A stretch of DNA of 40,961 nt from Atractiella rhizophila (taxonomy: Eukaryota), in assembly GCA_021432655.1 (NCBI GenBank), contig MU271213.1:62001-102961 (forward strand), read 5' to 3'. Below the pieces are notes generated by a model, which saw nothing but the letters and a program-made list of their open reading frames with translations, ran no database searches and was not told the DNA's origin. Numbering within the stretch: position 1 is the stretch's first letter; the number at the start of each line of letters is the position of its first letter. Positions 1 through 40,961 of the stretch are shown here, piece by piece. The position numbers and the translations under genes were made by a program.

Positions 1-297
1 TTCCACACATGGGGGGCAAGACTGGTGAGGTGTGTTTGGCAAGAGCAGATGAATAAAGGAGCGTATGAAATCGCCATGGTTCTATCTACAGGGTAAGGTG
101 CAGAAGCGAACGGGGTCTATTGTTCGTCTTCCAAAAGAGTTGCTGTTATTCAAGTTCACAAACCATTAGCTGTGATCCTCCCTTTCTCGTGGGGTATTGG
201 TGGCGATTTTACTGCAAGTAATGGTACCCGAAAATGAGTCTCTTCCTGAACAAGTGCCGTTATAAACCTTTGCTCCACAGAGTTCGTTCGCCGATTT

Positions 298-2750
298 TCA
301 AAGTAAACTGAACGGGTAGTTGTTCAACACACCCGATTTGACCATAAGACTTCTGGAGCAAGTTGTGGTGGGAGCCATAAACTTGAATTGAGTTTGTTCA
401 AAAATCGCACATTCTTGCAGCGTACATTCAGAAGAAACGACGAAATATTGTCTCTACAACAGAATCTGCGATCACACTTTGCAAAAGTAACATTGTCAAA
501 CTCCAGGTACGCGAGAGAATCAAACTTTGGGGTCAGCAAGGCAGAAGTCTAATAACGTAAGGGAGAAGTCTTCTAATGAGGGAGACGCCACAGAACAATG
601 CGACCAGGAACTCTCATCAGAACTTGAGGCTGAGTTGGAAGGGGTAGATCCTAGGCTGGAGCTATTGGATGAGAATGTATCCAAGAGATTCCACGTCTGT
701 GACACGAAATTGCATTGAGGCACCTGGAAGATCTTCAGGAAATTCATGTGTGAAAGCTGAGACGACGCACCTCTAACCTCTGAATCTCATCGTCAAAGTC
801 GTCTATGCGTCGGTTCCAATCTTCTTTCATGCAAGCACCCTTTCGACATTTATTCATCAGACTGCCACTACACCTTCAGCCATTGTTGTCTGTTTAGTAT
901 GTAATCAACTCACTGGATCACGTCCTCTCTCCCCTCTGGCTTACTATATGTTAGCCATGCAAGGTATCGCGTCCCCATCATGTCGAAGAAAGGCAGGAGA
1001 GTGCGTTGCCAAAGATGAGATACGACGACGCTTTCAAGTCTTCCGTGTGCTTTGATTGTCGTGGTTCTAAGCATCCATCGGACGGTATCCATAGCTTGTT
1101 GATCTGCTAACTCTTGCATCTCGGAGGCGAGGCGACGTAGGTAAAGACTTGAAGGAAAGCGCTGATGTGATTCAGTAGCTGCTCTAGACAGAGCGAAGAT
1201 GTATCTTCAGGACAGCATGAGGACCGCAACATAGATGCAAGAGAAGCTTACGCGCAGGATATCCGCTCTATGATCCAAGAAAGCAAAATTCCCTCCTCTC
1301 CAGGACTTCTGCGGTGCACAAAATTTCCAAGACTGCTGCCTTGATTCCGCCAGTCATTGACGGTTTTGTGGATGTTGACTAGCTGCGTAATGACAGATTC
1401 CACCTCCTTCATCGCCAGCTTGGAACAGTCATGACGGGCGAGAGCGCATGCGCGCAACATGGCCAAAAGGTTCATCAGGAAGGCGAACTGCAATGGAACA
1501 GATTGGTCGGTCGAAAGGAAGTGTAGTGGGTCCAGCAGAAGTTCGGGAGAGAATGGAAGGTCTGAAAGATATTCTTCAATCTCTATGGTCGATAAGATGG
1601 GCGCTTCTCCCGAATGAGCATGAACAACATGGTCGAAGAACTATCATAGTCGTGTTCAGCACAATCAATGGGGTCCTGGTGTTCAAACCCACAAAGACAT
1701 AGATGAAGCACTGGCTAAACAGGCGCTCTTTCTGCTCAGGTTGCAAGGTCGGCTTGTAAATCGATTTGAAACGGGATAGTGCGCTCTTGATAAGCTGTTT
1801 CGACGTGTGCAGATCCTCAAGATGGAACCGCATGAGAAGAGAGAAGATTTTGGCAACATCCTCCTCAAACTTTTCCAAATTTTCCTGATTTGCAGCTTTC
1901 GACTCGATGATTGAGCCTTGTCCACGAGTGATCATGAATCCACTCTGTCATGTGATCAGCTCGGGTGTGGGGTATTGGGAAAGGATTTCGCTTACATTGC
2001 CTACTAGACGAGCATGTAAGATGTCCTGATAGCATTGTCGAAGCTAGGTGTGACAGTTAGCCAGTTTGAACTTTACTTGCATGCTACTGACAGCTCCATA
2101 AACGTTCAGGTCTTCGCAAGAAGAGCCTGATCCCCAGTTTGAAGGCAAGACTTTGACTATCTCCGAAGCGTCCAGTTCAATGAAGAGAGGACCGCACACC
2201 AATAAATGGTCGCCTAACGCGGAAAGCAGCTGGCGCCCGTATCAGAGCTGCAACCGCCAAAATCAAACATAAACGAACTTGTATTTCTCCCAACCTTGTT
2301 TCGAGGTCAGAGATTTGGAAACAAGCCATCAGGGCGGAGTGCAAGTTACGCCTCTTCGGTTTCACGCGCGAGCCTTTTTTTGAGGGGGAAGCAAAAGGAG
2401 AATAAATGGGGGAAGTCGAACATTCACTGGAATTCGACGGAACGGACCTTCAAATCAAAACAATGTTAGTAAAAGCTGTCCTGTGGACCAGAAAAGCGAT
2501 CGAAGTTTGGAGTTGATCGGCAGGGGATAAACATACAAGGTTGCATTATCCTTAGGTTGATCTGAAGGCGATCCAACTTGACAGCTGTTTTTGAATCATC
2601 AGAGAGATTTCGACAAAAGATTTCAGATTCGTACACTACACCAGCCTTTGCACAATAATCGCAAACACTTTCTGCTCCTACACTCCATGTGCAAGAGATG
2701 CGAAGTTTTTGGCACATGAAGCAGGATCTGGTGCGTTTACCTGCTCGCAT
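298..2750 (-). CDS. Zn(II)2Cys6 (GAL4-like) fungal transcription factor, multi-exon; 3' end uncertain (about 300-520)
   Basis: The N-terminus reads CFMC-x6-C-x9-CDYC-AKAGVV. Removing a 50-nt GT-AG intron (2634-2585) supplies the sixth Cys (AKAGVVC). Downstream minus-strand ORF pieces at 1576-1935, 1248-1493, 910-1119 and 520-747 look like further exons, and 910-1119 can be spliced in frame to 520-747. Confidence 0.7.
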
Positions 2751-3887
2751 CTTTGTGATTTCAGAGCATCAACAGGCAGACTGGCTCTGAACGCGTTTAT
2801 ATGGACTACTCGCCACTAAGTTATGGCCTGCTCTCCCCTAACTCCTCTGCCTTCGACTGAAAAACAGTCCCAACACATGCTTTTGACAGACAGCATACTC
2901 GTATACAAAGACAACCACAATCCGGAGTCAAGAAAATCGTTTGAAGTCTGGGTTGCAATCATTTTACTTCGTCTTCAGTCGGAAGGCTGAGCCCTGCGGG
3001 CAGCTTGCTACACACACCTTTGCATTCTCACTGTACACTGTACTTTGTTGAACGTCTCTGTGCGATGCATGTACGTTCAGAGTCATGCTCTCCAGAACTC
3101 CTTCTGGACTTCTCTGTTAAATCTTTATGCGTTCATGGCTTGTGCTTGTGCCAAACAACGTTCTCTATTAGCAGTACGTTGGTTATGCGGGGTCTGCCGG
3201 TAACACCGTGACCAGACAACATGAATGAACGTGAATACTGTGTGACCATTGACTAGTACTCTACCTCAGCCATGTTTGCATCAGTCCAATTGCTGATAAT
3301 AATAACCGCTCTTGAAGGTGGAGGTAGATTAAGTGGGAGTAAATAAGGGTAAGGCGAGATTTGCTTGTTGATGAGCACGCAATGAAGAAGGCAGACACTA
3401 CGAGAGGACTATTCAAGAATCGCCTACTTAGGCGGGAAGTGGAGCCTCCACTCTGGGGTTATCTACTTCACGCACAAATGTGCTAACCATCCTTTCATCA
3501 TTCATCAATGGGACCGTTTGTAGGTCAAAGTATTCGATGTCATGGTGGGAACTTTCACGGCGGCTACAATCAGCCACCAAATTCACTGCCAGTTAAATGT
3601 CAACATGCAACTCAGTAAACTCTTTGAGAAGATCTCTGTGTTTCTCTGAATCATGAGAGCCCATATCATGCATCACGTCGACCCCCAAATTAATGGAGAT
3701 CTGCAATTGCCAGCAGGACACAGAGCGAGACGCCGTTTCCACGCTTTCAACTGCAAAAAATATGTCTTAGAAACGGGTTTTCATGCCCACTGAGCATCAT
3801 TGATATCCGAGCAATGACTTGGAGCGCAACCGTGATTGAGTTGGGCACACACCTTCGTCCATGAAGCTGTCAATCCTTGTCAGGCCA

Positions 3888-4089
3888 TGTTGGAAAGGAT
3901 GATGGAGATAATGGAATGCGAAGTGTGTTTGACGTGTTTGTCGTGCATTCCGATGCAGCAGCAAACATGTGGCATAAGGGAGTGTCTGCGAGATTCTCTT
4001 CTTTTTCCCCAATCACTTTGTTATCCATTTGATCGTGCTCACGCTTTCTTGATTGGGGACAACTTAGTCTCCAACCAAAAATCTCATTG
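3888..4089 (+). repeat. Dispersed ~200 bp repeat, copy A (possible degenerate mobile-element fragment)
   Basis: Aligns by eye with the reverse complement of 20511-20733, e.g. tggaatgcgaag.gtgtttg, gcaaacatgtggca, ttccccaatcacttt, gatcgtgctcacgctttc.tgattggggacaacttag and aaaatctcattg. Confidence 0.85.
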
Positions 4090-4998
4090 GCCAACACACC
4101 ATCTAGTGCACTCTGGCACTCTGTCTTCTCTGACGATCTGACCGTGACCGTAAGGCATCACGCATACCAAGAGCTGTTGTTGTTGTTTGTTGTTTGTTGT
4201 TCTGAGGATCTGGTCGTCTTGGCCAAAGCTGCATACGACGTTAGATGCATTTTTTCATTCACGCTGCTGGGATGCTTGGCTCACCAGGAGAGAAATGAGG
4301 CATAGGAATAAGAACGAGAATTCTCTTGAACAACGGAACGTCATTGCGCTGTGCAGAAGGGATGCCAGTGAGTCATTCACAATACACAGTTGGAGAGATG
4401 ACTGTTGGGGACAATAATTTTATTCGCACCACTCATGAATAAAAAGTAATGGGAACAACAAGCTACAGGTGGGGGATCAGTGTCTATTTCAGAATTCTTG
4501 TAGTTGGCAGAACTTATGGCTGACAATGCGAGCTCCTTCGTCGATTCTAATGCATAATGTTTCAAGGATATGTTGGGTTCAACAGCTGTGTTTTGTTGGT
4601 TTTTGAGGTGGGTCACAGTTTAGCTATTTTGTATTTCGTACCTGTGCACTTTTGTTTTGGCCCTGCCTCGCCCTTAGTTTCCGCTCTTCGTTATCGACCT
4701 CAGCCTCCAGGCGGCCCTGATTCCCAGTTTCCTCTCTGGAGTATTGTCTTTCTCTTCTTTCCCGAGATGCTGCGCAGACAGTTAGAGCTGCATTCCTTCC
4801 AAAATGATCACAATGCATGTGCCGTGGATTTCAAGTTGAAGCGTCGTTGAAGGTTGAACGTTCTCAATCACAAGATCGAACGATGCCTGCACCGCTTTGA
4901 GATAAGAGAGAGTGGGGCGAAAATGTGGTTCAAAAATATCTGTGTCTGCTCGTCTTGAAAACGTCTTGCATTGTTTCCACCAACCATCTCCGATAACC

Positions 4999-6408
4999 AT
5001 GTCCATATGCTTGCTTTTCGTGCCTGCGTCCACTCCTGGAGGAGAGGACGGCTTCTTTTTTCTGTCAGACAAACTCAACAGATGGTCGGTGAACAGCTGC
5101 AATGTGCGAGGAGATGTTGATTGTGAATGAATGTGAAAGGAAAAACATTCCCCACTCTCTCGAAGAACAACTCACAACGGCGTCCAATCGTCCAGGCTCA
5201 GCTCCCAGCTCCTTACGCTTCCTGTTCATAGGTCCAAACGGGACTTGGTTTATGTCATGGAAGGATGCGAATGGAAAGGCATGGTATCGTAGGTAAATCA
5301 ACACTCCGAAACGATATGTTCAGTATTTTCAGGCCCTTATTTTAATGGCAAATACCCAGAAGCAGACTCTTGGATTCGCTCTCATAACACCCCAGACGTC
5401 GATGGCTGCTTAGGACAAGATGGGTATTACTGGCTGTGCAATCCGCATGGCTACAGTTGGCGCTGTCCACCAGGCATGTCGGAAGACCTTAACAGATTTC
5501 GAATTGGACAGACCTGGACGGATGAAGTTCATTGTTGCAGTTTTGGGGTCGAGGCTACCTATGTCGGCCTTTGTAAAAACGGAGGATATTTCTGGGACTT
5601 GAATGGAAAGTATCCTGAGTTGGAGAAGATTATCAAAGAGAAGGGCCTCGCCAATGCCAAAGCGGGTTTCTCATTGCTCTGGCAAGTTTCGTTGCAAGCT
5701 GACATATTCTCCAAGGTGGTCACACTCCATCCGACAAAACCTAACATGTTCTTTATTGGATTTAATGATGGGACGATGAAGTGGTGCTTACCCGATGCAT
5801 GGAACCCTGACCTTCATAAAATCATCCAAGAATACAAGAAAGTATCGGCGGATTCGGCGGCTCCAGCAGGTCTCTCAATTGGTGGTGCTTCTCTGCACGA
5901 AGGGGTTGGGTCGAACGAGGCTGTCTCTGCCTCTACTTCCAGCTCGAGTGCGAATCCCTTTCTAAGCTCAAATGTATACGCTTCCATTCTCTCGTCATCT
6001 TTACAGCCTAAATACGACTTCAGTCAAATGATGCAGCAGTACCAAGAGCAACAGCACGCCCGCACGCAAGAGATTCTCGCATATACCCAAGCTGCTCAGC
6101 AACAGTCAGCTCAGCGAATGCAAGCTCTCCTTCAACAATACCAGACCCCTTCGCCTACTGCGTCACTATTCTCCCAGTATCAACAGCAGCAGTATGCTCC
6201 ACCCCCAGCGCCACCACCAGATTATTCGTCCCTGTACAACTCCATCGCATCTGGTTTTCAACCTTCGGCCGCCGTTCCTGCAGCACCGACAACAGATTGG
6301 TCTCAGATTCTCTCCCAGACCGATGGAGTTGATATTATTGGAAATTTTGCCTCACAAGCTGGACAACAGCTGATGGTAGCAGGAGCAAGTGCGTGTTCAA
6401 TAATGTAG
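4999..6408 (+). CDS. Uncharacterised protein: N-terminal tandem aromatic-rich repeats, Q/P/S-rich low-complexity C-terminus with PPxY, terminal CaaX (CSIM)
   Basis: ATG at 4999. Introns 5085-5139 and 5289-5332 join in frame to ORF 5476-6408. There is a possible in-frame GC-AG intron at 5662-5715. The protein ends GASACSIM-stop. Confidence 0.75.
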
Positions 6409-6429
6409 AATGATAAGCCATATGGGACT

Positions 6430-7909
6430 TCAAGATTTTTTAAATGCATCCATAGCCTATACTTTTTGTTAGAACCCTCCTCTCAAACGAGTTAAAACAT
6501 TTACCTCTTTCATGCATACTCCAACTTTGCCCAAATTCTCAGCTAGCCGAATTCCTGCGCTTTCCCACAGTGTCCGCTTGTCTGCGACACCCCCTCTCTC
6601 CCCATCCCACCAGGCACCAGCATGCCCATGTGCCTTGAAAGGTATCACTTGCTGTCCCGCCACATAACCCACGATCGGTTTTGCTCGCCGTTCATCTGTA
6701 GGAGAAAGGGAATTGAGGAAGTCAGCGGCTTCCTCCTCCATCTGTCCGCCCACTTCGCCGATCAATACAATACCTTCATCTCATATTAGACAGGAAATTA
6801 GGATTGGAAAGGGGACAGCATGCCATCTGTATGCGGATCATCAAGGAGGAAAGATAGTGCCTCCCATGTCCGCGTTCCTACATCCGCAGTGTCTTGAATT
6901 GAACAATATGGCGGAAGCAAAGAGTTGCGAACCTGGAAACGGGTCTCCTCCCAATCCAAAAACATAGGATTGTCCCAGTCCCAGCTCGCTGAGTTGCGAT
7001 GCCGCTTCATATGTCATGGTGCCTGAACGACCAGCCACGCCTTCGTTCCACGAAAGACGTGGAGTCAGCGATCTGCAACTGAAGAAAGAGCCATTGATGT
7101 ACCTATTCGACCTGGTGTGTGGACGGCGAGCGGTTGGATACCGAGCTTGAAAGTGTTGATAGGACATATTAAACCTATTCCGATCCATATCAGATATTCC
7201 ACTCACTAAATGACATTTTTACGCTTAAGAGACGGTACCTGGAGAGTTGGCACCAACCAACCTAGTCTTGTTTTGACTTTTGAGCGCATGCATTATCTAT
7301 CAAACCATCACAAATCGCCAACGAAAAGAACTAAGGAGTGACACACCTTCAACTGGTCGTGAGTAGGAATGCCTTCCTCTCTCGTTAGATTTCCTATCGA
7401 AAGCCACATTGGCATGACGAACCTTCAGCGACGGCGACGACCAACCCGATTTCTTCTTCGATGGCATTTATTATGGCATCTGCAGCGAGCTTTGGTGGCA
7501 CGAAAACAAGAGAGGCGTCCGGTTTTAGCTCGTTTACCGCCTATTATTCAATTGGGCTAAATTAACTCTATGCAAGAAGAGTTAAAGTCGGACACACCTC
7601 CTTGAGTGTTGAATAGACAGGCCGATCGAACATTTTTTGCCCTCCCTTCCCTGGTGAGACGCCACCAACAATGTTGGTGCCGTAATTGAGAGCAATGGTG
7701 TTATGGAACAGTGACTGACCAGAAGTCAGTTTCGACAATGAAAACTAGGTAATTTAACCCACCGCTTTTCCCGTGAAACCTTGGACCACCACGCGTGAAT
7801 TCGCTTTGGAAGCGAGAGAGAGGTTGGGAATCGTGGACGTGTAGGGAGAGTGAGTGAGTACGGATACAGCCTGCCGCAGTGCAGACGTGGTGGCAGAAGC
7901 TGAAGCCAT
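6430..7909 (-). CDS. Succinyl-CoA ligase alpha-subunit-like protein (divergent paralog)
   Basis: Spliced translation gives [85 protein letters not shown] and the phospho-His loop HGHAGA. The last intron gives C-terminus ...[15 protein letters not shown] (TGA at 6430-6432). Confidence 0.92.
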
Positions 7910-8833
7910 AATGGAGAGCCGAATGATGCGTGCTTGATCAACTTCGTACGATGTAAGCGAGGAGATGAATCTGGAGTTGTGAAAACAGGTTAAACATTTC
8001 CACGACAACTAGACTTTACTCGTTTCTTTAAATATAGCCCCTAGTAGCTTTTGAAAGCTTTGTCTGAGGTAAACCTCGTTCCACCGCAGGACGGAGATGG
8101 ACTGCTTCATGGTTCCAATGCCGACAAGTGCGTTTTTACAACAGATATCATCTGGAAATTTGTATTTTGTACGAGTCGAAAGGTAATTTCTCATTGCAAG
8201 GTCAATAAAAGCGCGTTCCTGTAGCGCATCGCAGTGCATTCCTCAAAAGAAGAATGGTTCGAGCATTGAGATATTGGAAGCAAAAACTAGCATGTCCTTT
8301 GAGAGGAATGCTGAAGCAGAGAAGAAGTAGCTGACAATCTAAGAGGTAAGAGGTAAACGCACCTGAAGCAGCCTACAACCCCGTCCAGCTTATGCTCCAG
8401 ACAGAAGTAGGTATTATCTCCTCTGCAAGCTGTTGCCTCGGTATGGTTATGGAATCGGGCCGAATCGGAAAGGCTTTCAAGTTAGGCTCCGAAGACAGAC
8501 TCGAAAGGTCGAGCTTGAACTTGGGTCAAGCGAGAGGAGACGTCCTCTTTGAAGCAGTCCTTGCAGCACAAGCTGCTGGAGTCTTGAGAACGGGTTTTCT
8601 TTAGTCAACGAACGCGGTACGTGTCGGCTAGCCAAGTGCTTGACAACTTCTTGTTGACGAGTTTGCATGGATAGATCCTTGGAAACAGCTTTGAAGGTCG
8701 CGAGCCGTACTGATTGTTCCGTTGAAGCACTTAGGTCAACAGACCGACTCCGTCAATCAGACTCAACCTCAGAATTCAACCAGCTCTTCCACACATTTAG
8801 TAGCGCTGGGCAATCCTCGACGTTCTCTTCAGA

Positions 8834-11677
8834 ATGAGTTTTGTTTACTCCTTCCGCGCCTCTGCCTTGCGTTCTCTCCAGCATCCCCGGCATGTTCTTT
8901 CTCAGCGATCCCTCCACTTGTCTTCCTCCGATTCACTGTCGCTTCTCAAAGAAGCTGGGCTACCTACACAACGCCATTGGCCCATTTCTCTCCTGTCATT
9001 AGAAAAGGATGTTTCGCGGGTTAGAACCGAAATGGCAGCCTTGGATCCGAAGCAAACTTCGGTTTCGTTAAGGGCAGAAGTGCCTGTCTGGGGAGAAGAT
9101 GTTGCGAAGCAAGGATGGATTGAAGGGTCCATGAGAGATTCAGGGCAACTCTTTGGGTATTTTGATTGGGCCGAATATAAGAATGGAAACGAGTCAAGAT
9201 TGCTGTGAGTCTCCTCTACTAGCGCAAGTTTCGACTAACGATTTGGCAGGGACATGCAATTGCCAATAGAAATCCATAAACTCTTCCACTGTGATTTCGT
9301 CCTTCCTTCCCCTACAACAAATGAAGAACTCCGTTACCCAATTACACGCCTCCTACTATCACCTAATAGTCTTACCTCAGCGTCCACCTCGACGGTACAA
9401 CGCATTCTCCTCTATCCGCATCGGGAAAAATTGTGTCCAGTCCTCCAGATCGACGACCGAGAGTACGAGCTTGACTATCACAAAGCAGTCGCAGCCATCG
9501 AAGAATTGGCAAGTGGAAAGGGAGAACGTGAGCGAATATTAAAAGAGATATTTGAATTATGGAAGAAATGGGACGGGACACGGTGGGAGTTTTCATTGCG
9601 GACGACCTCCACCGAGGATGGAGAGGAATGCGAGATGTCTGTTTTCCTTTGATTGCTCCCATATAACGCATTGATTCAAGGAAGGCAGCCAAAACCCTTA
9701 TTTTCAGTTTGACGACTTCGCTTCACACCGTCAACCTGACATATTCTCCCTACGCCGCACGGAAGAGGAAGAAAGTCTCCAACTCAAAGCCGAGGAGCAA
9801 GGAATGTTCTACCTCAAATACCCAGGTCTGGGAGCCGTTGGATGCTTTGGTTACGGAGCAGGTTTGAGCATGAGCACGTTGGACGCGGTCATCAATGCCG
9901 GAGGAGAGGTTGCAAACTTCTTCGACGGCGGAGGCGGCGCAAATGCTCAGAATGCTTATGAGGGAATTAAGATTCTTGCCGAGACGCCAGGAGTGAAGGT
10001 GTTGTTTGTCAACATTTTCGGTGGCCTTACAAGGTGCCTCATCTTTCCATCTTCTCAATTGGAGAGGCTCATCTCTTTCACCACGCATGTGTTAGGTGCG
10101 ACTGGGTCGCGGAAGGAATTACAAAGGCTGTACGAGAGATTAATGAAGGAGGACGCACAATTCCTGTCGTTGTGAGGATGAAAGGGACAATGAGCGAAGA
10201 AGGAAACCGATATTTGAGGGAACAAAAGTTTGCCCTGCCTTATCTTCCCTCGCATAAATTGTTGACATTTATTCTTCAATAGCCTGCCCATCATTATCGA
10301 ACGTATGTCCATCTTTCATTACAATTTTGGGTTGTTGATGTTCGTGGGATAGCCGATTTCGAACAGGCAGCCAAATTTGCCGTCGAGGCCTCTAAATCAG
10401 CCGTTGAAAAATTTCGGCTGACGATTTGGCAGGGACATGCAATTGCCTATAGAAATCCATAAACTCTTCCACTGTGATTTCGTCCTTCCTTCCCCTACAA
10501 CAGATGAAGAACTCCGTTACCCAATCACACGACTCCTACTCTCCCCTAACAGTCTTACCCCTACATCCACCTCGACGGTACAACGTATCGTCCTCTATCC
10601 GCACCGCGAAAAACTGTGTCCAGTTCTCCAAATCGACGACCGAGAGTACGAGCTAGACTATCACAAAGGGGTTGCAGACATCGAAGAATTGATAAGTGGG
10701 GAGGGAGAACGCGGACGGATATTAGGGGAGGTATTTGAATTATGGAAGAAATGGGATGGTACACGGTGGGAGTTTTCATTGCGGACAACAACGTCGGAGG
10801 GAGGAAACGAATTCGAGATGTTTGTTTTCCATGGTTGCTCCAATGAACGCATTGACCCAAGGAAGGCAGACGAAACCCTTATTTTCAGTTTGACGACTTC
10901 GCTTCACACCGTCAACCTGACATATTCTCCCTACGCCGCACGGAAGAAGAAGAAAGTCTCCAACTCAAAGCCGAGGAGCAAGGAATGTTCTACATCAAAT
11001 ACCCAGGTCTGGGAGCCGTTGGATGCTTTGGCTACGGAGCAGGTTTGAGCATGAGCACGTTGGACGCGGTCATCAATGCCGGAGGAGAGGTTGCAAACTT
11101 CTTCGACGGCGGAGGCGGCGCAAATGCTCAGAATGCTTATGAGGGAATTAAGATTCTTGCCGAGACGCCAGGAGTGAAGGTGTTATTTGTCAACATATTC
11201 GGTGGCCTTACAAGGTGCCTCATCTTTCCATCTTCTTAATTGGAGAGGCTCATCTCTTTCACCATGCATGTATTAGGTGCGACTGGGTCGCGGAAGGAAT
11301 TACGAAGGCTGTACGAGAGATTAACGAAGGAGGACGCACAATTCCTGTCGTTGTGAGGATGAAAGGGACAATGAGCGAAGAAGGAAACCGATATTTGAGG
11401 GAACAAAAGTTTTCCCTGCCTTAATCTTCCCTCGCATAAATTGTTGACATTTATTCTTCAATAGCCTGCCCATCATTATCGAACGTATGTCCATCTTTCA
11501 TTACAATTTTGGGTTGTTGATGTTCGTGGGATAGCCGATTTCGAACAGGCAGCCAAATTTGCCGTCGAGGCCTCTAAATCAGCCGTTGATAAACAAACTT
11601 CGATCGATGTCCATACATCAACAGAAGTGCCGGAAGCCGAGCCATCAACGCATGTTGACGAGAAAGCTGCTGTCTGA
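8834..11677 (+). CDS. Succinyl-CoA ligase beta-subunit-like protein (divergent), with duplicated 3' exon set (copy 1 stop at 10462, copy 2 stop at 11677)
   Basis: Exon 1 (8834-9204) starts with an Arg/Ser-rich mitochondrial presequence-like segment. Later exons give FQFDDFASHRQPDIF, GCFGYGAGLSMSTLD, ANFFDGGGGA, LFVNIFGGLTRCDWVAEGI and PVVVRMKGT, which match the SCS-beta C-terminal CoA-ligase domain. Confidence 0.88.
9229..11589 (+). repeat. Direct tandem duplication of ~1.18 kb (9229-10407 and 10412-11589)
   Basis: Both units start at tttcg(a/g)ct(a/g)acgatttggcagggacatgcaattgcc and end at tctaaatcagccgttga. The offset is 1183/1182 nt, and the indels I found fall in introns. Confidence 0.97.
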
Positions 11678-12059
11678 TCATCAATATAGAGCTGCTTCAG
11701 CTCACAACAAGTGCAGCATCTGCAACTTCAATGGTAGATCACCCTCCTTGATAGAGCAATGATAGTATAAGTGTTAGTTCAAAATGCAGCTACACCTATT
11801 CAGCTTTACTCAATGTATTTGTTTGTAAGTTAAATCGAGTTCTCAAAATTCATCTTCAGGTTTTTATGGGACAAGCCAGCTACAAGCCGTCAGGATTTCA
11901 TTCTTTCATTCAATCTCTTGCCTGCTTTGGCGGACGTGGGATGTCGTGGGATCGCGCGGAGTGACTACCCTCTCGGTGATGTCTGCCTGTGCCGGCGCAA
12001 TTTGCAAATGACAATGACCTTTTGTGAGTGCAATTGCATGCTCAGCGGCTAAGCTAAGC

Positions 12060-12067
12060 TATATAAG
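12060..12067 (+). promoter_or_regulatory. Putative TATA box of the M20 peptidase gene
   Basis: TATATAAG lies about 35 nt upstream of ATG 12100. Confidence 0.4.
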
Positions 12068-12099
12068 AACGACCATCTTGTTTCCTGCCTGTTTTCAAG

Positions 12100-15051
12100 A
12101 TGGATTTCAAGCCCGAGTCTGGCGACATAACTGAGGTCTATACCCTCCAAAAGAACTTTCTATGCGGTGAGCGCATCAATCGTGCACAAGAACGGCTTCG
12201 TCGTTTCCCTGCTTGGGTATCTCATGTGTTCTTCTTTGGTATCTCGGTGGCAACATTCTACTATCTCTTGTGCAAATGGAGCCCTTCCTTCTCCTCTTCT
12301 AGCGATGATGTGAGGGGTTTGTGTCCCCAGTACGACTCGATTACCCCGGAAGGAGCAGAGGGGACCTGGGATACGATTGGCTCTTTGACATGGAGAAATG
12401 AGAGCATCACGTTGCTGAGTGAGGCTATTAAAATCAAGACAGAGAGTTGGGATGATGAGGATGAAGTTGGGAAGGATGAACGATGGGATGTTTTCTATCG
12501 GGTACGTCCTCTCCTTTTTGGTGAGCAGGGGCCGCCACAAGTTGTGGGATCTACGAGAGGTTTCTACAGCCTTGAGGCTGTATCCTCAACGGAATGGGGT
12601 AACTTACACATGTGAGAGCTGCAGAGCATGCCATGACAAATTCCAATAGAGATGAGGCTAACTCTGTCATATCTCTGCGCTTGGAAAGCCACTTCCACAA
12701 AACAATGTTAATGGGCAAATGGATGAAAGCGATGTCGCGCCGCGCCATTGTTTCAGAGCCGATGGCAAACAAACGCTTCTTTAACTAGTATATCGTGCCG
12801 GATGTAGTCTAGAGAGTGAGGATATGTGAAAAAGGACGGAAGGTTATAGTTTCTCAGAATGATGGAGAGTGTCATCCATTTGCGACGTATTCGGAGCTAA
12901 AGCACGCATAACATTGCCTTTACCCTCGCTTTGTTGTTGATATGTCTAAATGTCGCTTAATGGAAGGAACTTCAGCAATTTTATGTTGAGCGTGAAGTGA
13001 CAGAAATCGAACTATTTCAGCCCAGCTATTTTCGCCAACTCCATTACAACTGACACTAGTCTTCCCTTTAGTTCTCGGAGTACCTCAAAAATGCCTTCCC
13101 TCTGGTTCACTCCACCCTCGACCTTACTCGCGTCAACACTCATGGTCTTCTCTATACCTGGGAAGGGAGTGACAAGAGTAAGAAGCCGATCATGCTCATG
13201 GCGCATCAAGACACTGTAAGTTGGCTCATTTCCAACCTCCTTCATCCTGAAGTTGACTAGGTCCCTGTCAACATGGCTACGCTGGACCAATGGGATTATC
13301 GTACGCTTTTTGCATTCTGTATCGAAGAATTAACTGAGATATGGCGAAGCTCCTTGGAGTGGTCACTATGACGGAACTTACGTTTGGGGACGAGGTGCCA
13401 GCGATTGCAAGACGCTCCTTATCAGTGAATTGCAGGCTGTCACACTCCTTATCAAACAGGGTTTCACTCCGCGTCGGACGATAATACTCTCCTTCGGCTT
13501 CGATGAAGAAACTGGTGGCCCTCGTGTACTTTCTCTATTTCACCCTAGAACTAACGCTGACAGTTTGGCCGGGACTCCAGGGTGCTGGGAAGATCGGAGA
13601 GTATTTGTTGGAAAAGTATGGGGAAGATAGCATTGAGATTATTGTTGATGAAGGTGCCACGGGAGTTGGCGAGTTCTTTGGCCAGACATTCGCTTTGCCT
13701 GCTGCAGGAGAGAAGGGATATGTGGACGTTAATGTACTGCCCTTGCTTCATTCCATCAGACGTGAGCTGATACATGAGACAGATCACTCTGTCGACCCAA
13801 GGAGGTGAGAACTCGACCTCGCTCTCAATTATGGTACTGAATGCTAGGGTCAGGTCATTCTTCTGTGCCACCAGTTCATACGGGTAGAGTTCTCTCCTTT
13901 TTATGCTCGAGCACAATGCTCACCTCTCCATGGCAGGGATTGGCATTATATCTCGCATCGTTACCACACTGGAAGCCAATCCTCACATCCCTGATCTTAC
14001 ACCCACCAACCCTTACTATACAATGCTCAAGTGTGGTGCCGAGCACAGTCCTGACTTCCCTCCCAAGCTCAGGACCCTCGTGAAGAAGGCGGACACATGC
14101 CCTCACGCGAAGAAGCAGCTGGAGCGGGAAATCGTGAAAACCCAGCCACGGGCAACCGAGATGTTGTTTACAACCAGTCAAGCTATTGGTCTGTTGGTCT
14201 ATCTTTCTCCATGTACGGAGATCGTGATGAACCACGTTTAGACATTATTGGCGGCGGGGTGAAAGTCAATGCTCTCCCAGTACGCAACCCTATTCTCCTC
14301 TTGAAAGGCTCAAGTTGATTGTGTTACAGGAGCTCACCTTTGTTGTGGTCGACCACCGTATCAGGCCAGGAAGTACACCTGAGGTGCGTAATTCTCATCA
14401 TATCTTTCTGACTTCTCTGTGGTCGAGCGTAATGGAACTAGGACATCATGGAACATGTAGCCTCCCTTATCGACCCGATTGCGCAAGAGTTCAGCCTTGA
14501 TGTTGAAGCTTTTGGCATAAGCAGAAATCACTCGACTTCTGAAGAGTGGGGAGGAGCTCTCAAACTTACAGCAATCAAGTGAGGCATTCAACTCCTCCAA
14601 AGCTTGCCTGCTCTGCTCATAACTTGAATGAAGGCCACTCAATCCTGCCCCGGTGTCTCCACCCAATGATGCTTGGGCCAAATTATCAGGTACTATCCGA
14701 CATGTCTACGAGAATGATGAATATCCCAAGGTCATTGTTGCGCCGGCGATCATGACGGGTGAGCGCTAGGATCAACATATGTGAAACTATTTTCTGATGA
14801 AAGAACTCTAATAGGAAACACTGATACACGTCACATGTGGCCACTAAGCAAGAGTATTTATCGCTTCTCTCCCTCCCATGCGTCCTCTACCTCGAGCGGC
14901 ATCCCAGACGGGATTCACACTGTTAACGAGCGTTCATCTGTGGACGACCGTACGTAATCCCTAAGTCTTCGCGGTAGGGAGCTGATAAATATTGATTACA
15001 GTTGTTCGTGCCGCCTACTTCATTCACTCGCTGATCAAAAACTTCGATTAA
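12100..15051 (+). CDS. CPS1: M20 family Gly-Xaa carboxypeptidase (vacuolar carboxypeptidase S-like), multi-exon
   Basis: N-terminal type II TM anchor, then motifs PIMLMAHQDTVPV, VWGRGASDCK, SFGFDEETGG, IVDEG, EKG, GGHSSVPP, GGVKVNALP, MTGNTDTRHMW and IHTVNE. Intron 1 (12502-13071) joins FYR to FSEYLKNAFPLVH. Confidence 0.92.
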
Positions 15052-15385
15052 TCTGCGCCATTGTATTGATCGGCAGCCTGAAAGCAATATACATGTACCA
15101 GCCCAAAGTACCTTGTGCACCCCCTCGTTCCGCTAAACTTGTTGGACCTTGAGAATGAGGAGTCGCTGTCCCCAATGCCTGTGCAGGAGTTTAGATCTCA
15201 GTCGGCATTAGCCTGAAAGCTGCAGGTTCAGGTTCACGCTATTGAAACTGTTAAAGAGACTCCCTCAATCAAGTTTACTCATCGCCGTTGAATAAAACCC
15301 GTGGTGGTCATGAGCGCGTATGGACACAGAAGATATAGATTTCAAAGCAATCCCAATCCCAATTCTACTGCATGCGGTAAGGTAC

Positions 15386-18114
<2,729 letters not shown>

Positions 18115-18421
18115 TCACCTTATCGATTTACAACAGAATATTATCCTATACCCTCCTCAGAGATCCTTTTTAAGCCTTTTCAAGGCGAGCAGGAAATTGC
18201 GAGCTTTGTCTCGTTTCCACGTCGTGTTGAAGCCAACCTTCTTTCCACACTTGTTCGGTTCCGTGTCAGCCGAGAAATACATCATTTTGTTATCTCATGT
18301 CCTCAGGCTTTGATAGCTTCCAGACGCACATAACATAATACCAACTACAATGTGCATGTTAAACATTTGATTTTGACTTCAATCATTCCAAATCCTTCCC
18401 ATCAACAATTTCCATTATCGT

Positions 18422-19900
18422 TCAAAGCCAATCAGAGTCAACCCAACTGGTGTAGGAAGAACCCAAAACGGTGCTGATAGCCGGAGCTCTCATAAGCATA
18501 TTATAACGTTATCAGAACAAGGGATACTTGCCTGATGCTGACGGCTGATGACAGCTGGGTAGCGAAGGAAGCACGACCACTCTTCCATGCTCCGCTCCTA
18601 TTACGCGAATGGTTTATTTTATGACAGGTACAAGCTAGAAGACGTACCCCGTGTTCCCATATTCTCCAAAGGTGACATGATCCGTTCGTGGATCAGATGA
18701 GCTCCATTCGACCCATCCAGCGGCTGGGACGATGGAGGAAATAGAGCTCTTTTGGAAGATGACTCTGCAAGGTTAATTTTTCAGCAATCATGTTCGCAAA
18801 AAGATAGGAACCAGTGACCTGGCATAGTTCCTCCATGGCCTCCCCAAATAACAAGTCCCCGTTCCTTGGATGGTGGAAGAGTCGATGACGTAGTAGTTCG
18901 AGTCTGCGCTCGACCTTCCAGACGCAGTGATATAACCACTAGCAATAGTGTTTATGGTGGAATGCGTGATCCAGATGGATGCCGTTTGGCCAAAGATGAA
19001 ATCTGTCGCCTTCATCGAAAGAGAAGATGAGATGACCAGGTATTATGGAAGGATGGGGATGACATGAGGACAACGTACACCTTGGATAAGCGAGTAGCTG
19101 TAGAACTGAGTCCCGACATTGGCAAGCAGGGTATCTTTACAAGTTTTTAGCAGGCATTCGCTAAGGCAGAACGCTCACCTTGATATCCCCTAAGCTGACA
19201 ACCATAACATCCGAAAGTGCCAGCCTGAACCGAAAGAGCAATAGCCTGAGCTTGATCGACCGGTTTCCCATAAGTATTCTCGATGTTGAGATTGTAAACT
19301 GCACACATTGTTCACTTCACGGGCTGAAACTACGCAACATGCTTTACGTTTCACGCCAGTGGCCAGAACGCGAACAGTTCCCGAAAGATCGTTGTTTCCC
19401 GCTGAAGAAGCGGGCATATTACGAGAAATAGTGACGACGTTCGAGCTATAGCTCTTCCTGTTGGTGGATTGACCGAAGATTTGGACGTTGGCTCTGTATG
19501 GAGGGGGTTAATGAAACTTCTGCCGTTTTCTAAAAGGCAAGACAGCATACCGAGAGATCACAACCTGCTCGGTGTAGTTCCCAGAGTAGATGTAGTATAT
19601 ATTGCTATTGGAGATTTCCTCAGCCCTGGTGCGTGGTTTTGAGAGAAACTTGCAAACCTAGACGTGTCCGCTAGTGCTGCAGTGATCGTGGAGTATGTAC
19701 CTTGACCATTTTTGCCGACTGTATGCTCATGAGTAGGCTGATACACGAAGGAAAGAACGCCACCTACCAGTGATAGCGCCGCTGGGAATGGCAGTAGATG
19801 TTGTTCGCTTCGCAGCCTCAACTGGAGAAGGGACGCCGACCAAGGGGCTCGAGAGCACGCCGACGAGGCAGATCGCAAAGGTGAATAAATGCTTGTACAT
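18422..19900 (-). CDS. Secreted pectin methylesterase (carbohydrate esterase family 8)
   Basis: Signal peptide MYKHLFTFAICLVGVLS and a KR propeptide site. After splicing, all hallmark motifs are present: GTYSTITAA, QAIAL, GYQDT, DFIFG and YLGRPW. Confidence 0.95.
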
Positions 19901-19966
19901 GTTTCTAAAGACAACGAGCAGCGAAACAGGCAAAACGCCAAAATTGATAGTGCCTGATTGGGCTGT

Positions 19967-19974
19967 CTTTTATA
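19967..19974 (-). promoter_or_regulatory. Putative TATA box of the pectin methylesterase gene
   Basis: TATAAAAG on the minus strand, about 70 nt upstream of the ATG. Confidence 0.45.
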
Positions 19975-20510
19975 AGACACGGGAAAGAGAGCAGACTTCA
20001 TAACTTGCAATATCATGGAACGGGAGGGAGTTGAGGTGGGACCGGATCCACGCTCCATTGTCCGGATCTTCCTGGGCTGCGACACATTCTCACACATTCT
20101 CCACACTCCTCGCGGTCCGGATTGGTAGAGGAGCGAGCATGGATGGCGGAAAGATATTGCAGCGAATATGGGCTAGTTGTGCAGGATGGTCACGCTGGCA
20201 GTAACGACGATAGGTAACAAGCGGGAAAGTAGCCGGTAAGCCAGCCAGGAGGTAGAAATCTTCCATGTGCTCAACACTTTCACTGTGAAGCGATGCAGTT
20301 GGGTTGAGATGTATTAGGAAGTCGTATTAACAAAGTTGCCTGGTGGATTCAAGCACCAATTGCTGTAAGAATGATCGGAGTGCAGGAGGGCATTCCCTAA
20401 AGCAGAGAGGGAAGTGATTGCAGTCGTTCGGAATCTTAGATTGCAGAATTACACAAAGACTTCTGCTCTTAACTTTAAACGCTCTTCAAGAGGCGCATGA
20501 AGGCAGATCT

Positions 20511-20733
20511 CAATGAGATTTTGGCTTGGGCTAAGTTGTCCCCAATCACGAAAGCGTGAGCACGATCAAAATGGATAATAAAGTGATTGGGGAAAAGGAA
20601 GAGAATTTCGCAGGCGCTCCCTTATAGTACCGGACTTGCGGTGAAGTGCCACATGTTTGCTGATGCATCAGAATGCACGGCAAACACGGCAAACACGCTT
20701 CGCATTCCATTGTTTCCATCACCCTTTCCAACA
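20511..20733 (-). repeat. Dispersed repeat, copy B (inverted relative to 3888-4089, with a ~20 nt extra segment)
   Basis: Reverse-complement similarity to 3888-4089. It is also visible as similar peptides in ORFs 3836-4141 and 20546-20734. Confidence 0.85.
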
Positions 20734-21048
20734 ATCTCCAATAATGTTAAACAAAGCGAAGAGACACTTCCAGCGACTCGACCAGCAACTGTTCGCCTCT
20801 TCCTCTGGTTCTCATGCTGAGGTGGAATGACGACTCACGTTTGCCTGGTAGCACCTTCTAAACTGCGTAATATCACAGTTGATTATCATAATCCAACCAG
20901 CCATATGTACGTGCAACACAGCGGGGCTACATTCCAATGCTCAAAGAAGAAGCCCTAACCCTACCTCGAATTAACAGGAAATGTGAAATGGACATCTATT
21001 GGATAGGAACGAGTCCCAACCCAGTTCCAGCGTAAACATAACAGAAAG

Positions 21049-23670
21049 ATGTCGGCTCTGCCTCCTCTTCCTGGTACCCCTACGAATACAGCTCCGGTGC
21101 TTGCAGACGAAGAAGCGGATGCAGCACCAGAAACACCATCGATGCCACTTCCGGCGCGTCCATCGATTCCCGCGACGCCAACCAAAGAAGGAGGTTTTAG
21201 AAACGATATCATGACGCCAGATGTAAAGCAGGACGTAAAGAAAGAACGTATGGGAAACGAAGGAGACGGATTGAAGGGCGAAGAGGAAATGCGAGAGAAG
21301 GAGAAGCAGAAAGAGGTTCTGAAGGAGTTCGATCCTTTTGGTGCAGCTGCAGCTGATAACGTTGAAGGTGAGGCGGAGAAGGAAGTTGGGAAAGGGGACG
21401 AGAAGGAAGATCTCATGGTTACATCGTCGAAACCATCACTGGAGGATCGCCCGCCAAATTCCCCACCACCACCTCCCCCTCCAAAGCTCGTTACCGCTCC
21501 TTCTGCTTCAAACACGCCTTCTCAGTCCTCTCCATTGACCATAAATCCTTTTGCCACCCTTTCGAGCGTCTTCAGGAAGCTCCCGCCCTTCTCTCCAACA
21601 CATTCACGGAACAACTCAGTCCCTAGCACTCCTCCTCCCGCTCCACAGAAGGATAATCCTCTGGATAAGGAAGTGGGGAAGGAAGACGAGCCCAAGTTTG
21701 ATTATCAGAAATTCTTGGAGAAGATGAGGGATAGAAGAGCTGATGGAGTCGGAAAATATCTGCGCAGGTTCGTCCCTTTCTGAGGTCCTGAGCAGCTAAC
21801 TAATGAGGTCGATCTGGGGTGGAAACAGTTTTCTGAAACACTTTCAAGCGAAGCCTCCGCGAACAATACCTGATCAGATCAAAGTCATTAACGACTTCCT
21901 GGACTTTATTGCACTCAAGATGCGGGAAAACGATCTATTCTATCCATCCCGGCTTCCACAAAAGGTCCGTCTGCCCCTATCTCGCTAGCTGGAAAAGAAA
22001 ACTGATGTGAGAGGAAGGAAGAGAGCGGAAGCTGAGTTCGAGATCAATCTGGAAGCGATGGAGAAGTTAGTCCTTAATCGACTGTGGCATTTGTGAGTAT
22101 CTCGGTACTATTTAACCGTTACTACAACAGCAACTTTTATAGAACATTTACGCCGGTTTTAAACCAATCTGGGTCCACTCGTCCCCCATCCGACGACCTG
22201 GAACGTGACCACGTCCTCTCTCAGCGCATTTTCCTCTTCCGATGGATTGAACCCAAACACCTCGATCTCCCGTTCCCTCGTCCCAAGACAAAGAAGGAAG
22301 GAGCGGAGGGAGAGGAAGGTGTTGATGCGGAGGCGGAGAGAGAAGAGGAAGACGAGCGCGAGGACGGCGGTTGGGACCATTACATTCCCTTTGCCCAGCG
22401 GGAGTTGGGGAACATCAATCACTACAAAGCTCCAAGAGATAAAATCATCTGCGTCCTCAATTGCTGTAAAGTCATCTTCGGTCTGTCCCTCCTCTCGGCT
22501 TTGTCGACTGTTTCTCTGATAGCAGATGTGAGCAGGACTCATCAAGCAGGCAATGGGCAATTCGGAAACTGGGGCAGACGCTTTCATTCCCATTCTCATC
22601 TACATCGTCCTCAAGAGTAACCCCGAACACCTTGTCAGCAATTTGCAATTCGTGATGCGGTTCAGGAACCCGGAGAAATTGGCAGGAGAGACTGGTTACT
22701 ACCTCTCCTCTCTCGTGCGTCCTGTCCTGGTCTATTCCGCTTAAGCATGAGTGTTCAGTGTGGTTGGTACAGAATGCCGCTATTAGCTTCATTGAGACAT
22801 TAGATTGGAGCAATCTCTCTAATATCTCACAGGAGGAATTTGAGCGGTAAGTATTTCTAAAGCTAGAGCAATGTTTTTCATAGAACTCGTTGATTTGTAG
22901 GAATGTGGAATCCGCCATTTCAGATCTACCCACAGAGTTCAAGTCCGACTTTGCTTTAGCCACTCCAAATCTAGCAAACACAATGCTTCCATCGTTTCCT
23001 CCTTCCGCTCCCGCTCCACCTTCTATATCAGAACAACCAACTCGCTGTCCCGCCGCCGTCTACTCCTCAGCGCCCGCATCCAGATACACAGACTACGGCG
23101 TCAACTTCGACCTCTCCTCTCCCTATTCCCATCATGGGAACACTCCGGAAAATGGCCTCGCAGACGGACCTCCTCTCCACTTCTCCCTCAAACACCGCCG
23201 AGCTAACATCTCCTCAACCTCTCTTCCCCAATTCAGCACAAGTCGAAGCTCAAGCACGAGCCTTCTTCCAACGTTCCACCGATCTCGCTCAGCACGCCCA
23301 AAGGACCGTGTCGAAACCTCTCATGGCGGTGGGGAAGATTTTTGAAGATCTGACGAGACGTGGAAGTACAGATAGCGAAAGGACAGGCGAGGAGGAGGAG
23401 AGAGACGGCCCGATGAGTCCGCTGCAGAATCCCCAGAGGGTTAGGAGAGGATATACGTTGCCGGAAGAGGGGATGTATTTGCCGGATGGTATGGACGACG
23501 ATGAGGCTGAGGAGACGGTGCGAAATGCGCATAATCGACGGCACGATGCTGCCTTGGGAACTTTGCAGGCTATGTTCCCCGATGCGGATAAAGAAGTTGT
23601 CGAGATGGTGCTCTTGAGTAATAGTGGGGATTTGGGAAAGACTATTGACCATTTGTTGGAGATGACGTGA
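21049..23670 (+). CDS. VPS9: Vps9 Rab5/Vps21 guanine-nucleotide exchange factor with C-terminal CUE domain
   Basis: FDYQKFLEKMR, AMEKLVLNRLW, DDLERDHVLSQRI, INHYKAPRDKIICVLNCCKVIFG, GADAFIPILIYIVLKSNP, GETGYYLSSL, and the CUE motif LQAMFPDADKEVVEMVL...TIDHLLEM. Confidence 0.96.
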
Positions 23671-23677
23671 AGTTAGC

Positions 23678-26653
23678 TTAACCAGCCTCTGGTTCTACCT
23701 CAGGTTGAGAGAGGAGAGAGGAAATCTGTTCATGTACATTCAGCTTCATAGATACAGATAGTAGAGGGATTTGAAGCACCTTTTTCAATAAATCCGAAGC
23801 GTGAGAAGCTTCCTTCGACGGTATCTTGCCTGCTTCCAGATCGTCTCGTAGTTGAGTTGCAGTGGTCGTCAGCCTTTCCATCACTTGCTCTCTTCTGCCA
23901 TTGCCATCACTTGAGTCGTACCCATCCAACGATGCCCCTAAAGCTGATACAGCCTGAATACGCGCTTTGTAGATCCTATCATCCCGTACAATCTCGATGA
24001 GTTGATCTCTAATTCCTTGGCTGACTTCGACCGGAATCGCGACTCGCTTGGCTGAGAAGATCTTGTACAGCGCATGCGCCGTGTTCCACCGTAGCTTTGC
24101 GACTTCGGACTTCAGAGCGGTCTGCAACACTTCGATGGAGTTGATGATGTCGTTGGAGGGAAGGAAGGAGTCTCCGAGCGCAAAGATGCAGCCGAGCGAA
24201 CGTACGATGTTGCCTTGTACCTTGTTGAAAGCAGTATGCTATCAAGGAATGTAAGGAAGGGGATTTGGAAGCACTCACGTTTGCCGAAGAAGTCTTGTGA
24301 AAAACAGAAATTAGAGATTCGATGAGAGCGTGCGTCAGGCTGTCGGAGAACATGACTGGCGGATCACTGTCTGCGATGTTCGCTAATGCCCAAGTGAGAG
24401 GGTAACGGGTTTGTTCTGGAGCGAAAGGATCGTTGAGGAGCATGAGGAGGAAGTCTACGAGTTCTTGTTGATCCTATCATCCTTTGTTAATTCTCACCGC
24501 ACTGAGAGGCACGTGGGAGGAATGACGGACGATTATGGAATGCATCTTGTCGAACAAGAATCCGATGCTTCGAATGGCTGATATCTTGACATCCACATCC
24601 TCGTCCAGGGTTAAGACTTTGAGTTTCTGAAACGTTTGTTCGGTCGATTTGTTCCACGCCAGCAAGAAAGAGCATGAGGCAGACTTAACGGCTGGTTCAT
24701 TTGACGAATCGAGGAGATGCTGTATCGTCCGAAGGTCCTCTTCAAATGCCTTTTCCATGTGATCACCAGCGGCTGAAGGAGGTAGGATAGCTGCTAAACA
24801 TTTGAGTTGCAAAAGCTTCGTTTCCGTCTTTGACTGTGCCAAACTATGTTTAACGATTTGGATGACCGACTTCAAATCAGACGCGGTGACGCTGAGGAGT
24901 AACAGGCTCCATAGAATTTCTGCATTTTCTCCATCCGCCTTTTCGCTCTGCAGCCTCGACAATACCTTCTTCGTGATCCCATCTTTTCCCAGGTCTCCTA
25001 CAAGAACAGTACTTTCGCATTCGTACTTTCGACAAACCTCTAGGATCCTCATTGTCACCGCCACCGCTGCTGCACAGACTTCCCTCGCATCCAATGGTTC
25101 CAAGAAGGTGAGAACATTTCGGAGGAGGTTCTGTAAGAGGGAAGGGTGGAGTTTGTCATATGGCGAATTATCGACGATTGTGCTGGCGAGGAAGAGGATA
25201 GAGGTGAGGAGGTTCGATGGATAGTTGGAGCAATATGGTTTCAGGAGGAGACCGTACATTCGAGAGTGTAGCTCGCGCACCATTCCTCCGAGTCGTTCAG
25301 AGAGGGATATGAAGGATGAACTTGGCCTTCCGGTTTGAGATCGTAGGTTGCCCCTCCCTCTCCCTCTCCCTCTCCCTTGCCCTTGGATTGAGAGGTTGGA
25401 GGTCGAAACTTGAAGTGATGGGTCTTCTGCGATCTTGAGATAGCTCTCAGAGCCTTCCAAGAGAAGTTTGGCCAATTTGACCGCGTTCAAGCGGACGAGA
25501 GAGGAAGAGTCAGAGCTGATGAGACTGAAGAGGTTGTTGTTCGAGGTAGAGAGAGAGTAGTAGGCGGAGTTGGGATAGAAGGGAAAGAAGAGGTTGAAGT
25601 ACGGATGGAAGGTCTTTGGAGATTTCGATGTCGAAATGACCGAATGGAGGAGATTCAGCGCCGCGTTTCGGATCTTGGATGCTATGACACGGCGGGATTC
25701 TTCTGGCGTTACATTTTGACGCTCTTCGCTCTCTGATTCCGAAGGAGTAGTCTCTCGCTTTCTCCAAGAAGTGGACATGGAGTTTCCAACCGCTGAAACA
25801 GTATAGGAAGCAGAAGGGCTCGCATCCCTCTTTGAAGGTGTAGAGGGAAAGGGTTTGCGAAAGGATGTTGCACTCGAAATAGAAGAGGTTGAGGTGCGTT
25901 TGCTTAAAGTAGAATCAGGATCTCGAAAGTAAGCCCACCAAGTGAGGTTATCGAACGCGTCTGTATGGAGTTGCTTGAGGATCGGTTGGTCGGATCCTTT
26001 CTCTTTTTCCGATGGTAGCTTGAGCACTAGCGTGTTGATGAGTCGTAGAGAAACTTCGACGAGTTGTAGTCGTGATAACTCATCTGCTCCATGGCTATGA
26101 GAAAGGGAGGGTACGGAACTCCTATACTTCTGCTCCTGAATGAGGATGTGGTTCGTCTCGTCGTAAACGTTTTGGAAAGGTGATGGTTGTTTGGACGGGT
26201 AGGCGTTGACGGACACGATTGTGAGAAGGCAGGAGGCAGCCAGATGGCGCGTTTTGTGGTTTGCAGCTGTGTCCCGCAAGACGGACAGAAGGAAGGGAAA
26301 GAAAGAAGAGTCTTCCTGCTCTCCATCTCAGTTTGATTTGGAATAAGAGAAAGCGAGAAGAGCGCACAGGGGTGCAACCATCCCTCAATTTGACCTTGAA
26401 CGCGCTCAATCCGAGCTCGAGTGGACCATCCTGCGTTCTTATGCCTTCACCGTCACTCTCACTTTCTGTGAGCGATGGCTCCTTGATGCAGTTCTTCTTC
26501 GGTTTCTTCTTCAGCGTCCACGCTTTCAGGTGAGTCTCCAACCGTTCGAGCTCCACTTCCATCACTCCATCGCGGGTCTAACCAGCGTGTTGGGTCAGTA
26601 CTACAACCACAACAAGAACAACAGCTGACCTCTGCAGACCCTGCTTCCGTCAT
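23678..26653 (-). CDS. HEAT/ARM-repeat protein, HEATR6 (DUF4042)-like
   Basis: ATG 26653 splices in frame to exons at ~26580-26370 and to ORF 24477-26279. Motifs KIRNAAL, FHPYFNLFFP, SDSSSLVRLNA...LLEGSESYL, SFISLSERLGGMVRELH, and C-terminal KLRWNTAHAL / YKARIQAVSAL resemble HEATR6. Confidence 0.75.
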
Positions 26654-27092
26654 TTCCTCAGTTCTTTCCTATTCCTATTACTCCCCAAATTAACTTCTTC
26701 AGGACTTGCCAAGAAAGATGTGGTTCCCGATCACTATTTCCGTAGTCTGGTATTCCCGTTTCGGACGAACCGAATGCAGATCCGCTGGGGCTGACATAAA
26801 CTCAGCCATTCCAAAACAACATCCACTTGGACCACCACTCGCTTGAAGATTTCTAGACATCATAGAGTACACGTAGAGCAGCATCTTGCCAGCACACACA
26901 CAACTGCATACATCGCTCGATATATCGCTCACTCGGGATTCAGCCGCGGCGGGACTCACTAGCACGAAAGCAGTGATCACCTGAGCTCCACTCATTCATA
27001 TCAATCCATATCCCTCTCCCGAACTTCTCTCCTTCCAACCATCTACATTAACCACCACACAATATTCACAGCCAACGATAATAGAACTCACA

Positions 27093-30000
27093 ATGCCGGC
27101 TCCAGTCGACACCCCAGTCTTTTCCGATTCAGGTTCAGAATACTCCATCGCTACGGGTCCAGGTGGGCGAGGAGGACCTCAGCGTTCTAGCAGTGTTGCG
27201 AGCAACTCGAGCTATGGGGGTGGAAAAAGTTATGTCGAAGCTGATAAGTATTATGGGTCCTCACATCAAATGAGGATAAAGACGAGGACCTTTAGTTTCG
27301 TGAGCTTCCCTTTTTTTCCGGCGATAGAATATGTGGTATGTTATATGGGAAAGGGAGTCTGATGCTCCTGTTTGTTCATGTGGGATAGAGCAAGACTCAG
27401 TCTATCACTCCCGGTCCGGGAAATAGGCAACGACGCTTATCCCAAGGTGTGTGCACTTTTGCAGAAATGGGACCCCACACTGAAGTCACATCGGTGTAGA
27501 TGAGCGAGGGACCAAACCACGGAAATTCCTCATCGACCTCGAAGAGACGATGAAGATTGTCCTTGAGCAAGAAGACACAGACGGCAACTTCCAGGTGCGT
27601 TTCTCTCTCCAATCATTTCATCCTCAGACTGACTTCGGACGAACCAACGTTAGATATCCGTCGACGACAAAGGTCCTAAAATCTTCCCCCTCGGAACCGC
27701 TCACTCGAACGGTTTCAAGTCCTTCGACATCCGAGGGACGTACATGTTGTCCAACCTACTCCAAGAGCTCGCTCTCGCACAGTCGTACAACCGTCGTAGG
27801 ATCGTACTAGACGAATCCCGTCTGACTGAGAATCCAGTCAACCGTCTGAATCGAATGATCAAGAATGCTTTTTGGAGCGGATTGACACGACGAATCGACT
27901 CCCACGGTTTGAAACAGATCCTTTTGGACCCGAAGAACAGGAGTCCTGATCTCACTAGCTACATTTATGTCCCTTCTCATCCCGAGTGTAGCGATATGAG
28001 AGAATATTATCGCAATTTGGCGGTGAAGGATCCTTCGTTGAATCTCAAGGTCATCGAACTCCCTCCTCCGGATCAAATCGATGGAAAACTCACTTACTCC
28101 TTCAACTCCAAACCCGGAATTTTAGCGCTGGCCATGAGGAGGGAACATGAGAGGGAAGAGGAGACTTTGGAGAAGGAAGAGATTGAGGAATACATCAGGA
28201 TGCATGGAAAGAGACCGGATATCAGGGAACCGAAAGATAGAGGAGAGTTGACTGGCATTCCCTTCGTCGTACCAGGAGCAAGGTTCAATGAGCTGTACAA
28301 CGTAAGTTTTCGTCTTCGGTCTCTAAACTCTCCGAGGAGGAGGAGCTGACAACAAGCTTGTTGCAGTGGGACAGCTACTTCATCTCTCTTGGTCTGCTCG
28401 TAGACGACAAAGTAGAGCTCGCTCGAGGAATCTGCGAGCACTTTGCGTTCCAAGTGAAACACTACGGAAAGATCCTGAACGGCAACCGATCCTACTACCT
28501 CTGCCGCTCCCAACCTCCCTTCCTGACCGATTTCGCAGTCCAGATCTGGGCACGTCTACCCAAGACCCTTTCTACCAAGTCCTTCCTCCGTCGTGCGATC
28601 AAGGCTGCAATCAAGGAATACCACACCGTTTGGATGGCTCTTCCCCGCCTCGACCCCGTTTCAGGTCTGAGTAGGTTCAGACCTGGTGGACAGGGAATAC
28701 CTCCGGAAACTGAGGCGTCTCATTTCCTCCATATTCTCGAACCCTATGCTGAGAAACATGGATTGAGCGTTCATGAGTTTACGGAGGCTTATAATGAGGG
28801 AGTGATCAAGGAACCGGAGCTGGATGAGTACTTCTTGCATGACAGGTAAACCTCACCTCTTTCCCCAAATTAGAAACGTGAGACTCACGCGTGCCTACTT
28901 CAGAGCGGTAAGAGAGTCTGGTCATGATACCACATACCGTTTCGAAAAGGTCTGCGCCAACCTCGGAACTGTCGATCTCAATTCTCTGCTTTACAAATAC
29001 GAGATCGACATCGCGTCTGCGATCAAGTCTGTATTTGACGACCGTCTCGAATTGGACGATGAGTTCGACCTATCGCCCTACCCATTCGGGAGCGAAGTTC
29101 CAGACCACGTCGACCGACGAGAGAAGTCGACATTCGCCTCGTATGTTCCTAGCCAATCGCCTTGGTTCAGCAACAAGGAGGGAAGGGAACGGATGCCCAA
29201 GATTTCGTCGACTGCGAAGGTTCAGACGAGCGCGGAGTGGTTGGCGAGAGCGATGAGGAGGAGGAAACTTATGGATAGGTATATGTGGCATGAGGGAAAG
29301 GCAATGTATTTCGATTATGATACCGTCAAGAGGAAGATGGGACTTTACGAGTCCGTCACTTGCTTTTGGCCTATGTGGGCGGGATGCGCTAGCGAGCACC
29401 AGGCTCAACAACTCATGTTCGTTCTCTTCTTCATCAGCCTTTGGAAAATTGTAATGACCGACCGATGACCGTGGTGCAGGAGCAAAGCCCTGAAGAAGTT
29501 CGAGGTCACTGGCGGTCTCGTCAGCGGCACAAAAGAGTCGGTGGGCAAGATTGGACTCGACAAACCGAATCGTCAGTGGGAGTGCGTCCTCTTCTTTCCC
29601 TGCATCCGTTCTCTCATTGATGGTATTCGGAATAGTTATCCGTGCGCATGGGCTCCGCACCAAATCATGGGATGGATCGGAATGGAAAGGTACGGATATA
29701 ACGCCGACGCGGAAAGGCTTGCCTATCGATGGTGCTACATGCTCACCGCCGGCTTCGTCGATTTCAACGGCGTCGTTCCTGAGAAGGTAGGCCATTTTGT
29801 ATACAACGAGGAATCCTGACCGAATCTTATTTGTCGGATAGTTGGACGCGGTAGCTCTCTCTCATCACGTCACGGCGGAGTACGGCAACCAAGGCGTGGA
29901 CTTCAAGCGGATCAATCTCACAGGATTCGGATGGACGAACGCCTCGTACCAAATCGGACTCGAGTTCCTACAGGTCGCTCAAAAACGAGCGATCGGTAAC

Positions 30001-30270
30001 CTGATTGCTCCAGACGTCTTCTACAACATGGAAGGCAGACGTCGAGATCGCAACCAGGTGGAAGATTGGAGGGCAAAGGTGCATATGGGAGCTAATGGGG
30101 GAGAGAGTGAGCTTGAGAGGGAGAGGATGGAGAGGGAGGAGGTGGAGGAGAAGTGGGAGATGGTCCGTGATGGCAGGACTAGGAAGCTTTCTGCTGTCGC
30201 TGGCAGTCCGGGTGCGCCGAGCGAGTTTGGGAAGAAGCTGGTACAGGAGGCTAGTCAGACTAGCCCTTGA
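27093..30270 (+). CDS. NTH1: Neutral trehalase (GH37) with N-terminal PKA sites and Ca-binding motif
   Basis: RTFS/RRLS PKA-type sites, [85 protein letters not shown] and GFGWTNASY. Confidence 0.97.
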
Positions 30271-30754
30271 GTCCGAAGAGAGCACAGAAGGGAGGTTGAG
30301 GTTGAGTTGGGGTACCTTCAACCTCATTCAAGTGAAACGATAGAAGGCAAGAATGATTTTTTTGGTTTCGTTCGTCGTTCGTTCAAGTTGGCACCTCGTT
30401 CGAATCGCATTCTAGATCTACCTTGCTTATTCCTTATTTCTATCCCATACCCCATTCCCCTAATCCCCTCTGCCTTCATTTTTCCTTGCTAAATGTTTGA
30501 TGGATCGTTTTCGAGAATGAGGAGAAAGTGGCACATAATGTATGATTTATTGAGCATTGTCTCGCATGTGCTTATTTGTATGATAGAATCGAAAATCAAG
30601 AAATAAAAGCAATACATCATTTCATCTGCCATCCTCTGCTTGTGGTGCCTGTGAGGTCTACGATCTATTGAATCGAATCCAATGAAAATACAGAACAACA
30701 AATTTCTCCAGCTCCAACAGATTCGAACTGCTTCAAACTCAGAGAGTTAATTGT

Positions 30755-32167
30755 CTACGCAAACGATTTGTGTTTCCCACTCCACCTTTCCGACATCCCA
30801 TCAGCTCCTGCATTGAATCTGAATACAAACGAAGGAGAGAGCTCACAGGTCAGCAAAGAGTTTCCAAAGTACGGAGAACATGAGTCCCTGCAACCCATTT
30901 GCGAGCAACCTAGTCGGGAGACCTCTGAAGAGGACACCATTGAGTCCTTCCGCCGCATACACGTTCTTCAACGCTTGAGCTGTTACGTTACACAGGCATC
31001 AGCCTCTGTCACTGATTGGAAAAGGAGCAAGGTGGGGTAGAGGAGACGGACTGTAGGACACCTTCCGCTCGTCCACTTGCCGATAGGTCTTTAGTATCCT
31101 GAGCCAGTTAGAGACTGTGTCAGAGGCGATGGATGCGATGAAACCGATGAATGCTTGACGGAGGTAGATGAGCGCTAATTCATCCTCTGCAGGGAGAGGG
31201 AGGGTGCGTTTGAGAGAGTTATACGTCGCGAACCTGTCATCGTCATTGACAAATCGGCCGTTAGTAAGAAGATAAATAAACATTAAGAAGGAAGGATGGA
31301 GAGAAAAGATGAATCTCACCATGGATAGTGGCCCACGAAGGTAGCTGCCGCTGTTGCGAAAGCGCCATACCAAAGACTACCTATTCCGTTCTCCCTCACT
31401 CTTTGCTTTAAAATGGGAATTCCAGCCGGTCCTTGAGCTTGAAGGGTAGTCTTGAGGGTATCTATGGGCGTGAGGATCATGCGAAAGAGGGCAGCGGCAA
31501 GAGAAGCGAAGATGGTGATGAGGGGAGTGGTCCATTTAGGCGGGTCGAGCGAAGAAATGATACTCTCGATACCGGCATTGGCAAATGTGTCTCCGAATCG
31601 GGAGAGCGGTCCTTGGAAGATGGCTGCTGAGAGACCGGAGTAGAAACGTGGGATCTTGCCTGCTTGCCAGAGGAGAGAGACGGCGCCGGCGAAAGTGTGC
31701 CCAAAACGGTATTGGTAGTTCATCACCGCTACATCGATCCATAACAATCAGCATGTCTAGGATAAAATTAATTAAAGAAATGGAAGGAGGGACGAACTTC
31801 GTAAAGGCATCAAAGTTAGAACTTGCACCACCATCGCCGCGGCGCCGGACAATCCTCCTCCAAGAGCATCCTTCAAAGACTTTCGCCACTCGAATCCTCC
31901 CTTCTTCGAACCTCGGATCACAAATGCAGCCAACAGTCCCAATCCAGCGATACACACTCCCCAAAGGAGAGCGGTCTTCCATCCTGCGCTCTTTTCCTTC
32001 TCTGGGACTGTTCCCACTGGCTCGGCGGGAGGAGAGGCGAGTTTGGGAGGTGTGATAGACGAATATCCCGGAGGAGGAGTGGATGATTCTCCAGCCTCAG
32101 TGCTTAAAGCGGGAGGGAGCAGAGGCTGGCGCTCCAAATCGGCATCCTGGTTCAAGTTGGCCGACAT
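30755..32167 (-). CDS. Mitochondrial carrier (SLC25) family protein with N-terminal extension and extra TM helix
   Basis: Three carrier repeats: LMPLRAVMNYQYRFG...RFYSGL, LTPIDTLK...SLWYG, and SNWLRILKTYRQ...LFRGLPTRLLANGLQG. The protein ends LWSGKHKSFA-stop. Confidence 0.9.
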
Positions 32168-32474
32168 CGCTCGATGGACGAATCCCTATCAACTGAACAA
32201 ACTCGTCAAATGAAAATCTTCGCAAAATATTTTGGAAAGGCACTCACTCACGATGTCTGGGGCTTCAAAGGAGCAGGTGAATCTCACGCCTTTTTCTGAG
32301 GATTTGTCGACATTTTGAAATGCTGACTCTTGCGCGATCACGCGCTCCCACTGCTCAATCATGTGACCGGCGACTGTTTTCGTCTTTTCGTCCCTCGCGT
32401 CTTTCCCCTTCGACTACTTCAAATTGCTTCCGCTATCTTTATTCTAGCATATCATCTCAGCATCCTTTGTGACC

Positions 32475-34399
32475 ATGCAGACAGCACGGAAAGGCGTCCC
32501 GCCGCCCACGCGAAAGAGGACGTTCGCTCAGATATCCGCTCCTGCAGTTCAATCTCCTCAGAGGAAACGCGCCTTTGTGCCTAAGAACAATATGCCGAGT
32601 ATCGCGCCGCCAGAGTCATCGTCGGAAGAAGAGGAGGAAGAGGAGGAAGAGGGAGAGGGAGAGGGAGAAGATGGTGGGGAGGAAGATCGACTTGTGGGAG
32701 GAGAAGGAGAGGAAGCTGAGATGAACGAGGTGGTGGGTGCGTTGACTGAGGGGAGGAGGCCGCAGATTACTGCTAGGAAGAGCATTTCGAGGTTTGGGGT
32801 TAAAGGGAATGGGAATGGGAATGGGAAGGGAGGGAAGGGAGAGGAGAGGAGAGCTCGGAAGAGCATATTTCAGAATGTCGCTTCGATTGAACCCGCGACG
32901 ACGAAGCAATATTTTAAGGCGGACGCAAGGTCCAAGAAGGGTCCTGCGCGGGGTCCATCACCGCCAAAACGCCCTCGAGCCTCGAACAAGCAGTCCACCT
33001 CGAAAGGAGGTGCAAGGGCAGCCGATGAAGGCGTCGAAGACCTCGACTCTCCTCCGACATTTGAGCAGTTCCGAGCACTGAAGTCTCTGGGTACTGCAAT
33101 GCGGCTTGATCCTGAGGAGGAAGAGGAGGATGAATTACCGTTATTTTTGAGGAGGGGAAGTTGTGTTTGGGTCTATTACAGTGTGGAAGGGAGAAAGTAC
33201 GGAGGGAAAGAAGAGGTGGGTTTGGGACGAATCACGGATATGAGGATGCCTGCGCGACAGAAGACGGAGGGGGTCGTGGAGGCGGAGGCTGAGGAGACTT
33301 GGATCGAGGTCGAGTGGTTTTATAAGCCTTCGGACCTTGAATACTTCAAGTCAGTCCTCCACCCTTCTTTCCTTTGCGACAATTCGTTGTCATTATGTGC
33401 GCATTTACTTATCTAATTGGGATTGGGGAGCAGGAAATACGAATCCCTCTTGGACGGTCGACTGGCCTCTGAAGAGCTCGTACGGACGAACCATCGCGAA
33501 CTCGTATCCGTGTCCTCCATCGCTGGTTTCGCGGACGTGTGGGCGTTCGACGAGTCCACGAACACTGTCACGTACGAGGTTCCGAAGGTGGAAGAGAAGG
33601 GGATGAGAGGGGCATGGAAGATGAGCTCGATGGAGAAGCTGCAGAGCGGAATGAAGAGTCAGAATGGACGCTGGAGCGCCGGGATGGAGGAGAGGGCTTG
33701 GTTTTGGAGGTTTGAGCTGTCGAGGAGGGGGAGGGGGAATAGCGCTACCATTTCTCTTAAGGTCAGTCATCTCTCATGAATTTGTTACATCACTAGTCGT
33801 TTACTAATATATATGGAATCCGACAGCCTGGAACACACATCAAGCATTGTACTTGTCGAGGACCTTACATTACATGGAAACCAATGATACACTGCGAGAG
33901 CTGTAAACTCTGGATTCACTCCTCATGCGCCATCGAAAAAGCTCCACAAACCTCACAGGACGCGAGCGAAGAGAAAGACTCGCCCTTTGTCTGGGATTCT
34001 CAAGGACGGGGAGGGCAAGACGCACCCGCGGACCTGCTGCAGTATGCACAGCGATCAATCGTCAGAGGAGGGAGTTATGGGCTCACTGGAAACTATGAGC
34101 TCGTGATGAGGTGTCGACAATTGGTGCGGGAGGAGATGTGGGAGACGTATGGGGAGGACGCAGAGGAGTCAGAGGAATCAGAAGATGAGATGGGGGAGAA
34201 GGAGAAGCCGAAGTGGAAGAAGGAGATTGAGCGGTTTGAGGAGTGGAACGACTATTATCAGAGGGAGGGCAGGGGTGCGATTGTGCCTTTTGTGTGGGAG
34301 GGAAGAGGAGGGTGGGAGAAGAAAGAGAAGAAGATCGAAAGGGGAAGGGATGACGTTGTTGAAAAGATGTGGTGCCCAAAATGCCTCACCAGAATTTGA
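32475..34399 (+). CDS. BAH-PHD chromatin reader (EPR-1/BP1/EBS-SHL-like architecture, split PHD finger)
   Basis: BAH: LGRITDMR...WIEVEWFYKP...EELVRTNHRELVSVSSIAG...WFWRF. PHD: CTC-RGPY...IHCESCKLWIHSSC, an insertion containing RSIVRGG..GLTGN, and terminal WCPKC. Confidence 0.82.
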
Positions 34400-34870
34400 A
34401 CGGTGAACTGGGGACTATTTAATGGAGGGAACTGCAAATCGTGATGGAGCATCTTGGTATTTTGTCTTCTATGTTGGAAGCACTTTGTTATTTTATTTTG
34501 TTTGTTAGCAATTGGTTTGAGCAATACGGTAAATGGTAATACCCCGCGGCATCTTGCTGCCACCATATCAGACCGTATTCAACCTCCCTCCCTGAGATTA
34601 CGATCAATTATACGTAAAGAAAGCTGACGAAGGTAAGAAAGCGGTAATGGGAGAACAACAACAGGTCCGGCAAGGCTTCGCGCCGACAAGACACAGGGCT
34701 TTCGAAGCCTGTGCCTTTCCCGGCTTCTTCCGTCCACAAAAATTTATTTTCCCCAAAAACCAAAAAGAACGACCGCTTCGCTTTCAACTTCGCTTTCACA
34801 CTCTTCTCACCCACTCCACTCATCACCGTGCGTGCTCGTCTGTAGCTAGGTGCTGCCTAACGTTATGTAG

Positions 34871-37144
34871 ATGTTCGCTGCTCGCCGCTCAACTTCTCTC
34901 CTCTCCGCCGCTGTGAGCTCCTTCGTCATTGTACACGTGTATGGGAACTGACACGGGTCGGATGGGTTAAGCGCGGTGTGAGCTCAAAAAGACTTGCGTC
35001 CAGCAAGAGCATCACTCAGACACTCGAGGAAATCATTCCGGAACGTCAGGAGTTTGTGAAGAAGCTGAAGTCCGAACATGGATCCAAGAGCTTGGGGGAA
35101 ATCAAGGTCGAGAACCTTTTAGGTGAGCTATTCGTTATCCTTTGGGAATTATAGGAACAGAAGTGCTGGGACGTAAAATACACTGGGTCTCCAACCTCGT
35201 CGCTCTGCCCTTGCTCCATCCTTTGCCGGCAGGGTTGACCGCTTACCTGAAGGTTAATGCTGTCATATTTCCTCAATGATCAACAAACCACTCGGCCACC
35301 TTTATAGAAAGCCGAAGTAGCCACAAACTGAAGGATTGCCTACATAACATGGCAGTGTAACCTGCACCACAGCAGTCGATGTGGCAGTCTAATTTGGATG
35401 ATTCCAAAGCGATTGTCACGGCCCCTTTGAACCTGCCAACAATGCTTAACTTCCAATTTGTAACATGCTGACGTGTTCTCGAACAAACAGGTGGTATGCG
35501 AGGCCTCAAAGTGATGCTGTGGGAGCCTTCCGTCCTTGACGCGAATGAAGGAATCCGGTTTTGGGGAAAGACCATCCCTGAATGCCAGGAGATCCTCCCT
35601 TCCGCTGGCAAGGCCATTCAAGGTCTTGAGGGAGAGGAAATGCTCCCTGAAGCCATGTTTTGGTATCTTTTGACCGGTCAGGTACCTACCGTTGAACAGG
35701 TGCGTTGATTCATGTCATACGTTAACCTGTGCGGTTAAAGCGATGTCGGTTAGACCGCAGAGTTTACCAAGGAGTTGGTGGAGAGGAGCAAACTGCCCAG
35801 TTACGTCGAGAAGGTCATCGACTCTTTTCGTAGGCTGTCTTCCTCCCCTGAAGTTCTCAGTGGTGACTGTGAGCACAGCCAAAACCCTCCACCCCATGAC
35901 CCAATTCGTCTCCGCACTCGCTACCCTCAAGTATGTCATGCTCTATTTTTGCCGAAGCAATTGCCTGATGACGCCTGTCAAGTCACGACTCTAAGTTCGT
36001 CGCTGCCTACAATGGTGGTGTCAAGAAGGGCGAGTACTGGAAACCCACTCTCGAGGACTCCCTCGACTGTGTCGCCAAATCCTTCACCATTGCTTCCCGT
36101 GAGATGACCCTCTCAATTTCATCTGACACACTCCTCTAACTGGCTAGTGTGTGAAAAGGCATCTACAGGAACAAGTACCTTGATGGAGCCGCTGGCATGC
36201 CAGGCATTGACGGATCCAAGGATCTTTCCTGGAACTTCTCCAACCAGATCGGATTTGGGGACAAGCAGGGATTCATTGAGGTGATCAGGCTCTACAACGC
36301 TCTTCACAGTTCGTCTTCCCTACCATTCCGTTTCTTGCATCGTTCTTGATCTGATGCATGAAATGAACAGCCGACCACGAGGGAGGAAACGTCTCGGCCC
36401 ACACTACCCATCTCGTGGGATCAGCCCTGTCCGACCCCTTCCTCTCTTACTCCGCCGCCCTCGCTGGTCTTGCTGGTCCCCTCCATGGGCTCGCGAACCA
36501 GGAAGCGCTCCGATTCATCCTTTCCATTAAGGATTCGATTGGAGCTGCCGATATCACTAATGACAGGGTCAAGGAGGAGTTGTGGAAAGTCCTCAAGAGT
36601 GGAAGGGTCGTTCCTGGGTGCGTGTCCATACGTTTGAATACTATTGATGCAGTTTTGACGGTCGACGGATAGATACGGCCATGCCGTCTTGAGGAAGCCT
36701 GATCCCAGGTTCATTGCCCTCAGAGACTTCTCCCTGAAGTACACTGAGATCAAAGAAGACCCCGTCTTCAAGCTCGTTAACAAGGTACGTCCCAATGGCA
36801 TACTTTCGTGAGTGTAAAGCTGACGACAAGTGCAGACCTTCGAAGTCGCCCCTGGCGTCTTGACCGAACACGGAAAGACCAAGAACCCCTTCCCTAACGT
36901 CGATGCCGTCTCTGGATCGCTCCTCTACCACTTCGGATTGAGGCAATTCGAATACTACACCGTCACCTTCGGTACCTCCCGTGCTATGGGTGCTCTCTCT
37001 CAACTCGTCTGGGATAGGGGTTCGTAGATCCTCTATTTTATGAGAAATGTTCTAATCATTTTTACCTCTCCAGCCCTTGGAATGCCCATTGAGAGGCCGA
37101 AGTCTCTGTCCATGGAGGCTATCGCCAAGATCGTTGGTGCCTAA
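34871..37144 (+). CDS. Mitochondrial citrate-synthase-family enzyme, probably 2-methylcitrate synthase
   Basis: Presequence [16 protein letters not shown], then [61 protein letters not shown] and [25 protein letters not shown] and NVDAVSG (no His) resemble McsA rather than CitA. Confidence 0.88.
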
Positions 37145-37547
37145 AAAATTACTGGGATCTTCCTATCATTATATACCTACCATCTCCCCAACTAACTACC
37201 TTCTAACACTCTAAGCACGACTCAGTAATGCAAGGTAGATTAGGTTTTTCCTTGTATATCGATCTTTCGACGCTTGCAATGGCAGCTTTCGTTCTTCCTA
37301 TTTTGTCACGCACAATCCAATGCTCATGGCATTTCATTGCATTATCACCCCTTGATGAAGAAGACTGTGTATGGCTTCTTGAATCAGGAGAATGTGCCGG
37401 AATACAACGTCCTTGAGCACTTTATAAGCTGGTATGATTCAAAACGAACGACAGTGTGTATAGTAGCAAAATGCACCCTCCATCCCTCAAACAGACTTGC
37501 AAATCAATCGATCCAACAGAATTTCAAGAATAAAGAAGCAAAGGAAA

Positions 37548-39422
37548 TCAATTCTTTTTGGTAGAGGGTTCTCGAAGCAGAGCATTGATAGCTGATCCTC
37601 TGTAGAGTGAAAGTCCGGAAACGACGCTATCGTTCGGTTGATGACCCTTGGTAGAGTTATCGTTCAACCTCTTTCCGAACGTGTCCACGCTAGCGGCAGG
37701 GGAGTAGATGGACTCCACCGTGTGCTCTGTCATGGCTGAGAGGTGTCCCTTTATCGAACTCTTCCATCAGCTCTTTCACCCCTAAACAAAAGAATGGAAA
37801 CGTACGGGTTTTCCCAAAGCAGAGGGGTTGAGAGCTTCTCTATCCAGAAAAGCTGGGGTAAATGTGTTCAGACTGGCTTTATCGCTGTCGATTCCACTAT
37901 CTGGTGTATTCCTTCCGCTTCCAGGGAGAGGAATATTGACGTTCGGCTTCCACCACTTCTTCTTCTTTCCAACAGCCGAAACGGTATCCATACTCCACCT
38001 ACTCTTCTTCATCCCACTCGCCGTCGTAGCACTCGACTCCGCTCTCCTCCTTCCCTGAATCTTACCGCTAGGGTCTTCCGTCACGACGGTAACTTTTGGA
38101 GGGGGACGATAGGACACAGAAATGGAAGGTTGTTGGTATTGATGCGTCGGTGCGGGCCTGGAAATCATCTGCTCTCGAATCGCTTGAGCGTTCAAGATTG
38201 GGACTCTGACTCCAGTATCGAGAGCTTCCTTTGAGTCCATGCTCGACTTGGAGCGAACGCTGGCTGCTCGCTTGGCAATGGGGAAATTGCGGAGGAAAGG
38301 AGAGTGTTGGATCCATAACAGGAGGGTGATGACGTAGAACGCAGGGAGAAGGTTGATGGGAACCATCCACCAGACTCTCCTCCTAATTCCAAGAGTGGCA
38401 TTAGTGAGGTAACAGGTTGATAGAAGGAGAGATACTTACTTAGGAATGAACCAAATTCCAATGGTAGAGCCTTGTACAAGGAGGGTCAGGAAACCTGACT
38501 GAACTATCCAGATCCTCCAGAAAGCATTGAAAGCTTCGCTGTACCTCGTCCTCTGCTTCTTCCTGTACCTAATTGGGGATCCATTGCCCAAAAGTGCACC
38601 CTTTTCGTCGTATTCGCCTTCAGCGAAGGAGCTCTTGAGGTTCCACTTCTCCTCCTCCTCCCCTTCCTCATCACCTACAATCCTAGACGACCTCGCCCAA
38701 TACTTGGACGAAGCGAACATAAGTGCGCAGAAAGTGGCGTTAAAGGTGGTGAGGGAGATGATCCAGGTCAGCGAGGAATAGAAAAACAAGTCGCCATTCT
38801 GATGTTTTCCGGGAGTTTTGATCGCTGATATCGCGCCGGCAGGGGTCGAGACGAGGATAGATGAAGCGAGGAAAACGAGCACGGGGCCACTTGATGGTTC
38901 TGGAGAGGGAAGATGGCAGCAGACGGACGAAGAGAGAGCGGACGATCCAGAGGAGGTAACTTTGGACGACTGCTTGGATGCCAGTGGTTATCAAGAGGTA
39001 GAGGACAGAACTCGTGTCTGCGATGTCGTCTCTGTAGGTATAGAGTGGGAGTCTGAGCACAAGGTCGAACCTGTCATAACTGCAAGTCAGGATTGAATAG
39101 CATCCGAGTGGAAAACGTACACCTGTACGCATTCAATCACCGTTTTGATACCAACCACCGCAACAAGGAGAAGGGCAAAGTAAGCCTCCTTGGTACTCCC
39201 CAATTCCCAACCCACCCTCCTCCTTCTCCCTCGACTCAGCCAAAATTCCCTCGCAACGAGAAGCAAGATTCCTAGAACCCAACAAGCGGAAAATCCAGCA
39301 CTGAGCAAGGAAGCTCGCACTTGATCGGTGGGTTGGTCAGCGAAGGCAGGTGGAAGGGTTGGGTTGGCAAATTCCGCTCCAGGAAGGGAGGAGTCTTGGC
39401 GTTTGTAAAGGATGGGAGCCAT
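37548..39422 (-). CDS. Fungal multi-pass integral membrane protein (GPCR-like/DUF6534-like topology) with cytosolic C-terminal tail
   Basis: Six to seven hydrophobic segments are spread over exons 39422-39120, 39070-38440 and 38390-37790, followed by an S/P/K-rich tail ending STKKN-stop. The family assignment rests on topology only. Confidence 0.6.
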
Positions 39423-40264
39423 TGATGGCAAAGATTGACCAGATATTGACGATAGAGCCGGCGTAAAAGGACTAGATCTACTAGTCCTGAAATGCTGTTC
39501 TTGACCCCAGCAAGCGAAAGAAATTAAAACACTTGTGCCACAGGCACGCGCAGCGTTTGTCTGCAAAGAAGCAGGAGGTAAGCCAGATAACAGGAAATGG
39601 ATTGGAGAACGTAGGACTAGCCAGAGATATATAACTAGTACCGTCGTCCAGGCACAGGAGGCCAAAAATGCCCTTGGTAAGCGAACGGCGGCCGTTAGTG
39701 CATGCAACGCTGAAAACAGCGCCTTGCAATTTGTGAAGAAGTGAAAAAAACTCACAATTCCAGGTACTATTCCTCTATCTCACAGTCCGCCCACTTTCAA
39801 GCTTATCCTCCACAGGATCTTGGTACTTGGGATGCCCCCTTCGAGGTAGTCGATGGTCGACTTTTCTGCGGTGTTGTCAAGGCGTCACTATGCTTCTGCC
39901 ACGGAAACTTCCACGTAGTAGCAGACTATGGACTTTGACAGGTCAATGCCTTGACTCCATGTCAAATGTCATGCAAGGGTTGGAAATCCAATGAAAGGGC
40001 AAGAGCGGGCGAGAGGTGTTATCCGAGTAATCAAAGTAAATATGAATGAATATGGAGGCGTCGCGACGTGCCAAATTGTTTGTACTCCGCTCCTGTTCCC
40101 GCCTTCCCGCTTCCCGTTTCTCACATCTCACCAGAGACAGACCCCTTTTTATTCACTTTCTTCGACCATTTCTTTCTTCATTCTTTCAAGAGTATCCCAC
40201 CATTCATCCATTTGCTAGTTACTTCTTCTTCAGCTCTGCGCCGCGACAAACATAGTGATCCAAC

Positions 40265-40961
40265 ATGAGCCCCAAACACCCCCCTTATATGATGCAAACA
40301 CCGATGATGATACCCCTTCAATCGACCGGCCAGTCAGCTGCTTACCATTACGACGGAAGGGGATATTGGTATCGAAGCTTGTGCACTTGCAGCTGCAAAT
40401 GTTGTATTGGCTTCTTCTTTCCATGTTGCATCTATGTACGTATATTCTTCAAATTCTCTTCCACTTAACTATAAGGTGGATACTAACCATTTATGTTTAA
40501 TGGTAGGGAGAAAATGTCAGCCGTCTCAATCACATGGACGCGACGAGGAGGCCTCACCCTGATGGTGGGAGGATGTGTGGAGAAGGCTGTTGTCGCTTCT
40601 TCTGCCTGTCCCTAATCTGCATGAGCTGGAGCCTTCAGGTTCGTTTATCCCACCGCTTACCATTTCCAACGTTTCTCGTCCAGTCACGGTGCTGAGTGGA
40701 GTGGGAACAGTATAGTCAGAGAAGGTACCTTCGTTCAAGATATGGCATTAGCGGCAACTGCTGCACGGATTGTTGTGCCGTTTGCTGTTGTGGCGCCTGC
40801 TCGTTGGCTCAAGAGTCGGCACAGATTGGGCTTGAGGAAGGAGAGATCAGGAGGGTTACCAGATCAATCAGGTCTGTCTTGGTACCTGTAAAGGTCAGCA
40901 CACTGATCCTGTCGAGGGCAGCAACCCATGGCGAGAAGACCAATGATGTACTGACATTCAG
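40265..40961 (+). CDS. PLAC8 (DUF614) family cysteine-rich protein; continues beyond the window
   Basis: CCIGFFFPCCIY-GENVSRL and RYLRSRYGISGNCCTDCCAVCCCGACSLAQE match the PLAC8 pattern. An intron (gtcagc...ctgacattcag) ends at the last base of the window. Confidence 0.85.

Follow-up and report, generated by a model that had tools for sequence, protein, structure and literature searches.

The two genes described here lie in a 40,961-nucleotide stretch of DNA (the window), and their host is Atractiella rhizophila; two database proteins of that name, P0001 and P0024, match the window at 100% and 99%, respectively. The first gene, on the minus strand (6469..7909), resembles the alpha subunit of succinyl-CoA synthetase (SCS) and the second, on the plus strand (8834..11677), resembles the beta subunit. 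The two stand head to head, and the divergent spacing of about 920 bp given in the original prediction agrees with the 924 bp measured between the ATGs. We rejected the idea that the pair sits within a metabolic gene cluster, since the neighbours with Pfam matches are Sec23/24, VPS9/CUE, HEAT/DUF4042 and trehalase genes.

The alpha-like coding sequence, with its ATG at 7909 and its stop at 6469-6471, encodes 334 amino acids in nine exons (7763-7909, 7598-7714, 7423-7540, 7347-7372, 7239-7296, 7103-7174, 6933-7040, 6824-6877 and 6469-6773, the last including the stop). All eight introns are supported by joints in contigs from the runs X3, X4 or X5, and the spliced reading frame is open. These runs are termed RNA-like solely from their spliced contigs, none of the listed runs with this stretch being recorded as RNA. 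The last intron (6774..6823, minus strand) has GC..AG ends on the gene strand; an X3 contig joins 6772 to 6823 with two ambiguous letters, and the frame survives only if the cut is shifted one base on from that joint. The protein is 100% identical to P0024 except at residues 217-233, and it matches pig SCS alpha with an E-value of 3e-77. PF02629 is matched in an alpha exon at 7571-7738 (1.9e-7), and P0024 bears PF00549 together with PF02629.

The beta-like gene, as delimited here, starts with the ATG at 8834 and holds two copies of exons 2-6. Exon 1 (8834..9204), preceded by an in-frame stop at 8801, encodes an Arg-rich N-terminus and the start of a degenerate ATP-grasp half, and its donor (GTGAGT after 9204) is used in both X3 and X4. 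As judged purely from N-terminal composition, the pair has a putative mitochondrial location.

The 5' region shared by the two genes (7910..8833, between the ATGs) had been predicted to hold a common promoter. It is short and divergent, as that prediction requires, and both genes are represented by spliced contigs in each of three RNA-like runs (X3, X4 and X5). On the beta side, X5 covers a 5' UTR exon from 8517 or earlier, and X3 shows a UTR intron at 8617-8673. On the alpha side, a possible UTR intron of 392 nt (7971..8362, minus strand, GT..AG on the gene strand) is weakly indicated by one X4 contig that ends at 7973 and carries 15 loose letters identical to window 8366-8380; if this intron is real, the first alpha exon might start at about 8363 or beyond. 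The promoter core of the pair likely lies at roughly 8380-8516, between the outermost 5' exons. Neither the alpha nor the beta UTR piece contains an upstream ATG.

The whole 3' part of the beta-like gene is present as a tandem direct repeat of 1.18 kb (9226-10408 and 10409-11593), a feature that the original prediction had overlooked. The repeat consists of three blocks with identities of 90%, 98% and 95%, and no other direct repeat of at least 80 nt occurs across the 41-kb window. Cassette 1 (9226..10408, plus strand) comprises the 3' end of intron 1 and exons 9250-9636, 9689-10033, 10096-10227, 10283-10302 and 10353-10408, followed by the junction. Contigs of X4 and X5 show splicing of its intron 9637-9688, an X1 DNA contig agrees with the window without a single difference over 9290-9721, and the cassette's frame is open; read onward, the protein would end in SAVEKFRLTIWQGHAIAYRNP before a stop. 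Cassette 2 (10409..11677, plus strand) carries the true 3' end, with exons 10433-10819, 10870-11214, 11277-11408, 11465-11484 (a 20-nt micro-exon) and 11535-11677, which includes the stop; the joints 11218/11275, 11409/11465 and 11484/11535 are seen in contigs. An X3 contig joins 9204 to 10433 with cassette-2 letters, and exon 1 plus cassette 2 encode a protein of 465 amino acids. The 687-residue database model P0001, in which cassettes 1 and 2 are fused in frame, is rejected as the main product because the X3 contig yields the 465-residue protein; the P0001 joint is absent among the joints listed (15 of 22).

Exon 2 diverges by 12.7% between the cassettes (dS 0.449, dN 0.069, omega 0.15), and by this measure both cassette versions are maintained by purifying selection. 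The two cassettes would yield isoforms that differ at 18 residues, 17 of these in exon 2. The arrangement resembles genes whose exon cassettes are duplicated and used alternatively, in that exons 2-6 occur in two serial versions downstream of a single exon 1, a branch point and an acceptor precede each version, and both are under coding constraint. Unlike in such genes, the duplicated unit is the entire 3' part rather than one exon, and no donor or terminator is evident past the last exon of cassette 1. The likeness is limited, moreover, in that the RNA contigs fit skipping or an allelic difference alike. We give slightly less than even odds to the alternative that the serial arrangement in the assembly reflects a pair of alleles, or a structural variant carried by one haplotype, rather than a fixed tandem duplication with alternative splicing. 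In X1, the end of exon 1 and a variant intron 1 are connected, within one contig of depth 193, to a start that resembles cassette 2 (G at 9234 and 9237, T at 9265), and the final 21 bases of this variant intron equal the partial intron that precedes cassette 2. The X1 depths of cassette 1 (124) and cassette 2 (224) add up to about the depth of the flanks (272-341), although depth figures of contigs are rough; by our reckoning the X1 depth in the bin 10348-10531 can be explained without a contig that spans the junction, and several places in X1 are heterozygous. Against alleles, the window is free of any N and has the cassette repeat as its sole long direct repeat, and the junction sequence is no plain joining of exon 6 to either intron version, which suggests that it is of some age. 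In addition, each of the four runs departs from the window at positions 7772 and 7787, and none is therefore clearly from the window's own strain.

The motif changes on which the original prediction was based are borne out by the translations: GANSPG, AVAEG and HGHAGA are all found in the alpha-like protein, and FGYGAGLSMSTLD occurs twice in the beta-like translation. Comparison with canonical sequences (97 alphas and 81 betas) shows these changes to be family-wide rather than noise. In a quick alpha tree of 30 rows, picked from the best 120 of 4880 matches, the alpha-like sequences form a clade of 12 rows (SH-aLRT 100) that is separated by a branch of 1.41 from canonical rows including Kalmanozyma and Dispira, and the beta-like set comprises 12 of the 39 rows in the beta tree (support 99). 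The two trees set both proteins apart from LSC1/LSC2-type sequences, which supports the non-canonical status given to the pair in the original prediction. No branch in either tree is longer than that of the Atractiella protein (1.55 and 1.77), which makes the placement of these proteins less sure. The family is found in several basidiomycete classes, and Atlas leads also point to Ascomycota and suggest proteins of roughly 630-720 residues that may be fusions; no description of it was found in the literature searched. A query of metagenome contigs with P0037 returned 80 loci of 37-44% identity that resemble bacterial sucD, with no fungal relative among them, and these loci were set aside.

The alpha-like part retains the CoA-binding fold. 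The catalytic His of GHAGA, the RSGT phosphate loop and the glutamate of GEIGG are present in the RNA-based alpha model and invariant across the family alignment. The 97 canonical alphas have 191 columns with at least 95% conservation; 62 of these are kept in 13 of 13 family rows, including the His, RSGT and GEIGG. The C-terminal CoA-ligase half of the beta-like protein is likewise recognizable: exon 3 matches PF00549 (7.7e-9) and 34 of 40 canonical columns are kept in the Atractiella protein. The Asn of VNGAG, which we take to be part of the succinate site, is Tyr in all 10 beta-like family rows and Asn in 75 of 81 canonical rows, and given this family-wide change the acid pocket is probably altered.

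The ATP-grasp half has diverged much further. A protein from Phenoliferia (P0002) retains 4 of 21 canonical columns in this half, and the Atractiella protein is mostly unalignable there. The beta-like family is without the conserved Lys, the GGRGK loop, the Asn of EINPL and the Lys of DAK; the Glu of EINPL is kept in five of the nine beta-like rows that align at that site. The Lys, GGRGK and Asn/Asp residues of this half presumably have the functional roles assigned in structural work on SCS. Beta exons 1 and 2 match no Pfam model at E<=0.01, ATP-grasp_2 (PF08442) included, and none of five family betas matches the ATP-grasp models even at E<=1, a setting in which the control P0007 matches PF08442 at 2.4e-75. 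Among 23 database matches, PF00549 stands alone in three, all of which fall in the beta-like set of the tree. Structural models nevertheless suggest that the ATP-grasp fold seems to be retained in the family. An AF2 model of P0001 (residues 1-352) aligns with SCS beta chains at TM 0.63-0.66 over 288-298 columns (about 3.4 A), the first 150 residues having a pLDDT of 40-70, and an Atlas model of the relative P0148 aligns with canonical betas at TM 0.69 over 332 residues, spanning the ATP-grasp region. Subdomains 1, 2 and 5 of the NDP-forming acyl-CoA synthetase superfamily are clear by sequence in the pair.

One relative, P0150, is a protein of 672 residues that is a natural fusion of a beta-like and an alpha-like part. 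It contains PF00549 twice, PF02629 and PF13607, carries the family motifs of both parts, and largely lacks the N-terminal portion of the ATP-grasp half. The fusion argues that the two parts act together, and the separate alpha-like and beta-like products very probably cooperate as well, in keeping with the heterodimer that had been proposed for the Atractiella pair.

We favour, at a probability of about 55%, the reading that the pair encodes the two subunits, one alpha-like and one beta-like, of a separate fungal branch within the SCS superfamily, which is not the housekeeping enzyme and would carry out site I chemistry on an acid other than succinate without standard ATP/GTP coupling. Since the ATP-binding motifs are lost and the catalytic His and CoA site are kept, the pair probably performs some other CoA chemistry. 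The heteromer would still run the site I steps that involve the CoA thioester, acyl-phosphate and phosphohistidine, and most likely it would either cleave or exchange an acyl-CoA in a phosphate-dependent reaction or have its His charged by another phosphodonor. Loss of motifs is in itself no proof that nucleotide binding is gone. A more specific form of this reading, which we put forward as speculative and rather unlikely, is that this SCS-derived family, which has separate subunits in basidiomycetes and a fused form in certain other fungi, has abandoned the nucleotide site and works by site I alone. It would need no more than catalytic phosphate and its phosphohistidine to transfer CoA between carboxylic acids or to cleave a specific acyl-CoA, or would have the His charged by a separate phosphodonor, for example nucleoside-diphosphate kinase, with the Asn-to-Tyr change setting a non-succinate substrate. 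If true, this would be a mode of reaction that is not known for the SCS superfamily.

The original prediction, that the pair activates a different organic acid, stands in so far as a change of the acid pocket is probable (Tyr in all 10 rows), but it implied a normal NDP-forming ligase, and this part fits poorly with the disappearance of the ATP-grasp motifs. Malate thiokinase and citryl-CoA synthetase are superfamily members that activate acids other than succinate with NTP, and an ATP- or GTP-driven alpha-beta ligase acting on malate, itaconate or methylsuccinate, for instance, would account for the intact site I residues, the altered acid-pocket motif and the apparently retained ATP-grasp fold of the models. 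Such an enzyme is nevertheless unlikely. The Lys, GGRGK loop, EINPL Asn and DAK Lys are lost family-wide, no ATP-grasp profile is matched even at E<=1, and P0150 largely lacks the N-terminal part of this half; the residue losses and the missing Pfam matches make an ordinary NTP-driven ligase doubtful. Less likely still is a non-catalytic or decaying pair, that is, pseudoenzymes or genes being lost. The very long branches in both trees, the low model confidence over the first 150 beta-like residues and the lost ATP-grasp motifs are compatible with decay, but all 13 alpha-like rows carry the catalytic His and the phosphate loop unchanged, both frames are open and correctly spliced in the RNA-like contigs, omega between the cassettes is low, and the family extends over several basidiomycete classes, with leads to Ascomycota too. 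That these are simply fast-evolving housekeeping SCS genes is very improbable: no canonical Atractiella LSC1 or LSC2 occurs among the matches listed (for alpha, the best 120 of 4880), but the separate clade includes Ustilaginomycotina, of which another species gives a canonical row, and the ATP-grasp motifs that SCS requires are lost.

SCS and ATP-citrate lyase (ACLY) are textbook enzymes whose mechanism relies on a swinging His that serves both a nucleotide site and a CoA/acid site. A conserved fungal branch without the nucleotide-site residues, but still with the His and the CoA/acid site, would represent either this mechanism dissected by nature and running a new overall reaction, or a novel type of pseudo-enzyme. 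In both cases the branch marks an unassigned step in fungal organic-acid or acyl-CoA metabolism, and the database models for both genes require correction.

Like mitochondrial SCS (LSC1 and LSC2 in fungi; SUCLG1 with SUCLG2 or SUCLA2 in mammals), the pair comprises two subunits. At about 50% identity to the pig and basidiomycete alphas, the alpha-like protein has the CoA-binding domain, RSGT, GEIGG and GHAGA in common with them, and the beta-like protein corresponds to SCS beta in its C-terminal CoA-ligase domain and, in the models, its predicted overall fold. Relative to SCS alpha, the family has mostly GAN(C/S)PG for GPNCPG, xAEG for ITEG and IQPL or ISPV for IMPG, and a Trp-rich stretch replaces the GGKG that follows the histidine; relative to SCS beta, it has GYGAG for VNGAG and DGGGGA for DVGGGA, besides the lost ATP-grasp motifs. 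The Atractiella genes are linked head to head, whereas LSC1 and LSC2 are unlinked in yeast.

The five-subdomain superfamily to which the pair belongs also includes ACLY and citryl-CoA synthetase. ACLY has a functional ATP-grasp domain and a beta-then-alpha order, which is also the order of the P0150 fusion, and in filamentous fungi the two ACL subunit genes are divergent neighbours. The proteins of the pair, at 334 and 465 residues, differ from ACLY in having neither a citrate-binding (PF16114) nor a citrate-synthase-like domain; no Pfam matches to these were found in the pair or in the family proteins checked. Among PDB entries, the alpha-like protein matches SCS alpha (3e-77) far more strongly than the small subunit of citryl-CoA synthetase (3e-32) or ACLY (about 1e-9).

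The window is fungal, and its 100% and 99% matches are two database proteins named as Atractiella rhizophila, P0001 ('succinyl-CoA synthetase-like protein') and P0024 ('putative succinyl-CoA ligase subunit alpha'). In translation the region shows two genes, one SCS-alpha-like (minus strand, CDS 6469-7909) and one SCS-beta-like (plus strand, CDS 8834-11677), with 924 bp between their ATGs at 7909 and 8834. The original prediction had described this divergent layout, about 920 bp apart, and both it and the four alpha and beta motif variants listed with it are borne out by the translations. Nothing in the neighbourhood hints at a pathway for the pair, the genes there being housekeeping ones; by Pfam they include a Sec23/Sec24-family gene (16008-18114, minus), a VPS9/CUE-domain gene (22078-23667, plus), a HEAT/DUF4042 gene (24480-26327, minus) and a trehalase (27654-30267, plus). 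A 310-aa open reading frame at 5476-6408 (plus), with a Gln/Ser/Ala-rich carboxy-terminal half and no Pfam match, ends about 60 bp from the alpha-like stop.

The pair, called non-canonical on its motifs in the original prediction, can also be distinguished from canonical succinyl-CoA synthetases (SCS) on phylogenetic grounds. Pig SCS alpha (E 3e-77) and LSC1-type proteins of basidiomycetes each share about 50% identity with the alpha-like protein. In a tree of 30 rows chosen from 120 listed matches, that protein falls in a 12-row clade (SH-aLRT 100), which includes Meredithblackwellia, Testicularia, Exobasidium, Sympodiomycopsis and others, and which is split by a branch of 1.41 from 18 canonical rows, Kalmanozyma and Dispira among them. 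Likewise, a 39-row beta tree separates 12 family rows from 27 canonical ones (support 99); the Phenoliferia relative P0002, used as query against the full library, brought in P0144, P0145, P0147-P0149, P0151, P0154 and P0159 as further members. The Atractiella sequences form the longest branches in both trees, and thus their exact placement is uncertain. Text searches of the literature turned up no account of a family like this, and databases name its members only 'SCS-like'. In one relevant protein, P0150 (672 aa), a beta-like amino-terminal part and an alpha-like carboxy-terminal part are naturally fused, and the family motifs of both are present. The ESM Atlas clusters nearest to P0150 (724 aa, 335 members; 634 aa, 105 members), which are leads rather than alignments, come mostly from Ascomycota and have CoA-ligase and CoA-binding domains; a similar lead for P0148 is a cluster of 58 members (415 aa) bearing PF00549 alone. 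Two further proteins are unusual: P0146, an unrelated 198-aa protein with a canonical VNGAG, contains two near-identical CoA-ligase domain segments in series, apparently a further tandem duplication in this domain; and the Ceraceosorus relative P0003, modelled at 1101 aa, carries a carboxy-terminal region annotated as a PPM-type phosphatase domain, a fusion that may be either real or a product of the gene model.

Comparison of 13 alpha-like rows with 97 canonical alphas, at columns conserved in at least 95%, shows that all 13 retain 62 of 191 canonical columns, the catalytic His, RSGT and GEIGG among them. Family-wide, Thr is replaced by Ala in ITEG, the Gly of IMPG is lost and the Ile after GHAGA gives way to Trp (each 13/13); Pro becomes Ala in GPN (11/13), and GGKG is lost. 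When the beta-like proteins are set against 81 canonical betas, 34 of 40 conserved carboxy-terminal columns persist in the Atractiella protein, and the one universal change is Asn to Tyr in VNGAG (10/10 rows). In the ATP-grasp half, P0002 retains 4 of 21 such columns, and there is no alignment for most of the Atractiella protein; none of five family members matched any ATP-grasp Pfam model at E<=1 (control 2.4e-75). The fold is probably still present, as suggested by an AF2 model of P0001 residues 1-352 (mean pLDDT 76) that matches SCS beta chains at TM ~0.65, with the first 150 residues poorly defined.

In SCS, NTP phosphorylates a histidine at the ATP-grasp site; this residue then moves across to the CoA/acid site, at which an acyl-phosphate is made first and acyl-CoA next. 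The family keeps the histidine and the CoA/acid site but lacks the ATP-grasp-site residues. Judging from these sequence comparisons, we favor, at a rough probability of 0.55, a heteromer that may handle the CoA thioester of a non-succinate acid without such coupling. The main rival, an ordinary ligase activating another organic acid as originally proposed, also fits the retained CoA/acid site but seems less likely with the nucleotide-site residues gone. A pseudoenzyme, which the loss of those residues might also suggest, is less likely still with the histidine and CoA/acid site kept.

Four public sequencing runs (X1, X3, X4 and X5) were compared with window positions 6300-11800. X1 lacks spliced joints and behaves as DNA; X3, X4 and X5 were treated as RNA-derived because their contigs skip GT..AG introns. 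All eight alpha-like introns, the last of which reads GC..AG, are seen in at least one of these three runs, giving a 334-aa product from nine exons. The beta-like gene has a 5' UTR intron (8617-8673, plus), an exon 1 ending at 9204 and later exons that include a 20-nt micro-exon. Very short internal exons of 26 nt (7347-7372) and 20 nt (10283-10302 and 11465-11484) are all backed by spliced contigs. Both database models look wrong: P0024 is erroneous at residues 217-233, where intron 6878-6932 is read through and a conserved 17-aa stretch is thereby lost, and P0001 (687 aa) begins at an internal Met and joins two copies of a repeat in frame. Spliced contigs of both genes occur in each of X3, X4 and X5; contig depth is unfit for ranking expression. 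One contig, from X4, gives a hint of a 392-nt intron in the 5' UTR of the alpha-like gene; with it, the first exons of the two genes would lie within about 150 bp of one another, which is weakly suggestive of a compact bidirectional promoter. The amino termini of both products are poor in acidic residues (beta-like Arg-rich, alpha-like Ser/Thr/Ala-rich), a composition that only suggests the predicted mitochondrial targeting.

Overlooked in the original prediction was a tandem direct repeat, 9226-10408 and 10409-11593, the sole long direct repeat in the window, which contains no N. The unit begins within intron 1, including the branch point and acceptor, and ends within the last exon, so that in the beta-like gene a single exon 1 precedes two cassettes, each made up of exons 2-6. 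Between cassettes, exon 2 is 87.3% identical (dS 0.449, dN 0.069, omega 0.15), intron 2 82.7%, and the sequence from exon 3 onward 95-100% (exons 98-100%; dS 0.058, dN 0.005, omega 0.08). Of the residues that differ between the products, 17 lie in exon 2 and one in exon 3, and the low omega implies that both exon 2 versions have been kept as coding sequence.

A 1371-nt X3 contig joins 9204 straight to 10433 and continues with cassette-2 letters, giving a 465-aa product of exon 1 plus cassette 2; cassette-1 exon 2 has zero depth in X3. The same joint is present in X4, and X4 and X5 also hold cassette-1 exon 2 contigs with their own intron 9637-9688 removed. In X1, one contig (depth ~193) leads from the exon 1 end through a variant intron 1 into a cassette-2-like exon 2 start, and a window-like path (~117-124) leads into cassette 1; depth is 224 on the contig of cassette-2 type and 272-341 on the flanks. 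This path linkage and these depths fit two alleles better than two copies in series, and the 9204-10433 joint may come not from skipping of cassette 1 but from ordinary splicing of an allele that lacks it. At 7772 and 7787 all four runs read T and G and the window C and C, so that no run clearly comes from the same strain as the window. The odds that the tandem layout is real in the sequenced haplotype are about even. Near the beta 3' end (11560-11726), 15 of 167 positions in one X1 contig do not match the window; taken with 7772 and 7787, haplotype or strain divergence is very uneven around the locus.

What the first reader, a model, noticed from the sequence alone, without database searches (positions are those of the whole stretch)
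32475..32864. BAH-PHD reader carries multiple histone-H3-tail mimic motifs (QTARKG, ITARKS, RARKS)
Seen: the protein begins M-QTARKG and has QITARKS (32763-32783) and RRARKS (32847-32864) in its disordered N-terminus. Known: H3 has KQTARKS (K9) and KAARKS (K27). BAH-PHD proteins such as Neurospora EPR-1, Fusarium BP1 and plant EBS/SHL bind H3K27me through the BAH aromatic cage, and histone mimics regulate G9a and the PRC2 cofactor JARID2. Inference: the reader may itself be methylated or phosphorylated by H3K9/K27 enzymes, allowing auto-inhibition, self-polymerisation or methyltransferase feedback. I know of no description of this for fungal BAH-PHD proteins.
Basis: partly seen in the sequence, partly recalled or inferred. 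Interest (0 to 1): 0.72.

Follow-up and report, generated by a model that had tools for sequence, protein, structure and literature searches.

The report
ARKS motif cluster in fungal BAH-PHD reader
A chromatin-reader gene of the root fungus Atractiella rhizophila carries three copies of the short histone-H3 "ARKS"-type motif in its floppy front end, more than chance predicts, but whether they imitate the histone tail could not be tested because no relatives could be retrieved.

Summary
A three-exon gene (32475-34399, +) encodes a 591-residue protein. It starts MQTARKG and carries QITARKS (32763-32783) and RRARKS (32847-32864) in a 215-residue disordered N-terminus. A spliced contig of run X2 confirms both introns. 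The public 305-residue model of Atractiella rhizophila is truncated.

Three ARK[S/G] motifs are far above chance. None of 200,000 composition shuffles reached three. Three of the five hits in the six-frame window lie here.

The protein looks like an EPR-1/BP1/EBS-SHL-type reader, with a weak BAH signal, a W-x-Y and H-x-E pattern, and a split PHD finger.

The histone-mimic reading stays untested.

Against self-binding in the H3K27me3 mode: no motif has both Ser(+1) and Pro(+3).

The idea has a close precedent in the Swi6 ARK loop and in JARID2/PALI1. If true, it would be a new variant of a known kind. Interest is moderate.

The parts
32475..33349 (+). Exon 1 (residues 1-291 plus two bases of codon 292): disordered N-terminus and first half of the BAH-like domain
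   Evidence: The donor GT at 33350 is confirmed by the X2 contig that skips 33350-33433.
33350..33433 (+). Intron 1, 84 nt, GT..AG
   Evidence: table 5 (skips 84, GT..AG, one contig, side 128). Splice sites were read.
33434..33761 (+). Exon 2 (residues 292-401): second half of the BAH-like domain and a linker
33762..33826 (+). Intron 2, 65 nt, GT..AG
   Evidence: table 5 (skips 65, GT..AG with the cut 2 places further right). Also.
33827..34399 (+). Exon 3 (residues 402-591 and the stop): PHD core, 148-residue insert, terminal CxxC
32478..32495 (+). Motif 1, QTARKG (residues 2-7), followed by VPPP. It has Ala(-2), Lys and Pro(+3) but Gly at +1.
32763..32783 (+). Motif 2, QITARKS (residues 97-103), followed by I-S-R. 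It contains R-K-S-I.
32847..32864 (+). Motif 3, RRARKS (residues 125-130), followed by I-F-Q. It contains R-K-S-I.
32613..32747 (+). Acidic Glu/Gly-rich block (residues 47-91) between motif 1 and motifs 2/3
   Evidence: Flagged as a repeat when reads were laid.
32961..32978 (+). PPKRPR, the strongest classical nuclear-localisation-like basic cluster (residues 163-168). Further basic clusters TRKR and QRKR lie at residues 12-15 and 29-32.
   Evidence: pattern; by eye. Reading them as an NLS is inference.
33138..33593 (+). BAH-like domain, about residues 222-345, interrupted by intron 1
   Evidence: Pfam PF01426 at E 0.0065 and 16.8 bits, below the 30.8 cut-off, on the read-through with X. Atlas neighbours of residues 205-291 are BAH clusters with top score 0.90. 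The boundaries are my estimate.
33315..33323 (+). W281-F-Y283, candidate back and side of the methyl-lysine cage
   Evidence: Same W-x-Y spacing as PtSHL Trp63/Tyr65. The assignment is inference, not an alignment.
33492..33500 (+). H312-R-E314, candidate counterpart of the His-x-Asp pair that reads H3 Ser28/Pro30
   Evidence: PtSHL has His88/Asp90, 23 residues after Tyr65, against 29 here. Inference.
33848..33928 (+). PHD core C-x-C-x12-C-x2-C-x4-H-x2-C (residues 409-435)
   Evidence: phmmer against PDB: PHF2 2.9e-5, PHF23 1.5e-4, EBS 0.0075, SHL 0.035. Pfam PHD E 0.0015, 18.9 bits, below the cut-off of 24.
33929..34372 (+). 148-residue Glu/Gly/Lys/Arg-rich insert that splits the PHD finger
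   Evidence: EPR-1 is drawn with a 'PHD finger (split)' (figure legends).
34373..34384 (+). Terminal C-P-K-C (residues 584-587), probable last zinc-ligand pair of the split PHD
   Evidence: The pairing with the core is inference.

Best explanation
The finding sits in exon 1 of a three-exon gene of Atractiella rhizophila. The gene encodes a 591-residue nuclear chromatin reader of the EPR-1/BP1/EBS-SHL kind. It has a 215-residue disordered, basic-and-acidic N-terminus, a divergent BAH domain, and a PHD finger whose last Cys pair is displaced by a 148-residue insert.

The N-terminus carries a non-random cluster of three ARK[S/G] motifs. I think they are most likely working short linear motifs that copy the A-R-K-S core shared by H3K9 and H3K27.

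The most probable form is a multivalent 'ARK ligand'. It would act like the ARK loop of fission-yeast Swi6, which occupies a methyl-lysine pocket in cis or in trans and so tunes auto-inhibition, oligomerisation or condensation. It could also act like JARID2/PALI1, where a lysine methylated by the associated PRC2 then engages a PRC2 reader subunit. The two R-K-S-I serines would give a phospho-switch.

Shown: the gene model, the motifs, their enrichment, and purifying selection on the disordered region.

Inferred: the family assignment (moderately supported) and every step of modification or binding.

Binding to its own BAH in the canonical H3K27me3 mode is the least well fitted variant.
For: - Gene model. 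A contig of run X2 joins 33222-33349, 33434-33759 and 33825-34545 across both GT..AG introns.
- Family. The W-x-Y and H-x-E spacing resembles PtSHL. The split PHD matches EPR-1.
- Enrichment. None of 200,000 shuffles reached 3 ARK[SG]. Block- and window-preserving shuffles gave P(>=3) 5e-6 and P(>=2) 7e-4. Three of the 5 six-frame hits in 81,918 residues lie in this stretch.
- Motifs 2 and 3 are alike only over the motif itself, ARKSI, 14 nt. That is what motif-level constraint would give.
- All three motifs keep Ala at -2. SHL reads that position through a small hydrophobic pocket.
- Constraint on the disordered region. Between the window and the X2 contigs, 6 codons differ in the covered part of residues 1-215. 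Five are silent and one is replaced (Q26P). With 75.5% non-synonymous sites the binomial P is 0.004.
- Context. BP1 binds the PRC2 subunit Suz12, so a family member sits next to the H3K27 methyltransferase.
- Precedents. The Swi6 ARK loop mimics H3 and drives auto-inhibition and oligomerisation (passages). JARID2 and PALI1 mimic H3K27me3 towards PRC2 (listing and abstract starts). SETDB1 automethylates on H3K9-like motifs (abstract start).
Against: - Conservation is unknown. Exon 1 against 1.84 billion representatives found only itself. Three word-index searches found only the same protein. Two metagenome scans found none.
- Whether the genome has PRC2, Clr4/DIM-5 or HP1 is unknown. No paper in the library holds both Pucciniomycotina and H3K27.
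- The likeness to H3 is 4-5 residues only. There were no PDB hits, histone or otherwise, at E<=10.
- BAH readers of H3K27me3 need Ser28 and Pro30, and mutating the His or Asp that read them abolishes binding. No motif here has both.
- In Fusarium BP1, deleting IDR1 left growth and nuclear puncta normal, whereas IDR2 near the C-terminus mattered. I did not see where IDR1 lies; that it is N-terminal is my assumption.
- The BAH assignment rests on sub-threshold evidence. Pfam gave 16.8 bits against a cut-off of 30.8, and no BAH chain was hit in the PDB.
- The statistics are post hoc, on a motif picked by eye.
Confidence: 0.37

Rival explanations
1. The cluster has no function of its own. It is a by-product of an Ala/Arg/Lys/Ser-rich disordered region, with motifs 2 and 3 perhaps arising from a micro-duplication. 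The region as a whole serves nuclear import, non-specific DNA or nucleosome contact, or condensate formation.
For: - Conservation could not be shown.
- The motif was picked post hoc.
- Better NLS-like clusters lie in the same region: PPKRPR, TRKR and QRKR.
- Both IDRs of BP1 phase-separate in vitro, and IDR1 is dispensable in vivo.
- 327 of 407 BP1 orthologues have an IDR1, so such regions are generic in the family.
- There is no extended H3 likeness.
- Motifs 2 and 3 share GCT.GGAAGAGCAT.
Against: - Composition alone gives 0.03-0.04 motifs, not 3.
- If motifs 2 and 3 are counted as one event, P(>=2) is still 7e-4.
- Similarity between motifs 2 and 3 does not extend beyond the motif. 149 of 2000 protein shuffles and 10 of 500 DNA shuffles reached the observed score.
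- The disordered region is under purifying selection.
Confidence: 0.35
2. The two ARKS-I sites are simply basophilic-kinase phosphosites. R-K-S-I fits the Aurora/Ipl1-type [RK]-x-[ST]-[ILV] consensus, which I recall and did not look up. They would regulate chromatin residence or condensation of the reader through the cell cycle, with no lysine methylation or reader docking. Motif 1, which has no Ser, would be unrelated.
For: Both internal motifs share Ser followed by Ile, as ARKSI. Phosphorylation controls auto-inhibition and oligomerisation in HP1 proteins (title and abstract start of the Swi6 phosphorylation preprint).
Against: This does not explain the conserved Ala(-2) and Thr/Arg(-3) or the third motif ARKG. 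No kinase data of any kind are available here. It also overlaps the best explanation, because the same kinase class acts on H3 S10 and S28.
Confidence: 0.15
3. The ARK motifs are arginine/lysine anchors for nucleosomal DNA or the acidic patch. They would add non-specific nucleosome affinity to a weak BAH-H3K27me3 contact.
For: [quoted passage not shown] The EPR-1 BAH binds H3K27me3 only with apparent high-micromolar affinity, so extra contacts are plausible. BP1 binds DNA, though through its PHD finger (abstract).
Against: Such anchors do not need the exact A-R-K-S order. The adjacent acidic block would compete.
Confidence: 0.08

Closest known systems
Neurospora crassa EPR-1 (NCU07505) and Fusarium graminearum BP1, fungal BAH-PHD readers of H3K27 methylation
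   Same: The order is BAH then PHD. The PHD finger is split by a long insert (EPR-1 legend). Disordered regions flank the domains. The cage-type W-x-Y is present.
   Different: No sequence-level orthology could be shown. BAH and PHD both score below Pfam cut-offs. Nothing in the passages I read of these papers mentions ARKS-type motifs in their disordered regions, and I could not inspect their sequences.
Plant EBS and SHL (PDB 5z8l, 5znp/5znr)
   Same: The PHD core aligns: EBS E 0.0075, SHL E 0.035. The BAH cage pattern W-x-Y followed by His-x-acid resembles Trp63/Tyr65 and His88/Asp90 of PtSHL.
   Different: The plant proteins are about 200-230 residues with an unsplit PHD and no long N-terminal disordered region. 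Here Asp is Glu, and the loop between the cage and His is 6 residues longer.
ARK loop of S. pombe Swi6 (HP1)
   Same: It is a fungal methyl-lysine reader that carries an A-R-K copy of the H3 tail.
   Different: The Swi6 mimic is a single loop inside the folded chromodomain of an H3K9me reader. Here there are three motifs in a disordered N-terminus of a BAH-PHD protein, and no binding has been shown.
JARID2 K116 and PALI1, H3K27me3-mimicking PRC2 cofactors
   Same: They are non-histone PRC2 partners whose lysine is used as an H3K27me3 mimic towards PRC2 (listing and abstract starts). BP1 is also a PRC2 partner, through Suz12.
   Different: They are animal proteins unrelated in sequence, and they are not H3K27me3 readers themselves. 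Methylation of the present protein is untested.
Automethylated H3K9 writers with ARK(S/T)-like sites (SETDB1; G9a, recalled)
   Same: H3K9-like motifs in chromatin proteins become methylated and recruit chromodomain proteins (abstract start of the SETDB1 preprint; the G9a case is from memory).
   Different: Those motifs sit on the enzyme itself. Here they sit on a putative reader.

Membership tests
EPR-1/BP1/EBS-SHL BAH-PHD readers | BAH domain N-terminal to the PHD finger | tested here: inconclusive
   The split exons give no Pfam hit. The read-through of intron 1 with X gives PF01426 as the only family, at E 0.0065 and 16.8 bits against a cut-off of 30.8. Atlas neighbours of residues 205-291 are BAH clusters (0.90, 0.89, 0.88), and all ten best named hits share the family. 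No BAH chain was hit in the PDB. The fold failed with pLDDT 32.6.
EPR-1/BP1/EBS-SHL BAH-PHD readers | PHD finger (Cys4-His-Cys3), split in EPR-1 | tested here: met
   The core C-x-C-x12-C-x2-C-x4-H-x2-C lies at residues 409-435, and a C-x2-C lies at 584-587 after a 148-residue insert. PDB hits: PHF2 2.9e-5, EBS 0.0075, SHL 0.035. Pfam PHD is below cut-off, 18.9 against 24 bits. 'PHD finger (split)' is in the EPR-1 legends. That the distal pair completes the finger is inferred.
EPR-1/BP1/EBS-SHL BAH-PHD readers | BAH aromatic cage (Tyr, Trp, Tyr) and His-x-Asp that read K27me3, Ser28 and Pro30 | tested here: inconclusive
   W281-x-Y283 and H312-x-E314 are present with SHL-like spacing. Y234, Y235 and Y242 are candidates for the first Tyr. 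No alignment or structure was available to confirm this.
EPR-1/BP1/EBS-SHL BAH-PHD readers | Detectable sequence orthology to family members | tested here: not met
   Exon 1 against 1.84 billion representatives found only itself. Exon 1 'longer' and 'near' and exon 3 'longer' in the 5.8-billion set found only the window's own model. These were exon-sized queries with strict thresholds, so this is weak evidence of absence.
EPR-1/BP1/EBS-SHL BAH-PHD readers | Co-occurrence with an H3K27 methyltransferase (SET-7/EZH2) in the genome | not testable with these tools
   No genome is held for this window. No paper holds both Pucciniomycotina and H3K27.
Histone H3 tail mimics | Copy of the residues around a modified H3 lysine | tested here: met
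   There are ARKS twice and ARKG once. TARK occurs twice, and QTARK lies at the N-terminus. The H3 motifs themselves are as quoted ('ARKS') and otherwise recalled.
Histone H3 tail mimics | Likeness extending beyond the 4-5-residue core | tested here: not met
   phmmer of residues 1-46 and 92-140 against the PDB at E<=10 gave no hit. The +1 to +3 positions are G-V-P, S-I-S and S-I-F.
Histone H3 tail mimics | Conservation of the motif in relatives | not testable with these tools
   No relative was retrieved. The motifs are unchanged in the 95-99%-alike X2 contigs, which is uninformative at that distance.
Histone H3 tail mimics | Modification by, or binding to, histone writers or readers | not testable with these tools
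Only bench work can settle this.

The most novel reading that the evidence does not exclude
In a PRC1-less fungus, the H3K27me reader is itself a PRC2 substrate. That would be a reader-borne equivalent of JARID2/PALI1 combined with a Swi6-like ARK contact.
Probability: 0.1. Interest if true: 0.8.

Novelty: new variant of a known kind. Interest (0 to 1): 0.4.

Why it matters
How fungi that lack PRC1 turn H3K27 methylation into stable repression is an open question. EPR-1 acts 'through an unknown molecular mechanism'.

Such a step is known for HP1/Swi6 and for animal PRC2 cofactors but not for BAH-PHD readers. It would be directly testable with peptides and point mutants.

Independently of that, the public gene model is truncated. 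It hides the BAH and PHD domains, so this protein would be missed in family surveys.

Tried and rejected
**Orthologue retrieval**
- Exon 1 'longer' found none.
- Exon 1 against the representatives found itself only.
- Exon 1 'near' found itself only.
- Exon 3 'longer' at E<=10 found none.
- Metagenome scans with exon 3 and exon 1 gave 95 and 622 pattern matches, none confirmed.

**Genome and expression**
- The genome could not be searched for PRC2 or Clr4 because none is held.
- No RNA holder is listed for the stretch. The kind of run X2 is not on record, though its contig is spliced.

**Structure**
- Exon 3 alone gave mean pLDDT 41.1.
- The BAH region read through intron 1 with X gave pLDDT 32.6.
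- Both models were too poor for a fold search, so none was run.
- Complex prediction (BAH halves plus residues 92-140) was not available.
- PDB searches with the BAH halves and the read-through gave only a chance hit, HfmIscB at E about 0.8.
- The Atlas search with exon 3 gave only generic PHD clusters scoring under 0.9.

**Literature**
- The BP1 supplement zip was unreadable.
- The BP1 phase-separation supplements hold none of Atractiella, Puccinia, Cryptococcus, ARKS or Basidiomycota.
- The PNAS version of the EPR-1 paper is not held. Its supplements and those of the bioRxiv version may list basidiomycete orthologues that I could not see.

**Earlier notes of this scan**
- There was nothing on this genome or sequence.
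- The 'BAH PHD' and 'histone mimic' notes concern unrelated algal, archaeal and giant-virus genes.

**Segmental duplication of motifs 2 and 3**
- Similarity is confined to 14 nt. 10 of 500 DNA shuffles and 149 of 2000 protein shuffles reached the observed score. The idea is not supported beyond the motif.

**S-A-P-A at residues 21-24**
- This is a second H3-like word, matching H3 28-31 from memory. I judged it chance, because many tail 4-mers could match, and did not pursue it.
Full report
**What is there**

The coordinates of the finding lie in the first exon of a gene on the + strand. Reading the sequence and the frames gives three exons: 32475-33349, 33434-33761 and 33827-34399. The introns are 84 and 65 nt, with GTCAGT donors and CAG acceptors. 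The spliced product has 591 residues.

A contig of public run X2 is 95-99% alike to the window. It joins 33222-33349, 33434-33759 and 33825-34545, skipping exactly these two GT..AG intervals. This confirms the model. The kind of run X2 is not on record.

The only database match of exon 1 is an NCBI entry of 305 residues, 'hypothetical protein BT69DRAFT_593462 [Atractiella rhizophila]'. Its tail, read, shows that the model used a donor 4 nt further on, shifted frame and stopped early. The public model therefore lacks half of the BAH and all of the PHD.

Atractiella rhizophila is a Pucciniomycotina basidiomycete.

**The observation**

Exon 1 translates to MQTARKG......PQITARKSIS... and ...ERRARKSIF.... 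These are residues 2-7, 97-103 and 125-130, at exactly the stated coordinates.

The start codon is the first in-frame ATG after a TAG at 32445-32447. An X2 contig runs collinearly from 32391 across it. Because Gln follows Met, the initiator Met should stay on (general rule of methionine aminopeptidase, from knowledge). The N-terminus therefore resembles H3 residues 5-9, not the free H3 end.

**Is it more than chance?**

- In the 215-residue N-terminus, ARK[SG] occurs three times against a shuffled mean of 0.031. None of 200,000 shuffles reached three.
- Shuffles kept within the basic and acidic blocks, or within 20-residue windows, give P(>=3) = 5e-6 and P(>=2) = 7e-4.
- In all six frames of the 40,961-base window (81,918 residues) there are five ARK[SG]. 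Three are here and two are in frames of 21 and 31 residues.
- Motifs 2 and 3 share ARKSI. Their DNA likeness is limited to 14 nt, and 10 of 500 shuffles reached that score. At protein level 149 of 2000 shuffles reached the score. A long duplication is not supported, and a micro-duplication cannot be excluded.
- The test is post hoc on a motif chosen by eye, so these P values overstate the case.
- The likeness to H3 is short. Residues 1-46 and 92-140 hit nothing in the PDB at E<=10, no histone H3 chain either.

**What the protein is**

*PHD finger.* Exon 3 begins with a PHD-type core, C-x-C-x12-C-x2-C-x4-H-x2-C, at residues 409-435. It hits the following PHD fingers:

| PDB chain | E-value |
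|---|---|
| PHF2 | 2.9e-5 |
| PHF23 | 1.5e-4 |
| PHF13, PHF8 | weaker, down the same list |
| EBS | 0.0075 |
| SHL | 0.035 |

Pfam PHD is just under its cut-off, at 18.9 against 24 bits. The next C-x2-C is at residues 584-587, after a 148-residue Glu/Gly/Lys/Arg-rich insert. Neurospora EPR-1 is drawn with a 'PHD finger (split)' (legends).

*BAH domain.* The BAH is divergent and cut by intron 1.
- The separate exons hit nothing.
- Read through the in-frame intron with X at its one stop, PF01426 BAH is the only family listed. It scores E 0.0065 and 16.8 bits against a cut-off of 30.8.
- The language-model neighbours of residues 205-291 are BAH clusters, with scores of 0.90, 0.89 and 0.88.
- The sequence has W281-x-Y283 and, 29 residues on, H312-x-E314. 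Poplar SHL has the cage Tyr41/Trp63/Tyr65 and His88-x-Asp90, 23 residues after Tyr65.
- I take this as moderate support for an EPR-1/BP1/EBS-SHL-type reader. It is not proof.
- Both single-sequence folds were useless, with pLDDT 41.1 and 32.6.

*Neighbours.* The neighbouring genes are housekeeping genes: mitochondrial carrier, citrate synthase, trehalase, Sec23/24-family, CUE-domain and HEAT/DUF4042 proteins.

**What could not be tested**

No orthologue could be obtained.
- Exon 1 against 1.84 billion representatives found only itself.
- Three word-index searches found nothing else.
- Two metagenome scans found nothing.

No paper in the library holds both Pucciniomycotina and H3K27. EPR-1 homologues generally co-occur with SET-7, so PRC2 is likely but not shown. 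The complex predictor was unavailable.

The one comparison available is with the X2 contigs. In the covered part of the disordered region, 6 codons differ. Five are silent and one is replaced (Q26P). With 75.5% non-synonymous sites, P is 0.004. The region is thus constrained as a whole. The motifs are unchanged, which says little at this distance.

**How it most likely works**

The literature gives two templates.

1. *The Swi6 ARK loop.* A loop of the fission-yeast H3K9me reader copies the H3 tail and binds the methyl-lysine pocket of a partner chromodomain. This gives auto-inhibition and, between dimers, oligomerisation. The loop also touches nucleosomal DNA (passages).
2. *JARID2 and PALI1.* These PRC2 cofactors mimic H3K27me3 towards PRC2 (listing and abstract starts).

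Fusarium BP1 binds the PRC2 subunit Suz12 and forms condensates through its disordered regions. A reader of this family therefore sits beside the methyltransferase and self-associates.

My best reading, at about 0.37, is that the three motifs are working ARK ligands or modification sites of this kind, and that the two R-K-S-I serines act as a phospho-switch.

The specific idea that they dock in the protein's own BAH as H3K27me3 does is the weakest variant. Ser28 and Pro30 are both needed in that mode, and H3K9, with Gly at +3, is not recognised. Here the motifs read K-G-V-P, K-S-I-S and K-S-I-F. All three keep Ala at -2, which SHL also reads.

**Rivals**

- A functionless by-product of composition, or a micro-duplication, in a region that serves import, DNA contact or condensation (0.35). 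In BP1, IDR1 is dispensable in vivo.
- Plain basophilic-kinase sites (0.15).
- Nucleosome or DNA anchors (0.08).

**Novelty**

I found no description of ARKS-type motifs in fungal BAH-PHD readers. 'BAH domain' with 'histone mimic' returned 10 papers, and none of the 8 listed is on this subject. 'Histone mimic' with 'ARKS' returned 32 papers. The 20 listed concern viral mimics and animal proteins, none a fungal BAH-PHD reader. The passages I read of the EPR-1, BP1 and review papers do not mention it.

The principle itself is known from Swi6, JARID2/PALI1 and automethylated H3K9 writers. If real, this would be a new variant of a known kind, seen so far in one species only. I score the interest as moderate (0.4). 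The most useful firm result is the corrected gene model.

Noticed in passing
window 33349-33440: The public NCBI model (BT69DRAFT_593462, 305 residues) uses a donor 4 nt downstream of the GT at 33350. It shifts frame and stops after 14 more residues. The spliced X2 contig supports the 591-residue model, which adds the second BAH half and the PHD finger.
   Followed up: yes
window 33929-34372: The PHD finger is split by a 148-residue Glu/Gly/Lys/Arg-rich insert, and the last C-x2-C lies four residues from the C-terminus. In BP1 and EPR-1 the functionally important disordered region (IDR2) lies near the C-terminus. It may correspond to this insert.
   Followed up: partly
window 32192-32248: An X2 contig skips 55 nt with ends CT..AC, that is, a GT..AG intron on the minus strand. 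It probably belongs to the upstream minus-strand mitochondrial-carrier gene (Mito_carr hit at 31316-31747).
   Followed up: no
window 32290-32391: The X2 contigs have loose ends at 32290 and 32391. The intergenic or 5'-UTR stretch between the two divergent genes differs between the window and the X2 organism, while the flanking coding parts are 95-99% alike.
   Followed up: no
window 32535-32546 (residues 21-24): S-A-P-A lies in the N-terminal region, 14 residues after motif 1. It equals the four residues that follow H3K27 (recalled), but it is not in register with any ARK. I judged it chance.
   Followed up: partly
window 32613-32747 and 32802-32825: A Glu/Gly microsatellite-like block and a GGGAAT-type repeat (encoding G-N-G-N-G-N-G) lie between the motifs. 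The first was flagged as a repeat when reads were laid, so its length may vary between strains.
   Followed up: no
window 16005-18114, 22975-23670, 24477-26327, 27654-29468, 34870-37100: The neighbours are ordinary housekeeping genes: a Sec23/24-family COPII subunit, a CUE-domain protein, a HEAT/DUF4042 protein, trehalase and citrate synthase.
   Followed up: partly
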